Positions 1 to 64,000 are shown, numbered from the stretch's first letter. The stretch is DNA of 64,000 nt from an uncultured Planctomycetota bacterium (GCA_963823665.1 CAWGMQ010000008.1:640001-704000), one strand, 5' to 3'. The notes: generated by a model not told the origin, from the letters alone. Program-made: numbers and translations.

Positions 1-2
1 GC

Positions 3-1559
3 GTGAACGACCTTCGTGGTATGAGTAACCTTTGGCGCTGTGACCGTCAGGTGCGCCGGATGGTGAGACTTGTGACCATGACCTTCCTTCTTGGTTTGAC
101 CGCCGGAGCTGCCCGTCGAGCCGCTCCCGGTCGAGCCGCTACCCGTCGTGCGGCCGGTGCCCGTTCCTGTCGTGCCGCTGCCGCCGGTGCTGGAGCCGCC
201 GGTCTTGCCCGGGAAGAGGTTTTTCAGGTCGGCCTGGATGGCGGCCTGGTCGGCGGCGACGGTCGAGAGATCGGTCGTGGTCACGGCGGAATCCTGGATC
301 GCCTTCACAAGGTCGTTGAATGTGTTCGTGATTGTCGTCGAGGAGACGCTTGTGCTGAAGAGAGCGGTGAAATCAGTGAGCGCCTGGCTCGTGGACGTGC
401 CGCCTGCGACGGCCGTGGCGAGCTCGGAAATAACAGGATTCAGAGTCGATGCCTTGAAGTAGAAACCATCCTGCGCGATCGCCTGACCGTCGTTTGTCAG
501 GCTTTGCTCGTCGGCAATTGTAAGACCCGACTTTTCCGCCAGACTCTGGAGCTCGGTTTGCAGCTTTTGCACGTCAGCCTGTAATTGCTGCCAGGCGCCC
601 GATGAAGTCGCCGGGATGTTGGGCAGAACCGTCACCGCCGCGAGTGCGGGTTGCATCGGCGGCACACTGATCGACGGCGGGACGGAGACCGGCATCGGAA
701 CGCCGATCTTCGGTGGCAGGAACACGGGGCTGGTGACCACGCCGACCGACGAAAGCGACCCGAGGAGACTGAGTCCGCCGAACGGGCTGACGATGATCGG
801 CTGCGGCGGGGCAACGGGGAGGATTGGGGACGCGATGGCTACGGTCGAGCTCGTAACCGCGGATGAGAGGGAAAGTGTCGCGGGCGCGGTCCCAACCTGG
901 TCCAGCCACGCTTGGCCTGCGGGGATCATTGGACCAGGTATTTTCGGCAGGTCTGACTGGATGGCGGCCTCGTCTGCGGCGACGGTTGACAGGTCAGTCG
1001 TCGTCACGGCCGAGTCGTGGATCGCTTTGACGAGGTCATTGAACGTGTTTGTAATCGTCGTGTTCGACACGCTCGACGAGCTGAAAAGTCCAGTGAAGTC
1101 GGTTTGAGCCTGGCTTGTGGATGCATTGCCCGCAACTGCCACGGCGAGCTCGGAGATGACGGGATTCAGGGTTTTTGCCTGGAAATAAAAACCATCCTGC
1201 GCGATTCCCTGGGAGTCATTCGTCAGGTTTTCGAGGTCGGCGATGGTCAGACCCGATTTCGCTGCCAGGGTCTGGAGCTCGGTTTCGAGCGTCTGCAGGT
1301 CGGTTCGCAGCTTCGTCCACGTCGCAATGCTTGTGGCGCGGCCGAACGAAAACGATGCGATCGCGTTTACCGGCACCGGAGTCACCGGCAGCACCGGCAC
1401 GCTCGTGGTCTCGATCGGCGTGGTCACGACACCCACGTAGGACAGGCTCCCCAGCAGGCTGCTTGGCCCCGCGTAGGTCAAGACAACACGGCCTTCGAGC
1501 GTCTCGCAGCCTGGCGCTCTACGGCGGAAACGGCTTCCATTGCGGCGAACGTTCCTCAT
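3..1559 (-). CDS. Secreted planctomycete protein with N-terminal LExR-xLL motif, two ~123-aa internal repeats and a Gly/Ser/Thr-rich tail; 3' end runs off the window
   Basis: Manual translation from ATG 1559 gives MRNVRRNGSRFRRRAPGCETLEGRVVLT..., open to base 3. It is absent from the ORF track because no stop lies in the window. The plus-strand ORFs 3-584, 616-1107 and 1017-1601 are its antisense shadows. Confidence 0.85.
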   Translation of the reverse strand, partial: MRNVRRNGSRFRRRAPGCETLEGRVVLTYAGPSSLLGSLSYVGVVTTPIETTSVPVLPVTPVPVNAIASFSFGRATSIATWTKLRTDLQTLETELQTLAAKSGLTIADLENLTNDSQGIAQDGFYFQAKTLNPVISELAVAVAGNASTSQAQTDFTGLFSSSSVSNTTITNTFNDLVKAIHDSAVTTTDLSTVAADEAAIQSDLPKIPGPMIPAGQAWLDQVGTAPATLSLSSAVTSSTVAIASPILPVAPPQPIIVSPFGGLSLLGSLSSVGVVTSPVFLPPKIGVPMPVSVPPSISVPPMQPALAAVTVLPNIPATSSGAWQQLQADVQKLQTELQSLAEKSGLTIADEQSLTNDGQAIAQDGFYFKASTLNPVISELATAVAGGTSTSQALTDFTALFSTSVSSTTITNTFNDLVKAIQDSAVTTTDLSTVAADQAAIQADLKNLFPGKTGGSSTGGSGTTGTGTGRTTGSGSTGSGSTGSSGGQTKKEGHGHKSHHPAHLTVTAPKVTHTTKVVH

Positions 1560-1843
1560 CGCTGTTCACTCCCGGTTCACTTGTCGCGGTGCGGGTTCTG
1601 ACTCTGGTGAACTCCAGGTCGTCACCTTGGCGGTGGTGCTACTCCTCGGCGGGATCTACAAGGTGTCGAATGGAAATCGCATTCAACGCCCGGTTGCCGC
1701 CATCGTTTCTCGCTCGGCCTTATTCGGACGACTGACCAACCAAACTTATGGTACCGAGGCAAGTGCACGCATGCAAGCGGGTAGACGAGGTTTGAGGAGC
1801 CGTTTCCACGCGCCATTTCGCCGTTCTGTTTCATGCTGCGGGA

Positions 1844-1873
1844 TTGACAGGCAGCTCCCGGCGGCCTTACCGT
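1844..1873 (+). promoter_or_regulatory. Possible sigma70 promoter for the DHDPS-family gene
   Basis: TTGACA-N18-TACCGT about 45 bp upstream of ATG 1917. Confidence 0.35.
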
Positions 1874-1916
1874 GCGATTTTCGTTTCTGCGTTCGTCGAC
1901 GTTTGGAGCACCGGCA

Positions 1917-2861
1917 ATGGCTGTCGCATGGCATGGGGTTTATCCAGCGGTCACCACACAGTTCTTGCCGGGCGGAACGCTCGATATTCCGGCTACCCTG
2001 GCTCATGTTGACCGATTGATCGACGCCGGCTTGCACGGGCTGATCATGCTGGGAACTGTGGGCGAGAATTGCTCGCTCGAATACGCCGAGAAGCTGGAAG
2101 TTTTGCGCGCGACCGTGGGCCATGTGGGCCGTCGGGTATCAGTGCTCTCGGGTGTCGCCGAATACACGACACAGCTTGCTTGCCGGTTTGCGAGCGACGC
2201 CCAGAAGATTGGTGTCGATGGACTCATGGTCTTGCCCGCGCTGGTTTACAAGTCGGACGCGCGCGAAACCATCGCGCACTTCCGCACGGTGGCGCGGTCG
2301 TCGAGTATCGATCTGATGGTGTACAACAACCCGGTTTCGTACCAGGTCGACGTCACGCCCGAGATGTTTGCCGAACTGGCTGATGAGCCGAACCTGGTGG
2401 CGATCAAGGAATCGTCGGAGAACGTGCGCAGGATCACGGACTTGAAGAACGTCTGTGGCGACCGATACGTGCTCTTTTGTGGCGTCGACGACCTGGTGCT
2501 TGAAAGTGTGCTGCTAGGGGCAACCGGCTGGATCTCGGGCCTGGTCAACGCATTCCCGCGGGAAAGCGCCCGCTTGTGGGAGCTGGCCACGGACGGTCGG
2601 TGGGAGGAAGCGCGGGCGATCTATCGTTGGTACACGCCGCTTCTCCATCTCGACACGCACGTCAAGCTCGTGCAGTACATCAAGCTGGCGCAGCAAGAAT
2701 GTGGTTTCGGCTCAGAGCTCGTTCGGCCTCCGCGGCTGCCGCTTGTGGGACAAGAGCGCGAGGAAATCCTGGCGATCATTCGCAAGGCGCTCGCGGCCCG
2801 TCCGGTGCTTTCCGGCCAGAGCGTTCGAGCCAAGCAGGTTCTCGCGCTAGCGCGCAGGTGA
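1917..2861 (+). CDS. Dihydrodipicolinate synthase family protein, probably 1-pyrroline-4-hydroxy-2-carboxylate deaminase (LhpC/HypD-like)
   Basis: GVYPAVTT, LGTVGE, MVYNNP and Schiff-base AIKESS motifs; GGAG RBS; hydroxyproline epimerase gene nearby. Confidence 0.85.
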   Translation: MAVAWHGVYPAVTTQFLPGGTLDIPATLAHVDRLIDAGLHGLIMLGTVGENCSLEYAEKLEVLRATVGHVGRRVSVLSGVAEYTTQLACRFASDAQKIGVDGLMVLPALVYKSDARETIAHFRTVARSSSIDLMVYNNPVSYQVDVTPEMFAELADEPNLVAIKESSENVRRITDLKNVCGDRYVLFCGVDDLVLESVLLGATGWISGLVNAFPRESARLWELATDGRWEEARAIYRWYTPLLHLDTHVKLVQYIKLAQQECGFGSELVRPPRLPLVGQEREEILAIIRKALAARPVLSGQSVRAKQVLALARR

Positions 2862-3198
2862 CAGCGGCGCGGCGGGCCACTCGCCGGTGACCAAGATGTG
2901 GGAAACCGACGCAGGCGGGGACGGTGAGCCGTCCGGCGAGTCGAACGAGTTCAACCGGGGAACAGAATCGAAGTGACTCCTTGATTCAACGCTGAAGGCG
3001 CTCTGCTCAAGTTCGTCCAGTCACAAGCAACTCCGCAGATCACGCGGACTCATCCCTCCTGTCCGTCAGTGAAGTCACTGTGATTTGCCGGGCCCAACGG
3101 CTTGCGTCAATCCGAATCGAAAAGTGGTCTGAGAATCGAGCTCCCGCCCCGATCCCTTCCATTCTTCATCCGTCCGTTTTTGACTCGGAGGTCTTTCC

Positions 3199-4248
3199 AT
3201 GCGCGCTTCGAAGGCACGCGGTTTCACGCTCATCGAGTTGCTGGTGGTCATTGCGATCATCGCGGTGTTGATCGCGCTCTTGCTCCCCGCCGTGCAGGCT
3301 GCCCGTGAGGCCGCCCGGCGGTCGCAGTGCGTCAACAACCTGAAACAGATCGGTCTGGCGATTGCGAACTACGAGAGCTCGTTCGGCTCGTTCCCGCCCG
3401 GCTCCATAAAATACGGGTCGGGCGCCAGCATCGACTGCGTCAATCAGCGGCATCATACGATGTTTGCGCTCATCCTGGGGAACATCGAGCAATCAAACAT
3501 TCATAACTCAATAAACTTCAGCCTAGGATCGTGGGACACGACTGGTCCTTACGGGCTGGGCGTCAACTCGGCTGAGGCTAACAGCACGGCGTACAACACT
3601 CGGGTGAACAGTTACCTCTGTCCGTCAGACAATCTCGGCCCGAACAACCTTACGACGCCGGGCAATACCCAGGTTTCCTATGCGGGGTCAGTCGGCAACC
3701 GCGACGTGTATCACTGGTGGCATGGTTGTCCCGCGAGCCCGACACCCGAGGAAGAAGGCGACGGAATGTTCAACGGCGATTACACCTACACGGTGGCCAA
3801 CGTGACGGATGGACTGAGCAATACGTTTTTCGTCGGCGAGACGTCGCGGTACAACAACGATCCAGACGGGACGTTTTTCTACAGTTGGTCAAACGACATC
3901 TGGTGGGGGTCCGATGTGGCGGGAGTGAGCCGGATCAACGCTCTGGCCAGTACGATCGCGCGGCCCAACGCCCCGATTCTTGTTCCCGACGTCGGCCCTG
4001 ACACGACCAATATCACGCTCTGGTGGAGAAACCCGAGTCTCCAGTTGCAAAACATGGGACAGTGGGGATTTCGCAGTCAGCACCCCGGGGGCGTTAACTT
4101 CGTCTTTGGAGACGGGTCGGTTCACTTCATCAAGGACACGATCAATGTCGTCGGCGCGCCGAACTCGACCGGTCAGTTGACCTTGGGCGTCTATCGCCAG
4201 CTTGCGACCCGGAACCTCGGCGAGGTCATTGACAGCAGCATGTATTGA
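3199..4248 (+). CDS. DUF1559 protein (prepilin N-terminal methylation motif, H-X9-DG C-terminal motif)
   Basis: [69 protein letters not shown]. Confidence 0.95.
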
Positions 4249-4286
4249 TACCGTCCGATCTTTTTCCGCGATTGAAGGAACCCGAG

Positions 4287-4520
4287 ATGAAGTTGTTGCG
4301 TTCTTGCTGGAAATTGCTTGCTTCGTTCGCTTTGCTCGGGCCGCCGGCGGGTTGTGGCGGCGGTGGGCCCGAGGCTTTTGCTCCTGGCAGTACACCGGGC
4401 GCGACTCCCACCGCGACGAGCGGCGCGGAACCGAGCGCATCCGGCGGGCGGTCATCGAGCTCACCGAAGCGATACCAGCGAGGCAGCTATCAGACCCAGG
4501 GGCCGCAAGCCCATCCTTGA
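4287..4520 (+). CDS. Small lipoprotein partner of the DUF1559 gene
   Basis: Basic N-terminus, hydrophobic stretch, then AGC-GGG lipobox; lies directly downstream of DUF1559. Confidence 0.7.
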   Translation: MKLLRSCWKLLASFALLGPPAGCGGGGPEAFAPGSTPGATPTATSGAEPSASGGRSSSSPKRYQRGSYQTQGPQAHP

Positions 4521-4729
4521 GCAACTCGTCGAAACGCTCGATCTCCCATTGCTCCCCGGTTGAGTCCGTGGGATAGTTGGCGCGTCCCTTGCGGGGCATT
4601 GTGACGACTCCTTTCGTGCCATCATGGGTCACGAGAGCCGCCGGGTGGGCTGCGTCTCATACTTGAGATCGCTCACGCCCGGTTTGAGTCGCTCGGATAG
4701 CCGATTGTCCTTTATCAACCGGAGGAGCG

Positions 4730-5669
4730 GTGCAGCGGATCTCGGTGATCGACACCCATACCGGCGGTGAGCCAACCCGCGTCGTGATTTCCGGAGGGCC
4801 GGACCTGGGTTCGGGCTCAATGGCGGACCGCCTGGCCGTTCTTCGCGACCGGTACGACACATTTCGCACGGCTGTGGCCGGTGAGCCTCGCGGCTCCGAC
4901 GTGATGGTCGGCGCGATTCTGCTTCCGCCGGTCGATCCCTCGTGTGCTGCCGGAGTGAACTTTTTCAACAACGTCGGATACCTCGGCATGTGCGGGCACG
5001 GCACAATCGGCGTCGCCGTGGCGCTATCGCATCTGGGGCGCATTCGGGCCAGGCGCGCATCGGATCGAAACACCCGTCGGACGGGTCACCGTCAGCCTCG
5101 AAGGGCGAAATACGGTCACGATCGACAATGTCGAAAGTTATCGGCTGACCAGGGGGGCATCGGTCGATGTCCCCGGGCTGGGCACGTACACCGGCGACGT
5201 CGCATGGGGAGGCAACTGGTTTTTCCTCGTGCATCAGCACGGAGAGGAACTCTCCGTTGCCAACGTCGATCGTCTGACCGATGTGACATGGCGCATCCGT
5301 CAGGCTCTGGTCGCGAACGGAATCACCGGTGCAGAGGGCGCGGAGATCGATCACATCGAGCTCTATGGCCCGCCCACGGTTACGGGTGCCGACAGCAAGT
5401 GCTTCGTGCTCTGCCCCGGGCGGGCCTATGATCGCTCACCGTGCGGCACCGGCACCAGTGCGAAGATCGCGTGCCTCGTCGCCGACGGCAAGCTCGCCGA
5501 CGGGGTGGTCTGGCGGCAGGAGTCGATCATCGGGAGCGTGTTCGAGGCCTGGGCGCGCAAGTCCGAGCGGGGCGTCCGGCCCCAGATCCGCGGTACTGCC
5601 TACGTGAACGCCGAATCCACCTTGATCATTGATCCCGACGACCCCTTCGCCCTGGGCATCCGGCCATGA
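4730..5669 (+). CDS. Proline racemase family / 4-hydroxyproline 2-epimerase, split by a frameshift at ~5045
   Basis: [11 protein letters not shown] and GMCGHG in the first frame; [12 protein letters not shown] and [11 protein letters not shown] in the second; both catalytic Cys present. Confidence 0.9.
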
Positions 5670-6925
5670 GCAAGCTTTCCGCAGGCCGCCGAGCCGTGGT
5701 GATCGGCGGCGGGGTCATTGGCGTCTCCTGCGTCCATTATTTGCTGCGCGACGGGTGGCAAGTCACCCTCCTGGACCGCGGGGGTATCGGTAGCGGGAGC
5801 TCGCATGGCAACTGCGGTTTCATCTGCCCAAGCCATGTGCTGCCTCTGGCTGAGCCGGGGATGGTCATGAAAGGAATCAAGAGCCTTTTCGCCCGAAACT
5901 CACCATTCGCAATCAAGCCGCGGCTCGACCCGGCGCTCTGGGCGTGGTTCTTGCATTTCGCTGCTCGTTGCAACGAACGCGACATGATCTCCGCCGGGCG
6001 GGGAATCCAGGCGCTCCTGGAGTCGTCAATTGCGCTCTATCGTGAGTTGATCGAAGGCGAATCGCTCGACTGCGAGTTCGAGTCGCGAGGGATGCTGTTC
6101 GCTTACCGTTCCAGCCATGAGATGGAAGCGTACGCCGCCACGGACCGCTTGATGACGACCAACTTCAACTGCCCGGCTCGACGGTGCGACGCGCGCGAGC
6201 TGGTCGAGCTCGAGCCCGCCCTTAAGCCTGGCCTGGCCGGCGGCTGGTACTATGACCACGACGCACACCTGCGCCCGGACAAGCTCATGCGCGCGTGGCG
6301 CCAATCGATTGCCCAAGGCGGCGCTACGATTCATGAAAACTGCGCCTTCGAGAGATTCCAAACACACAATAGCAGCGCAACGGCCGCTGTCACGCCGCGC
6401 GGCGAGCTCACAGCAGACGTCTTCGTGGTCGCCGCCGGCGCCTGGACGCCGCTGCTGAACCAACAGCTTGGATGTAGAGTGCCGATTCAGCCGGGCAAGG
6501 GCTACAGTATGACGATGCCGCGCCCGGCCGTTTGTCCCAAGATCCCCCTGATTTTTCCCGAGACTCGCGTGGCTGTGACACCGTTTCAATCGGGTTATCG
6601 GCTCGGCTCGACAATGGAATTCGCCGGATACGATGACTCGATCCGGGCCGAGCGTCTGCAGCTCCTCAAGGACGGCTCCGCCGCCTATCTTCACGAACCG
6701 TACTGCGAGCCAGTTCTTGAGAAATGGTACGGCTGGCGGCCGATGACATACGATAGCCTGCCGATCATCGATCGCAGCCCATCCTACGAGAATGTCTTTA
6801 TCGCCGCCGGCCACAACATGCTCGGTCTTTCGATGGCGACGGCGACCGGCAAGCTGATTGCCGAGCTGGCGGCCGGCACGGCGCCCCATGTTGAACCGGC
6901 CCCGTATCGCGTGAGCCGATTTTGA
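5666..6925 (+). CDS. FAD-dependent D-amino acid dehydrogenase (DadA-like), probably D-hydroxyproline dehydrogenase
   Basis: GGGVIG Rossmann motif, SHGNCG, PGKGYS, GWRPMT, GHNMLGLSM; ATGA overlap with the epimerase gene. Confidence 0.88.
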   Translation: MSKLSAGRRAVVIGGGVIGVSCVHYLLRDGWQVTLLDRGGIGSGSSHGNCGFICPSHVLPLAEPGMVMKGIKSLFARNSPFAIKPRLDPALWAWFLHFAARCNERDMISAGRGIQALLESSIALYRELIEGESLDCEFESRGMLFAYRSSHEMEAYAATDRLMTTNFNCPARRCDARELVELEPALKPGLAGGWYYDHDAHLRPDKLMRAWRQSIAQGGATIHENCAFERFQTHNSSATAAVTPRGELTADVFVVAAGAWTPLLNQQLGCRVPIQPGKGYSMTMPRPAVCPKIPLIFPETRVAVTPFQSGYRLGSTMEFAGYDDSIRAERLQLLKDGSAAYLHEPYCEPVLEKWYGWRPMTYDSLPIIDRSPSYENVFIAAGHNMLGLSMATATGKLIAELAAGTAPHVEPAPYRVSRF

Positions 6926-6999
6926 TTCAGTGTCGGGCGCGGGCTTTCCGATCCGGCGCAACCCACGACCGAAGGCTAACCTTGGTTCCACCTGCAAGC

Positions 7000-8001
7000 T
7001 CAAGACCGACGGCTCACCATCTCCGCGAGCCAGTCGCGACTGATTGGCCAGGGCTCTCGCGAGAGCGCCATCAGATCTAACATGCCGATCGCGTCGGCGG
7101 GCATCATCGGTATCAGTTGTTGTGTCCAGCCGCACGAAAGAACAAGGGCACCGATCAAAAGTCGAGGATCGACGCCGTTTTCCCGCAGGGTTGCGAGCTT
7201 GAGCGAACCGTCGCGCTTGGCCAGGCGTCTCCCATCGGTTTCGACCACGAGGGAAACGTGCCCGAATTCGGGAACAGGCGAACCGGCCGCTCGATAGAGC
7301 AGGATTTGCCGGGGGGTGCTGGGAACGAGGTCGCTGCCGCGGATTACCTGGTTCACGCCCATGGCCCTATCGTCGGCAACGACCGCGAGCTGATACGAGT
7401 GGCCGGCGTGGTTTCGCGCGACGATGAAATCTCCACCCAGCCGCGCGGGGTCGAGTGCGATTCGTCCCAGACAGAGGTCGTCCCATTCAACCACGCCCGG
7501 CGGCACACGGAACCGCCATGCGAACGCACGGTCCGCGAGTGCCGCGGCGTCCGCAACGCAGCGATGAGAACAGGTGCCGGGATACGCAGGTCCTTCTTCA
7601 TCGGAATGGGGAGCGCTTGCCGCGCGGGCGACGTCCGCCCGCGTACACGTGCAGGGATAAACGCTTTCCGTTCTTTTGAGCCGTTCGAGCATTTCCTTAT
7701 AACTCGCGGTTCGCTCTGATTGAACGTACGGCTCGGAGGGCCCGCCGATTTCCGGTCCCTCATCCCAATCGAGCCGGAGCCAGCGCAGGTCTTCGAGCGC
7801 GGTCTGCGCTGCGCCTGCGCGGACCCTTGATCGATCCAGATCTTCGATTCGCAAAATCACACGCCCGCTCGACCGCCGCGCAGCGAGCCAGGCGATCAAG
7901 AACGTGCGCGCATGCCCGAGATGAAGCCCACCGGTCGGCGAAGGTGCCAGCCGGCCGACGACTTGTGCGTGCTGCAGTTGAGTGAGCCCGCTATGGCACA
8001 A
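7000..8001 (-). CDS. gluQ: Glutamyl-Q tRNA(Asp) synthetase (start codon uncertain)
   Basis: GRLAPSPTGGLHLGHART, RIEDLD, CTCTR, RLAKRDG; short protein with no anticodon-binding domain. Confidence 0.88.
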   Translation of the reverse strand: MCHSGLTQLQHAQVVGRLAPSPTGGLHLGHARTFLIAWLAARRSSGRVILRIEDLDRSRVRAGAAQTALEDLRWLRLDWDEGPEIGGPSEPYVQSERTASYKEMLERLKRTESVYPCTCTRADVARAASAPHSDEEGPAYPGTCSHRCVADAAALADRAFAWRFRVPPGVVEWDDLCLGRIALDPARLGGDFIVARNHAGHSYQLAVVADDRAMGVNQVIRGSDLVPSTPRQILLYRAAGSPVPEFGHVSLVVETDGRRLAKRDGSLKLATLRENGVDPRLLIGALVLSCGWTQQLIPMMPADAIGMLDLMALSREPWPISRDWLAEMVSRRS

Positions 8002-8095
8002 TTGAGATCGCCTCGCACGATATCGATGAGGATTGTCGCATGCGAGAATGGAGCAGGGGAGTTGAACTCCCGAGTGGTGACGACGCACAATTGTA

Positions 8096-9348
8096 CTACT
8101 GCTGTATCGCCGAGCTGACGACGGACAGGAATATTTTCTCCGCACCCGAGGAGTAGGTCGGCAAGACCTGGGTCATGAACACCCCGGTCATGTCATTGCG
8201 TGGGTCAATCCAGAATTGCGTCGAGTAAAAACCGCCCCAGCCATAACGGTGCAAGACGGGCTTTTCTCCGTCGCGACCGGCGGTCTGCACCAGGCCGAAT
8301 CCCAGACCATACTTCATCACGATGAAGGCAAAGTGTTTTCCGATCTGGTTCGTCGTCATCTCACCAATCGTCTCGGGCTTGAGAATCCGCGCACCTTGGA
8401 GCTCGCCGCGGTTGGCGAGCATCTGGGCGAATCGCGCGTAATCGCGTGCGGTTGAAAACAGGCCGCCCCCGCCCGATAAGAACGTGTCCGAACCGTAGTT
8501 CCTGGGGAGAGCGTTCAGGTTCCCCGACGGATCGGCGCGATAAATCGTCGCTACGCGGTCGCGCTTCGATTCTGGTACTTGAAACAATGTGTCGTACATC
8601 TCGAGCGGCTTGAAGATGCGTTCTTGCAGGTACACATCGAAACTCTGGCCGGACACAACCTCAATCAAGCGCCCCAGCACGTCGTGACTCAACCCGTAGG
8701 TCCAGCCCTCGCCGGGCTGATGGGCCAGCGGTACTCGCCCGAGCCGCTCGACCAGCTCGGCAATCGTCTTCTCGTTTCGGAAGCCAACGCCAGCCTTTGC
8801 ATACGCGCGGTCCAGCCGAGCGCCCTGGGATGAAGCGCAGCTCCGTACGAGAAACCTGCCGAGTGAGACAGCAGGTCGCGCACCGTGATAGGCCGCTTGG
8901 CCGGCACCGTGGCGATCGTCGACTCGGTGTCGTCCTTGGCCTGGCCGAGTACGCGCATTTCTTTGAGCGCGGGCAGGTACTTTCCGACGGGATCATCGAG
9001 CGCGATCTTGCCTTGCTCAACCAAGGTCATCACCGCCACGCAGGTGATCGGCTTGGTCATCGAGGCGATCGCGAAAATCGTATCTTCGGTCATTGGCGCT
9101 TTGCTCGCCAGATCGCGATAGCCGATCGACGTGACAGACGCCACCTTGCCGTGCCGGGCGACCAGTGCGACCGCTCCTGCGATCTTCGCGTCGTCGACAA
9201 GCTTCTGTAGTGCCGGTTTCAGCTCCGCAAGCTTTTCGGCCGAGAGCTTGACCTCATGCGGCTCTGCTTTGGGTAACTCTCCCGCTCGAACGGCTATCAC
9301 GCAGGCAAATAGTAGTGCAGCGGCAAGAACAGCGGTCGAGCGCATCAT
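8096..9348 (-). CDS. Beta-lactamase-family serine hydrolase with signal peptide, frameshifted at ~8838
   Basis: IASMTK (SxxK) and LLSHSAG in the first frame; HQPGEGWTYGLSHDVLG and SGGGGLFSTARDY in the second. Confidence 0.88.
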
Positions 9349-9478
9349 GAGCTCCTGGTTTTACGCGCAGTACGGCAATCGCATGGCTGATCGCAACGAT
9401 AGAAACAACCTGCGCTCGCCGCCATCAATCTCGCCAGTGTATCCCACGAACCGGGGCTTCGCATCAACACACCCGCTC

Positions 9479-9778
9479 CTACGTCTTTTCACCGAGCGGC
9501 CTCGGACCGGCGAGCGGCTCCTTCCGATCGATGATCGGCGGGCAAAGCGCCGCCATTTCACGATTGACGGCTACGAAATCCTTCCACTCATCCGGTACGT
9601 CGTCTTCATGGTAAATCGCGTGCACAGGGCACTCCGGCGTGCAAGCGTCGCAATCGATGCAGTGATCCGGGTCGATGAACAGCATTTGTTCGCCCTCACG
9701 AAAGCAGTCGCACGGGCAAACGACCACGCAGTCGGTGTACTTGCAGCCGAAACAGGGTTCCGTCACGACGAACGCCAT
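9479..9778 (-). CDS. fdxA: 7Fe ([3Fe-4S]+[4Fe-4S]) ferredoxin, FdxA type
   Basis: MAFVVTEPCFGCKYTDCVVVCPCDCF...CIDCDACTPECPVHAI; GAGGA RBS. Confidence 0.9.
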   Translation of the reverse strand: MAFVVTEPCFGCKYTDCVVVCPCDCFREGEQMLFIDPDHCIDCDACTPECPVHAIYHEDDVPDEWKDFVAVNREMAALCPPIIDRKEPLAGPRPLGEKT

Positions 9779-9934
9779 GATTTCCTCCCCACACGAGGCG
9801 TGTGACCTGACCTCATACTGATGAGGTAATGCCTTCTGCGGGCCCGGAGCGGCCAAGCTTTCCGAAAAGTTTGTTAGAATGTGAACGCGGTCGGTCTTTC
9901 GCGAACGCGGGTTGATAACAAGTGGTGATCCAAA

Positions 9935-11353
9935 ATGGGGAATGACGAGCGCCAGGCCGCCTGGAGTTCATTGGTCTTGCTCGAGGGCTGCCGCCTCGGG
10001 GATAACCTCGCCGCCGAGGCGCTTTTCTATCGTTATTTCGAACGACTCAAGGCGCTGGCACAGAGGCGGCTTCCATCGCGTTTGATGCGAAGAGCCGATC
10101 CCGAAGATGTTGTGATGTCCGTGTACCGAAGCTTCTTCGTCGGCGCTCGCGCCGGCCGATTCACGCTAACTCGCACCGGCGACCTGTGGCGGTTGCTGTC
10201 AGCCATTACCAAGCACAAGCTATTCCGGCAGATTCGCCGTCACATGGCTGGCCAACGGTCACTCGACCGTGAAGTGTCGGTTGACCAGATCGAGATTGGT
10301 CTTCTCCCGGCACAGCAACAGAAACCCTCGGCCGAGGAGACTGCGGCCTTTTCGGACGAGCTCGAATGGATATTCGGCCATCTCGACGCGACGGGCCGCC
10401 GTATACTCGAGCTCCGTGTGCAGGGAGCGGAGCTCGCCGAGATCGCGCAGGCGACGAGCCGCTCACACCGCACCGTCCGTCGGGTTCTCGCACAGGCCCG
10501 GGATCTCATCGCCAATCGTAAAGATGATCCAGACCCGTTGCTTTCGCATCAAGACTTCGTGTTGGAGCGAATGATCGGCTCAGGGCGTATGGGCAAGGTC
10601 TACGAGGCATGGCAACACAGCTCGAATCGAGCCGTCGCGGTGAAGTTTCTGCGCAAATCGCTTCTTGGCGAGCCTTACCTTGTTGAACGGTTCATCGACG
10701 AATCGCGAATCGTCGCGCGGCTCCGGCACACGAATATCGTCGGTGTGCAGGGTCTGGGTCGGACAACGGGCGGCTCTTATTTCCTCGTGATGGACCTCGT
10801 GCGCGGTCCCAATCTGGTTGAGCTCGCCAGGCGCCGGGAGATTTGCATCGCCGAGGCGATTCGCTGGACCATCGAGACTTGCTCTGCCCTCGAGCATGCC
10901 CACTCTAGAGGTGTCATCCATTGCGACATCAAGCCTGCGAATCTGCTGCTCGCACCGGATGGCGGGATACGACTTACCGACTTCGGCCTGGCGCGGTCGC
11001 TCTCCGCTGGAAAACCGCGGGCGGCCGAGATCGAAGGAACCGGACCGTTCATGGCGCCGGAGCAGGTATCACGTTCCTGGGGTTCCATCGACATACATAC
11101 CGACGTCTATGGCATCGGAGCGGTTCTGTTTACACTCTTGACGGGACGCCCGCCCTGGCCCGGTCGCAGACTCGCGGAAATCCTGGCTGACGTCACGAGC
11201 ACAGCTCCGGTCATCGCTCTCGACCGGCTTCGCCCTGAGCTGCCCCAACCCTTGAGGGAGATCTGCCGGCGGTGCCTCGCCAAGCCGCCGGGGCAACGTT
11301 ACCGTGGCCCGAACGACGTGCGATCGGCCTTGACTCGAGTGGCTGTCTCGTAA
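9935..11353 (+). CDS. ECF sigma factor fused to a C-terminal Ser/Thr protein kinase
   Basis: N-terminal LFYRYFERL...DPEDVVMS...LWRLL...HTH (sigma regions 2/4); then GSGRMGKVY, VAVK, HCDIKPAN, DFG, MAPE; no TM segment. Confidence 0.88.
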   Translation: MGNDERQAAWSSLVLLEGCRLGDNLAAEALFYRYFERLKALAQRRLPSRLMRRADPEDVVMSVYRSFFVGARAGRFTLTRTGDLWRLLSAITKHKLFRQIRRHMAGQRSLDREVSVDQIEIGLLPAQQQKPSAEETAAFSDELEWIFGHLDATGRRILELRVQGAELAEIAQATSRSHRTVRRVLAQARDLIANRKDDPDPLLSHQDFVLERMIGSGRMGKVYEAWQHSSNRAVAVKFLRKSLLGEPYLVERFIDESRIVARLRHTNIVGVQGLGRTTGGSYFLVMDLVRGPNLVELARRREICIAEAIRWTIETCSALEHAHSRGVIHCDIKPANLLLAPDGGIRLTDFGLARSLSAGKPRAAEIEGTGPFMAPEQVSRSWGSIDIHTDVYGIGAVLFTLLTGRPPWPGRRLAEILADVTSTAPVIALDRLRPELPQPLREICRRCLAKPPGQRYRGPNDVRSALTRVAVS

Positions 11354-11381
11354 GAATCAGCCTTCCTGAAGGAGTGTTACC

Positions 11382-12038
11382 TTGATGCGAATCACACCGA
11401 TCGCGGTCGTAACCATCGGATTGCTTCTGGGAGCCACAGCTTCGCTCGGGTCAGGCCGTCGCGACGAGCCGCCGGCGCGGCCGCCTTCAGTTGTGCGCTA
11501 TGACTCAAACGGCGAGCTCTTGCGACCGGAAGGGTATCGAAGCTGGGTCTTCGTCGGTGCCGACCTTGGTCTCGATTACTCGCAACGAAACGATCAGGCC
11601 CTCGATTATCCGAAGAGGAACGACGAGAAGGCGGACGATCAGCGGCCGTTTCACAACGTCTACGTCGATCGCGCGGCTTACGAACATTATGCGCGCACCG
11701 GCGAATTCCCGGACAAGACCATGCTGGTGCTCGAGCTATTCGAAGCGCGCCGAAAGGAGCCGCGGAACGTGGTGACTCGGGGGCTGTACGAGGGAAACCG
11801 CGTTGCGCTCGAGGTCGCGGTGAAGGATCGCCAGCGTCCGGACGGGTCCAAGGCGCCCTGGGCGTATTACGACTTCACGGGCCAGCCCGGCCCCAAAGGA
11901 CGCGATCTACGTCAATCTGCCAAGGCCAAGCCCGACGGATCGTGCTACGACTGCCACAAACAACATGCTGACGTGGACAACGTGTGGGTCCAGTTTTATC
12001 CGACGCTACGCGACCTGACGTATCCCGGCGCTCGATAA
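11382..12038 (+). CDS. Cytochrome P460 / c'-beta family heme protein
   Basis: Signal peptide; PEGYRSWVFVG, FHNVY, GEFPDKTMLVLE, VAVKD, WAYYDF; C-terminal CYDCH heme motif. Confidence 0.82.
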   Translation: MMRITPIAVVTIGLLLGATASLGSGRRDEPPARPPSVVRYDSNGELLRPEGYRSWVFVGADLGLDYSQRNDQALDYPKRNDEKADDQRPFHNVYVDRAAYEHYARTGEFPDKTMLVLELFEARRKEPRNVVTRGLYEGNRVALEVAVKDRQRPDGSKAPWAYYDFTGQPGPKGRDLRQSAKAKPDGSCYDCHKQHADVDNVWVQFYPTLRDLTYPGAR

Positions 12039-12077
12039 GGGCCTCGTTCGGCGACACGGATCGGAGTCTGACGCATC

Positions 12078-13487
12078 GTGACTCAGTGGCTCACAACGAT
12101 CTACTCCTGGTTCTACTCCGAGATTTTCACCCGGATCGGCTTCCTCCTCGCTCTGATTCTGATGGCCGGTCTGCTGCGACAACGACGATCCCCCAGCAGC
12201 ACGATCGCCTGGCTGCTGGCCATTCTGTTGATGCCGAACGTCGGCGTGCCGCTCTACATCATCTTCGGCGGCCGCAAGGTGCGCCGCATGGCACGGCGCA
12301 AACAGCCGATATACCAGACCGCAGGAGTGCCCCCTGGCGACGAGCCTGATGGTCCCGTGCAACGCCTGCTGGCGTCGTACGGAGTTCCGCCTCCGTCGAC
12401 GGATAATTGTCTGGAGCTGGTAACCTCCGGTGTCGAGGCTTACGAGCGCGTCGTCGAACTGATCGAGGGAGCCCGTTCGAGCATCCACATCACGACCTAC
12501 ATTCTCGGCAGTGACAAGGGAAGCAAGGCACTGGTCGAATGCCTCACGCGCAAAGCGTCACAGGGCGTCGCCGTCCGCGTGCTCATCGACAGCTTCGGCT
12601 CGTGGCGGCTCCGGCGCAGCTACCTGGCTTCGCTCGTTGCTGCCGGCGGCGAGGTTGCATCGTTCATGCCGGTTCTCAACCTTTTTCGCGGCCGCGCCAA
12701 CCTGAGAAATCATCGCAAACTCGTCGTGGTCGACTCTCGCTCGGCTTTGACCGGTGGCATGAATCTGGCTTGGCCCTACATCGGCCCACCGGGATCGACT
12801 GGACTCTGGCGCGACCTTTCCGTCGTCGTCGAAGGGCCCGCGGTTGCCGAGCTCGATTCACTCTTCACATCCGACTGGACGTTTGCCACCGGCCGAGACC
12901 CCCGCAGTGGCCCATCCCTGGATCTGGTGTCGTGCGCCACCGGGTTCGAGGCAACCACGGTTCAGGTCGTTGCCAGCGGACCGGACGTCGCGGGCGACCC
13001 GCTCTACGAAGCCTTGCTGGCTCTGATCTTCTCAGCACGTACGCGAATCTGGATCGTCACCCCCTATTATGTTCCCGATGAGATGTTGTCTCGAGCGCTG
13101 GGCCTGGCTGCCCGGCGCGGCGTTGATGTCCGCCTGATCGTGCCCGCGCGATCAAACCACATCTCCGCCGATCTCGCCCGCGCCAGCTACGTTCGCGACC
13201 TGCACACCGCCGGCGGAAGCATCCTGTTCTACGAACCCGTGATGCTTCATGCCAAAGCCGTCCTTTTCGATGACCGCCTTGCGGTCATCGGATCCGCCAA
13301 CATGGATATGCGCAGCCTGTTCCTGAATTTCGAAGTCGCGCTCTTCGTGCACTCTCCAAAGCAGGTGGACCAGGTCGCAACCTGGGCCGAAGCACTGATG
13401 GCCGGCTCAAAGCCCGAGATGCCCACGCCCGGATGGGCTCGTGAGCTTTTCGAAAACGTCGTCCGGCTCTTCGCACCGCTACTGTAG
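12078..13487 (+). CDS. cls: Cardiolipin synthase (phospholipase D family)
   Basis: Two N-terminal TM helices and two HKD motifs (NHRKLVVVD, HAKAVLFD). Confidence 0.9.
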   Translation: MTQWLTTIYSWFYSEIFTRIGFLLALILMAGLLRQRRSPSSTIAWLLAILLMPNVGVPLYIIFGGRKVRRMARRKQPIYQTAGVPPGDEPDGPVQRLLASYGVPPPSTDNCLELVTSGVEAYERVVELIEGARSSIHITTYILGSDKGSKALVECLTRKASQGVAVRVLIDSFGSWRLRRSYLASLVAAGGEVASFMPVLNLFRGRANLRNHRKLVVVDSRSALTGGMNLAWPYIGPPGSTGLWRDLSVVVEGPAVAELDSLFTSDWTFATGRDPRSGPSLDLVSCATGFEATTVQVVASGPDVAGDPLYEALLALIFSARTRIWIVTPYYVPDEMLSRALGLAARRGVDVRLIVPARSNHISADLARASYVRDLHTAGGSILFYEPVMLHAKAVLFDDRLAVIGSANMDMRSLFLNFEVALFVHSPKQVDQVATWAEALMAGSKPEMPTPGWARELFENVVRLFAPLL

Positions 13488-13511
13488 TAATGATCGGCCA
13501 TGCCGCTACCG

Positions 13512-15092
13512 TCACTGTGCTGCTGCATGGAGACTCAAATGGCCTTCGCTCAGGTGCTGTTCGATTGAAGCGCACGCCCCTGGATCCGCTGCCGGCGGAC
13601 CGGCTGCGGGCGCGTCCGGCATCTCGAATTTGAGCAGAGCGGAAAGGATCTTTCCCGCCCAGCGGTACACGTTGTTGTCCTGCACGGCCGACCGCATGCG
13701 CTGCATTCGTCGCTTCCGCTCGGCCGGCGACATTCCGATGGCCAGCCGGATCGCGTCGGCGAGTTCGTCGATTGCATACGGATTGAACAGAAGAGCATCG
13801 CTGAGCTCGAGAGCAGCCCCGGCAAACTGGCTCAAGAGCAGGACGCCATCCTCGTCCGGCCGGCTAGCGACGAACTCCTTGGCAACCAGGTTCATTCCAT
13901 CATGAAGCGAGCTGACGACGCAGAAGTCAGCCAGACGATGGAGTGCAGTCATCTCCACCGGCGAGAAGTGCCGCTTGAAGTAAATCACGGGGCGCCACCT
14001 CTGCGTTCCCCATTTCCAGTTGAGCCGCTCGACCTGACTGTCGATCTCCTTGTCAATCTGCTGATATGAAGCGATGTGCCCTCGGGACGGCACGCCAACT
14101 TGCACGAACGTGAGACGCTCGCGGAACTCCGGGTAACGCTGGAAGAACCGATCGAGTGCTTCGAACCGCTCGGGAATCCCCTTGGTGTAGTCAATCCGTT
14201 CGATACCGATTCCCAGAATATCGCCGCGGCGGCCGAGCATTCGCCGCATCTTGACGATCTCCTGCTCTACCTCACTCGAACGTGCCAGCGCCTCCTGGCG
14301 CTCGAAATCGATGCTGATGGGAAAAGGTCGCACCAGGGTCGACTTGCCCCCGCGTACAATCTCACCCTGCTCCTGGTCGATGCGGGCTTCGAGCGTTCGA
14401 TCGACGACCTCGAGGAAATTCTGGCAGTGGTATCGCAGGTGGAATCCCAGAAGATCATTTCCCAGCAGTCCCTCGAGCAGTTCCTCCTTCCACGGAAAGA
14501 CGCGAAACGTTTCGCGGTTGGGCCAGGGAATGTGCCAGAACTGGGCGATGATCAGGTTAGGATTTCTTTCCTTGAGGTATCGCGCGAGCAGTGCGAAGTG
14601 GTAATCCTGGATAAATACGAACGCCGGTCGCCCCGCCGCCTCCTCAAGCACGGCGTCGCCAAACAACTGGTTCACCCGGCGATACATCTCCCAGTGCTCC
14701 GGACGAAACACCGGACGGGTGAACGTCACATGACAAAGCGGCCAGAGACCCGCATTCGAGAGCCCATGGTAATAGCCTTCCTCCTCTTCCTTGGTCAGCC
14801 ACACTCTTCGTAGAGTGTAACTGGGGTCTTCCGGCGGAACCTGAACGTGATCGAACTCATCGACCATCGCGCGGTCGGCGTCGCCCGAACCATGGCCCAC
14901 CCACACGCCGCCCGATGCCCGCATCACCGGGTCGAGCGCAGAAGCCATCCCGCTCGCGGGACGCTGGCAGGCAATCGTATCGCCGCCTTCTTCATAATTG
15001 TGGATGAACGGCTCCCGGTTCGCGACCACGATCATTGGATAATCCGTGATCTTGGCCCCGATCAGCTCATGCAGCGATTCCTTGTCCCACAT
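13512..15092 (-). CDS. otsA: Trehalose-6-phosphate synthase (GT20)
   Basis: VVANREP, LWPLCH, QDYHF, FWHIPWP, RIDYTKGI, DGMNLVAKE; GGAGG RBS before ATG 15092. Confidence 0.92.
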   Translation of the reverse strand: MWDKESLHELIGAKITDYPMIVVANREPFIHNYEEGGDTIACQRPASGMASALDPVMRASGGVWVGHGSGDADRAMVDEFDHVQVPPEDPSYTLRRVWLTKEEEEGYYHGLSNAGLWPLCHVTFTRPVFRPEHWEMYRRVNQLFGDAVLEEAAGRPAFVFIQDYHFALLARYLKERNPNLIIAQFWHIPWPNRETFRVFPWKEELLEGLLGNDLLGFHLRYHCQNFLEVVDRTLEARIDQEQGEIVRGGKSTLVRPFPISIDFERQEALARSSEVEQEIVKMRRMLGRRGDILGIGIERIDYTKGIPERFEALDRFFQRYPEFRERLTFVQVGVPSRGHIASYQQIDKEIDSQVERLNWKWGTQRWRPVIYFKRHFSPVEMTALHRLADFCVVSSLHDGMNLVAKEFVASRPDEDGVLLLSQFAGAALELSDALLFNPYAIDELADAIRLAIGMSPAERKRRMQRMRSAVQDNNVYRWAGKILSALLKFEMPDAPAAGPPAADPGACASIEQHLSEGHLSLHAAAQ

Positions 15093-15515
15093 TGGCACCT
15101 CCCATCTTGGAAGACTTGGAGCGCGAAGACGGGTTTCATCAACGCACGTATGCACCATTCCTTGGTCGTGAGGATGAATCCTGCTGAAGTAATGTTTTCA
15201 TAATCATTCACAACGATTCAAGGCTCGAAAATCCATTTCACGCCATACCTTTTCCACGTACCGCCACGCGTTCGCGCTTTCTTGTGCGCGGAATCGTCAT
15301 GCCTTGCCAATATTGACGCGCCATACGCTGTGATAGGAACGCGACATGATGGCGTGCAATCGATCTGGTCAAGCCGTTTGAGTGCCGCTCAAGGGTATTT
15401 TGGCCGAGGTCAGTCGTTACGATGCAAATCCGATGCCGAGCACAACGTTTTCGGTAGGGCATCAAATTCATCATCACGTCGTCACGACCGCGATCGCTCG
15501 TGGCCAAGCGTCGTC

Positions 15516-16757
15516 TCAGGCTTCATTGACGACACCTCCGACTGGATTCGATTCGAGGTCGATCGCCGATGAGGCAGCACGCGCAAGGAGATGCTTGAGC
15601 ACCACTGGGGCGAATAACGTCGTGACCATCACCATCATCGTGACTGCGCCGAAGAGCCCCGCATCGAACACCCCCGCCGCGAGCCCTGCCTGTGCAAAGA
15701 TCAGCCCCACCTCGCCGCGCGGCACCATCCCCACGCCGACCACCATCTTGTTGCCTCGAAACCAGAACGGCGCAAATCCCGCAGCCAGCTTGCCCGTGAC
15801 GCCAACGAGGATCAGCACCAACCCGACGACCAGAGATTGCCGGCTGCTGGGAACGACCGGATTCAGCGCGTTCAGATCGACCGCCGCTCCAACCGCAACG
15901 AAAAAGAGCGGAACGAAGAAGTGGCCGATCTCGGTGATCCCGCGCTCGATTTCGTGCGATTGCGGAGCTCGCACCACCAGCAGGCCGGCGGCAAACGCCC
16001 CGATGATCATCGCGGAGCCACACTTATCAGCCAGCCAGGCCAGCCCAAACGCAGCGACGAGCGCGAGGGCCGTCGCTGTGCCCGGCAGCTCTATCCGCCC
16101 CGCCCAGCGGAAGAGAATTGGCACCACATGCCGACCCACCAAGAGCGCAGCCACGAGAAAGCCCAGCGCGCTTGCTGTCGTCTGCAGAATCCCCAACCAG
16201 GAGACCTCCCGGCCTTCTGCCAGCTCGCCCACCACCCCCAGGATGAGCAGCCCCAGCACGTCATCCATCACGGCGGCGCCCAGGATGATTTGACCTTCGG
16301 GCTCGTGGAGCCGCCCCAGATCCGATAGCACTCGCGCGGTGATTCCCACACTGGTTGCCGTGAGCGTCGCCGCAGCTACAATCGAGACAACCGTGCTCAG
16401 CCCCATTAGCCGGCACGCCGCGAAGCCCAGGCCCAGCGGCAACGCCACCCCGGCCACCGCCACTGCCAGTGATGTCACTCCCACTTTCAACAGCCGTCCA
16501 AGATCAGTCTCGATGCCAATCGCGAACAGCAGAATCACCACGCCCAGCTCGGAAATCAGTTGAATCGTCTCGATCTGCGGATCCACCAGCCCTAGCACCG
16601 ACTTCCCAACCACCACCCCACCGATCAGCTCGCCCAGCACCGCCGGCTGCCCAGCTCGTTGCGCCAGGTAGCCAAATACCTTGGCCGCTACCAGCATCAC
16701 GACCAGAATTCCCAGTAACTGTGAAATGTGCAGATGTTCCATGATGCATGCGGTCAT
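15516..16757 (-). CDS. Cation:proton antiporter (CPA2 family)
   Basis: Multi-TM protein; ATSVGIT, AAVMDD, GMVPRGEVG. Confidence 0.9.
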   Translation of the reverse strand: MTACIMEHLHISQLLGILVVMLVAAKVFGYLAQRAGQPAVLGELIGGVVVGKSVLGLVDPQIETIQLISELGVVILLFAIGIETDLGRLLKVGVTSLAVAVAGVALPLGLGFAACRLMGLSTVVSIVAAATLTATSVGITARVLSDLGRLHEPEGQIILGAAVMDDVLGLLILGVVGELAEGREVSWLGILQTTASALGFLVAALLVGRHVVPILFRWAGRIELPGTATALALVAAFGLAWLADKCGSAMIIGAFAAGLLVVRAPQSHEIERGITEIGHFFVPLFFVAVGAAVDLNALNPVVPSSRQSLVVGLVLILVGVTGKLAAGFAPFWFRGNKMVVGVGMVPRGEVGLIFAQAGLAAGVFDAGLFGAVTMMVMVTTLFAPVVLKHLLARAASSAIDLESNPVGGVVNEA

Positions 16758-16897
16758 GGCAAGCGGACTTGTCCGCAGTGGGGGTGCAAGCTAAAATAGA
16801 ATGCTAACGAACGAATTGTGGTCCAATAGTCCCCCCAGATCGCCGTGCGCCATTCAAGGAGTCGCTGGCCTCCGGGAAGGCGAGGCTCAGCTCGACA

Positions 16898-18724
16898 ATG
16901 AAGCGACGCGACGACATTCGAAACGTGGCTATCATAGCACATGTCGACCACGGGAAAACGACCCTGGTCGACGCGATGCTTCGTCAGTCAGGGCAGTATC
17001 GGGCATCACAGCTCCAGGGTGAGCGGATTCTCGACTCCAACGACCTTGAGCGGGAGCGCGGCATCACCATCCTGGCCAAGAACATCGCCATCTCGTTCGG
17101 CGACACCAAGATCAATCTGATCGATACGCCCGGCCATGCCGATTTCGGCGGCGAGGTCGAGCGCACGCTCCAGATGGCCGACGGCGCCTTGGTCTTGGTG
17201 GATGCCTTCGAAGGTCCGATGCCGCAAACCAAATTCGTGCTCCGCAAGGCCTTTGCACGCCACATCCGGCCCATCGTCGTCATCAACAAGATCGATCGGC
17301 CCGACGCTCGGCCCACAGAAGTCCTAAACGAGATCTTCGACACGTTCGTCGAGCAGGGAGCCAGCGAGCTTCAACTCGACTTTCCTTATATCTATGCGTC
17401 GGGGAAAGCCGGTCTTGCCTCTCATGACCCCCATGCAACCTCCGGCGACATCAAACCGCTCTTCGAGATGATCATGGAGCACGTGCCGGGGCCGGTTGTC
17501 GACCCCGATGGGCCTTTCCGCATGCTCTGCACCACCCTCGACTTCTCGGAATACGTCGGGCGCATCGCCGTCGGGCGCATCGTCTCGGGCGCGCGGCGCG
17601 GCCAGAAGGCTGCGTTGATCAAATCTGGCGACAAGTTGGTCGCCGGATCCATCGACAGCGTGATGGTCTTCGACAAGCTCGGCCGTGCCGAGGTCGAAAC
17701 GGCCGAAGCCGGCGACATCGTCGCCATCGTCGGTCTGGGTTCCGTCGACATCGGCGACACCATCGCCGACCCCGAAAACCCCGTCGCGTTGCCGCGAATC
17801 GAAATCGATGAGCCAACGTTGAGCATGCTTTTCCGCGTCAACGATTCCCCACTCTGTGGCGAGGGCCAGTTTCTCACGTCGCGCCACCTCAAGGAACGGC
17901 TCGACCGCGAGCTCGAGTCCAACGTCGCCCTGCGCGTCGAGCCCAGCGACGAACGCGACGCCTTCAAAGTCTCCGGTCGCGGCTTGCTCCATCTTTCGAT
18001 CTTGATCGAAACCATGCGCCGCGAAAGCTATGAGCTCTCCGTCGGCAAGCCCGAAGTCATCTACCGCGAGATCGACGGAGTCACTTGCGAGCCGTACGAA
18101 TTCCTGGTCGTCGACGTCCCCCACAGCCACATCGGGCCTGTGATCGAGCACACCGGCGGACGCCGCGGCGAAATGACCAAGATGGATGTCAAGGGAGCGT
18201 ACGCCCACATCGAGTTCCTGATCCCCGCCCGCGGTCTGATCGGCCTGCGCACCCGCTTGATGAGCGCAACCCAGGGCGAGGCGATCATGCACCACAACTT
18301 CCACGACTATCGCCCGGTCAAAGGCGACGTCCCCAAACGCCAGAACGGCGTGATGGTCAGCCTCGTCCGCGGACCGGCCGTCGCCTATTCCCTCGATAAC
18401 TTGCAACAGCGCGGCTCCATGTTCATCTCACCCGGCGACGCCATTTACGAAGGCATGATCATCGCCGAGAACGCGCGCGGCGACGATATGGTCGTCAACC
18501 CCTGCAAGGAGAAAAAACTCACGAACATGCGGGCCTCGGGCTCAGACAAGAACATCCTGCTCAAGCCGCCGCGCGAGCTGACACTCGAGATCGCGCTCGA
18601 ATATATCGAAGACGACGAGCTCGTCGAAGTCACTCCTTCGTCCATTCGCCTCCGCAAGAAAATCCTCTCCGACGAGAGCCGCAAGCGCTCGGAGCGCGGC
18701 AGCGGCAAGGCCGTGAGGGTTTGA
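16898..18724 (+). CDS. typA: Translational GTPase TypA/BipA
   Basis: AHVDHGKTTLVD, ERERGITI, DTPGHADFGGEVER, NKID, KKLTNMRASG. Confidence 0.97.
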   Translation: MKRRDDIRNVAIIAHVDHGKTTLVDAMLRQSGQYRASQLQGERILDSNDLERERGITILAKNIAISFGDTKINLIDTPGHADFGGEVERTLQMADGALVLVDAFEGPMPQTKFVLRKAFARHIRPIVVINKIDRPDARPTEVLNEIFDTFVEQGASELQLDFPYIYASGKAGLASHDPHATSGDIKPLFEMIMEHVPGPVVDPDGPFRMLCTTLDFSEYVGRIAVGRIVSGARRGQKAALIKSGDKLVAGSIDSVMVFDKLGRAEVETAEAGDIVAIVGLGSVDIGDTIADPENPVALPRIEIDEPTLSMLFRVNDSPLCGEGQFLTSRHLKERLDRELESNVALRVEPSDERDAFKVSGRGLLHLSILIETMRRESYELSVGKPEVIYREIDGVTCEPYEFLVVDVPHSHIGPVIEHTGGRRGEMTKMDVKGAYAHIEFLIPARGLIGLRTRLMSATQGEAIMHHNFHDYRPVKGDVPKRQNGVMVSLVRGPAVAYSLDNLQQRGSMFISPGDAIYEGMIIAENARGDDMVVNPCKEKKLTNMRASGSDKNILLKPPRELTLEIALEYIEDDELVEVTPSSIRLRKKILSDESRKRSERGSGKAVRV

Positions 18725-18747
18725 TCGGACCGCAGCCTGGTGGTGTA

Positions 18748-19281
18748 TCAGACAAGGTCCTCGGCCAAAAGGCTGAAAAGCTCAACGTCGTGCCAGCGGC
18801 CGTCACGCCAGAACTTGCGCCGCGCCACTCCCTCGTGCCGATAACCGGCTTTCTCGAAAACTCGCTTCATCGCCGGGTTCATCGTATGACCCTCGATGCG
18901 GTGTAACCCCAGCTCACCGAAGGCAAAGCGCGTCCGCACCCGAACGGCATCCGTGGCGTAGCCCTTGCCCCAGGCCGATCGATCGCCGATGAAAAGGCCG
19001 CCGGTTGCCCACCGATTGCGCCAGTTGATCTCGTGCAAGCCGATGAACCCGATGTGCCGGCCCTTCTCGTCGATGATGGCCCAGACAAAGTCACCGTTCT
19101 GACGCGTTTCGATCGAATCGAAGAAAAGCTCTTCCTGGCGCCGGCTGAATCCCAGGTTCAGCTTGAGTGTCGCCGTGACCTCTGGGTCGTTCAGCCATGC
19201 CAGGGCGTTTTCGAGGTGCAGCGTCCGGTCCGGCGGCAACAGCCGGACGCGCTCCCCGCGTTGCCCGACGATTTCCATCAC
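18748..19281 (-). CDS. GNAT N-acetyltransferase (RimJ/RimL-like)
   Basis: WGKGYAT acetyl-CoA motif, AFGELGLHRI, EKAGYRHEG. Confidence 0.85.
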   Translation of the reverse strand: MMEIVGQRGERVRLLPPDRTLHLENALAWLNDPEVTATLKLNLGFSRRQEELFFDSIETRQNGDFVWAIIDEKGRHIGFIGLHEINWRNRWATGGLFIGDRSAWGKGYATDAVRVRTRFAFGELGLHRIEGHTMNPAMKRVFEKAGYRHEGVARRKFWRDGRWHDVELFSLLAEDLV

Positions 19282-19305
19282 ATTCTCCTCACGTATTTCG
19301 ATTGA

Positions 19306-19934
19306 TCAGTTCGCGGGATATTGGCCCGTTTGCTTCATCCAGTTGGTCAGGTCGCGCATTCTGGCTCGATACTGGTGCGGCGGTTCAAACGGTAGCGGGC
19401 CGATGTCCTTGGCCGCGGCTTTGACCTCCGCGGCTTGCTCGGGGAGCCCGTTGTCGCCGTAGTGGCTGACCGTCTCCGTCGAAAACCTCGCCTTGATCAC
19501 CATCACCGAGAAATTGCGACCGTTGATGAACAGATAGGCAAGGGTCCGGCCGTACGGGTCCAGCGTCGGGCAGCGTAAGAGATCGACCTCGCTCGCCGCG
19601 GCGAACGCCCCCTGCGCGAACGCATTCGCTTCCTTGCCAAAGGGCTGGTCGAACGGCAGATTGTGCTCGAGCCGACGGGTCTCCGGGGTATCAATTCCCA
19701 GAATTCGCACAACCTCCGCCTCGGCCCCGGGCCAGCGGATCACAACGGTGTCGCCGTCTTCAACTGCGACAATTGCCGGGTCAACCTTCACGCGCTGACC
19801 GAACGGCCGCGGCTGTGCCTTGGCCGGCGCGGCGCCGTCTTGGTTTGTGGCGCGGCGGGCTCTTGTCCCAGCAAGAACGGAATGAAGCACAACCCCGCCA
19901 GAGTCGATGCTGCGATGCGAGCGAAAGGATGCAT
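19306..19934 (-). CDS. Thermonuclease (SNase) family protein with signal peptide, frameshifted at ~19835
   Basis: VEDGDT, RILGIDTPE, DPYGRTLAY; the signal peptide MHPFARIAASTLAGLCFIPFLLG (ATG 19934, GGAG RBS) is in a different frame. Confidence 0.85.
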
Positions 19935-20016
19935 GGCAATCTCCGGGCGAATCATCTCGCCAAGGTACTCGGTGTCATGGACAACGCCGTTCGACTAGAG
20001 GTTCGGTTCGGGCCAT

Positions 20017-20856
20017 TCAGGCGCGCGACTTGATGAACGTCAATCCGTCGCTGCAAAGCGCCAGGGCGTCGGGAAACAGGTCTCGCCACACCTTTGTGGC
20101 CGCGGCCAGGGCCGGCAGTGCCCGCCCAAATGCCTCGATCGTCAGATATCCGTTGTATTTGTGGGCGTTGAGACCGCCGAAGAAACCGTCCCAGTCGACC
20201 TGCCCCGTGCCCGGCACGCCACGGTCGTTCTCCGAAACATGCACGTGGATCGTCTCGGCGGCGCATGATGCGATGGCTTTCGCCTGGTCCTTCTCTTCGA
20301 TATGCGCATGAAAGCTGTCGTACATCATTTTGCAGGCAGGATGATCCACCGCGCGCACGAATCGGGCGGTCTGCGCGGCCGTGGTCAGAAAGTAGATCTC
20401 GAACCGGTTCAGGTACTCGACGGCGATCTTCATGCCCCGGGCCTGCGCCTTCTCGGCCGCGCGCTGAAGCGTTTCGACGCCCTGCTTGAACTCGTCTTCA
20501 GTCGGTCCTTCGCCTGAAAAAACGCCGATCGCCGAATGCGTCGGCCCGCACAGGATCTCGCACCCGAACGCCTGACCACATTCCATCACCCGATCGAGAT
20601 GTGTAACCGCCGCCGCGCGGATCTTGGGATCGGCCGAGATCGGGTTGGTTTCAGGCCCCATCACCGTCACGGCCGTCGCCCCCAAGCCCAGACTCTTGAC
20701 CCGCTTGCCTAGTCGTTCAAACGGCGCAAGGTCGGCCGTGTCGAAGATCGGCACTTCAACCGAGTCAAAGCCCAGGGCCTTGATTCGCTCGAGGATCGCA
20801 TCGTGCTGCTCGGTAACATGAGTTGTCCACAACAATAGGTTCATGCCGATTTTCAT
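20017..20856 (-). CDS. Sugar phosphate isomerase/epimerase (D-psicose/D-tagatose 3-epimerase-like TIM barrel)
   Basis: EYLNRFE, DSFHAHIEE, HVHVSENDRGVPG. Confidence 0.88.
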   Translation of the reverse strand: MKIGMNLLLWTTHVTEQHDAILERIKALGFDSVEVPIFDTADLAPFERLGKRVKSLGLGATAVTVMGPETNPISADPKIRAAAVTHLDRVMECGQAFGCEILCGPTHSAIGVFSGEGPTEDEFKQGVETLQRAAEKAQARGMKIAVEYLNRFEIYFLTTAAQTARFVRAVDHPACKMMYDSFHAHIEEKDQAKAIASCAAETIHVHVSENDRGVPGTGQVDWDGFFGGLNAHKYNGYLTIEAFGRALPALAAATKVWRDLFPDALALCSDGLTFIKSRA

Positions 20857-20919
20857 GGTTCCTGTTCCTTCCGTAGCCCATCATTTTCCGAGGATGCTCA
20901 ACCGTAAAAGAGCACAATC

Positions 20920-22068
20920 TCAAACCGGCACCACTTCCTCCCACTTGTTGTGCTCCGCCGAGTCCAGCACCGCATCGCAAACAGCCTGCGTGGCAAGCGC
21001 GTCCCTGAAGGTTGGCGCGGTCGGCTGACCTTTGCCCAGGTTCTCCAGGAAGTCAGCCACCTGGTGCACGAACGTGTGCTCGTAGCCGATCTGCAAGCCC
21101 GGAACCCACCAGTTCTTCATGTACGGCATGTCGCCGTCGGTGACGTGCACTTTTCGCCAGCCGCGAACGATCGAGTCGTCACGATGATCGAAATAATCGA
21201 GCCGATGCAGGTCCTCGAGGTCCCACTTGAGCGACGCCTTCTCGCCGTTGACTTCAAACGTGTAAAGCGCCTTGTGGCCTCGCGCGTACCGCGTCGATTC
21301 GAACAGCCCGAGCGAGCCGTTATCGAATCGGCAAAGGAACGCACACGCGTCGTCAATGCCCACTGGCTCGACCTTGCCTGTCAAGTTGTGCTTGCGCTCC
21401 TTGATAAAAGTCTCCGTCATCGCACAGACCGATCCGATCGACCCGTTGAGCCAGAGCGCCGTGTCGATGCAGTGGGCCAGCAGGTCGCCAGTGACACCCG
21501 AGCCCGCCGTCGCCACGTCCAGCCTCCAGAGCCCCGTTCCTCCCTGCGGCAGATCGGCCGAAATCGTCCAGTCTTGAAGAAAGTTGGCTCGATAGTGAAA
21601 GATCTTGCCCAACCGTCCTTCGTCGATTAACTGCTTGGCAAGCGTCACCGCGGGAATGCGGCGGTAGTTGTACCAGACCGTATTGGCCACGCCGGCCTTC
21701 TCGACCGCGTCGACCATCTGCTGGCCCTCGACCATGTTCATCGCCAGCGGCTTTTCGCACAGCACCATCTTGCCCGCTGCAATTGCCCCGAGCGCAATTT
21801 CGGCGTGCGTGTTATTGGGCGTGCAGATGTCGATCGCGTCGATATCTTTGCGCAGAACCAGCTTTCGCCAATCGGTCTCCGTCGACTCGTATCCCCACTT
21901 CTCCGCGAAAGCCTTCGCACCCTCGGCCGTTCGCCCGCAAATCGCTTTCAACACCGGTCGGTACGGCACGTCAAAGAAATCGTTGACCCGCTTGTAAGCA
22001 TTCGAATGCGTCCGGCCCATGAAGCCATAGCCCACGACGCCGATATTCAAAGGTTTCAGTTTCGACAT
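20920..22068 (-). CDS. Gfo/Idh/MocA family oxidoreductase
   Basis: [29 protein letters not shown]. Confidence 0.92.
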
Positions 22069-22092
22069 GGTCTTCTCCGTGGATTATTCTCG

Positions 22093-23142
22093 CTACTCCG
22101 ACCACCCGTGCGCTTCACGCACGGCGATCATCGCGGCCAGGATGTCGGTCCAGGTCTTCGGGTTCGTCATCACGGCATTCGGAAACATGCAGCCGTCCCA
22201 GCAGACGTGGCGGATGCGCTTCGTCAGCTTGCCATCGTCGTCACGCAGCCAGAACCCGGCATGATGCGCGATATCGAGCTTGCCCGCCGGGTCATTCGCC
22301 AGGCAATGCCTCCCCGTGTGGTCGTGAGTGCCCGAGCCGTACACGGTCGCGTCATTCTGCGCGACATGGAAGTCGATCGTCCACGGCCGCAGCGCCGCCG
22401 TTAACTTTTTCAGTGCCGCGTCCAGCACCGATCGGTCCTTCCAGTCGTATCCTGCGGGAAGGATCCGATCTTCAGGAGCGTTTTCCCCCAGCGTGTAGAG
22501 CAGCGTATGCGCCATATCGGCCTGGAAACCCAGCGTCTCGGGCTCGTTCACCCGCTCGAGCAGGTCGACCATCGTTCGCCACGAGTGCATCCCGCCCCAG
22601 CAAATCTCACCCTCGGCCGCTAGCTTCTCGCCAAAATCGCGAGCGATCGCCGCGGCCTCCTTGAATGTCTCGGCGATCTTCTTCTGGTTGCCGATCGGGT
22701 CCTTCGCCCAGTCTGCCGGTGATGACGCCGAATCGATCCTCACCACCCCGTTTGGCCGGACCCCCATCTCACGTAGCGACCTGGCGATCCGGCACGCCTT
22801 GCGAATGGCGTTCAAGTAGTTCTCGCGCTGTTTGGCGTCACCCATCGCTGACCCGTCGAACCACACCGGTGCCACGACCGAGCCCACGACGAAGCCCTTT
22901 GCCGCGATCTTGCCGGCGAGCGCTTTCAAGTCGTCGTCGCTGATGTCGATATTGACGTGCGGATCGTACAGGAAGATGTCGACGCCGTCGAACTTGACTC
23001 CGCCCACCTGCGCCGCCGCCGTCAAGTTGAGCATCGTGTCCAGGTCGATGAACGGCTCGGCCCCCTCGCTCCCTTTGCCGACGATGCCCGGCCACATCGC
23101 ATTGTGCAATTTCGGATAATTATGGGAGTGGTTGCCGCTCAT
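22093..23142 (-). CDS. Xylose isomerase-like TIM barrel protein
   Basis: [29 protein letters not shown]; operonic with the oxidoreductase. Confidence 0.8.
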
Positions 23143-23203
23143 TGCATTGTCCTCGTGTTCAGCGTGTCATCAAAAAAAGGATTCGCATCTCAGGATCAAC
23201 ACC

Positions 23204-23881
23204 CTATCGATTCTCGCGCGGCCGAGCCACCTGGGGCGCGCCGTCGACGAGGTGGTTTCTCACAAGCTGCTCGACTCGGCGGACCGCCCGGATATAGCGA
23301 AAGCCGTCTTGAGACCAATTCAGACCACCCTCCGCTGATTCAATCGCCCTGGGTCCGAACAGCAGACTTCCCGAGCCATCGGGCGTCTGGACGCGCACCA
23401 AGTTACGAATTTCGCCCGGAGGGAACGTCCTGATCCGGACGGCATTGCTCCTGGGCTCGGGATTCCAGATGATCGCTCGCCGCTCCGTCACCGCATAACA
23501 CACACTTGCATCCCGCGACCGCTGCTTGATTCGCGAGATCCAGTTACCAACCAGGCCAATCCCGATCAGCGAGGCAACCGCCACCAAGAATATACCGAGC
23601 GTCATCGCGGACCCGTCGTCGAATCGTTGCCGGTCAAGTGCGCGCATCATTCCAGATGCGCCCAGAACGAGAAGAGTTGCGGAAATCGCACTCCACACAT
23701 AAAACGCCACCCCGGGACGCGCGAAAGGCGGCTCGGATCGCGCCGCCCAGAGCAGCCGCTCGCCGGGCTCGAGCTCCCCTTTGATTCGCACACGAAGCTC
23801 GTTCGTCAATGACTCGAACGCGTCGCCGTCAGGCGCAACACAAAAGTCGTCCGTATCATGGCAACGCGCTCCAACTGTCAT
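23204..23881 (-). CDS. Hypothetical membrane protein (two TM helices plus PH-like tail)
   Basis: ELEPGERLLWAARS, two hydrophobic segments, YAVTERRAII; TGATG coupling to the upstream Uma2 gene. Confidence 0.65.
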   Translation of the reverse strand: MTVGARCHDTDDFCVAPDGDAFESLTNELRVRIKGELEPGERLLWAARSEPPFARPGVAFYVWSAISATLLVLGASGMMRALDRQRFDDGSAMTLGIFLVAVASLIGIGLVGNWISRIKQRSRDASVCYAVTERRAIIWNPEPRSNAVRIRTFPPGEIRNLVRVQTPDGSGSLLFGPRAIESAEGGLNWSQDGFRYIRAVRRVEQLVRNHLVDGAPQVARPRENR

Positions 23882-24570
23882 CACGAGCCCCCGCTCGACT
23901 TCGGCAAGATCATGTCGCGCACCCACGCCTCGAGCTGCTCGTTCCACCGGTCGGCCCCCAGTTCACTAGCGCGAGCCAAGCTTTCCAGGATGTCCGCCGA
24001 CGAAAGGCCCAAGAGAGCGCTCCGCTCTGGTTGCGCGTATGAGCCGTCACCCCGCAACACACAAATCGCGAACTGCGACGACTTGGGTTGAAACCGCCAA
24101 ACTTCTCCCACACCCAAACGTCCCCAGGCGACGAGCGCCATCTCGGCCGAGTGGCTCACCTCAACCTCGATCGCCAGATCGGGCGGCGGTTGATCCTCAA
24201 GATTGATGTCGACCGGCCCTCTCATCCGAACTGCATTCTCGCCGAAATAAAACGTCTTATCGCCCTCGAGCCCAGCATCCGTTTTCTCGCGGCGGTACGT
24301 TGCCTGGCCAGCATCCTCCCAGAGAATGCCGAGTACTCGAGCCAGTGCTTTCACCAGCTCAGCCAATCGCTCCGCAAACCAGTCATGCCGCCGCGATTTC
24401 CCCACGAAAGACAGCTTCCCGACGCAGTAGATCAACCGTAAGCCAGGCTGGTCCTCGAGCGCATCGCTGACTTTGACGTACGCGTCCCACGTGACACGCC
24501 CCATCTCGAATCGCTGTTCGACCGGCTCGGCTTCGGCAGAGGGTGGATTCTCGAGCGTCACCGACATCAT
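23881..24570 (-). CDS. Uma2 (DUF820) family PD-(D/E)xK protein
   Basis: VTWDAY, GLEGDKTFYF, PPPDLAIEVEVS, LGVGEVWRF. Confidence 0.88.
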   Translation of the reverse strand: MMSVTLENPPSAEAEPVEQRFEMGRVTWDAYVKVSDALEDQPGLRLIYCVGKLSFVGKSRRHDWFAERLAELVKALARVLGILWEDAGQATYRREKTDAGLEGDKTFYFGENAVRMRGPVDINLEDQPPPDLAIEVEVSHSAEMALVAWGRLGVGEVWRFQPKSSQFAICVLRGDGSYAQPERSALLGLSSADILESLARASELGADRWNEQLEAWVRDMILPKSSGGS

Positions 24571-24576
24571 TGCACC

Positions 24577-25299
24577 TCACTTCCCTTCAGTGGCGTCATC
24601 GCCATTCGAAGGCAGGTCGCCCGTCTGTCTCGGCCGAATCACTCGGTCCACCCAGCCCGGTAGATGCGCGATGACTGAAGCCATTCCCGAAGCCTCGGCT
24701 TCCCGCACAAGCTCAATAATGTCGTCCGTGCCCAGCTCCGGTAGCCAGAGACTGCGAGCAATGCTCTCATAGCTTCCATCCTCCACGAGTCTGAAGAACG
24801 AGCATCGCAGCGCAGCCGCATCGAACCGCCAGACCTCAGGAACCCGAGCACGCCCCCAGGCGATAACGGCTTCATCCGCGGGGTGGCTGACCTCAACCTC
24901 GATCGCAAGGTCAGGCGGAGGGTCCACACTGAAGTCATAGTCCCTTCCACCCCGCATTCTGAGCGCGTTGGCACCGAAGTGAAACGTGCGATCACCCTCC
25001 AGACCGGCCCCCTTCTCGCGACGGCGATACGTGGCTTCCCCCGCCGGCTCGCAAGGGATGCCCAGATGCGCCGCGATCCCCACGACAAGATGGCCCAGGC
25101 ATTCGGAAAGCCACTCATGCCGCCGCGATTTCCCCACGAAAGACAGCCTCCCGTCGCAGTAGATCAACCGTAAACCAGTCTGGTCCTCGAGCGCATCGCT
25201 GATCTTGACGTACGCGTCCCACGTGACGCGCCCCATCACAAAGAGCTGCTCGCCACTCTCAGAAATTGCGGCGGCCTGGCTCGCGATCGTCATCGTCAC
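24577..25299 (-). CDS. Uma2 (DUF820) family protein, tandem paralog
   Basis: VTWDAY, GLEGDRTFHF, PPPDLAIEVEVS, VPEVWRF. Confidence 0.88.
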   Translation of the reverse strand: MTMTIASQAAAISESGEQLFVMGRVTWDAYVKISDALEDQTGLRLIYCDGRLSFVGKSRRHEWLSECLGHLVVGIAAHLGIPCEPAGEATYRRREKGAGLEGDRTFHFGANALRMRGGRDYDFSVDPPPDLAIEVEVSHPADEAVIAWGRARVPEVWRFDAAALRCSFFRLVEDGSYESIARSLWLPELGTDDIIELVREAEASGMASVIAHLPGWVDRVIRPRQTGDLPSNGDDATEGK

Positions 25300-25308
25300 G
25301 CCGGCACC

Positions 25309-26548
25309 TCACTTCGCCTTTTTGCCATGATCGCCCACCGCCGGCAGATCCGCGTGCGTGTCCGGCCCGAAATACCGCAGACTGACGAACGGCTCGCTCC
25401 CCGTGTTGTGGAAGAGCACGCCTTCGCCCGCCCGCTTGGCCGTGACGAACACCTCGTCCGCGGTCATTTCACCAAACCGGATGAAGTTCGGGCTGTCCAC
25501 CGCCAGCTTCCCGATCAAGCCGCTCCCCTGCACAACGATCAATCCATAAGCACCCGGGTCTTTGATCGTGATCGACCGCCCCGGCTCGACCGTCAGCTCG
25601 CAGGCGCTGAAGAGCTGCTTCGAGTCGACTCGGCCGTACACGATCCACTTGTCGACGTAGCCCGCCGAAGATCCTCCCGAACGCTCGATCGGCTCCAGAT
25701 AGTTGTTCTTCTTGAACTCCGGATCGACGTTCTTTTCCCAGTCGAGCTGGTCGACGAGATAGTTGATGTCCTTGTGATAGGCATCCGGAACGTCCTTGAC
25801 CAGCAGCTCCCAGGGAACGCGCCGGCCTTCGACCATCGATTGATACATCCCGAAGACGTCCGAGCCCCACTGGGGCTCATACGTCAGTAGCGACCCCGGC
25901 GCGTGCAGCACGCACGGCGGAATCAGCCACCCGGTGCCGGGCTTGAGCCGATACGCCTTCGAGTGGTCGAGGATCCCGTTGTCCCCCTGGTTCCACCGCT
26001 CCAGGCAGCGATGAATGTCTCCCTTCGTCGTCCCCGGCTCGAGCCCCATGAACGTGTAGGGAAAGAGGTTGCCCGTCCAGTTGAGCTGAGGGGGGAAATA
26101 GTAGCTTTCGGGCTTGCCCTCACGTCCCAGGAGCGCCGCCTGCTTCTGGTTCTGGTGCATGTGGTGCGGAATCGGCCCCAGGTTGTCGAAGAACTTGCTG
26201 TAGACCGGCCAGCGCTTGTAGGTATTCCACAAGCTGCCCCCGATGATCTCCGCTCCAAACGTTTCGATCGCCTGCTTCAGCGTAAATCGGTCGCCGTTGT
26301 GCACCACGTACGAGAGGCCCTCATCGGGCGGCGCCCCTTCGTTCGCCGCCGCCGTCGTCGACGCGAACCAGCGCTCGTCGATTCCTCCGCGATGCGTCCC
26401 CAGCGCATAAAGGTCCTCGCGCGAAAGCTTCAGGCGGCCCCCCGGCATCAAGAACGACCGCGGCACCCAGGTGGGCGCCAGCCTTAGTATTCCCTCGCCG
26501 GTCTCGACGCGCCGCGCGCACCCGCGCAGCCTGGTTCTGCTCGCTCAT
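25309..26548 (-). CDS. Cupin-fold, phosphomannose isomerase-like protein, frameshifted at ~26510
   Basis: PHHMHQ, KPESYYF, LHAPG, EPQWGSD; N-terminal MSEQNQAARVRAA joins ETGEGILRLAPTWVPRSF only after a frame change. Confidence 0.7.
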
Positions 26549-26612
26549 CCCTATCCCTCTCGTAACAAACAAACAAGGTTTAGAAAGCAGGGCACGACCC
26601 GCGGCCTCGATT

Positions 26613-27577
26613 TTAGGGCGAGTCGCGGAAAAAAGCGATGACGCTCTCCAGGATCTGGTCCAGCGATCGCGTGGGACGGTAGCCGATCAGCGATCCGATC
26701 TTGCTGATGTCCGGAACTCGCCGCGGCATGTCCTCGAATCCCTCGCCGTACGCCTGCTCGTACGGCACGCACACAATCTCGGATCCTGACCCGGCCAGCA
26801 CCCTCACCCGCTCGGCGAGCGCGCGGATCGTCACCTCCTCGCTCGAGCCGATGTTGAACACCTCGCCCACCGCGCCGGGGTGCTCCATCAGCTTCATGAG
26901 CGCCCCGCCACATCCGTGACGGCCGTGAAACATCGAGACTGGCTGCCATCGCCGTAAATCGTGATCGGCCGGCCCGTCAGTGCCTGCTTGACGAACGTCG
27001 GCACAACCATTCCGTACTGACCTGTCTGCCGCGGGCCCACCGTATTGAATAGCCGGGCGATCACGGTTGGCAGCTTGCGCTCCCGCCAGTACGCCAGCGC
27101 CAGGAACTCGTCGATCGCCTTCGAGCATGCATAACTCCAGCGCCCCTTGGAAGTCGGCCCAAGCACCAGGTTGCCGTCCTCACGAAACGGCACCTGGTCG
27201 GAGAGGCCATATACCTCGGAAGTCGACGCCACCAGGACTTTTTTCTTCTTCTTGTTGGCCTTCGCCAGCACCACCTCGGTTCCATGCACGTTCGTCTCGA
27301 TCGTCCTCACCGGGCTCTCGACGATCAGACGCACGCCCACCGCCGCCGCCAGGTGGAAGATCACGTCGCACTGGTCCACCAGCTCGGCCACAGTCGGCCC
27401 ATGATGCACACTCTCAATCGTATAATGGAACCGGGGATTCGCCCGCAGATGGCCGATGTTGTCGATGCTTCCCGTGGAAAGATCATCCAGAATGAAAACT
27501 TCGTCCCCGCGCTCCAGATAGGCATCCGCCAGGTGCGATCCAATGAAACCCGCACCGCCGGTGATCAAAACTCGCAT
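26613..27577 (-). CDS. NAD-dependent epimerase/dehydratase (nucleotide-sugar SDR), frameshifted at ~26905
   Basis: TGGAGFIGSH, STSEVYG, YACSK, FNTVGPRQ; the C-terminus ALMKLMEHPGAVGEVFNIG is in the next frame. Confidence 0.9.
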
Positions 27578-27681
27578 GCAACGTGGTCCTCGATGTCAAT
27601 TCCGAAAGCCGCCCCGATTATACGCCGATTTCCGCGCCGCAGTGAGGCGCTCGCCCGGTAGTTGTGCTATTCTCTCCCGTG

Positions 27682-27735
27682 GCACTGGCTCGGCCGGTGC
27701 TCCGTTGTAGCAGGCACACTCCGTGTGCCGCCCGC
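27682..27735 (+). repeat. GTAG-family REP-like element, copy 1
   Basis: GTAGCAGGCACACTCCGTGTGCCGCCCGC, preceded by a GCACTGGC..GCCGGTGC palindrome; same core at 54707, 54748 and 61997. Confidence 0.85.
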
Positions 27736-27825
27736 AGATTTCCGATGGACGACAGTGGCCCAGCGAGGGCTCCAACTTGAGCCAGACACCACCGGGCCGC
27801 AACCGTGATGCAAGGTAGGAAGCCC

Positions 27826-28431
27826 ATGCTGGAAGGCCCTCTGGTATTCGTCGACATCGATACCCAGCGCGACTTCATGGAGCCCGGCGGCGCGCTCTAC
27901 GTGACGCGAGCGACCGAGATCGCGCCCAACCTCGCCAGGCTGAGCACCACCGCGGCCCGCCACGGCATCCCGATCCTGGCTTCGGCCTGCTCGCATCAGC
28001 CCGACGACCCCGAGCTTCAGCTTTTTCCGCCCCATTGCATGGCCGGCACGCCCGGCCAGAGCCGCATTCCGGCGACCGCTCAGCCCGGCTCCGTCGTGTT
28101 GCCGGTCGGAACACACCTTTCCGGCGAGCGGCCGCCGCACCTGACTCTGGAGAAAAACGATCTCGACATGTTCAGTCGCGCCGACTCGGACGAAATCCTC
28201 GATCGCTATAACCAGGGCCACCCCCTCTTCGTCGTCTACGGGGTCGCAACCGACTACTGCGTGAAGAAAGCCGTGGACGGGTTGCTCCTGCGACAGTGCC
28301 GCGTCGCGATCGTGGTCGACGCGATCCGCGCGATCGATCCCGCCGCCGAGACTGGCATCTTGACCGATTTCGCCCGCCGCGGCGCACTCCTCGTGCTCAC
28401 CCGAGTCGTCTGCGAAGCATCGCACGCGTGA
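27826..28431 (+). CDS. pncA: Nicotinamidase/isochorismatase family cysteine hydrolase
   Basis: DIDTQRDF, PPHC, EK, GVATDYCV (D-K-C triad). Confidence 0.8.
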   Translation: MLEGPLVFVDIDTQRDFMEPGGALYVTRATEIAPNLARLSTTAARHGIPILASACSHQPDDPELQLFPPHCMAGTPGQSRIPATAQPGSVVLPVGTHLSGERPPHLTLEKNDLDMFSRADSDEILDRYNQGHPLFVVYGVATDYCVKKAVDGLLLRQCRVAIVVDAIRAIDPAAETGILTDFARRGALLVLTRVVCEASHA

Positions 28432-28504
28432 GCGAGACGAGCACCCCTGCCGGTTTCCACTTTTCCGGCCCCGGGCGATCATTGATTTCGGAGGAACCTC
28501 GACC

Positions 28505-29305
28505 ATGCAAGACAAATATCGCAAGCGATACCGAGCTCAGCCGGCCTCAAGCCGGTTGCGCGAGCAGATCGCCCGCGAGGCCGCCCGGCGCGTCTACAAG
28601 ACGTTGGTACCTAGGGTGACGGACGAGCCTCCCCCGGGTTGGCTCGACGCCGCGAGCTCAAACGACCTCTACGCCGCCAAACGAAAAGCAGCGGCTGTGC
28701 TCGGCCACCGGCTGCGCCCCGGTGATCTCCCCTCCGATTCGGAAGTTCGCGAGCAGCTTCTCGCACTCGCGCGCGACCCCGCCGGTATCACCGCAGACCC
28801 CGATCCAGAGCCCGAGCCAGGCGCCCCGATCGCCACTCTTGCCGAATCCCTCGATCGTTTCGCCCTCTACAAGATGCGCCTCCAGCCGCTCGAATCCGTC
28901 AAGCTGAACCCCAAGCATCATCCCGAGGGAGACGCCCTTTTTCACAGCCTCCAGGTCTTTCAACTGGCGCGAGACGTTCGCCCTTACGACGAGGAATTCC
29001 TGCTGGCAGCCCTCTTGCACGAGGTCGGCCTCGCCATCGATCCGGACAGCTCGGTCGCCGCCGCAATCGATGCCCTTCGAGGCTCCGTCACCGAGCGCAC
29101 TCTCTGGCTGATCGAGCATCAGAACGACCTGCCCATCCCCGCAAAGCTCAAGCGCACCATCGACGGATCCGATTACGCCGATGATTTGCTGCTCCTTCGC
29201 GAGCTCGATCAAGCCGGCCGCGTCCCCGGTCAAGCCGTGGACACGGTCGTTGAAGTCCTCGACTACATCAAAGGCCTCGAGCACGAAAGCTATCTCGACG
29301 ACTGA
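28505..29305 (+). CDS. HD-superfamily-like protein (HE variant)
   Basis: HPEGDALFHSLQVF...AALLHEVG...RELDQAGR. Confidence 0.7.
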   Translation: MQDKYRKRYRAQPASSRLREQIAREAARRVYKTLVPRVTDEPPPGWLDAASSNDLYAAKRKAAAVLGHRLRPGDLPSDSEVREQLLALARDPAGITADPDPEPEPGAPIATLAESLDRFALYKMRLQPLESVKLNPKHHPEGDALFHSLQVFQLARDVRPYDEEFLLAALLHEVGLAIDPDSSVAAAIDALRGSVTERTLWLIEHQNDLPIPAKLKRTIDGSDYADDLLLLRELDQAGRVPGQAVDTVVEVLDYIKGLEHESYLDD

Positions 29306-29307
29306 CC

Positions 29308-30821
29308 TCACAAATCCTCCGGCTTGATCACCTCATCCCCGCTCCTCGACAGCAGCGCACGCAGCACCGCCGGCGCAATCGTCGCCGGCAAATAACGCAC
29401 CGAGCCATCCGCAAACATCGCATTGATTCCCCCGGGAGTGTGGCTCCTGAAAATGCTCTCGATCCCGGGCTCGGGGTCGAACTCCCAGTCGTCCGGTTTG
29501 GTCCACACCACCGCGTGATCATCCCCCGCATCGATCCCGACGATTGTATTCGACGTGCCGTCGGTGATGTCGCGGATGCTCACCGGTTCCGCGCCCCTGA
29601 GTATCGTGCCCGCCCCTCGCGCGGCAAGGTATCGGGTCTTTCCTTCGGCCACGAGCGCCGCCTTCTCGGCAGGACAATGGAACACCTCGGGCATCTTGGA
29701 AATGAGAGCACGGTTGTGCGGGCTGTCCCAGGCCTCGTCCAGATGAAACTGGTCGTATAGCGCCTTCTGCTCCAGGTACGGTAAGATCAGCACGCGCCAG
29801 CTCAAGAGTGGCTTGCCATCCTTGCTCCGGCTGAACGCCGGCGGGAAGGCATTGTGCGCGTCGTGGTAATTGTGCATCGCCAGAATGATCTGCTTTTCGT
29901 TATTCGTGCACTGGTTGCGAACGGCCGCCTCGCGAGCCGACGCCGTGACCGCATCGAGGATCGCACCCGCCTGCCGAGCATCGACCGATAACGTGACGCG
30001 ATCACCGGTCGCCGTCGGCTTGAGCTCGGCTACTGCCTTCGCCAGCCCCGGCACGGCTTTCTCGATCTCCGCCGAGCCCCGCAGCAAGTCGACGAGCTTT
30101 TCTGCCAGTTGCTTGAGCGCCCCGGCAGCCTGCGCATCGCGCGAGCCGGCAACCAGCCTGAAGGTAGGTTTCGCCGCGTCGTCAATCCCTGCGGCAGCCC
30201 ACAGCAGCCCCCGCGTCAAGCCGGTCATCGGCCCGCCCCCAAGCTCCTCCGGCAGCATCGGCACCATCTCCTCCAGGACCCGACGGCTCTCTGCCGACGG
30301 AAGAACGAACAATTGAATCGCCACCGACTCCTCACTGAGCGCCCGGAATGCCGCCGAGAATTCGGGCGCACAGTTACCGGCTCCGTCGCCTTTCCCACCC
30401 GAGCCACCGCCTCGGCGGTCCCCGCCACGATCGCGTTATGAATGGGTGTCGCCTCGCCATGAATCGTTCGCGCGATTCCCTCCGCCTGCGCCCCGCCGGC
30501 AAGGGGCACAATCACCAGCGGTTGACCCGGCATATCGATGATGCTGAACAGGACGTAGAGGTCCTTCGCCCCCGCGGCTTTGAGACCCTCTGACCACCGA
30601 AGCATGAATGCCTTTCCGTCAGACAGGAATCCCGGCGGTGCATCGCCGAAGACTCTGGCCGACAACTTCGGCACGTCCAGCTTGGCCACATCCACGTGAA
30701 TCACGGCAAACACATCCGGCGATACGAAAGGTGCGATCTCCTTGACCCGTGCATCGCTGCCAGCAGCGCCCGGGCCCTGTGCCAGCGCCAAGAGCACCAG
30801 TGTGGCAAAAGCAGTCATCAT
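29308..30821 (-). CDS. Secreted DUF1559 domain protein with long N-terminal extension, frameshifted at ~30365
   Basis: Signal peptide; C-terminal AREAAVRNQCTNNEKQIILAMHNYHD, LSWRV, ITDGTSNT, HTPGGINAMFADGSV. Confidence 0.85.
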
Positions 30822-30895
30822 GAAGTTTCTCCCTTGTTGCAGGCTATTGTTGGTCTTGGCCAGAATTCCTGCACGGCCCGTTCGGCCATGCCACA

Positions 30896-32369
30896 TTAGC
30901 GGGTCAAGTTCAGTTCGTAGTTGATCCGGTGTTGCGGAACGTTTACTCCGCCCGGCGAAAACGGGGCCGTGATGGTGGCGCGATTCCCGTTTACGCGATA
31001 CTCGAATGGCTTCCCCGTCGCGCTATCGAGCGGCACTGGGGCTTCGGTGATCTCCTCCAATCGCGAAGGGAGCTTGCCGTGAACCGCAGCATAAAGCCGG
31101 ACGGCCTCGATGCTCTGAATCGCGTCCAGCCGCCGCTCCGATAAGGCCAGACTGAGCCCACACGACCGCACTGCGGGAATCAGCATGGTGAAGAGCTTGT
31201 AGAGATACTTCCCCTCCGTACGGCTCCGGTTATCGGCCGTCCATTCGTCCATACCATGGTAGCCCTGATAAAACGGCAGGCTCGTCCACTTGAAGAAATC
31301 GTCCCGATACTTCTCATACTCACGAAACGTGTGCAAGGCGGCAACCTGCACCGCCGGCATCGCCTCCACCTGCTCCGCCGGCCTGCCCCTGCGCGATGAG
31401 CGCCCGCTTGGCCTCCGGATAAGCCTGCAAAACCAGCGCCGCCATCCCCATTTTGTATTTCCAGTCCCGGAAGCCGGATCCATCGGCCCCATCCGCAATT
31501 TCGGCGAGGTGGAACAGCTTCCGTTGCAGCTCGGCCGTGAATTCCCGTGCCTTTGCAACGCTCCACGGCGGGCCATCAAGCTCACGCAGCGACGGGATCT
31601 CATTCTCCAGTAGAAAACGCTCGTTCTCGAATCCGGCCGAAAAGTCCAAGAGCGGCCGCGGCCGGTGCGCCAGCGCCCAGTAGAGGCTCGGCGCGCCGGG
31701 TGCCTGGATCAGGTCCTCCAGCGGCCTGCACATCACCTGGCACAGGTGTACGCCGATCAGCGCCTGGATGATCAGCGGGCCCTCGCTGACATGCCGCGCC
31801 ACCGCGAATCCTGCCTGGATCCAGTGCATGGCTTCATCGAGATTCCCCTCGAGGATCGCCAGCCGCGCCCGCAGCGACACCAGCCAGATCAGCGACCGCA
31901 TCTGCTGGATTTCCTCGATCAACAGATCAACGGTTTCTTCTCGTTGCTCGAAGCCCCAGTCGCATGTCTGGCGCCGTGCCCCCATCTCGATCTCGCGAAG
32001 CGAGTTGCGGTTCGCCTCAAGCAATCGCTTCACCCGATCGCGGGGAATCGACGAAAGTGGGCCGGTCACCCACTCCACGATGGTCTTGCCCCCGTTGAGA
32101 GTTGCATCCTCCGCCTTCTCGCCAGGCGTCTCACGCGCCTGCCGCTGAATCAACATCTCGATCGCGCGGTGGTAAAAAAGCGCCGCATTCCCCGCCACCA
32201 GCGAGCGGCGCTCCGGCAAGAGCTGGTATTTGAGCGCCGGCACCGGGGCCAGCGCCGGTCGCAGCACAATCTGGGTCGGCTTATCGCCGTCTGGCCCGGC
32301 ATTTACTCGCGTGACGGATGCCATCGCGGCCACAGCCATGAAGCCCAGGAACAAATAATGACGCCTCAT
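30896..32369 (-). CDS. Secreted hypothetical protein, frameshifted at ~31387
   Basis: Signal peptide; GNAALFYHRA, CDWG; C-terminal EAVRLYAAVHGKLP...PLDSATGKPFEY in the next frame. Confidence 0.75.
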
Positions 32370-32929
32370 AAGGGATCTCCCGGTTTGAGAATCTTCTGCA
32401 GCTCAATGCTCCGCAGCGTGCCCGCCGGTGCCAGCCCCGTGCCGGCGGGCAAGTCACCGCCACCAGAACGAACCGCGACAGAAGATGGCTCCTGCACGGC
32501 ATCCAGCCCGAACCGCATGACCATCGCCTGAAACCGCCGGTAGTCCGAAGCAACCGGCCACGAGGCGACCAAACGAGATTCGCCCGCCTTCGGCTCTTCC
32601 GAGTCACGATGCGGAGCGTTCCCCGCGCCGGCCTGCGGTTCTCCACCAGAAACTGCAATCGCAACTGACCCCGGCGCAGCCACGAAGACAACTCGCTCGA
32701 CGACTTGCGGGGCAGGGCGGCTCGCCAGCAAGAATGACTCGCCACAAAGCGCAAGACCCAGCGCCGCCGTGCAAGCCGGCCACGCCCATCCTCGCGTCGC
32801 CCCTCGGCTCGAGATCGCGCCGGCCTGGAACATCAGCTTGTCCCGGTCCAGCCGGCTCGAGGCCGGAACCAGTTCTCCGAGGGCCGACTCGATCGCTTTC
32901 AATTCTGGATCGGGCGGGATTTGCGGCAT
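32366..32929 (-). CDS. Putative single-TM anti-sigma factor
   Basis: ELKAIESALGELVP...LDRDKLMFQAG plus one TM; start overlaps the 3' end of the ECF gene. Confidence 0.65.
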   Translation of the reverse strand: MPQIPPDPELKAIESALGELVPASSRLDRDKLMFQAGAISSRGATRGWAWPACTAALGLALCGESFLLASRPAPQVVERVVFVAAPGSVAIAVSGGEPQAGAGNAPHRDSEEPKAGESRLVASWPVASDYRRFQAMVMRFGLDAVQEPSSVAVRSGGGDLPAGTGLAPAGTLRSIELQKILKPGDPL

Positions 32930-33411
32930 GTGACCCCCAACCTTTCCCGGATCGCGGAAAGCCCCGCGGCATAAAATCGATGCGCTGTGCTCGAAGAGCA
33001 CCCCGACAGCTCGCCAATCTGCTCGAACGTTAACCCACCCCACAGATGAGCCACGATCACCTCGCGCTCCGCGAGCGGCAGCGATTGAAGCGCGGCCGAA
33101 GCAGCGTCGGCATCCAGCGACCCGGTCCCGCCGGAGGCGTCGCTACCCGCCTCGAGCCAGACCGAAGGCTCACCCGCCGCCTCGGCCTCGTGATGCCGTC
33201 GCCTCCTGGCCGCAACCGCCGCATTGATGGCGCCGTTCCGCACAACGCGAAACAGCCACGCCCCCGGCTGCTCGGGCCGCGGTCTTTGCGCGGCCAGTTT
33301 CAAGAACGCCTCCTGGACGACATCCTCAGGCGCATGGCACCACTGGCGTGCATACAGTTCCAGCGCCGCCGCGTACCGATCGACCAAACCACCGAGCCAA
33401 TCGGAATCCAT
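32899..33411 (-). CDS. ECF sigma-70 factor (alternative start 33456)
   Basis: LELYARQW, PEDVVQEAF, AWLFRVVRN, REVIVAHLWGGLTFEQIG. Confidence 0.9.
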   Translation of the reverse strand: MDSDWLGGLVDRYAAALELYARQWCHAPEDVVQEAFLKLAAQRPRPEQPGAWLFRVVRNGAINAAVAARRRRHHEAEAAGEPSVWLEAGSDASGGTGSLDADAASAALQSLPLAEREVIVAHLWGGLTFEQIGELSGCSSSTAHRFYAAGLSAIRERLGVTCRKSRPIQN

Positions 33412-33460
33412 GCATGGCGGTCCCGGAAACCGCTGGAAGATAGTCAAGCCATTCATCCAC

Positions 33461-33488
33461 TATGACAACGCCCGCAACCGTTCGTCCC
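33461..33488 (-). promoter_or_regulatory. Possible ECF-type autoregulatory promoter
   Basis: Minus-strand GGGAC-N17-GTCATA ending a few nt before ATG 33456, compatible with a leaderless transcript. Confidence 0.3.
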
Positions 33489-33507
33489 AAAAAAATCCGT
33501 CGTCCAT

Positions 33508-33540
33508 CGAAGCCCCTCTCCAGGGGGACTTCGTTTTGTA
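33508..33540 (+). terminator. Possible intrinsic terminator hairpin
   Basis: CGAAG-CCCCT-ctcc-AGGGG...CTTCG stem followed by TTTTGT. Confidence 0.35.
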
Positions 33541-35648
33541 CATTTGACGATGCGCCTTGCTATGTAAGCATTAAGGGAACGACTCCATAGATCGTAGGTC
33601 CGGCACTCTTGCCCGATTCCCTGCTCCCGGACTTCCCTCGATTGTTCGGCCTGGTTCAGACGCGGGCAACACGCCTGGACTCCGTTCGCGTCTAACCGCC
33701 CAGTCGGGTGACTCCGTGGGGTGGGTGCAACCGAACATCCCGAGATAGCGGTACGGCCGCTGGGTTGCGACCAAACGCCGCCACATCCCAAGCCCCAACG
33801 GGGCGGCCCCTGGCTCGGGTGAGGATCCCCCGCCCGCCGGCCCACTCTCACAACGCAGCGCGAATCTCGTTGAAAATGGCCCGAGAAAGAAGGGCAAAAA
33901 CATAGTGAACAACACCATCGAATTACGATGGCAATTTTTGGTGACGCGTGCCAAGAGCTTTTGCTATCACCGAAGAACGCCATCGCTTTGTTCCTATTCC
34001 GTTATTCCGATTGAAGTTACAAAGAATCTACTCCACCCGAAGCAATCGTCGAACCCATCGACAAAATGGCAAAAAGTGGCAATATTACGGGGGTCTTCCA
34101 GCATCTGTACACCAGTGTAAACCGGCCGCTTTTCAGCAGCGTCCAGTGGTCGTGATCCGTCGGTTGTTGAAGCTGGCTCAATGCAGTTGGAATCACGGTC
34201 TCTTCCTCGAAGAAATGGATTGAGATGAAGAAGCGCACCGTCAAGCATCCCGAGTAAGTCAGGCTTTCAGCCTGACGTCCTGTCGATCGGCCGTTCGGCC
34301 AGGAACGAGAACGAGTTGTTCCCCGAATTACCCGTTATTGGGGTTCATCTCAGCGGTTCCCACACCGCCCGCCGGCGCGCGCACGCACGGCTCCTATCTA
34401 GATGATCTACAAAACCCCCGATCCATTTGCGCCGAAGATGTGGAATTCGTCCATTTCGAGCGAGATTTCTCCGTCCCGGTCCTCCATCATCGGTGCTCCG
34501 CTTTCGGTCGTCCGCCCTCCGTCAGCCGTTCCCCCGCTCGGGTTCGTTCGCGAATTCCAGCCACGTTGTCAAGTCACCGTTCATGGGTGTTTTCGTGATC
34601 GAACCTTCACTCCAATTCCAAGTTACGCAGTTCCAGCCACCTGAGCTGTCTTGGGTTCGTTCGTCACATTTTGCGACTCACGGGATTGGCGTTTCTCTCG
34701 CAGCCGCACCTGAACTGCAGCGCCGATTCTCATCTCGCGAGGGCGAACGCGGCGCAACGCCGCTGCCGCGACCATTGCGTTCACCGCCGACGTGCACCCT
34801 GTCGAATCCCGATCCGGGTATCGTGTCATATTCTCTTCCCTCGTTCGTGAGATTCGTAAGATTCGTGGTTCGACGTCCCCCCGCCATGTCACACGGCAGC
34901 CTGGCCACGCTTCGCACGCTCCAAATAAGTAGGAGTGAATGGAACTAGATGGAACTAAACGGGACTCCTGGCCCCAAAAAAATCTCATTTTGCTTGCGGA
35001 CTTGAACCCCGTCCGATCGCTGGCCGGCCCCCCCTGAATCCGTACGGAAATGCTGAGTTCCAAAGAGGATAACGCCACCAGTCCCAATCCATGATCCCTC
35101 GGGCCAACGGGTGAAAACTCATCCTCCCGTGGTCCAGACCCGTCCCACGCGCGGCACAGCTCAAAATTCGGGTGGATTTCGCCGCGTACCGATCCCCCTT
35201 TACAAGCGCAGGCCGGCCCCATTTTCCCGATTGCACAGGCGTGGTCAGGCCGAGTTGAGATCCTCGAGCACGCGCTCGAGCAAACGGAGCAGTCATTCCC
35301 GGTTCCAGAGACATGGGTGGCTCGCCCCTCGCGCCGACTCCGGTGTCGGCGATCGAGACTGAGCTACTTATATTATGGACCCACTTTCGCGATTTGGCCA
35401 TTTCGTCGACCAGAAAACCTGGGATTTTTATCCGGCTTGTAATGGATACAACGACCAACTCGATCGAAACCCAATAAGGATTTGAGTTCGCGAAGCCGAA
35501 TCTCAAATCCCGGTTCAAGAAGCCCGTTGAGCGCACCCCGCAACCTGCTGTTAGGGAAACGGTTCGACACGAGAATGGGTGATCGAGGGTCAACGGAGGG
35601 AACCGAGAGGATCGCGCCGGGTCGCCTTGGGGGATCGCTCCCCCAAGG

Positions 35649-38068
35649 GCCGGGTAAGGAGGTGACGTTACCGCCACCCCCTCCCCTCAGAACTGCACGT
35701 GAAAGTTTCCCTTCATGCAGCTCAAGCCTTCACGAACGCCCCTCGCAGGACGCGGCCGCTTTCGTCAGTCGTTCTTGGACATGGATCTGCCGATGACAGT
35801 TGGCATGCAACAACTCCAGGTTGTCGGCTGTGCCAGAACCGCCCCGGCTGCGCCAGATGCGATGGTGGAGATGCAAGTCTTCCTCTGCGATCCGCAGCGG
35901 TTGACCACAGACCACGCATCGTCCCTCTTGTTCCTTCCATAAGTATTCGATCCGACCCCGACCTGCCAGCGTTTGGCTCAGTTGCCAACCCAGTCGTGCT
36001 TCCAGGTACAGTTCCCACTTCGGATCGTAGGGATTCACGTCGCTCCGGATCTTCACATAACGAATGATCTTCACTTTGGCTGCTTCCATCAACTGGATCG
36101 GCCGGCCTTGGCCTTTCTGGTCAAACAGCGTACCGGTGAAGACCCAGTGGCGGTAACCGTCTTGCTGGAAGTATTTCTCCTTGATCCACCTCCGGCCTTT
36201 GTTCTGGTGCCGTCGTCGACACCAACGCCACAATTTCTGGAAAATCCGGTGATCCACGTACGTAAAAGTGCGCTTGCTCGCCGCGTAACGGTGGTACATG
36301 GTCCAGCCCTTGATCTGCTGATTCAAACGCCAGATCATCTCTCCTGCCGTTAGGCTGCCCGAGCCGTCGATCGTTTCCTGTATCTTGTTCAAGAACGTCT
36401 TCACGTTTCGCAAGGACGGCTTGGTGAACACCTTGCCGCAGCGATAGCGTCGCACATTCTGCCCCAAGAAATCGAAGCCATCCTCCACATGCGTGATCTG
36501 GGTTTTCTCGTGGGAAAGTTCCAAGCCGCGTTCCTTCAAGAAATGAGCCACGAGAGGTTGCACTTGGTCACGGAGGAGTTCCTTTGAGATGCCCGTGATC
36601 AAGAAGTCATCCGCATAGCGGACCAGGTGGACTTTAAACTTCCGTTGTCGCCCGTGCTTCTCGGCGAACTGTTCCGCCAACAGCCGTTGCAGTCCATCCA
36701 GAGTCCAATTCGCCAGGACGGGTGAAATGATCCCGCCTTGAGGTGTTCCTTCCGTGGTGGCGAACCAGGCGTGCTTCTCCAGGAAACCCACTTTCAGCCA
36801 TTGCCCGAGCAACTGCCGGTCCATGGGGACGTGCGTCAAGAGCCAGTCATGACTGATGCGATCAAAGCAAGCTTTGATGTCCCCTTCGAGAATCCATGCT
36901 GGACCGCTCCGATTACCCAAGACAATATGAGATTGTTCCAGGGCGTCGGCACAACGACGTTCCAGCCGAAAGCCATAGGAATGGCCGTCGGCTCGAGATT
37001 CCGCAATGGGATCGAGGCCTAGCAAGTATAATGCCTGCATGGCTCGATCTGACATGGTGGGAATTCCGAGAGGACGTCGCTTGCCGTTGCTTTTGGGAAT
37101 GTACACCCGGCGGAGCGGTTGCGGTTGGTAACCGTGCCGACGCAGAGTGCTGAAAGCAGCCGACTTGGCTTCCGGTGTGTTCCAGAGAACTCCGTCCACA
37201 CCGGGAGTCTTCGCACCCGAATTACTGATGACTCGCAAAATGGCCAGGGCCCGGCCACTGAACGAGTGCGTGAGCAGATAAACCAGAGCCTTGACCTTAT
37301 TCCATCTGCCCTCCGCAACAGCCTTCACGATACGCGCCTGGAGCCGACGGACTGTGCGCCAGACTTTCTTCCATTCGATGGAGTGCCAGTCGGGCGTAAG
37401 CTCGGGAGCCGCACCAGCAAGCATTTCTGCCGCCGACATATCTGCTTGTCTCCCTGAGTCGGTTGGCCAAGGTTCTCTCGTGACGGAACACCTGAGGGAA
37501 GTCGGCACCGCTTTCGCGGTGAGGGGATGTCGTCCGTGGGAGGACTCACCCTCTATCCGATCGACTACCGAACGGCATTGGCTTGCTCCCTCATCCTCCA
37601 CCCGCCGCCCCATCGGCGACGCCTTACGACGGTCCTACCCCGAAGGGAGGGCGACGGGCTTACCACGTTCCACGGATGAATCACGGATGGTTTAGGCTCT
37701 GCCTCTCCGCCGGTGGCTCGGATGACGACGACAGGGGATGGGAAATCCCACTGTACCTGGCCACGTACCTTTTTGGTTCAAGCCTCTCAGCGCCTTTGGC
37801 TTGTTGGATCTCACGACGTTTATCGGCAGTTCACCTGGATTAGCCATGCCATCCACCCCTGGCCCCCGACCGCATTGGCGTTCGCAGTCGCCGGATTCCC
37901 TCACGGGATATCCAACCACCCGAAGGTGAGGTTACGTTGTCCCAAGAGCTTCGCACGGTCGGATTGCTCCGGCCGCACGTCCTGGTAGGGTTCCGGTGGT
38001 CGTACATCGGGTTATGTCCTGGTTGCAAATCCAGTCATAACAGACTCATCCGCAGCTTCGTTTCGCGA
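35649..38068 (-). mobile_element. Inner RT-encoding group II intron (CL/IIB-like), 2420 nt
   Basis: 5' TCGCGAAACGAAGC; DV GAGCTGCATGAAGGGAAACTTTCACGTGCAGTTC (35723-35690); DVI with bulged A ending TTACCCGGC; EBS1 TTCCCA (37744-37739) and EBS2 AGATCC (37811-37806) match the 5' flank. Confidence 0.92.
35730..37439 (-). CDS. ltrA: Group II intron reverse transcriptase/maturase with C-terminal HNH endonuclease
   Basis: [48 protein letters not shown] domain, CVVCG...HLHH...[14 protein letters not shown]; frame intact. Confidence 0.97.
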
Positions 38069-38994
38069 TTCCCACAGATCCGGACGTGTCCCATTAAGGC
38101 ATCCGGCTCGTCATGTCGCGGAGTCGCTGTCCCTCTCACGATCTGGCTGCCTTACGGGCACACGCTCTGAGGTCCAATGCCCTCGGCGTGGTTCCGGCGT
38201 CCAGTCCACGACACGGTACCCCCTTCGCTCCACAGGGTCTGGGAGGGCCCATTCCCCCGCTTCACTGCTACTACGGAGCACTCCGACTCCCGTCCGCCCA
38301 TTTCGCCGCACTTCGTTGCCTTCGTTTGGCGATACCACCCTTGCGTCTTGTTCGCTCCCAGCGACCCGACGCGGGGTCGTGGGCCGGGGAGTTGGTATTC
38401 CGGTTCCCGAGCCGGAAATGTCAGTGGAGACGGATGGGGCTCTCAGGTTCCCGAGCAACCCTCGCGTCCCTGCGCCATGTTCTTGGACCCCGGCAGGACC
38501 GAACACGCCAGGCCATTGCGGCGCGTCGACACAGCCCCCGCTTGTGTCTACAACGGAGGCTCCCACGATGAGTATTTCGGGGCTCGATAGCATGGCATGG
38601 AGACTCGCTGTCTACGCTTCGCAATGAGGGTCACCCCTCCCCACGCAAGACTTGCTTCCGGCTGCCGGCCAGGCTCTGCCGGGCGGGATTCGTTAACCCG
38701 CAGGGTCGCGATGAAAGGTTTCTGTGTTTCGAGGCACTTCCTCCTTTCTCGAGCTTTTCCTGACGCAAGGACACCCACCGATCAGCAACCGAAATTCCGA
38801 GGCGCTGACTCACGGCAACGACGTAGGCATCGAACATCATGAACTTCACTTGAGAAATCGTATACGACCTCTCCGTAGACCCATCTGCGATCGCCCACCG
38901 GGCGTGCCAGCTCCCCATCGGGGTGAACTCAACCAAAGCCGTCTGGCCGTCGACCAGCGCATCCATCCCGGCCGGCACGTAAGAAAGACCTCGT

Positions 38995-39581
38995 TTACCC
39001 CCCCCGGTCTCCTGGCGAAAACTTCACTGATCCTGGGTTGATGAGCGACTGTGTCTCCTTGATCAAGGCAGCAAACTTCAGCACAGTCAGGGTGAACTCG
39101 GTGAGCTGCTCGCGACCCTCGGGACCGACCCAGACATACGTGTGCCCGCACTTCCCGACGCAGCAGGCGTCCTTCGGAACATCGCGCTTGCGGCCTACGT
39201 GAAACCAGCCAGGCTCGATGTTGGCGAGGTCAACCGGAGCAATCGCAGCTCGCTCGCATCAATCACCGGTGCCACACCCCACTGGGCAACAGCGGTCCTC
39301 GAGCCCAGGAGCTGCGGGAACCACGTGACCGGAGGGCCGATGTCCAGCGCCGCGCCCCCCGAGATCGAATCGGTGACCTGTGTCGTCCCCTCGCGCAGAT
39401 TGACGTGCCACGGGAGTGCAGACGGGTTCGTTGCGAACTGCGCGAGGTTATCCAGAACTTGCTGGTACTGCAGCTCGGGCAGAGAGCTTCCCTGGTTGAT
39501 CGTTCGATGCCGAAGCCTACCGGACGTGCATCCCGTTGAAGCAACCAGGCCGACGACAATGAAGACCATGGCAGGTCGCAT
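38995..39581 (-). pseudogene. Planctomycete lipoprotein disrupted at ~39233 (frameshift or internal deletion)
   Basis: Lipobox STGC, QQVLDNLA; C-terminal PGWFHVGRKRDVPKDACCVG...FSPGDRGG* lies in another frame. Confidence 0.6.
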
Positions 39582-39695
39582 GGAGTTCCCGGAACGCGCC
39601 GAACAAATGGCTTATGCGGCCTATATCGGCGAATCGTCGTTCTTTCGTGAGGATCGTGGTCATCTTGCCTCGATCCGCGCGGCTCGCTCCGGCCG

Positions 39696-40124
39696 TCACC
39701 ACCAGTGTCTCCTCAACTCCTCCGAGTTCACAATCCGGATGCCGACCCAGAGGTACAACCCCACAAGGGACAATACCACGAGGATGACTCCGGCCTTGAC
39801 GAAGATGCCGCCTCGGTCGAATCGGTTCGCGAGATCCGCAAATCCAATCCCGAGCGCGATCTCGACCCAGCCAACCATCGAAATCGCCAGCGGTAACGCC
39901 GTCACCGCACCAACCGGGATCAACCAGTGACCCGTCAGTCGCCCGATCGCGTAGAGCGCGAGGATGATCAGAGCGGTCAGAGCAAATCCTCCGACCACTT
40001 TCGTCAATCCTCGAACACGTGGGTTCGACACGAGACGCGCAATCGCCGCCCGCGATCCCTCAGGCAACGGCGCCAGCAAGAGACCGAAAACGCGGTCCTC
40101 AAACCGCCGCACGGCATCGCACAC
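39696..40124 (-). CDS. Hypothetical membrane protein (about 3 TM)
   Basis: Three hydrophobic segments; start codon uncertain. Confidence 0.55.
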   Translation of the reverse strand: MCDAVRRFEDRVFGLLLAPLPEGSRAAIARLVSNPRVRGLTKVVGGFALTALIILALYAIGRLTGHWLIPVGAVTALPLAISMVGWVEIALGIGFADLANRFDRGGIFVKAGVILVVLSLVGLYLWVGIRIVNSEELRRHWW

Positions 40125-40195
40125 CTTCGACAGCCAGATCCAGGAGGTGTGTGCATCACCGTGCCAATGTATAATGAGGGACAGGAGGCGTTGCC

Positions 40196-40949
40196 ATGCC
40201 GATTCACGATTGGTCTCGGGTACCCGCAGGGCTATTTCACGACTTTCACCAAACTTGGTCGATCCAGATCAAGATGGCACTCAATGCTGGAATCTTACCC
40301 AAAGGCATCTCCGCCCTGGTCGAACAGCGCTCCGGCCCTCGAGAATCGGACGTTCTTGCCATCGAACGGCGCGCTAACCCGTCGCGTGTGGGATTGGGCA
40401 GTGCTGGCGGCGTGGCGACCATGGAACCTCCGACCGTTCGATTCGTGAGCCGCACCACGAAGGAGATCTACGCCGCGCGCGCGAACCGCATCGTCGTCAA
40501 GCACCATCTGGGCCGTACCATCGCCGTGATCGAGATCGTCTCGCCAGGAAACAAGGATAGCCGTGCCGCCTTGCGCGACTTCGTCGACAAGACAATCGAC
40601 TTCCTGCGCGCCGGCATTCACGTCCTCGTGATCGACCTGTTCCCGCCAACGCCCCGTGACCCGTTTGGTATCCACAAAGTCATCTGGGATGAAATCGAGG
40701 AGAAGGACTTCACGCTACCAGAGGGTAAGGATCGCATTCTGGCCTCCTACGAAACCGGGGGGGTGCGCAGCCTACGTCGAGGCGGTCGGCGTCGGCGACG
40801 CGCTGCCGGACATGCCTCTCTTCTTGACGAATAGCTGGCACGTGCCGGTGCCACTGGAACCAACCTATCAGGCAACCTGGGACGCCAGTCCCGAGGATTA
40901 CCGCACCGCTGTTGAAACCGGCGTGATGCCTGAGCTCGATGCAGAGTAA
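40196..40949 (+). CDS. DUF4058 family protein, frameshifted near the G7 run at ~40760
   Basis: MPIHDWSRVPAGLFHDFHQTW, IEIVSPGNK; C-terminal AYVEAVGVGDALPDMPLFL...VPLEPTYQ; TATAAT (40170-40175) and AGGAGG upstream. Confidence 0.85.
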
Positions 40950-41022
40950 GCAGGCCGACCTGGGCGAAGGGACCAACTTCATGCTGGTTGTCGACCAGTT
41001 CGAAGAGATCTTTCGCTTCCAC
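40950..41022 (+). pseudogene. Short remnant of a STAND (nSTAND1-like) NTPase
   Basis: GTNFMLVVDQFEEIFRF Walker-B signature with no Walker A and no continuation. Confidence 0.5.
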
Positions 41023-41117
41023 GGCGTGAGCCGGGCCCTTGCGCATCAACTCTGGTGCCCGTATCATGGATTAGAATTTCAAAAAATACTTGGCGTCCGC
41101 ATGGCTGGATTTAATTG

Positions 41118-41146
41118 TTGAGTCGCCAGGACAAGAATCGTATAAT
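41118..41146 (+). promoter_or_regulatory. Sigma70-type promoter upstream of the ECF-kinase operon
   Basis: TTGAGT-N17-TATAAT. Confidence 0.55.
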
Positions 41147-41326
41147 CGGCCCTCGATGACCGGACTGAAGCTCGTCACCGTGGACGCAGCTCCAGTCAAC
41201 CATTTCCAATTTGACCGGACGACTTGGCCCCGATCCGGGTTCCCAGCGGCGGTGCGCGGGCTCTTTTTCCTTTGAACCTGTGGACAAACGGCCGTGGCTC
41301 GCATTTCCCAGAGTATGGGAACCCTC

Positions 41327-41977
41327 ATGGCGGACGAATCAGGCGACAACGAAGCGCTCCTGGAGCGTGCGGCCGCCGGCGAAACAGCCGCGCTCGCCGA
41401 GTTCTGGGAGCGACATCATAAGCGTCTGCGCCAGATGGTGCGGCTTCGGCTCGATCGCCGCCTTCAGGGCCGGGTCGACCCCTCCGACGTTCTCCAGGAG
41501 GCTTACATCGACCTGGCCGCGCGACTCCCCGAGTATGCCCGCGATCGCCCCTTCACGCCGTATCTCTGGTTGCGCCTGGTGACCGGACAGCGGCTCATGG
41601 AAGTGCACCGCCGCCACCTGGGCACGGCGATGCGCGACGCCGGCCGCGAGGTCTCGCTCTATCGCGGCGCCCTGCCGCAGGCCAGCTCCATCTCGCTCGC
41701 CGCCCAGTTGCTCGGCCGGTTTACAACGCCGAGCCAGGCCGCTGTTCGTGCCGAGCGGAAGCTCCAGCTCCAGGGCGTCTTGAACGCCATGGACCCGATG
41801 GACCGCGAGATCCTCGCCCTGCGCCACTTCGAGGAGCTCACAAACGGCGAAGCCTCCGAGGTGCTGGGCCTTTCCAAAACCGCCGCCAATAACCGCTACA
41901 TGCGCGCCCTCGGCCGCCTGCGCAACCTGCTCGAGAGCTTGCCGGGGTTCCTCGAAAAGGCTGAGGGACCGCAATGA
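41327..41977 (+). CDS. Planctomycete-type ECF sigma factor (kinase-associated)
   Basis: RLRQMVRLRLDRRLQGRVDPSDVLQEAY, TTPSQAA, DREILALRHFEELTN; ATGA overlap with the kinase. Confidence 0.93.
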   Translation: MADESGDNEALLERAAAGETAALAEFWERHHKRLRQMVRLRLDRRLQGRVDPSDVLQEAYIDLAARLPEYARDRPFTPYLWLRLVTGQRLMEVHRRHLGTAMRDAGREVSLYRGALPQASSISLAAQLLGRFTTPSQAAVRAERKLQLQGVLNAMDPMDREILALRHFEELTNGEASEVLGLSKTAANNRYMRALGRLRNLLESLPGFLEKAEGPQ

Positions 41978-44900
41978 CGGCTTCCGGAACTTCGGACGAA
42001 CGATTCAGCGCGCTGGCCGACGACTTCGTCAACCGCCAGCGTCTCGGCCAGAACCCTTCTATCGACGACTATGCCGCCGCCCACCCGGACCTGGCCGACG
42101 AGATCCGCCTCGCGTTTCCCGCCCTCTTGATGATCGCAGACTTGAAGCCTGGCCCGCGCGACGCCACCGGAGATTTCGAAGCCGCGTCCGTGGTCGTCCG
42201 CGGCGCTCGCCTCCAGCGGCTAGGCGACTTCCGTCTGCTCCGCGAGGCCGGCCGCGGCGGCATGGGCGTGGTCTACGAGGCCGAGCAGGAATCGCTCGGC
42301 CGCCGCGTCGCGCTCAAAGTGCTGGCGGCTCACGCGATCGCCGATCCGGCGCAGGTAAAACGATTCGAGCGCGAGGCCCGCGCAGCCGCGCAGTTGCACC
42401 ACACCAACATCGTGCCGGTCTTCGGCGTCGGCGAGCAGGACGGGCTCCACTACTACGCAATGCAGTTCATCCCGGGGCTCGGCCTCGATAGCGTGATCGA
42501 GGAGGTCAAGCGGCTTCGCTCGGCGCCCTCGACAAGCACACCGGCCAGTGCTCCTGTGCTCGAGCCGCGGAAGAGCCCCCTCGATATCGCCCCCACTGTC
42601 GCCGGGCTCGCCCGCTCGCTCTTGAGTGAACATTTCGATTCGACCGCCCTGGCCGCGTGCACGCCCGGTTCCATCGACGTGTTGCGGTCCGAGGAGCTGG
42701 GAATGATGGATCATTCCCCCCGGGCGCCGATCGAATCAGCCGAACTTTCTTCCGACGTGGTGCTCGGCCCGTCCGGGCTGTCGTCGACATCGGGATCAGA
42801 CACCCGCTACTGGCGCAGCGTGGCCCGGGTCGGGCTCCAGGTCGCCCAGGGGCTCGAATACGCTCATACGCAAGGCATCTTCCACCGCGATATCAAACCC
42901 TCCAACCTTCTGCTCGACGCCCAGGGAACGGCCTGGCTGACCGATTTCGGCCTTGCCAAGGCGGTCGAGGGCGACGACTTGACCCACACCGGCGACATCG
43001 TCGGCACGATCCGCTACATGGCCCCCGAACGCTTTCAGGGGCGCTGCGACGCGCGGTCGGACGTCTACGCCCTCGGCTTGACGCTCTACGAAATGGTGGC
43101 GCTGCGCCCGGCGTTCGACCACGCATCCCGCCAGGCGTTGATCCGCCAGGTAATGGAAGAAACGCCGCCCCGCCTGCGCAAGATCGTCCCCGGCATCCCG
43201 CGCGATCTGGAAACCATCATCCAGATGGCGATCGTGCGAGAGCCCGGCACTCGCTATGCGACCGCCGGTGCCATGGCCGACGACCTCGCGCTTTTCCTGG
43301 ACGGCAAGCCCGTCCACGCCCGAGATACCGGCCCGATAGAGCGGTGCTGGAAGTGGGCCCGGAGGCGCCCGTTGGTCGCAGGCTTGGTCACCAGCCTGGC
43401 CCTCGCTGTGTGCACAGGATTCGGATTGGTCACCTGGCACTGGCGCGCCGCAGTTGCGGCGCGCGACGAGGCGCTGCGAACGCTCAAGATGGCCAACCAG
43501 GCGGTCAACACTTATTTCACCAAGGTCAGCGAAGAGAAGCTGCTCAACGAACCCGGGATGCAACCGCTCCGTCGTGAGCTCCTGAAGCTCTCGATCCCGT
43601 ACTATCAGGCGTTCGTCGCCCAGCGCAGCGACGACCCCGCTCTGCGGGCCGACCTGGCCAAAGCCTATACCAACTGGGGCAAGGTCACAGGCGATATCGG
43701 CTCGACGGACGACTCGAGAAAACTCCTCAAGACCGCGATTGGCCAGTTCGAGCCCCTCCTCAGGGTCGATCCGTCCAACCGTGATCTTCAGATGAGCCTG
43801 GCACGGACCTATCTATACCTGGCTGAGCTGTCGTACCGGGCGAATGACGTGAAAGGGGGATCCGAAGCGGTCAACCGGTTAGCCGTCCTCTTGACGCGCG
43901 TGGTCAGTGCACCGCCCGACGACCCGGTGGCCAGGCGGATGCTGGGACGCTGCTATGACCTCGCCGCCAGTTTCCGCGTAGACGAAGATCCAGTAGAGGC
44001 GAAGCAGCTTTTCGAGAAGGCCCTGACGATCTTGAACGACGACGTCCGCGACTTCCCTTCCTACACCGAGGCCTGGTGGCAGCTCGCGGGAACCTATGCC
44101 AACCTCGCGTTCCTGCTGGGCCTCTGCGTGCACGGCGACTCGGACGAGGCAGATCGACCCATCTCCAGATCGATCGAAATCCTCAGGAAACTCCGCAACG
44201 ACGAGCCCGGCAGAGCATTGTTCGAGAAGGACCTCGCAAGGGCATTGATGGTCCGCGGCCAGATCTGCCTTTCCAGAGGCACCCTCACGGATGCCGGCGA
44301 AGCTTTCGACGAAGGACTGCTGGTTATCGAATCGGTCGTCGCGAGAAACCCCAACGTTAGCGAGTGTCTACACCGTTTAAGTATGATCCTCAGTTACGTT
44401 GCTGAAATCCGGCTCGAGCAAGGCCGCACCGCGATTGCGCGGAAACTTCTCGAGAAGGCGATTGCCCTTGAGCAGGATCTCTTCCGGCGCGGTGGAACCA
44501 TGGGCCAGAGCGCCGTGAATCTGATCGACTGTCAGTCCATGCTCGCCAGGCTCGAGCGAGAGTCGCGGAGGATGGACGCGGCCAAAAAGGCCATCAGCCC
44601 GCCACGACCGGAGATGCTAGCGCAAATTGCAGCCTCGCCGGACCCGAGTATCATGGGAATCGATTTGAAGGTGTTGCTCGAGGAAGCCTTTCTCGATTCC
44701 CACAGAGCGAAAGACACGTCCCCACAGTTAGGCCCCCTCCTGGAGGGATTACGGAAACGTGAAGACTTGCTGCGGAAGCATCCCGAGGATGTCAACTTCC
44801 GTCACCAGGTCGTCTCGGGATATCTGGCCCTCGGCCAGATGCTAGCAGCCTCCGGGTTAACGGGAGACGCGCTGAAGAAACTTGAAATCGCGGCCTCCCT

Positions 44901-45348
44901 GCTCGCGCCGGGACTGCAACAGGCGCCGCGGAATCTTCGCCTTCAGGCCCAGAAAACCCGGCTCGAAGTAGAGCGCGCCGCTCTCCTGGACCAGGGCGGT
45001 AACTCTGCCCAGGCACGCTCTGCGGCCGAGCACGCCGTCTCCCTCGCCGAGAAACTCGCGGCCGCAGACCCAGCCTACCAGTATGACCTGGCCTGTGCCT
45101 CGGCGCTCCAGTCCCGACTCGATCCGCCCGCCCCCGGCCATCCCAACACTGCCCTCGCCGCACTTCGGAAGGCCATCGAGGCCGGGTTCGATAACATCTA
45201 CAAACTCGAATCCGACCCTTATCTCACTGCGCTCCATTCGCTTGAAGAGTTCCGTCGCCTCGTCAAGCGCCTCAACGACACGAAGCAGCCGAATCTTCCT
45301 GAGAACGAAGACAGACCAGCCGCGCCCACCCATCCCTCCAAGCTCTGA
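41974..45348 (+). CDS. Ser/Thr kinase-TM-TPR receptor (paralog 1)
   Basis: GRGGMGVVY, VALK, HRDIKPSN, DFG, YMAPE; TM; TPR-like helices; YDLAC C-terminal motif. Confidence 0.95.
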   Translation: MTASGTSDERFSALADDFVNRQRLGQNPSIDDYAAAHPDLADEIRLAFPALLMIADLKPGPRDATGDFEAASVVVRGARLQRLGDFRLLREAGRGGMGVVYEAEQESLGRRVALKVLAAHAIADPAQVKRFEREARAAAQLHHTNIVPVFGVGEQDGLHYYAMQFIPGLGLDSVIEEVKRLRSAPSTSTPASAPVLEPRKSPLDIAPTVAGLARSLLSEHFDSTALAACTPGSIDVLRSEELGMMDHSPRAPIESAELSSDVVLGPSGLSSTSGSDTRYWRSVARVGLQVAQGLEYAHTQGIFHRDIKPSNLLLDAQGTAWLTDFGLAKAVEGDDLTHTGDIVGTIRYMAPERFQGRCDARSDVYALGLTLYEMVALRPAFDHASRQALIRQVMEETPPRLRKIVPGIPRDLETIIQMAIVREPGTRYATAGAMADDLALFLDGKPVHARDTGPIERCWKWARRRPLVAGLVTSLALAVCTGFGLVTWHWRAAVAARDEALRTLKMANQAVNTYFTKVSEEKLLNEPGMQPLRRELLKLSIPYYQAFVAQRSDDPALRADLAKAYTNWGKVTGDIGSTDDSRKLLKTAIGQFEPLLRVDPSNRDLQMSLARTYLYLAELSYRANDVKGGSEAVNRLAVLLTRVVSAPPDDPVARRMLGRCYDLAASFRVDEDPVEAKQLFEKALTILNDDVRDFPSYTEAWWQLAGTYANLAFLLGLCVHGDSDEADRPISRSIEILRKLRNDEPGRALFEKDLARALMVRGQICLSRGTLTDAGEAFDEGLLVIESVVARNPNVSECLHRLSMILSYVAEIRLEQGRTAIARKLLEKAIALEQDLFRRGGTMGQSAVNLIDCQSMLARLERESRRMDAAKKAISPPRPEMLAQIAASPDPSIMGIDLKVLLEEAFLDSHRAKDTSPQLGPLLEGLRKREDLLRKHPEDVNFRHQVVSGYLALGQMLAASGLTGDALKKLEIAASLLAPGLQQAPRNLRLQAQKTRLEVERAALLDQGGNSAQARSAAEHAVSLAEKLAAADPAYQYDLACASALQSRLDPPAPGHPNTALAALRKAIEAGFDNIYKLESDPYLTALHSLEEFRRLVKRLNDTKQPNLPENEDRPAAPTHPSKL

Positions 45349-45398
45349 ATTCAGTGCGTTCGCCCCATGCGTCTATGACCGCATCGGGCGCGAGCCCA

Positions 45399-48197
45399 TC
45401 AACTTGCAAAAGGATCACCCGGCAGCGCAAGATCCATGAGCAGCATCTGGAAGTCGTCTCGGTCGCGCAGAGGCTCCAGTTCGGGGCTGGTTCGGAAAAC
45501 CTCCCGCGTCTTGAACCCACCCGCGACCGATCGTCGCAGCGCCAGCATCGCTTGATCGCCGTAGCGCCGGGCGTCCTCAGCCTCGGAAGGAGAGCGGCTT
45601 GCGGACGCAGGCGGGATGCGCAGTGCCAGGCAGCGCGCCGTGTGATAATGATACGTGGGCCAGCTTTGCGGCAAGGACTCCAGCAGCTTCTCGGCCTCGT
45701 CAAGTAGCTTGAGTGCCTCCGTGTACCGTCCCACCTTGCGGTACAGCCCGGCAAGCCCCGTGTCGCCGATGTCGAGGGCCTGCCTGTATCGAACGGTCTC
45801 GGGAGCGCCCTGCACCAGCTTCTGGATCACGACGCGTGCCTGCTCGTACGATTGGATCGCCTCGGCAGTCTGGCCCAGCTTGCATTGCAAGGCGGCGATC
45901 CAGTTGATGGTATCCGCCCGCTCGGCCTGAACACCTTGGTCGTTGCCGCGGTGGCGCACGCGAGTGTCCCAGATCGCCAGGGCCTCTTGTTGAATGAGCA
46001 GAGCCTTTGCGGGTTCACCCAACTGGTCGAGGAGCATGCCGACATGACTGAGGTTTGAAGCCAGCCTGAGTTGCAAACGAATGACGGTAGGATTATCGCG
46101 GACAAGGGCTCTCCTCAGCGCCAGTGACTTCTCAAGGAAATACAGCGACTGCGCGACCTGGCCCGTCGACTCGAGATTCGTCCCGAGGCCTCGGTATCCG
46201 TCAGCGAGATCATTTTGCCACTTCGAAACTTTTGGCTGGATGCGGACCAGCATCTCAAGCACCGAAATGGCTTCGCGGAAAGACCGATGCGCTGCCGTAG
46301 GCTGATTAACCCGATCTTGCTCCTGACCGTACCCGTAGAGCGCAAGGCCCAATGCGTTCTGAATATTGCCGTCCCGAGGATTGCCACGAGCCAGCGGGAC
46401 CAGGATCGCGAGGGCACGCTCGTGGGAGTGCAGCGAACCGTCTTCCTGGCCCAGAGCCGCCTGTAAGCCGCCGAGAGTCGCGAGGCAATCCGCGAGCGCC
46501 TTCCGAGCCTTTTGATCGGTCGGGTCCTCGTGTAGGATTCGCTCGCGGAGCGAGAGCTCGTGCTGAAACAAGATTAATGACTCGGCATGAGAGCCGAGTT
46601 CATTGGTGATTCTGGCGATTCTCGAGTACGCATGGGCCAGATCGACCAGAAGCTTCGGGTCATTTCCCTGACGTGCGATGAACCGTTGGTAATATTTAAG
46701 CGCATCCTCGAGCAGATTCTTGCGCAACTGGCGAAACTCGCCCAGATCTTCCTGGTTTAGCAGGGTCTCTTCACTGACTCTCAGCAGGTAGTCTTCGACA
46801 GCCTGCCCCGCATCGCGGGCACTCTCCAGAGCCCGTGTCTTTTCTGCCAGCGTCAGCGCCTGCGCCGCGCGCAACCGGGTCGCCGCCTGGTACTGCGACC
46901 AGGCCAGAGCAATCGAGAGTCCGGTCGCCAGCACCAGGCTCGCCGCGGACAAGCCGAAAGCAGCCGCCAGCCTTGGCTGCCGGCGGCACCACCGCACGAC
47001 CCGAGCGGGCGCTCCGAGTGGGCGGGCAAGAACCGGCTCGTTGGCGAGATACCTTCGCAGATCCTCCGCCATTGCTTCCGCACTTGAGTACCGAGCATCG
47101 GGCTCCTTCGACATCGCCTTCCGCACGATCGTCTCCAGGTCGGGCGCGATGCGGCGATCAAGCCGCCGTGGCGCGGCCGGCTCATCATTCTTGACACGAT
47201 CGATCAGTTTCGCCGTACTCGATTCGGCGAAAAGCGGACGAAGCGTGAGCAGCTCATACAAGGTCACGCCCAGCGAGTACACGTCGCTTCGCGGCTCCGA
47301 GCGTCCGTCAAACCGCTCCGGCGCCATATCGCGCACGGTGCCCACGGTATCTCCAGTCTGAGTGAGCCCGGCTTCGCCATCGAATGCCTTCGCCAGGCCG
47401 AAGTCGGTGACCCATACGCTTCCCTGCGTGTCGAGCAGCAGATTCGCGGGCTTGATATCGCGATGCAGAATTCCCTGCTCGTGAGCGTAGGCCAGAGCCC
47501 CAGCAACCTGAAAGCCAATCCGCGCGATCGTTTGGAAGTGATTCGGGTCAGCGCCAGCCGATCCCGCGAGCCGGTCAAAGATCTGGTCCAGGCTCTCGCT
47601 CTCGATGAACTGCATCACATAGTAGAGCTGACCTTCGTCCTCCCCCACACCGAAGACAGGCACGATATTGGTGTGATGCAGCTTGCCCGCGGCGCGAGCC
47701 TCACGGTGGAAACGCTGGACTGATGTCGTCGAGGCGCGATGGACGAGCATGATCTTGAGCGCCGCTCGGCGGCCAAGGGCGAGCTCGATCGCCTCGTACA
47801 CAACGCCCATGCCGCCGTGGCCGATCTCACGAATGATCTGGAAACCGGCGACCGCTGGCAACTGCCGCACTTTGGACAACGATGATTTCGCCGCCAAAGC
47901 GGTGCCGGCACCGGCGCCTTCCGAACTTATCCTCGTCCGATGATCCCGATGCGCCTTGCGCGGTGGGCCGCGGTCCTTGAGCGATTGAAGCACGGCGCAA
48001 TCGAGGCTCTCTTCGCGTCGCTGCGGTGATCGACAATCAACGGCCAGTGCCTCATTTCGCACGACCATGAGGCCTTCCAGTCGCCGCTGACAGAGGGCGC
48101 AGCACTCAACGTGATCCTCGACCGCTTCGTACTGTCGGTCGTCGAGCTGCTCGTCCAGCAAGCGATCCAGTTGGCCGAAGAACGCGCAGCTATCCAT
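45399..48197 (-). CDS. Ser/Thr kinase with N-terminal HxxxCxxC zinc-finger (ZAS-like), TM and TPR repeats
   Basis: HVECCALC; GHGGMGVVY, HRDIKPAN, DFG, DMAPE. Confidence 0.92.
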   Translation of the reverse strand: MDSCAFFGQLDRLLDEQLDDRQYEAVEDHVECCALCQRRLEGLMVVRNEALAVDCRSPQRREESLDCAVLQSLKDRGPPRKAHRDHRTRISSEGAGAGTALAAKSSLSKVRQLPAVAGFQIIREIGHGGMGVVYEAIELALGRRAALKIMLVHRASTTSVQRFHREARAAGKLHHTNIVPVFGVGEDEGQLYYVMQFIESESLDQIFDRLAGSAGADPNHFQTIARIGFQVAGALAYAHEQGILHRDIKPANLLLDTQGSVWVTDFGLAKAFDGEAGLTQTGDTVGTVRDMAPERFDGRSEPRSDVYSLGVTLYELLTLRPLFAESSTAKLIDRVKNDEPAAPRRLDRRIAPDLETIVRKAMSKEPDARYSSAEAMAEDLRRYLANEPVLARPLGAPARVVRWCRRQPRLAAAFGLSAASLVLATGLSIALAWSQYQAATRLRAAQALTLAEKTRALESARDAGQAVEDYLLRVSEETLLNQEDLGEFRQLRKNLLEDALKYYQRFIARQGNDPKLLVDLAHAYSRIARITNELGSHAESLILFQHELSLRERILHEDPTDQKARKALADCLATLGGLQAALGQEDGSLHSHERALAILVPLARGNPRDGNIQNALGLALYGYGQEQDRVNQPTAAHRSFREAISVLEMLVRIQPKVSKWQNDLADGYRGLGTNLESTGQVAQSLYFLEKSLALRRALVRDNPTVIRLQLRLASNLSHVGMLLDQLGEPAKALLIQQEALAIWDTRVRHRGNDQGVQAERADTINWIAALQCKLGQTAEAIQSYEQARVVIQKLVQGAPETVRYRQALDIGDTGLAGLYRKVGRYTEALKLLDEAEKLLESLPQSWPTYHYHTARCLALRIPPASASRSPSEAEDARRYGDQAMLALRRSVAGGFKTREVFRTSPELEPLRDRDDFQMLLMDLALPGDPFAS

Positions 48198-48254
48198 CGA
48201 ACGATCCTCTTGGCCTGTGCCCGCAAAGCCGGCTGACGAGATCTGCCCAAGGCA

Positions 48255-48881
48255 TCACTCCGCGGGCAACGCCTGGGCCGCGTTCTCGAGCGCGACGACT
48301 TCTCGATTCAGTTGCTTGGTCACATTGCTCCTGGATACAAACACGGCCGCGACCTTCATCCCCAGTTGCGCCGCCGCGTCGGCGCCTGACAATCCCTCGA
48401 TCGCCGTGAGGCGGTAGGCTTCCCACGTCTTCAGAGCGATCCGCTCTCGCACTCGCCGCCCCGCCTCCTCGAGCAGTTCCAGGTCGAATTCCGCCTCCAG
48501 TCGCCGAGCCAGATCATCTCGTGCTTCAGCCGTCTGGATCAGCTCGGCCCCGTCAATCCCGCCCCTGGCCACCGCTCCGATACAACTCCGGCGGTCGGCC
48601 ATGTAATCGTGGCAGGCGTTCCTGACCAGCGTTCTCAGCCAACCTCGGAAACTCTGCGCTGGGTCGTACGCAAACCGCCGCATCTGGATCGCGAGCTTTG
48701 CCAGCACTGCCTGAGTGACATCGTTGGCGTCAGCATCCTGAAGCTGCCACGCGCGGCTCCAGCAGTAGATCTTCGCGCCGTAGCGGTCGACAAACTCCTC
48801 CCAGGCAGCCTGGTCCGACGGCCTGTGGCTCAGTCGTAAGAGCAGGCTGACACTCGTGATCGAGGCCTTCGGTTCCGGCAC
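48255..48881 (-). CDS. ECF sigma factor (kinase-associated)
   Basis: TSVSLLLRL, DQAAWEEFVDRY, DANDVTQ, SFRGWL, WEAYRLTAIEG; GTG start. Confidence 0.9.
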   Translation of the reverse strand: MPEPKASITSVSLLLRLSHRPSDQAAWEEFVDRYGAKIYCWSRAWQLQDADANDVTQAVLAKLAIQMRRFAYDPAQSFRGWLRTLVRNACHDYMADRRSCIGAVARGGIDGAELIQTAEARDDLARRLEAEFDLELLEEAGRRVRERIALKTWEAYRLTAIEGLSGADAAAQLGMKVAAVFVSRSNVTKQLNREVVALENAAQALPAE

Positions 48882-49104
48882 GTGCCTACCAAGGATCGAG
48901 ATGTTGGTGAATTGGATCAGCCCCGCACCCTCGCGGCCTGTCGTCCAGAATTTCTTGAATCTGTGCTTATAGGTCAGAGCGCCGAACGGAGTAACAGTTC
49001 TGGACTCCAACAATAACCAGGCCGCATGAGGGATGCAAGCTTGCACCCGACTCGGCTGGAGCTTCAGAACCGTTATCGCAGTCAATGTAGTCTGTTTCCT
49101 TGAT

Positions 49105-49429
49105 GGGGCGCGTCTCCGACCCCGCCCTCCCGACCGACCGAAGGTCTCCAGACGATCCCATTGTCGTCTTTCGCTCCGCGAAAGTGCGTCCGAGTTGGGC
49201 GCGGGTCTCCAGACTCCGCCCTCTGCGAGACCGAAGGTCTCCAGACGATCCCATTGTCGTCTTTCGCTCCGCGAAAGTGCGTCCGAGTTGGGCGCGGGTC
49301 TCCAGACCCCGCCCTCTGCGAGACCGAAGGTCTCCAGACGATCCCATTGTCGTCTTTCGCTCCGCGAAAGTGCGTCCGAGTTGGGCGCGGGTCTCATGAC
49401 CCCGCCCTCCCGGCCGACCGAAGGTCTCC
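49105..49429. repeat. Tandem array of ~3.3 x 93-bp palindrome-rich units (BIME-like)
   Basis: GACCGAAGGTCTCC at 49136, 49229, 49322 and 49416; units are near-identical. Confidence 0.93.
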
Positions 49430-49624
49430 CAACGCCCGCGCCGTCGATCAAACAATGTCACAGCTCCAAAACTTTTTCGCATGCCGCTGTGGATAACCGG
49501 GCGCCGCCCGCATTTTCCTCTGTAGGAGGACGCCAGGAACCGGCGACCCCGCTGAGAACGAAGCGTTCCTCGAAGTCGGAACCGGCAGAGGACCGCGTGG
49601 AGTACCATGCACCGGAGACACTCG

Positions 49625-52600
49625 ATGACCGACTCGGCCAGATCGGAAGACCGCTTCAGCGCTTTGGCTGACGAGTTCATCAAGCGCCAGCGGCTGGGCC
49701 AGAACCCCTCGATCGAGGCCTACGCCGCCGCCCACCCCGATCTGGCCGACGAGATCCGACTGGCGTTTCCCGCGCTCTTGATGATCGATGACTTGAAGCC
49801 CAGATCGGGCGACCCCACCGGCAATTTCGACGTGGCATCGGTGGTCATCCGCGGTGCGAAGTTGGAGCGCCTCGGCGATTTCCGCGTCCTCCGCGAGGCC
49901 GGCCGCGGCGGCATGGGCGTGGTCTATGAGGCCGAACAAGAATCCCTCGGCCGCCGCGTCGCGCTCAAGGTCCTCGCGGCACACGCCGTTCCCGACCCGG
50001 CGCAAGTGAAACGGTTTGAGCGCGAGGCCCGTGCAGCCGCCCAGTTGCACCACACCAACATCGTCCCGGTCTTCGGCGTCGGCGAGCAGAACGGGCTGCA
50101 CTACTACGCGATGCAGTTCATCGCCGGGCTCGGCCTCGACGCCGTCATCGACGAGGTCAAGCGGCTGCGACACGCGACTCGAGCCGCACACCCTCCCACG
50201 CCTCCGGATACCCGGCAGGGCCCCGACGGTTCCGCCCCCACCGCCGCCGCGATTGCTCGATCGCTCGTCACCGAAGCGTTCACCGCGCCTTCCCCAGTTC
50301 GAGTCAGCTCCTCCACAATCGAGCCGGCCCCTCCGGCCGGCCCCAGCGCTGACGTGGACGATCCATCGTTCCGGCTGAGCGCAGAGTCACCCGTCCTGTC
50401 GTCCGAGGCCGCCCTGAGCGCCTCCGGCATCTCGTCGGGCTCAAGCTCTGACTCGAAATACTGGCACAGCGTGGCGCGGGTCGGCATGCAGGTCGCCCGG
50501 GCCCTCGAATACGCCCACAATCAGGGAATCCTCCACCGCGACATCAAGCCGGCCAACCTCCTCCTCGACAGCCAGGGAACCGTCTGGGTCGCCGACTTCG
50601 GGCTGGCCAAGGCCGTCGAGGGAGAGGACCTGACCCACACCGGCGACATCGTCGGCACGATCCGTTACATGGCGCCGGAGCGGTTCCAGGGTCGGTGCGA
50701 CACACGGTCCGACATTTATGCCCTGGGTTTGACGCTCTACGAGATGTTGGGGCTCGCTCCGGCGTTCGAGCACAAGTCCCGCCAGGCGCTCATCCGCCAG
50801 GTCATGGAGGAAGAGCCGCCGCGCTTGCGCAAGCTCGATCCGTCGATCCCGCGCGACCTGGAGACCGTGATCCACAAAGCGATCGCCCGAGACCCCGCCG
50901 GTCGTTATGCCACGGCCGGCGCTCTGGCCGACGACCTGTCCCTGTTCCTGGACGACAAGCCCGTCCGTGCCCGGGACGTCGGCATTCTCGAGCGAACCTG
51001 GAAATGGGCGCACCGCCGGCCGGCGATCGCCGCGCTCCTGGCCGGCCTCGTGGTCACTATTCTCGGTGGCCTGGCGGCCGTGACCTGGCAATGGCGCGCA
51101 GCCGTGACCGCCCGCGACGAGGCGCAAATGGCCCGCGACGAGGCACGCGGCAACCTGAAAGTCGCCAGCAAGGCGGTCGATACGTTTTTCACCACCGTGA
51201 GCGGAGAGCATCTGCTCAACGAGCCTGGAATGCACCCGCTCCGCGAGAAACTGCTCATGCTCGCACTCGCCTACTACCAGGATTTCGCCTCACGCGGCAA
51301 CGACGACCCCTCGCTCCGCGTCGCGCTGGCAAACGCCTACCTCAATTGGGGGACGATTATCGGCGAGTTCCGCAAGACGCAAGACGCGAGAACAATTCTC
51401 CGGACCGCCGTGAATCACTTCAGCAGCCTGTGCCGAGCTAACCCGACCGATCCCGAACTCCAGCGGGGGCTCGCAAGGAGCTATCTCGCCCTCGCCCAGC
51501 AATCGTTACAGGGTGACTACGGCGGCGAAGGGTTTGAAGAGGCGCGAAACGCAGCCGGGCTCTGGGAGGTCGTTGTCCGCGCGCGCCCGAAGGATCCCGA
51601 GGCCAGACGCCTTTTGGGGCGGAGTTACGACCTGGCCGGCGCCTTCCGCTCCGGCACGGACCTGAGCTCCTCCGAGACGTACTTCGAGAAAGCCATCGAT
51701 GTCCTCACCGCAGCCCGGAAAGACTTCCCGTCCGACGCCCCGATCCAGCAGCGTCTCGCGATGGCGATCTCCAACATATCCGCCCTGTACTTGAACATGG
51801 GCGACCCCGGTCGCGCCGCTTTATCCGTCGGCAGATCTCTCGAGATCTTGAAGAAGCTCCACGCCGCAAACCCATCGAGCAACATGCTCCAGAAGGATCT
51901 CTCCAGAGCCATCCGAAATCGCGGCCAGGCTCGCCTGTATTTCGGCTCCCTGAGCGGCTCGGGCGACGACTTCGAGGAGGCCCTCCGGGTCGTCGAATCG
52001 CTCGTCAACAAGAATCCCGAGGTCAGTGACTACCGTTACATCCTCGGGGAAGTCTACACATACCTCGGGCAAGTCAGGGCAGAACAAAATCGGACCGTCC
52101 TCGCCAGAGAGCTCCTCGACCAGGCGATCGTCGGGCAGAAAAAGCTCCTCGAGCAGCACCCGGACATGGTCCAGAACACACTCACCCTTTTCGAGAGCCG
52201 TTGCAACGTCGCGACCATCGAGAGGGAGGCAGGCCGCGCCGATGCCGCGCGAAAAACCCTCGGAGACTCCCTCCCTCGAATGAAACAATACGTTGAATCC
52301 CAGCCTGACGCCACGCACCGGAGGATCTATTTCCAGGCGCTGCTCGAATCCACACTCATCGAGTGCGCCTGCGGTGGAAACGCGGTCGCGCACGTTGGCG
52401 CGCTCCTCGAAGCCCTGCGCGACCAGGAAAACTTCACACACACGCATCCGGAAGACAGCATCGTCCGGTGCGCAGCGGTTGAGTGTGCCCTGGCGCTCGC
52501 CCAGCTTGGTGATGCCCACGATACACCGGCTCTTGCCCTCGAGAAGTTGAATCGTGCGACCGCGCTGATCACACCGGGCCTCGCGATCACCCCCGGCCAT

Positions 52601-52990
52601 CCCCGCCTCCGCAGCCGCCATTCCCGCCTGGAAATCATGCGCGGCACCCAGCTCCATCGCGCCGGCAAGACCGATCAAGCAAGAAAGGCGGCAAACACCG
52701 CTGTCGCCATCGCCGAGAAACTCGCAGCCGAAGATCCAGCCTACCTTTACGAACTGGCATGCGCGCTCGCACTCAAAGCCCAGCTCCAGCCTGGCGAGCC
52801 CGGACCGCCGGCGGCCGCGGTGGCGGCCCTCCGCAAAGCCGTCGAATGCGGATTCGATAACATCTACAAGCTCAAGAACTCCCAGCAACTCGCGCCGATT
52901 CGCCACAGAGAAGATTTCCAGACGCTGCTACGTGACACAGAGAGGAGAGTGAGCGCGTCCGTCGCGCGCAGCGACGAACACAAACGCTGA
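49625..52990 (+). CDS. Ser/Thr kinase-TM-TPR receptor (paralog 2)
   Basis: Same N-terminus and kinase motifs as 41974-45348; divergent TPR region. Confidence 0.95.
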   Translation: MTDSARSEDRFSALADEFIKRQRLGQNPSIEAYAAAHPDLADEIRLAFPALLMIDDLKPRSGDPTGNFDVASVVIRGAKLERLGDFRVLREAGRGGMGVVYEAEQESLGRRVALKVLAAHAVPDPAQVKRFEREARAAAQLHHTNIVPVFGVGEQNGLHYYAMQFIAGLGLDAVIDEVKRLRHATRAAHPPTPPDTRQGPDGSAPTAAAIARSLVTEAFTAPSPVRVSSSTIEPAPPAGPSADVDDPSFRLSAESPVLSSEAALSASGISSGSSSDSKYWHSVARVGMQVARALEYAHNQGILHRDIKPANLLLDSQGTVWVADFGLAKAVEGEDLTHTGDIVGTIRYMAPERFQGRCDTRSDIYALGLTLYEMLGLAPAFEHKSRQALIRQVMEEEPPRLRKLDPSIPRDLETVIHKAIARDPAGRYATAGALADDLSLFLDDKPVRARDVGILERTWKWAHRRPAIAALLAGLVVTILGGLAAVTWQWRAAVTARDEAQMARDEARGNLKVASKAVDTFFTTVSGEHLLNEPGMHPLREKLLMLALAYYQDFASRGNDDPSLRVALANAYLNWGTIIGEFRKTQDARTILRTAVNHFSSLCRANPTDPELQRGLARSYLALAQQSLQGDYGGEGFEEARNAAGLWEVVVRARPKDPEARRLLGRSYDLAGAFRSGTDLSSSETYFEKAIDVLTAARKDFPSDAPIQQRLAMAISNISALYLNMGDPGRAALSVGRSLEILKKLHAANPSSNMLQKDLSRAIRNRGQARLYFGSLSGSGDDFEEALRVVESLVNKNPEVSDYRYILGEVYTYLGQVRAEQNRTVLARELLDQAIVGQKKLLEQHPDMVQNTLTLFESRCNVATIEREAGRADAARKTLGDSLPRMKQYVESQPDATHRRIYFQALLESTLIECACGGNAVAHVGALLEALRDQENFTHTHPEDSIVRCAAVECALALAQLGDAHDTPALALEKLNRATALITPGLAITPGHPRLRSRHSRLEIMRGTQLHRAGKTDQARKAANTAVAIAEKLAAEDPAYLYELACALALKAQLQPGEPGPPAAAVAALRKAVECGFDNIYKLKNSQQLAPIRHREDFQTLLRDTERRVSASVARSDEHKR

Positions 52991-53046
52991 TGCAGCTCCT
53001 CGATCAACCAAATGAGCGACGCTTTCCCGCCGCCTCTATTGCGCCG

Positions 53047-53118
53047 GGCTTCCCCCCCTTTAGAAGGGGGTCCACCACTCCCTTTCCCCCCCTTGAGAAG
53101 GGCGGGCCAGGGGGGTGC
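53047..53118. repeat. Paired C-rich/G-rich palindromes (REP-like)
   Basis: CCCCCCTTTAGAAGGGGG and CCCCCCTTGAGAAGGGCGGGCCAGGGGGG hairpins in an intergenic position. Confidence 0.5.
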
Positions 53119-53233
53119 ATTGCGGCCGCCACCGTCACAAAGCCGTCGCGATTCAAAAAGCGACGAACCGTTTGCCGGCTAAATCGTCAACAAGGCCCGC
53201 TTTTCACCGCACCACCTCAAGGGAGGTCCGATC

Positions 53234-53467
53234 ATGACTAAACATGTGCTCAAGTACAAACATCCGAGTCGATTCCTCACCGCGATCGTGATAGCGAGTC
53301 TCTTCGCCGGTTGCCAGCCCGCCGGAACCGGCTCGATCGACGTCGACCCAACGAACGCGACCGTCCAAGGTTTCAAATCGATCGAGCCTGCGAAACGGCC
53401 GAAGTCGCCCGGAACCAGCAAGCAGCCCGCCGGCACGAAGAGCGCGCCGCGGACAGGTTTCAGATGA
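53234..53467 (+). CDS. Small lipoprotein partner of the DUF1559 gene
   Basis: Basic N-terminus, hydrophobic core, FAGC lipobox; GGAGG RBS. Confidence 0.75.
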   Translation: MTKHVLKYKHPSRFLTAIVIASLFAGCQPAGTGSIDVDPTNATVQGFKSIEPAKRPKSPGTSKQPAGTKSAPRTGFR

Positions 53468-53559
53468 CCAGAACGCCCCTCCGAGCGGAGCGTCACCCGC
53501 GCGCCGGCGTTGGCGTGCGGAACCAGTGCGAGGTAGCCTTTTTTTCATGAGGTATCCAG

Positions 53560-54594
<1,035 letters not shown>

Positions 54595-54680
54595 GCACGG
54601 ATGGATGAACCGCCCGCGCGAGTAGCTCGAACACCCAAGCGGGTTCCTCGTCTTTGCACGACGACGAACCCCGCGTGGGC

Positions 54681-54812
54681 GGCACCGGCTCTGCCAGCGC
54701 TCCGTTGTAGCAGGCACACTCCGTGTGCCGCCCGCTCATGCTCCGTTGTAGCAGGCACACTCCGTGTGCCGCCCGCTCAGAGCTCCCCGTGTGCTACCGG
54801 CTGTGCCAGTGC
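54681..54812 (+). repeat. GTAG-family REP-like elements, two tandem copies with flanking palindromes
   Basis: GTAGCAGGCACACTCCGTGTGCCGCCCGCTCA at 54707 and 54748. Confidence 0.85.
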
Positions 54813-54877
54813 TGCATCCCCGACCGAATCCCCGTCCCGGAATCGCAAAAAGCCACTGAGGTATGAGGAGGTCTTAG

Positions 54878-57800
54878 GTGAGCGTCTCCGGCACTTCCGA
54901 CGAACGATTCAGCGCCCTGGCTGACGAGTTCATCGAGCGACAGCGGCTGGGCCAACACCCTTCGGTCGAAGGCTACGCCGCCGCGCATCCCGACCTGGCC
55001 GACGAAATCAGGCTGACGTTTCCCGCCCTCTTGATGATCGATGACTTGAAACCAGCATCCGGCGACGTCACCGGCAATTTCGACGCGTCATCCGTGGTCG
55101 TCCGCGGCACGCGCCTCGAGCGCCTCGGCGACTTCCGCGTCCTGCGTGAGGCCGGCCGCGGCGGCATGGGCGTCGTCTACGAGGCCGAGCAAGAATCCCT
55201 CGGCCGCCGCGTCGCGCTCAAGGTCCTCGCCGCCCACGCAATCCCCGACCCGGCCCAGGTGAAGCGGTTCGAGCGCGAGGCCCGCGCGGCCGCCCAGTTA
55301 CACCACACCAACATCGTCCCGGTCTTCGGCGTCGGCGAGCAGGACGGGCTGCACTACTACGCGATGCAGTTCATCGCGGGACTCGGTCTGGACACCGTGA
55401 TCGAAGAGATCAAGCGCCTCAGGTCCGCGAATCCGAATTCCGCTCCCACCGTAGCCTCACCGCCGGAGTGCCGGGAAAACACGCGGCACATCGCCCTCAC
55501 CGCCGCCGGAATCGCCCGCTCTCTCGTCACCGAACAGTTCGGCTCGACCCAGCCGTTCGCCGATGAGCCCTCCTCGATTGAGGCCTCGCGACCAGACGAA
55601 TTGGGAATGATGATTCATTCGCCCCGGCCAATGCTCGGATCCCCCGACCTGTCCTCCGAGGTCGTGCTTGGTCCAACGGGGCTGTCGTCCGTCTCCGGAT
55701 CAGATTCCCGGTACTGGCGCAGCGTGGCGCGGGTTGGCGAGCAAGTCGCCGGCGCCCTGGAGTACGCCCACAACCAGGGCATATTCCACCGCGACATCAA
55801 GCCCTCCAACCTTCTGCTCGACAGGCACGGCACCGCCTGGGTCGCCGACTTCGGGCTGGCCAAGGCCGTCGAGGGCGACAATCTGACGAACACCGGCGAC
55901 ATCGTCGGCACGATTCGCTACATGGCCCCCGAGCGCTTCCATGGACGCTGCGACGCAAGGTCCGACGTGTACGCCCTGGGCTTGACTCTGTACGAGATGG
56001 TGGCACTGCGCCCGGCATTCGACCACACGGCCCGCCAGGCGCTCATCCGCCAGGTGATGGAAGAGCAGCCGGCGCGGCTGCGGAAGATCAGCCCCGATGT
56101 CCCACGCGACCTCGAGACAGTGATCCAGAAGGCGATCGTGCGCGACCCCGCCGCTCGGTACGCGACCGCCGCCGCCCTGGCTGCGGACCTGGCGCTCTTC
56201 CTGGATGGCAAACCCGTGCGCGCCCGGGTCACCGGTGTGGCCGAGCGGTGCTGGAAGTGGGCGAGGAGGCGTCCAGCAATCGCCGCCCTGCTTTCCGTTC
56301 TCGCCCTCACCGCGATTTCGGGTCTGACGGCGGTCATCTGGCAGTGGCGTGCCGCGGTGGCTGCCCGCGACGAAGTCAGCCAGACCTTGAAGATGGCCAG
56401 CGACGCGGTCAATACCTCCTACACCGAGGTCAGCGAGGATTACCTCCTCGATGAGCCCGGAATGCAGCCATTGCGGCATAAACTCCTCAAGCTCGCGCTC
56501 CCTTACTACAAATTCCTCGCGGAGAAGAAGGCCGACGATCCGGCGCTCAAGGTGCAATTGGCGAACGCCTTCTTCCGATGGGGAAAGATCACCGGTGAGA
56601 TCGGCTCCAAGGAAGAAGCGAAGCGGATCCTCTCGACAGCCATCGGACATTTCAAGCCCCTCCTCGCCGCGGATCCGGCAAACCTCGAGGTCCGCATCGG
56701 TCTGGCCCGAAGCTGCCAGGCGTTCGCCTTCGAGGCCCTTCGATCCAACCAGCCGATAGAGGGCACTCAATCGGCCCGGCTCGCGGCCGAGCTCTGGGCC
56801 GAGGTCGTGCGGGCCAGGCCGGACGACCCGGAAGCGCGGTGCGGTCTTGGGCGAAGTCATGACATCATCGGGTGGGCGCGAGCCGAGGCCGGCGACAGTG
56901 TGGGCGCCAAGAGTGAATTCGAGATGGCCGTCAAGGTTCTCTCCGACGCCGCCGATCGCTCACCCGCCGACGTGGAGACGCGGCGACTCCTGACTCGAGC
57001 GCTCGATAATATCGCGGTCGTTTTTCGGAACGAAGACGACCATGCCTCTGTCGTGCGGACCACTCAAAAGGCTCGTGACTTGCTCGCGCCACTCCTCGCA
57101 GACCGTCCGAGCAGCACAACCTTGCGGAAAGCGATGGCCGATACTCTGAACATTCTTGGACATGCTTATTTTCAGATCGGCGCCCTTAGCTCGGCAGAAG
57201 CCGACCTTACACAAGCCCGCCGACTCATCGAGAGTGTGGTCCAAGATAACCCCAAGGTCATCGATTATCGTTACATCCAGGCGGAGATCTACACCGACCT
57301 GGGCCAGGTCCTGGCCGAGCAAGGGCGGACGACCTCGGCCAGGGCCCTGCTGCACCAGAAGATCACCCTCGAGCGCGAACTGCTTCGGCTCAACCCCACC
57401 TCATCCGAGTTCTTGATCTGCCTCGCCGAGGCCGACTATTTGCTCGCCCGGATCGAGAGGGAGACTGATCATTTTGGCCTCGCGGAAGGTGCTTCCGAGG
57501 AAGCCCTTGGCATCACGATTAACGAACGACGCAAACCGTTTCCGCACTATATGTTGCACGAGATCGTATTCCATACCATTGTCGAGTCGGTACGGCTTGC
57601 GGCCCGCACGGGCAAATCGCTGTCCAGCCGGGCCAGCACCCTTCGCATGCTCCTTCAGGAACTGGGTGAGAAGACGGCGGGCGGAACGTTGACCCGCGCA
57701 GACCGCCGCCTGGCCGTCGAGGGATACCTGGCACTTGCGGAGGTCGGGGCAAGTAGCGGCCAGGCGCCAGGAGTGCTCGAAGCACTTCAAAGCGCGGAGA

Positions 57801-58222
57801 GCGCCCTCGACGCGTTGCTCCGCGCGACGCCCGATCAACCTCGGTTGAGGAATCTGAAGGCAACGATCGAAATGATGCGAGGATCCGCGCTCGCCGGCGC
57901 CGGCAAAGTGACAGAGGCCGTGGCCATGGCGGAACGCGCGGTCGCCATCCGGGAGAAACTCGCCGCGATGGACCCGTCGTATTCCTACGACCTGGCCTGC
58001 GCGCTGGCCCTGACGGCCCGGCTCGACCCGGCCGCGCCCGGCCCCCCGAAGGCCGCCGTCGCTGCACTTCGCAAGGCCGTGGAGCACGGCTTCGACAACG
58101 TTCACAAGCTGAATCATGACGAGCACCTCGAACCGATCCGCCGCGGAGAAGATTTCCAAACCCTAGTCCGCGACGCGGAAAAGAACGCAGCCGCTCCCCC
58201 ATTGAACCGCAGCGACCCCTAA
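54878..58222 (+). CDS. Ser/Thr kinase-TM-TPR receptor (paralog 3)
   Basis: Same architecture as paralogs 1 and 2; GTG start with GAGGAGG RBS. Confidence 0.95.
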   Translation: MSVSGTSDERFSALADEFIERQRLGQHPSVEGYAAAHPDLADEIRLTFPALLMIDDLKPASGDVTGNFDASSVVVRGTRLERLGDFRVLREAGRGGMGVVYEAEQESLGRRVALKVLAAHAIPDPAQVKRFEREARAAAQLHHTNIVPVFGVGEQDGLHYYAMQFIAGLGLDTVIEEIKRLRSANPNSAPTVASPPECRENTRHIALTAAGIARSLVTEQFGSTQPFADEPSSIEASRPDELGMMIHSPRPMLGSPDLSSEVVLGPTGLSSVSGSDSRYWRSVARVGEQVAGALEYAHNQGIFHRDIKPSNLLLDRHGTAWVADFGLAKAVEGDNLTNTGDIVGTIRYMAPERFHGRCDARSDVYALGLTLYEMVALRPAFDHTARQALIRQVMEEQPARLRKISPDVPRDLETVIQKAIVRDPAARYATAAALAADLALFLDGKPVRARVTGVAERCWKWARRRPAIAALLSVLALTAISGLTAVIWQWRAAVAARDEVSQTLKMASDAVNTSYTEVSEDYLLDEPGMQPLRHKLLKLALPYYKFLAEKKADDPALKVQLANAFFRWGKITGEIGSKEEAKRILSTAIGHFKPLLAADPANLEVRIGLARSCQAFAFEALRSNQPIEGTQSARLAAELWAEVVRARPDDPEARCGLGRSHDIIGWARAEAGDSVGAKSEFEMAVKVLSDAADRSPADVETRRLLTRALDNIAVVFRNEDDHASVVRTTQKARDLLAPLLADRPSSTTLRKAMADTLNILGHAYFQIGALSSAEADLTQARRLIESVVQDNPKVIDYRYIQAEIYTDLGQVLAEQGRTTSARALLHQKITLERELLRLNPTSSEFLICLAEADYLLARIERETDHFGLAEGASEEALGITINERRKPFPHYMLHEIVFHTIVESVRLAARTGKSLSSRASTLRMLLQELGEKTAGGTLTRADRRLAVEGYLALAEVGASSGQAPGVLEALQSAESALDALLRATPDQPRLRNLKATIEMMRGSALAGAGKVTEAVAMAERAVAIREKLAAMDPSYSYDLACALALTARLDPAAPGPPKAAVAALRKAVEHGFDNVHKLNHDEHLEPIRRGEDFQTLVRDAEKNAAAPPLNRSDP

Positions 58223-58443
58223 CGACAGTGCGTCGCAGAAAAAGGTGTCAGGAACCAATTCGCCGATTCCAGTCACTATGCCCCTCATATCGAGCCAGTT
58301 CCTATCGGGACACATGTTTAGTCCGGTCATCCGAAATCGCAACGCCCCTGGCCGCCTGCCCAATCCTCCCTTGCCCGTCTCGCCCGGTCGGATACAATGT
58401 CTGTTCTCGGAACGTTTCCGCATTCGTCGCAAGGGGTAAGGGC

Positions 58444-59625
58444 GTGCGAGTCGGCTATTTCGATTGTTTCAGCGGCACGGCCGGCGACATGACCATGGCC
58501 GCCTTGGTCGACGCCGGGGTCGACCGCCGCGCCATTCAGCAAGGCGTTGCCAGCCTCGGCCTGCCGTGCGAGCTCACGTTCGAAAACGTGCGCCGGGGCG
58601 GCTTTCGGGCGACTTATGCCAAGGTCATCGCCCCCGAAGAGCACGTCCACCGCCACTGGCACCACATCGAGGCGATGATCGACAAGAGCAGCTTGACAGC
58701 ACGTCAAAAAGACCTGGCCAAACGTATCTTCCTCAAGCTCGGCGAAGCCGAGGCCAGCGTCCACGGCGTCGACATCGCCAAGATCCACTTTCACGAAGTC
58801 GGCGCAGTTGACTCGATCGCCGACATCGTCGGCTCCGCCATCGGCCTCGACCTGTTGGGCGTCGATCGATATGAGGCAAGCCCCGTCCCCACCGGCCGCG
58901 GTTGGGTCAAGGCCGCCCACGGGCGGATGCCCCTGCCGGCGCCCGCCACCGCGGAGTTGCTTCGAGGCGTGCCGCTTGCCGAATCGTTCATCGACGGCGA
59001 GATGACAACGCCCACCGGCGCCGCCATTCTCGCCACCGTCGTCGAGCGCTTCGCTCCTCTCCCGGCGCTCACGATCGAGTCGATCGGCCTGGGCGCCGGC
59101 ACCCGCGAAACACCCGGCCAGGCCAATATCCTTCGCCTCTTCGTCGGCACTGTCGACCTTCCCGCCGCGTCCGACCGCGTCTGGGTGCTCGAAACCAACC
59201 TCGACGACCTCCCCGGCGAAATCGTCGGTTACACCATGACCAAGCTGATGGATTCCGGCGCGCTCGACGCGTTCGTCACCCCCATCCAGATGAAGAAGAA
59301 CCGACCCGGCGTGATGGTCTCCGTCCTCTGCGACGAACCTAAGATCGCCGCCCTCGAGGCCGTCCTCTTCCGCGAGACCGCAACTCTGGGCATTCGCCGC
59401 TACCCCGTCAGCCGCCACAAGCTCAAACGGCAGGCCCTCGAAGTCGAAACGAAGTTTGGAACGGTGCGAGGAAAACTCGGCTGGCTGGATAACCGCGTGC
59501 CGGCGTTCAGCCCCGAATTCGACGATTGTGCACGGATCGCCGCGGCCCAGTCCGTGCCCTTGCGCGAAGTTTATGAAGCCGCCCAGCTAGCTTACTCTAA
59601 CGAAAATAAGAAATCATCTGAGTGA
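58444..59625 (+). CDS. larC: Nickel-pincer cofactor nickel-insertion protein LarC
   Basis: YFDCFSGTAGDM, HFHEVGAVDSIAD, PAPAT, TTPTGAAI, ETNLDD, MKKNRPG, PEFDD. Confidence 0.93.
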   Translation: MRVGYFDCFSGTAGDMTMAALVDAGVDRRAIQQGVASLGLPCELTFENVRRGGFRATYAKVIAPEEHVHRHWHHIEAMIDKSSLTARQKDLAKRIFLKLGEAEASVHGVDIAKIHFHEVGAVDSIADIVGSAIGLDLLGVDRYEASPVPTGRGWVKAAHGRMPLPAPATAELLRGVPLAESFIDGEMTTPTGAAILATVVERFAPLPALTIESIGLGAGTRETPGQANILRLFVGTVDLPAASDRVWVLETNLDDLPGEIVGYTMTKLMDSGALDAFVTPIQMKKNRPGVMVSVLCDEPKIAALEAVLFRETATLGIRRYPVSRHKLKRQALEVETKFGTVRGKLGWLDNRVPAFSPEFDDCARIAAAQSVPLREVYEAAQLAYSNENKKSSE

Positions 59626-59657
59626 GCGAAGATCAAGATCCAAGGAGGGATATCACG

Positions 59658-60227
59658 ATGAATCTGGAAGCCTGGTTCGTCTTGACCGTCGCAGGGGCGT
59701 TTCTGCTGCTGGGAATCGCCGGCTCGCCGCTGGCGTGGGTGGCCCTTCATCATCGCAAATCGAACCTCGAAAACTTGATGGAAAAGCGATGGAACGAGCT
59801 CACCGCCGAATTGCGGCGGCTCGAGGGGCGGCTCGCCCTGGCGGAACAGGCAAGCCAGTCCGGACGTAAAAAGCACGAGCTCACTCCCGCTGAGAATGGC
59901 ACGAACGGCCGCGGCTTTCCCAATCGCCCGTTCCTTTCAACCTGGCGCCGATTACCTGAAACTCGCACCGACGAACCGGATGACGCCGATACGTCCTTGA
60001 TCTCCGTTCCGAATCTGGCTGCCGGTCCCGAAGACCGCGACCCGGCGGCGAACTCGCTCACCCAGCGCTACAGTGCAATCTGGACGCTTGCCGACCAGGG
60101 GGCCACGCCCGAAGTGATCGCCAAGGCAACCGGCCAGCCCATCGGCCAGATCGAGCTGATTCTCGGCCTCCGCCGCCACATCGACGGATCATCCCGCACC
60201 ACAATCCCTCATGCGCCCCACGCCTGA
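59658..60227 (+). CDS. Hypothetical protein (N-terminal TM, coiled coil, C-terminal HTH, DUF2802-like)
   Basis: LADQGATPEVIAKATGQPIGQIELILGL. Confidence 0.65.
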   Translation: MNLEAWFVLTVAGAFLLLGIAGSPLAWVALHHRKSNLENLMEKRWNELTAELRRLEGRLALAEQASQSGRKKHELTPAENGTNGRGFPNRPFLSTWRRLPETRTDEPDDADTSLISVPNLAAGPEDRDPAANSLTQRYSAIWTLADQGATPEVIAKATGQPIGQIELILGLRRHIDGSSRTTIPHAPHA

Positions 60228-60708
60228 ACCTGATTCGGCGCCGTTCGACTCCGGCCAAGGCAACGCCCGCCTCGACCGAACCCGCTCGCACGTGCTGAAT
60301 ATGCTCGTAGTCGTCGGGCTCGCAATCGCCGTATCCGGCTGGCTGCTACGACAGCGTGCCCTCGCCTGGCAGCCGCGACCGGCCAAGACGCTCAATGACT
60401 TGCTCTACGCTGTTCTGATCGCGCTCGCCGCCGCCAGCTACATCTCCAGACGCGTGCTCACAGCCCGCGCCGCTCGCGCCGCCCCCGAGCGTTTCGAGAG
60501 CCTATTCTACTGGGCACACCTCGGGCCCGCACTCACCGCCAGCCTGGCAGTCCCTCTTGGCTTCGCCTACGGCTGGCTGGTCCGGCCCGAGCTCGACGCA
60601 CTCATTCCCTTCTGGGCCGTTCCGTTCGTGCTCGGCTTCCTCGCCTTACCGCGACGATCCGAGCTGAATGACCGCGGCGATTCTTCTCCTCCGCGGGAGC
60701 CGGCATAA
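60211..60708 (+). CDS. Hypothetical membrane protein (about 4 TM)
   Basis: Four hydrophobic segments; operonic overlap. Confidence 0.65.
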   Translation: MRPTPEPDSAPFDSGQGNARLDRTRSHVLNMLVVVGLAIAVSGWLLRQRALAWQPRPAKTLNDLLYAVLIALAAASYISRRVLTARAARAAPERFESLFYWAHLGPALTASLAVPLGFAYGWLVRPELDALIPFWAVPFVLGFLALPRRSELNDRGDSSPPREPA

Positions 60709-60710
60709 AA

Positions 60711-61937
60711 ATGACTTCCTTCCAGCTCACAATCCTCTCGATCTACGCCGTGCTCGTCGCGATCTGGCCGATTCGCCTGCTCGTGATCGAGGTTGTGCTC
60801 AGGCGCCAGCGAGTGCTCTCGAACGATTCGCCTCGATTTGATCGTCCCGACCCACCGCTCGTCTCGGCGATCCTTCCCGCCAAGGACGAAGAGCTCAACT
60901 TGCCCGCCTGCCTCAGCTCGGTCTGCAGTCAATCCTATCCGCGTCTCGAGATCCTGGTCGTCGACGATCGCAGCACCGACCGCACCGGGGAGATCGCGCG
61001 CGAATTCGCCGCCCGTGATAGCCGCGTACGACTCTTCACGATCGAGCACCTGCCGCCGGGCTGGACTGGCAAGACGCACGCTCTCGATCAGGCGCTGCAC
61101 CACGCCCGTGGCAAGTGGCTCTGGTTCTTCGACGCCGACACCATCCACGCGCCGGATAGCCTGTCGATCATGATGGAATATGGTCGATCCCAGGGTGCCG
61201 CGCTCGTCAGCCTGCTCCCCGAGCTCAAATGTGAGACATTCTGGGAAAAGGTGGTGCAGCCCCTGGCAGCCATCACCTTGATGCAGTCATTCCCGCTTCA
61301 CGTCGTGAACGACAATCGGTCGCGCCTGGCATTCGCCAACGGCCAGTACATCCTGATCGAACGCAAAGCCTACGATGCCGCCGGCGGCCATCGCGCGGTG
61401 CGCGAGCGGTTCGTCGAAGACATCGGCATGGCAGAAAACGTGAAGTCTCTGGGATTCCCGATCCGCGTCGCACTCGTGCGCGGCTTGGTGCTGTGCCGCA
61501 TGTATGCGTCGTTCCAACAGCTAGTTCGCGGCTGGAGCCGCATCCTCTACGACGCCCTCGGCCGCAAGACCTGGCGTCTCGTGCTCAAGCTGCTCGACCC
61601 GATCATCTTCTGCCAGAGCGGCCACCTCGCGCTCGCCCTCGCACTGGCCCTCATCGCGCTCGGCCGCTCCGGTCCCTTCACAACCTGGCTCCTCGTCCTC
61701 GCCGTGATCCATCATACGTTGATGTGCTTGCTCTTCCTGCGCGTCTACACTTTCTCGGTCCCCGGCACGCGCTACTTCCTTTTGTACCCGCTCGCCAACC
61801 TGGTCGTGGACGCGATCCTGTTCCGAGCCATCCTCATGTGCCTCACTGGCAACGTAACCTGGCGCGGAACCGCTTATCGGAAATCGGGCCCGGACAGTCA
61901 GCTCGAAGCCAGAGGTCAGCGGCTGCCCGGCCGTTAA
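60711..61937 (+). CDS. Family 2 glycosyltransferase (HpnB/CrtQ-like, membrane-bound)
   Basis: PAKDEE, VDDRSTDRT, GWTGK, FDAD, NGQY, VED, GWSR, VTWRG. Confidence 0.9.
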   Translation: MTSFQLTILSIYAVLVAIWPIRLLVIEVVLRRQRVLSNDSPRFDRPDPPLVSAILPAKDEELNLPACLSSVCSQSYPRLEILVVDDRSTDRTGEIAREFAARDSRVRLFTIEHLPPGWTGKTHALDQALHHARGKWLWFFDADTIHAPDSLSIMMEYGRSQGAALVSLLPELKCETFWEKVVQPLAAITLMQSFPLHVVNDNRSRLAFANGQYILIERKAYDAAGGHRAVRERFVEDIGMAENVKSLGFPIRVALVRGLVLCRMYASFQQLVRGWSRILYDALGRKTWRLVLKLLDPIIFCQSGHLALALALALIALGRSGPFTTWLLVLAVIHHTLMCLLFLRVYTFSVPGTRYFLLYPLANLVVDAILFRAILMCLTGNVTWRGTAYRKSGPDSQLEARGQRLPGR

Positions 61938-61968
61938 TCAGCACCGCACCACTACGAGACGGTGCTGG

Positions 61969-62026
61969 GTGCTACCGGCACTGCCAGCGCTCTGGTGTAG
62001 CAGGCACACTCCGTGTGCCGCCCGCT
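61969..62026 (+). repeat. GTAG-family REP-like element between convergent genes
   Basis: GTAGCAGGCACACTCCGTGTGCCGCCCGC at 61997. Confidence 0.85.
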
Positions 62027-62150
62027 GAAAGTTCCGGCTGGATGGCACTGACCTTGCCACTGCTGCATGCCCGGTCGATCGTTGTCTCCCGCTTGCGAAA
62101 ATCCGTTTAATGCAACCGACCAAAAAACTCGCCCGGTTACTCTGGTGCGA

Positions 62151-62975
62151 TCACGCCACCGTTCTGTTCCTGAGCCGGCTCGCCGACTCGGGGTCATGAG
62201 TGGGCAAGTACACGGTAGGTCGTTGCTCGGCATACCACGAGATCGTCTGAAGCGTCTGCAGCGCCACACTCTCGCTCGGGCTCACGCCGTCGACCTTCCG
62301 CTCGACAAGCGACCGCTGCGTGTAAGTCGCATCACCAGCCAGGAAAAAGCTCACGTCGCCATCATCGACGATGACCGAAACGTGGCCAGGCGTATGTCCC
62401 GGCGTCGGAACGATCACGACTCTGCCGTCGGAAGTCAACGGATAGCTGCGATCGAAAGCCCCGCGCGAGCTCGATTCAAACGCGATCGGCCTCGGAGCGA
62501 ACCACGACGGCCATCGGTTCGGCAAGTACCCCAGCAACCGCCCGCGGAAACTCGTCGCCAACCGCAATTCGTCGCCGCTGACCAGCACCTCACTCTTCGG
62601 AAAATGATGCAGGCCGCCCGCATGGTCGGTGTGCAGGTGGGTCAAAACCACCGTCCGCACGTCATCCGGACGGATTCCCAACTCGAGTAGTCGCGGACCG
62701 ATTTCCTGGTCGGACCGGACATCAATTCGTACAGCCAGCCTGAAGTATGGGTGCCATCGCGGAAAATACCCCGCCTCGCTCGTCCGTGCGGTCTCACCCG
62801 TATCCACGACGATGACACCTTGGTCCGTCTCGATGGCCCATGCCAGAATCGGCAGCGGCTCGGTCCACACGCGATCGAGCAGGATATTGACCTGCCGCAT
62901 CGCACCTCGGCCCCGCCCGACTCGCTGGCTCGCCTTGATCCGAACCGTGCCTGTCACGATGGGATGAATTCTCAC
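62151..62975 (-). CDS. Metallo-beta-lactamase fold, N-acyl homoserine lactonase family
   Basis: VDTG, THLHTDHAGG, TPGHTPGH, GDA, PTHD. Confidence 0.88.
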   Translation of the reverse strand: MRIHPIVTGTVRIKASQRVGRGRGAMRQVNILLDRVWTEPLPILAWAIETDQGVIVVDTGETARTSEAGYFPRWHPYFRLAVRIDVRSDQEIGPRLLELGIRPDDVRTVVLTHLHTDHAGGLHHFPKSEVLVSGDELRLATSFRGRLLGYLPNRWPSWFAPRPIAFESSSRGAFDRSYPLTSDGRVVIVPTPGHTPGHVSVIVDDGDVSFFLAGDATYTQRSLVERKVDGVSPSESVALQTLQTISWYAEQRPTVYLPTHDPESASRLRNRTVA

Positions 62976-62984
62976 GTGAATCGC

Positions 62985-63998
62985 TCAATCCGCTGACTTG
63001 AGTATCTTGGTCAGCGCATCCTTATCATCCGGCAGGAGCTCGACGCCGACCAAGCGGGGCGTAAGCGTCTTCCAGTTCGGATCGAGCGCAAAGACCTTGC
63101 GAAACAGCGGAAGCGACTCATCGACACGCTTCATGTTCACAAGAGCAACGGCATGCCAGAAGATCATCTCGGCGTTATCAGGAGCCAGCGCCCGGGCAGC
63201 GCCATACGCCTTGAGCGCTCCCTCGTGGTCCTTCTTCTCGACCGCAAGGTCCCCGTCATTCATCAAGTTATAGGCGCGCTGAAGTGTCACCAGCCGGCGC
63301 AATTCAGCGACCGGTTCCAGATGGTCATCCACCCGCAGATCGAAAACCCGATCCTGCCATGGCCTGCCCGTCGGCTTTCCTGAAACGACAATGAGCGCGG
63401 CCGCCTGCTTGCCGCGAATATCCCCGCCCGCGGCCTGCGCAGCCTCAAGTGCCGCGAGCATCCGCGCCGCCAGGTCCCCCTGAGTTGACTCGAACGCCTT
63501 CGCCATCGCCGGCCACACCTTGTCGGAAAGCATCAAGTTGGCCTGAACCGAATAGTTCTCTCCAACATGCTGGCCGGCTGCCGGAATGCACTTCGCGCCC
63601 GTATAGGCTGACACCTTCCCGCTCGAATCGATCATAGCCACCTGGCGAACTTCTCGACTCTCGTCCACAGCCAGCAGTCCTTTGAGCGCATCCGGCGCGG
63701 CGCGGCCGGCCCGCATCAGGTCCAGCCCCAGCTTGCCGTAACTAGCATCGACGAATGATTGTGTGGCAATGGCACCGACGCCCGCTTCCGCCCACGGAAC
63801 CATCGACCCGACCGCGAACCAATGCGACTGCACGGCCACTCCCAGCTCGCCGGTCTTGGCATCGCGCGCAACGATGGAATACGTGTGCACCGGCCGCCGC
63901 CGGGAAGCTCCGCGAATCTGTTGCGCGGGCTCCTGCGCATTCAGAACTGACTCGACCAGGCAACACACGCAAAGACAAAAGACGACTCTGGATTGACT
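62985..63998 (-). CDS. DUF1028 (Ntn-hydrolase-like) protein with C-terminal TPR; 5' end off the window
   Basis: HTYSIVARD, GVAVQSH, GAIATQS, GGDIRGKQ, DLRVDDH; frame open to the window edge. Confidence 0.9.
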   Translation of the reverse strand, partial: SQSRVVFCLCVCCLVESVLNAQEPAQQIRGASRRRPVHTYSIVARDAKTGELGVAVQSHWFAVGSMVPWAEAGVGAIATQSFVDASYGKLGLDLMRAGRAAPDALKGLLAVDESREVRQVAMIDSSGKVSAYTGAKCIPAAGQHVGENYSVQANLMLSDKVWPAMAKAFESTQGDLAARMLAALEAAQAAGGDIRGKQAAALIVVSGKPTGRPWQDRVFDLRVDDHLEPVAELRRLVTLQRAYNLMNDGDLAVEKKDHEGALKAYGAARALAPDNAEMIFWHAVALVNMKRVDESLPLFRKVFALDPNWKTLTPRLVGVELLPDDKDALTKILKSAD

Positions 63999-64000
63999 GA

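Follow-up and report, generated by a model that had tools for sequence, protein, structure and literature searches.

A group II twintron from an uncultured Planctomycetota bacterium whose inner intron is likely programmed to home into the domain V/VI end of other group II introns

A 64,000-nucleotide stretch of DNA (the window) from the genome of an uncultured Planctomycetota bacterium (16.5 Mb, 12 contigs) contains a group II twintron in which a complete intron encoding an RT/HNH protein lies within an ORF-less intron of another RNA class (Table 1). The arrangement itself is confirmed, and the coordinates and sequences given for it in an initial annotation of the window were reproduced exactly. 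Our data indicate, with a probability that we put at roughly 0.9, that the twintron arose by site-specific retrohoming, that the inner RNA targets the DNA of RF02005-type introns, and that this is a trait of the whole inner lineage. The initial proposal, in which its sequence directs the inner intron to the DV/DVI end of other introns, is backed by the copies of the inner intron, the pattern of target occupancy, the co-variation of its exon-binding sites with their flanks, junctions in public contigs and a re-programmed second-level intron, and the reading of the inner intron as a specialised parasite of introns, rather than the product of a chance event, is thereby largely supported.

Table 1. 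Features of the twintron (positions counted from the first nucleotide of the window)
Feature	Position	Strand	Description
Group II twintron	35616-38768	minus	ORF-less RF02005-type outer intron with 2420-nt RT/HNH inner intron
Outer intron, 5' part (DI-DV and DVI 5' strand)	38069-38768	minus	Starts TTGCG; ORF-less, type-A-like
Outer DI	38478-38692	minus	RF02005 (group-II D1D4-6), 135.8 bits (gathering score 49)
Outer DV, 33 nt	38077-38109	minus	Hairpin by folding; kept in all outer copies
IBS2, GGATCT (-13 to -8)	38076-38081	minus	Last 5 nt of outer DV and first linker nucleotide
IBS1, TGGGAA (-6 to -1)	38069-38074	minus	Last linker nucleotide and 5' strand of DVI basal stem
Inner intron, 2420 nt	35649-38068	minus	5' end TCGCG; 3' end ...TTACCCGGC
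Inner DI, 5' part	37862-38011	minus	RF02012 (group-II-D1D4-7), 105.5 bits (gathering score 34)
EBS2, AGATCC	37806-37811	minus	Inner positions 258-263
EBS1, TTCCCA	37739-37744	minus	Inner positions 325-330, hairpin loop
EBS3, G	37705	minus	Inner position 364; newly mapped here
Intron-encoded protein, 569 aa from this ATG	35730-37439	minus	Frame open upstream to 37613
Inner DV and DVI	35649-35725	minus	RF00029, 63.4 bits (gathering score 40); bulged A by fold
IBS3, C (+1)	35648	minus	Pairs with EBS3
Outer DVI, 3' 33 nt	35616-35648	minus	Distal hairpin, branch-A bulge, basal-stem 3' strand, intron 3' end

The outer and inner introns

The ends of the outer intron (TTGCG ... CGACCCGGC) were set from 13 type-A copies that contain no insert and from one copy that has an unoccupied outer target beside it. 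Its 5' part shares 96-98% identity with some 14 copies that are uninterrupted, the 5' boundary being common to all, and RF02005 is also matched in the outer copies L023, L005 and L032. Two Rfam matches to DV had been expected at the outset; that to the inner intron was recovered, while the outer DV stayed below the gathering score, with no match to RF00029 and only a sub-threshold one to RF04357 (16.1 bits, E 7.2). When folded, the outer DV forms a DV-like two-helix hairpin with a 2-nt bulge, in which the G of the AGC triad lies opposite an A and, in the window's copy, the distal stem is irregular. Because of this irregular stem, and because the DV of the outer family fails RF00029, the window's outer intron may be inactive. 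It differs from type A at 22 positions, 19 of which fall within the last ~170 nt. The outer intron at another locus, L003, is chimeric, with a type-C 5' part and a type-B DVI 3' half. The 434-aa protein of one type-B outer copy (L023) has an RVT_1 domain and reaches 330.2 bits for TIGR04416 (cut-off 300); a domain search found no HNH domain in it, and the outer RT matches the solved chain 6ME0_C with an E value of only 4.9e-27.

The boundaries of the inner intron are exact, since seven copies align from nucleotide 1 to 2420 at 100% identity and their flanks diverge immediately beyond. Its protein contains RVT_N, RVT_1, GIIM and HNH domains (Pfam), scores 342.6 bits against TIGR04416 (cut-off 300) and has 6ME0_C, the T.el4h RT, as its closest solved chain (E 7.3e-181). 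The 5' end of the inner RNA, UCGCG, departs from the GUGYG consensus; relatives begin with GUGCG, UUGCG or CUGCG, and the first two bases of 36 environmental inner copies are GT (24 copies), CT (7) or TT (5). At their 3' ends the inner and outer introns are alike (ACCCGGC). We classify the inner element as a mobile group II intron of IIB type, near the T.el4h RT family.

Insertion point and base pairing with the target

Folds of uninterrupted outer copies place the insertion point within DVI, after its sixth nucleotide and opposite the branch-A bulge of that domain, rather than at the DV-DVI junction given in the initial annotation. The outer segment 3' of the inner intron, first taken for the outer DVI, proved to be only its 3' 33 nt, which in uninterrupted copies (e.g., L085) is directly joined to TGGGA[A/G]; the basal stem has its 5' strand in the TGGGAA on the other side of the insert. 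Comparison of the empty site at L085 with occupied sites revealed no target-site duplication.

In the window, EBS1 complements positions -6 to -1 of the flank at 6 of 6 positions, as originally described, and EBS2 complements positions -13 to -8, again at 6 of 6, one base of the EBS2 target being linker and the others DV. EBS3, which is a hallmark of IIB introns, pairs with IBS3 (1 of 1); in 12 of 12 relatives the base in its alignment column, where each of the four bases occurs, is complementary to the one at +1, as is true of no other column, and the rule holds in 6 of the 7 environmental twintrons having both junctions. EBS1 and EBS2 co-vary with the flanks at the same alignment positions in relatives, EBS2 tracking flank positions -13/-14 to -8/-9 and the EBS1 variants CTCCCA and CCCCCA tracking IBS1 in environmental copies. 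Cognate EBS/flank combinations have a mean of 10.09 Watson-Crick pairs out of 12, compared with 6.96 for 102 non-cognate combinations, 2 of which reach at least 10 pairs.

We propose that the inner RNA would recognise DNA copies of its RF02005-type prey through 13 base pairs, EBS2 pairing with the five bases at the 3' end of the prey's DV and with one linker base, EBS1 with the last linker base and the 5' strand of the DVI basal stem, and EBS3 with the next base. Reverse splicing into the sense strand would then take place between DVI nucleotides six and seven, followed by synthesis of a DNA copy through target-primed reverse transcription, steps that we infer from what is established for En-plus IIB introns. 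The inner intron would presumably have to splice first, because pairing with its IBSs sequesters the DV 3' and DVI 5' strands of the prey and its removal restores the split DVI. Since the prey site is multi-copy, lies outside host genes and is conserved across genera, it may represent a renewable safe haven and a target that is presumably neutral to the host.

Target occupancy, relatives and alternative origins

All seven inner copies in the genome are full-length, with 0 differences over 2420 nt, and they lie at seven genomic places but at an identical position within outer introns of three diverged subtypes, each lying between an outer DV followed by TGTGGGA[A/G] and the 3' half of DVI. Identity is ~95% between types A and B and ~72% between type C and the outer intron of the window. 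The inner intron thus entered diverged hosts in separate events. A genome-wide census returned 30 CCGGATCNGTGGGNN sites, and the reversed-pattern control returned 0. Within this set, whose copies share one genome and are not independent of each other, intron sites matching IBS2, IBS1 and IBS3 perfectly were occupied in 7 of 8 cases (the empty one is L085), mismatched intron sites in 0 of 17 (0 of 14 with A at -8 and 0 of 3 with TGGGGG), and non-intron sites in 0 of 5. All 14 unoccupied type-A sites have A at -8, a single mismatch at the edge of the pairing, but their emptiness cannot be pinned on it since they differ also at +3, +7, +18 and +22. With a median of 10 differences in 733 nt among them, the type-A copies predate the burst of the inner intron.

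The outer family is present in 14 of 40 related genomes, and 7 of the 9 DV-DVI sites read in them carry GGATCT.G.TGGGA[AG]; all are empty. The initial annotation had envisaged, as a case against homing, relatives with the same EBS at unrelated sites; close RT relatives found at non-intron sites in sister genomes have instead different EBSs that match those sites. Relatives of the inner intron with the same junction occur in many environmental (soil) bacteria: 36 of 91 pattern matches in public contigs represent this junction (L136, judged by eye, comes on top of these), a set chosen by its target pattern, so that the counts give no share of the lineage living in introns. DV was recognised upstream of the junction in 32 of the 36 loci (L195 judged by eye), and no recognisable DV was found upstream in three (L171, L179 and L187). 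An Rfam scan of 20 public loci matched the inner intron to RF02012 in 20 of 20 and the upstream sequence to RF02005 in 10; at L172, the upstream DI match is to RF02012, not RF02005. In a relative, one RNA-library contig runs across the 5' junction, and no spliced joint across the inner intron was seen in the contigs examined.

Some environmental loci are triple-nested, with a second-level intron at the homologous site whose EBS1, EBS2 and EBS3 are re-programmed to the DV/DVI of its own class (EBS2 AGAACT against AGTTCT, EBS1 TCCCCT against AGGGGA, and EBS3 C). Matching re-programmed EBSs are present in 3 of the 6 triple-nested loci examined; in two others the second intron has un-reprogrammed EBSs, probably a result of assembly collapse, and the sixth has Ns there. 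In a ribozyme tree built from the 5' 600 nt, all 18 DV/DVI-homers fall on one side of a branch with 100/99 support. In the RT tree they do not form one group, and two changes are needed. This disagreement between the trees suggests that RT modules have been swapped between ribozymes, and DV/DVI homing appears from these sequences to be a trait of the whole ribozyme lineage in many environmental bacteria.

An improbable alternative is that the outer and inner introns move as one composite through homing of the outer intron, the inner intron never homing alone. Every twintron does lie at an outer-type target (...GGTGGGTGTCT / GNNATCC), composite spread is named as a possible route in the available part of Mohr et al. 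2010 (PMC2882425), and the near-identity of two pairs of type-B hosts (L001 and L006 differ by 3 nt, L004 and L007 by 5 nt) suggests that some copies may have spread in this way. Pairwise differences among type-B hosts, however, range from 1 to 12 over about 1978 nt, and joint divergence at that rate (12/1978) predicts about 15 differences among inner introns that have none, in hosts of three subtypes with identities down to 72%. One empty type-B copy differs by a single nucleotide from an occupied host, and the same inner lineage is found elsewhere in many different outer introns, both of which likewise argue against a composite.

Still less probable is the spread of one chance insertion by homologous recombination or gene conversion, with no retrohoming specificity. 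The chimeric outer introns (L003, and that of the window, with its clustered differences) indicate that outer repeats do recombine, but only 33 nt of homology extend past the insertion point and type C is 72% identical, which makes a poor substrate, and L005 retains its own DVI 3' half. Conversion would also leave unexplained the 13-bp EBS/IBS match, the co-variation, the re-programmed second-level intron and the recurrence in other organisms. Finally, repeats assemble poorly, the two introns have like 3' ends, and DV/DVI repeats for alternative 3' splice sites are described in C. tetani (in the available part of a review, PMC4424553), but an assembly artefact or a single intron of that kind (C.te.I1-like) is very improbable, as both junctions recur 7 times in the 12-contig genome and in 36 independent public contigs, the RNA-library contig bridges one of them, the insert is an entire intron that has a DI, RT, DV and DVI to itself, and uninterrupted outer copies exist.

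Known intron-in-intron systems and implications

Site-specific retrohoming of one intron into another, the origin that we favour here, is already known from T. elongatus and Methanosarcina, there reportedly at DIV/ORF sites. T. elongatus has F3 (TeI3) introns within F1 (TeI4) introns (Mohr, Ghanem & Lambowitz 2010, PMC2882425, available part). The likeness, as far as that part of the paper extends, includes the same RT family, inner copies that are identical while their outer introns have diverged, read there as recent independent homing, and a first nucleotide other than G (T at the 5' end of TeI4h). On the same basis, the T. elongatus inner intron is ORF-less and close kin of its host, whereas ours carries an RT/HNH gene and occupies a host of another RNA class (RF02005 versus RF02012) with an En-less RT, and the target here is the DV 3' strand, linker and DVI 5' strand rather than DIV or the RT ORF. 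In Methanosarcina acetivorans, repeated site-specific intron-into-intron homing reaches up to five levels at a "perpetual homing site" (PMC4424553, available part). That nesting, so far as the review's available text describes it, is comparable to the triple nesting in environmental contigs. A 2003 study by Dai and Zimmerly reportedly concerns homing into intron ORFs in Methanosarcina, in contrast to the DV/DVI target here.

Other twintrons differ in their insertion sites. The Trichodesmium insertion is in DI (Pfreundt & Hess 2015, PMC4649490, available part), and plant-mitochondrial and red-algal twintrons have sites in DI (sdh3) or DIV, one inner intron of Porphyridium occupying several different outer introns (PMC7049729, PMC4476101). 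Like ours, these are group II introns within group II introns, with sequential splicing shown for some, but the available portions of these accounts describe none as coming from a DV/DVI-tied lineage. Among the Euglena chloroplast twintrons of Copertino and Hallick, one psbF internal intron reportedly lies in domain V. The external ribozyme core is interrupted there too, so the internal intron must leave first; unlike the present case, those introns are organellar and degenerate, and we found no evidence in them for a lineage-shared, EBS-programmed DV/DVI site. Class C (IIC) introns target terminator hairpins and integron attC sites (PMC4424553, available part) and resemble the present lineage in being specialised as a whole for one recurring, structured, host-neutral motif rather than one gene; as that text presents them, they use a DNA stem-loop plus short pairing, in contrast to the ordinary IIB EBS1/2/3 pairing seen here. 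Three bacterial target specificities are named in the available part of this 2015 review, namely gene-like homing sites, terminators and attC, and our literature search found no description of a group II lineage targeting DV/DVI.

A bolder extension, which we offer tentatively and consider rather doubtful, is that these elements belong to an old, widespread guild of intron-hunting IIB introns whose DI module tracks the DV/DVI of their prey in a ribozyme arms race. It is suggested by a possible escape of the proliferated type-A subfamily through its linker (A at -8, 0 of 14 invaded), by re-targeting of the hunter, even to the DV/DVI of its own class as in the triple nesting, and by the apparent swapping of RT modules. 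In such an arms race, the EBS pairing of the hunter in the precursor would lock the prey's DV/DVI until the hunter splices out.

Our findings are relevant to intron-finding pipelines, which skip twintrons, and to models of ordered splicing. Known intron-on-intron homing uses the dispensable DIV/ORF, whereas the target here is that region of another ribozyme which is under the tightest constraint. The finding bears on the growth of nested introns and of intron-rich "junk" regions, this 16.5-Mb genome having dozens of copies, and it provides a natural system for parasite-of-parasite dynamics between retroelements, including a candidate mutation for escape and variants whose EBSs are re-programmed.

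Anatomy of the twintron

The initial annotation had described, on the minus strand, an ORF-less outer intron whose DVI is separated from the rest of the ribozyme by a complete inner intron, and the sequence agrees with that description. The twintron is real. At the gathering score, Rfam matches within it comprise one DV/DVI and two distinct domain I models (see table). A second DV match, expected at ~38077-38109, is absent at that score; when E values up to 10 were admitted, the sole match to the outer DV (38074-38112) was RF04357, below threshold (16.1 bits, E 7.2). In the outer class (window 38077-38109 and all outer copies L070-L098) the middle base of the DV triad lies opposite A, not U, and the triad is AAC rather than AGC in 25 of 36 environmental hosts; RF00029 does not pick up the DVs of either group. 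The inner ORF contains RVT_N, RVT_1, GIIM and HNH domains (Pfam) and scores 342.6 bits against TIGR04416 (cut-off 300). The nearest solved relative of its protein is chain 6ME0_C, labelled maturase reverse transcriptase (E 7.3e-181), which we take to be the T.el4h protein.

Features of the twintron (window coordinates)
Feature	Coordinates	Strand	Basis or sequence
Outer intron	38069-38768, 35616-35648	minus	
Inner intron, RT/HNH	35649-38068	minus	2420 nt
RF02005 (group-II-D1D4-6)	38478-38692	minus	Rfam at gathering score, 135.8 bits
RF02012 (group-II-D1D4-7)	37862-38011	minus	Rfam at gathering score, 105.5 bits
RF00029 (DV-DVI)	35649-35725	minus	Rfam at gathering score, 63.4 bits
EBS2, inner	37806-37811	minus	AGATCC
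EBS1, inner	37739-37744	minus	TTCCCA
EBS3, inner	37705	minus	G

When folded, the DVI of uninterrupted outer copies has a basal UGGG/CCCG stem, an internal loop with the branch A and a long distal hairpin. The insertion point of the inner intron falls after nucleotide 6 of the DVI 5' strand in this fold, and the inner intron therefore sits inside DVI, not in the DV-DVI linker; its earlier placement at the DV/DVI end of the outer intron stands, and the linker position does not. IBS2 consists of the first linker base and the last five bases of the outer DV, and IBS1 of the DVI 5' strand and the last linker base; the inner EBS2 and EBS1 are complementary to them. The inner 5' end (window 38064-38068) is UCGCG, compared with UUGCG in a 98%-identical relative (L141) and GUGCG or CUGCG in others, such that the first two nucleotides are both off consensus in a copy that was apparently mobile recently. 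Five flanking ORFs matched no Pfam family, and the outer-target motif has no further occurrence within the window.

Copies and occupancy in the source genome

The source genome (16.46 Mb, 12 contigs) contains seven copies of the inner intron, each 100% identical across positions 1-2420, and one 182-nt 3' fragment. All seven are preceded by an outer DV and then TGTGGGA[A/G], and followed by a 33-nt DVI 3' half ending in CGACCCGGC or TGACCCGGC, past which the surroundings are unrelated sequence. Because position -1 varies between A and G and the 3' flank of one copy (L005) diverges from +3 on, the inner ends can be placed with an uncertainty of one or two bases. No target-site duplication was found at the inner insertions.

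The genome contains 44 matches to the outer family, with three subtypes among them. Type A introns (13 full copies and a fragment) lack an ORF, measure 732-733 nt and are 96-98% identical to the window outer intron; type B has the same ribozyme and an RT gene (434 aa, En-less); and type C is ~72% identical to the window outer intron. The outer ends, TTGCG ... CGACCCGGC, are set by uninterrupted copies and by an unoccupied outer target beside L015. At L008 (G000:C8:1396090-1396271), L015 and L010/L012 (G000:C10:1458535-1460001), the outer target, GGTGGGTGTCT/G[AC]CATCC, is present as short tandem units that resemble ligated exons, and two outer introns lie in tandem with 48 nt between them. L008 itself retains only the last 182 nt of an inner intron, at 98% identity, the 5' part being truncated; three outer-target units lie before this remnant and a DVI 3' half lies after it. 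Outer introns and twintrons cluster (G000:C11:551-581 kb, C6:911-923 kb, C6:1319-1328 kb and C3:189-195 kb), reaching ~7 copies per 30 kb in the densest neighborhood.

Chimeric structure occurs among the outer introns: in L003, a 5' part of type C is fused to a DVI 3' half of type B, and L005 retains its own DVI 3' half. Of the 22 differences between the window outer intron and type A, 19 fall within the last ~170 nt (window 35616-35648, 38069-38240). Flank co-conversion, template switching and recombination are possible causes of such chimeras. As the origin of the window's hybrid DVI, flank co-conversion leaves 13 private differences in the last ~170 nt unexplained by types B and C, and we keep it as a side hypothesis.

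Among the five type-B hosts, any two are separated by 1-12 differences over ~1978 positions (14 columns vary), and their inner introns by 0 over 2420. An empty type-B copy (L023) is 1 nt apart from an occupied host, and type-C hosts and the window's type-A-like copy carry the identical inner intron too. This pattern points to independent homing of the inner copies, not to a composite moving as one. A similar pattern of identical inner and diverged outer introns in T. elongatus was taken as recent independent insertions by Mohr et al. 2010 (PMC2882425).

A genome-wide scan for CCGGATCNGTGGGNN returned 30 sites (reversed-pattern control, 0), and occupancy by the inner intron follows the match to its target.

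Occupancy of candidate target sites in the source genome
Site class	Sites	Occupied
Intron, GGATCT.G.TGGGA[A/G] then C	8	7
GGATCA (A at -8) with TGGGAG	14	0
TGGGGG, +1 G or A	3	0
Non-intron sites with pattern	5	0

For 7/8 versus 0/14 occupied sites, P is ~5e-5 (hypergeometric), a value that overstates the case since the copies are kin. The median difference between type-A copies is 10 of 733 nt; these copies are therefore older than the burst of the inner intron, yet uninvaded. The mismatch at -8 is only a candidate reason for their being empty, because the 3' flank differs at four positions too. The outer family is present in 14 of 40 related genomes, where 7 of the 9 DV-DVI sites read contain GGATCT.G.TGGGA[AG]; the usual base at -8 is therefore T, and the A seen in type A is derived. 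None of these nine sites is interrupted.

EBS co-variation and recurrence at the DV/DVI site

RT relatives of the inner intron were found in 6 of 40 related genomes (57-89% amino-acid identity), and none at E 1e-50 in the same-genus genome G001 (84% complete). The expectation that relatives would share the DV/DVI junction and show co-varying EBS was borne out only in its second part in these genomes: the relatives sit at unrelated, non-intron sites, and their sequences at the aligned EBS1 and EBS2 positions are complementary to their own flanks. The TCGCG of the inner intron aligns with GTGCG or TTGCG at the 5' ends of these relatives. With the best register granted to cognate and non-cognate combinations alike, and some relatives having 9-nt loops, cognate EBS/flank pairs averaged 10.09 of 12 Watson-Crick matches versus 6.96 for 102 non-cognate combinations, only two of which scored 10 or more. 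A single alignment column, inner position 364 (window 37705), is complementary to the +1 exon base in each of the 12 rows, and all four bases occur in it; this column is EBS3. One non-intron-targeting relative, L057 (G021:C47), is present in two head-to-tail copies, with no gap between the 3' end of the first and the GTGCG that opens the second.

Public contigs provided recurrence at the junction itself. The junction pattern CCGGATCTGTGGGRRNNGCGA gave 28 loci in genome_contigs, where we estimate ~17 by chance and many matches were indeed unrelated, and 63 in metagenome_contigs. An intron 5' end lies right after the site in 36 of the 91 loci, and a 37th junction (L136) was judged by eye. At least 460 nt of inner intron, 71-98% identical to that of the window, is present at 33 of the environmental junctions. 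EBS2 is AGATCC in most of these copies, and EBS1 tracks IBS1 (CCCCCA/TGGGGG in L170 and L188; CTCCCA/TGGGAG), with L141 (CTCCCA versus TGGGAA) and the L162 group (CTCCCT) as exceptions. According to their record titles, L141 (98% RT identity) comes from an Actinomycetota MAG and L136 from an Isosphaerales MAG.

The DV 5' strand was found upstream in 31 of the 36 loci by script and in L195 by eye; one locus is too short, and the strand was not found upstream in L171, L179 and L187. In these three, inner relatives come after CCGGATCTGTGGG[AG]G; the host may be truncated, or the DV 3' end alone may have been carried along. A regular expression for inner 3' ends recovered 7 of 36, and Rfam was used for the loci instead. 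Among 20 loci so analyzed, the inner intron is RF02012 in all 20, and the upstream DI is RF02005 in 10 and RF02012 in L172; the remaining nine lack an upstream DI match, six of them having <700 nt upstream. Both junctions were found in seven loci, with inner introns of 2379-2419 nt; most continue with a DVI-like 3' half ending in ACCCGG or a near variant, and EBS3 matches +1 in six of the seven. Contigs from public runs (X1, X6, X15 and X16; 90% likeness) are short and derive from relatives. They include an RNA-library contig spanning the 5' junction (X16 record 23) and a DNA contig in which the site is uninterrupted (X1, loose end at 38069), and contain no 38069-35648 joint; the sides of the joints listed are <30 nt and uninformative on splicing.

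Seven metagenome contigs (L162, L194, L197, L200, L205, L213 and L218) carry a further level of nesting, in which an RF02012 intron lies in the DVI of an RF02005 outer intron and its own DVI is broken at the homologous position, after ...GCAGTTC TTA GGGGA, by a second RF02012-type intron (in L200, positions 909 and 3280). Over 460 nt, these two nested introns share 97.6% identity. In three of six contigs examined (L162, L194 and L197) the EBS2 of the second intron, AGAACT, and its EBS1, TCCCCT, are perfectly complementary to AGTTCT and AGGGGA, respectively. Its EBS3 is C, which suits a +1 G, the base after GGGGA in the DVI of the window's inner intron, the actual +1 lying beyond the contigs. 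The second intron of L200 and L205 carries the EBS of the first, and L218 has Ns precisely where the EBS would differ, features that we take as probable metagenome assembly collapse.

Possible module exchange, known twintrons and proposed homing

Trees of 27 rows each, with midpoint roots only and sets picked by flank or RT similarity, were built from the RT protein and from the 5' 600 nt of ribozyme upstream of the ORF. In the RT tree, a 100/100 branch sets 13 homers (introns sitting in DV/DVI of other introns) apart from a group where the window's intron, L141, L188 and L195 are nested among non-intron-targeting relatives, and the homing label requires two changes. In the ribozyme tree, a 100/99 branch has all 18 homers on the same side, one change suffices in 100% of bootstrap trees, and the window's group adjoins the L162/L200 group (99/98). 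The conflict between the trees suggests that the targeting ribozyme and the RT module have been exchanged. Compared with L040-L068 and L141-L218, the window's inner intron (35649-38068) has a homer-type DI and an RT, DV and DVI near those of non-intron-targeting relatives.

That introns home into other introns is established: T. elongatus F3 introns enter F1 introns at a DIV/ORF site (PMC2882425), nesting is known in M. acetivorans (PMC4424553), and the sites lie in DIV in Porphyridium (PMC4476101), in DIV and DI in lycophyte mitochondria (PMC7049729) and in DI in Trichodesmium (PMC4649490). The site here is in DV/DVI. A 2015 review gives three target specificities for bacterial introns (PMC4424553), and Waldern et al. 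2020 report other group II introns as the commonest neighbors of group II introns and do not describe the DV/DVI site. We found no description of a lineage homing to DV/DVI in the open-access literature covered, and an earlier description is possible.

Occupancy, EBS co-variation and recurrence support the original reading of the inner intron as a specialist that parasitizes other introns, with corrections to the insertion site and to the second DV match. En-plus IIB introns home by reverse splicing of their RNA at the IBS1/IBS3 boundary of the sense strand, with an HNH nick in the bottom strand and target-primed reverse transcription, and the inner intron would move in the same way. In the precursor RNA, its EBS2 and EBS1 would pair with the DV 3' strand and the DVI 5' strand of its prey, which would be inactive until the inner intron is spliced out and DVI restored.
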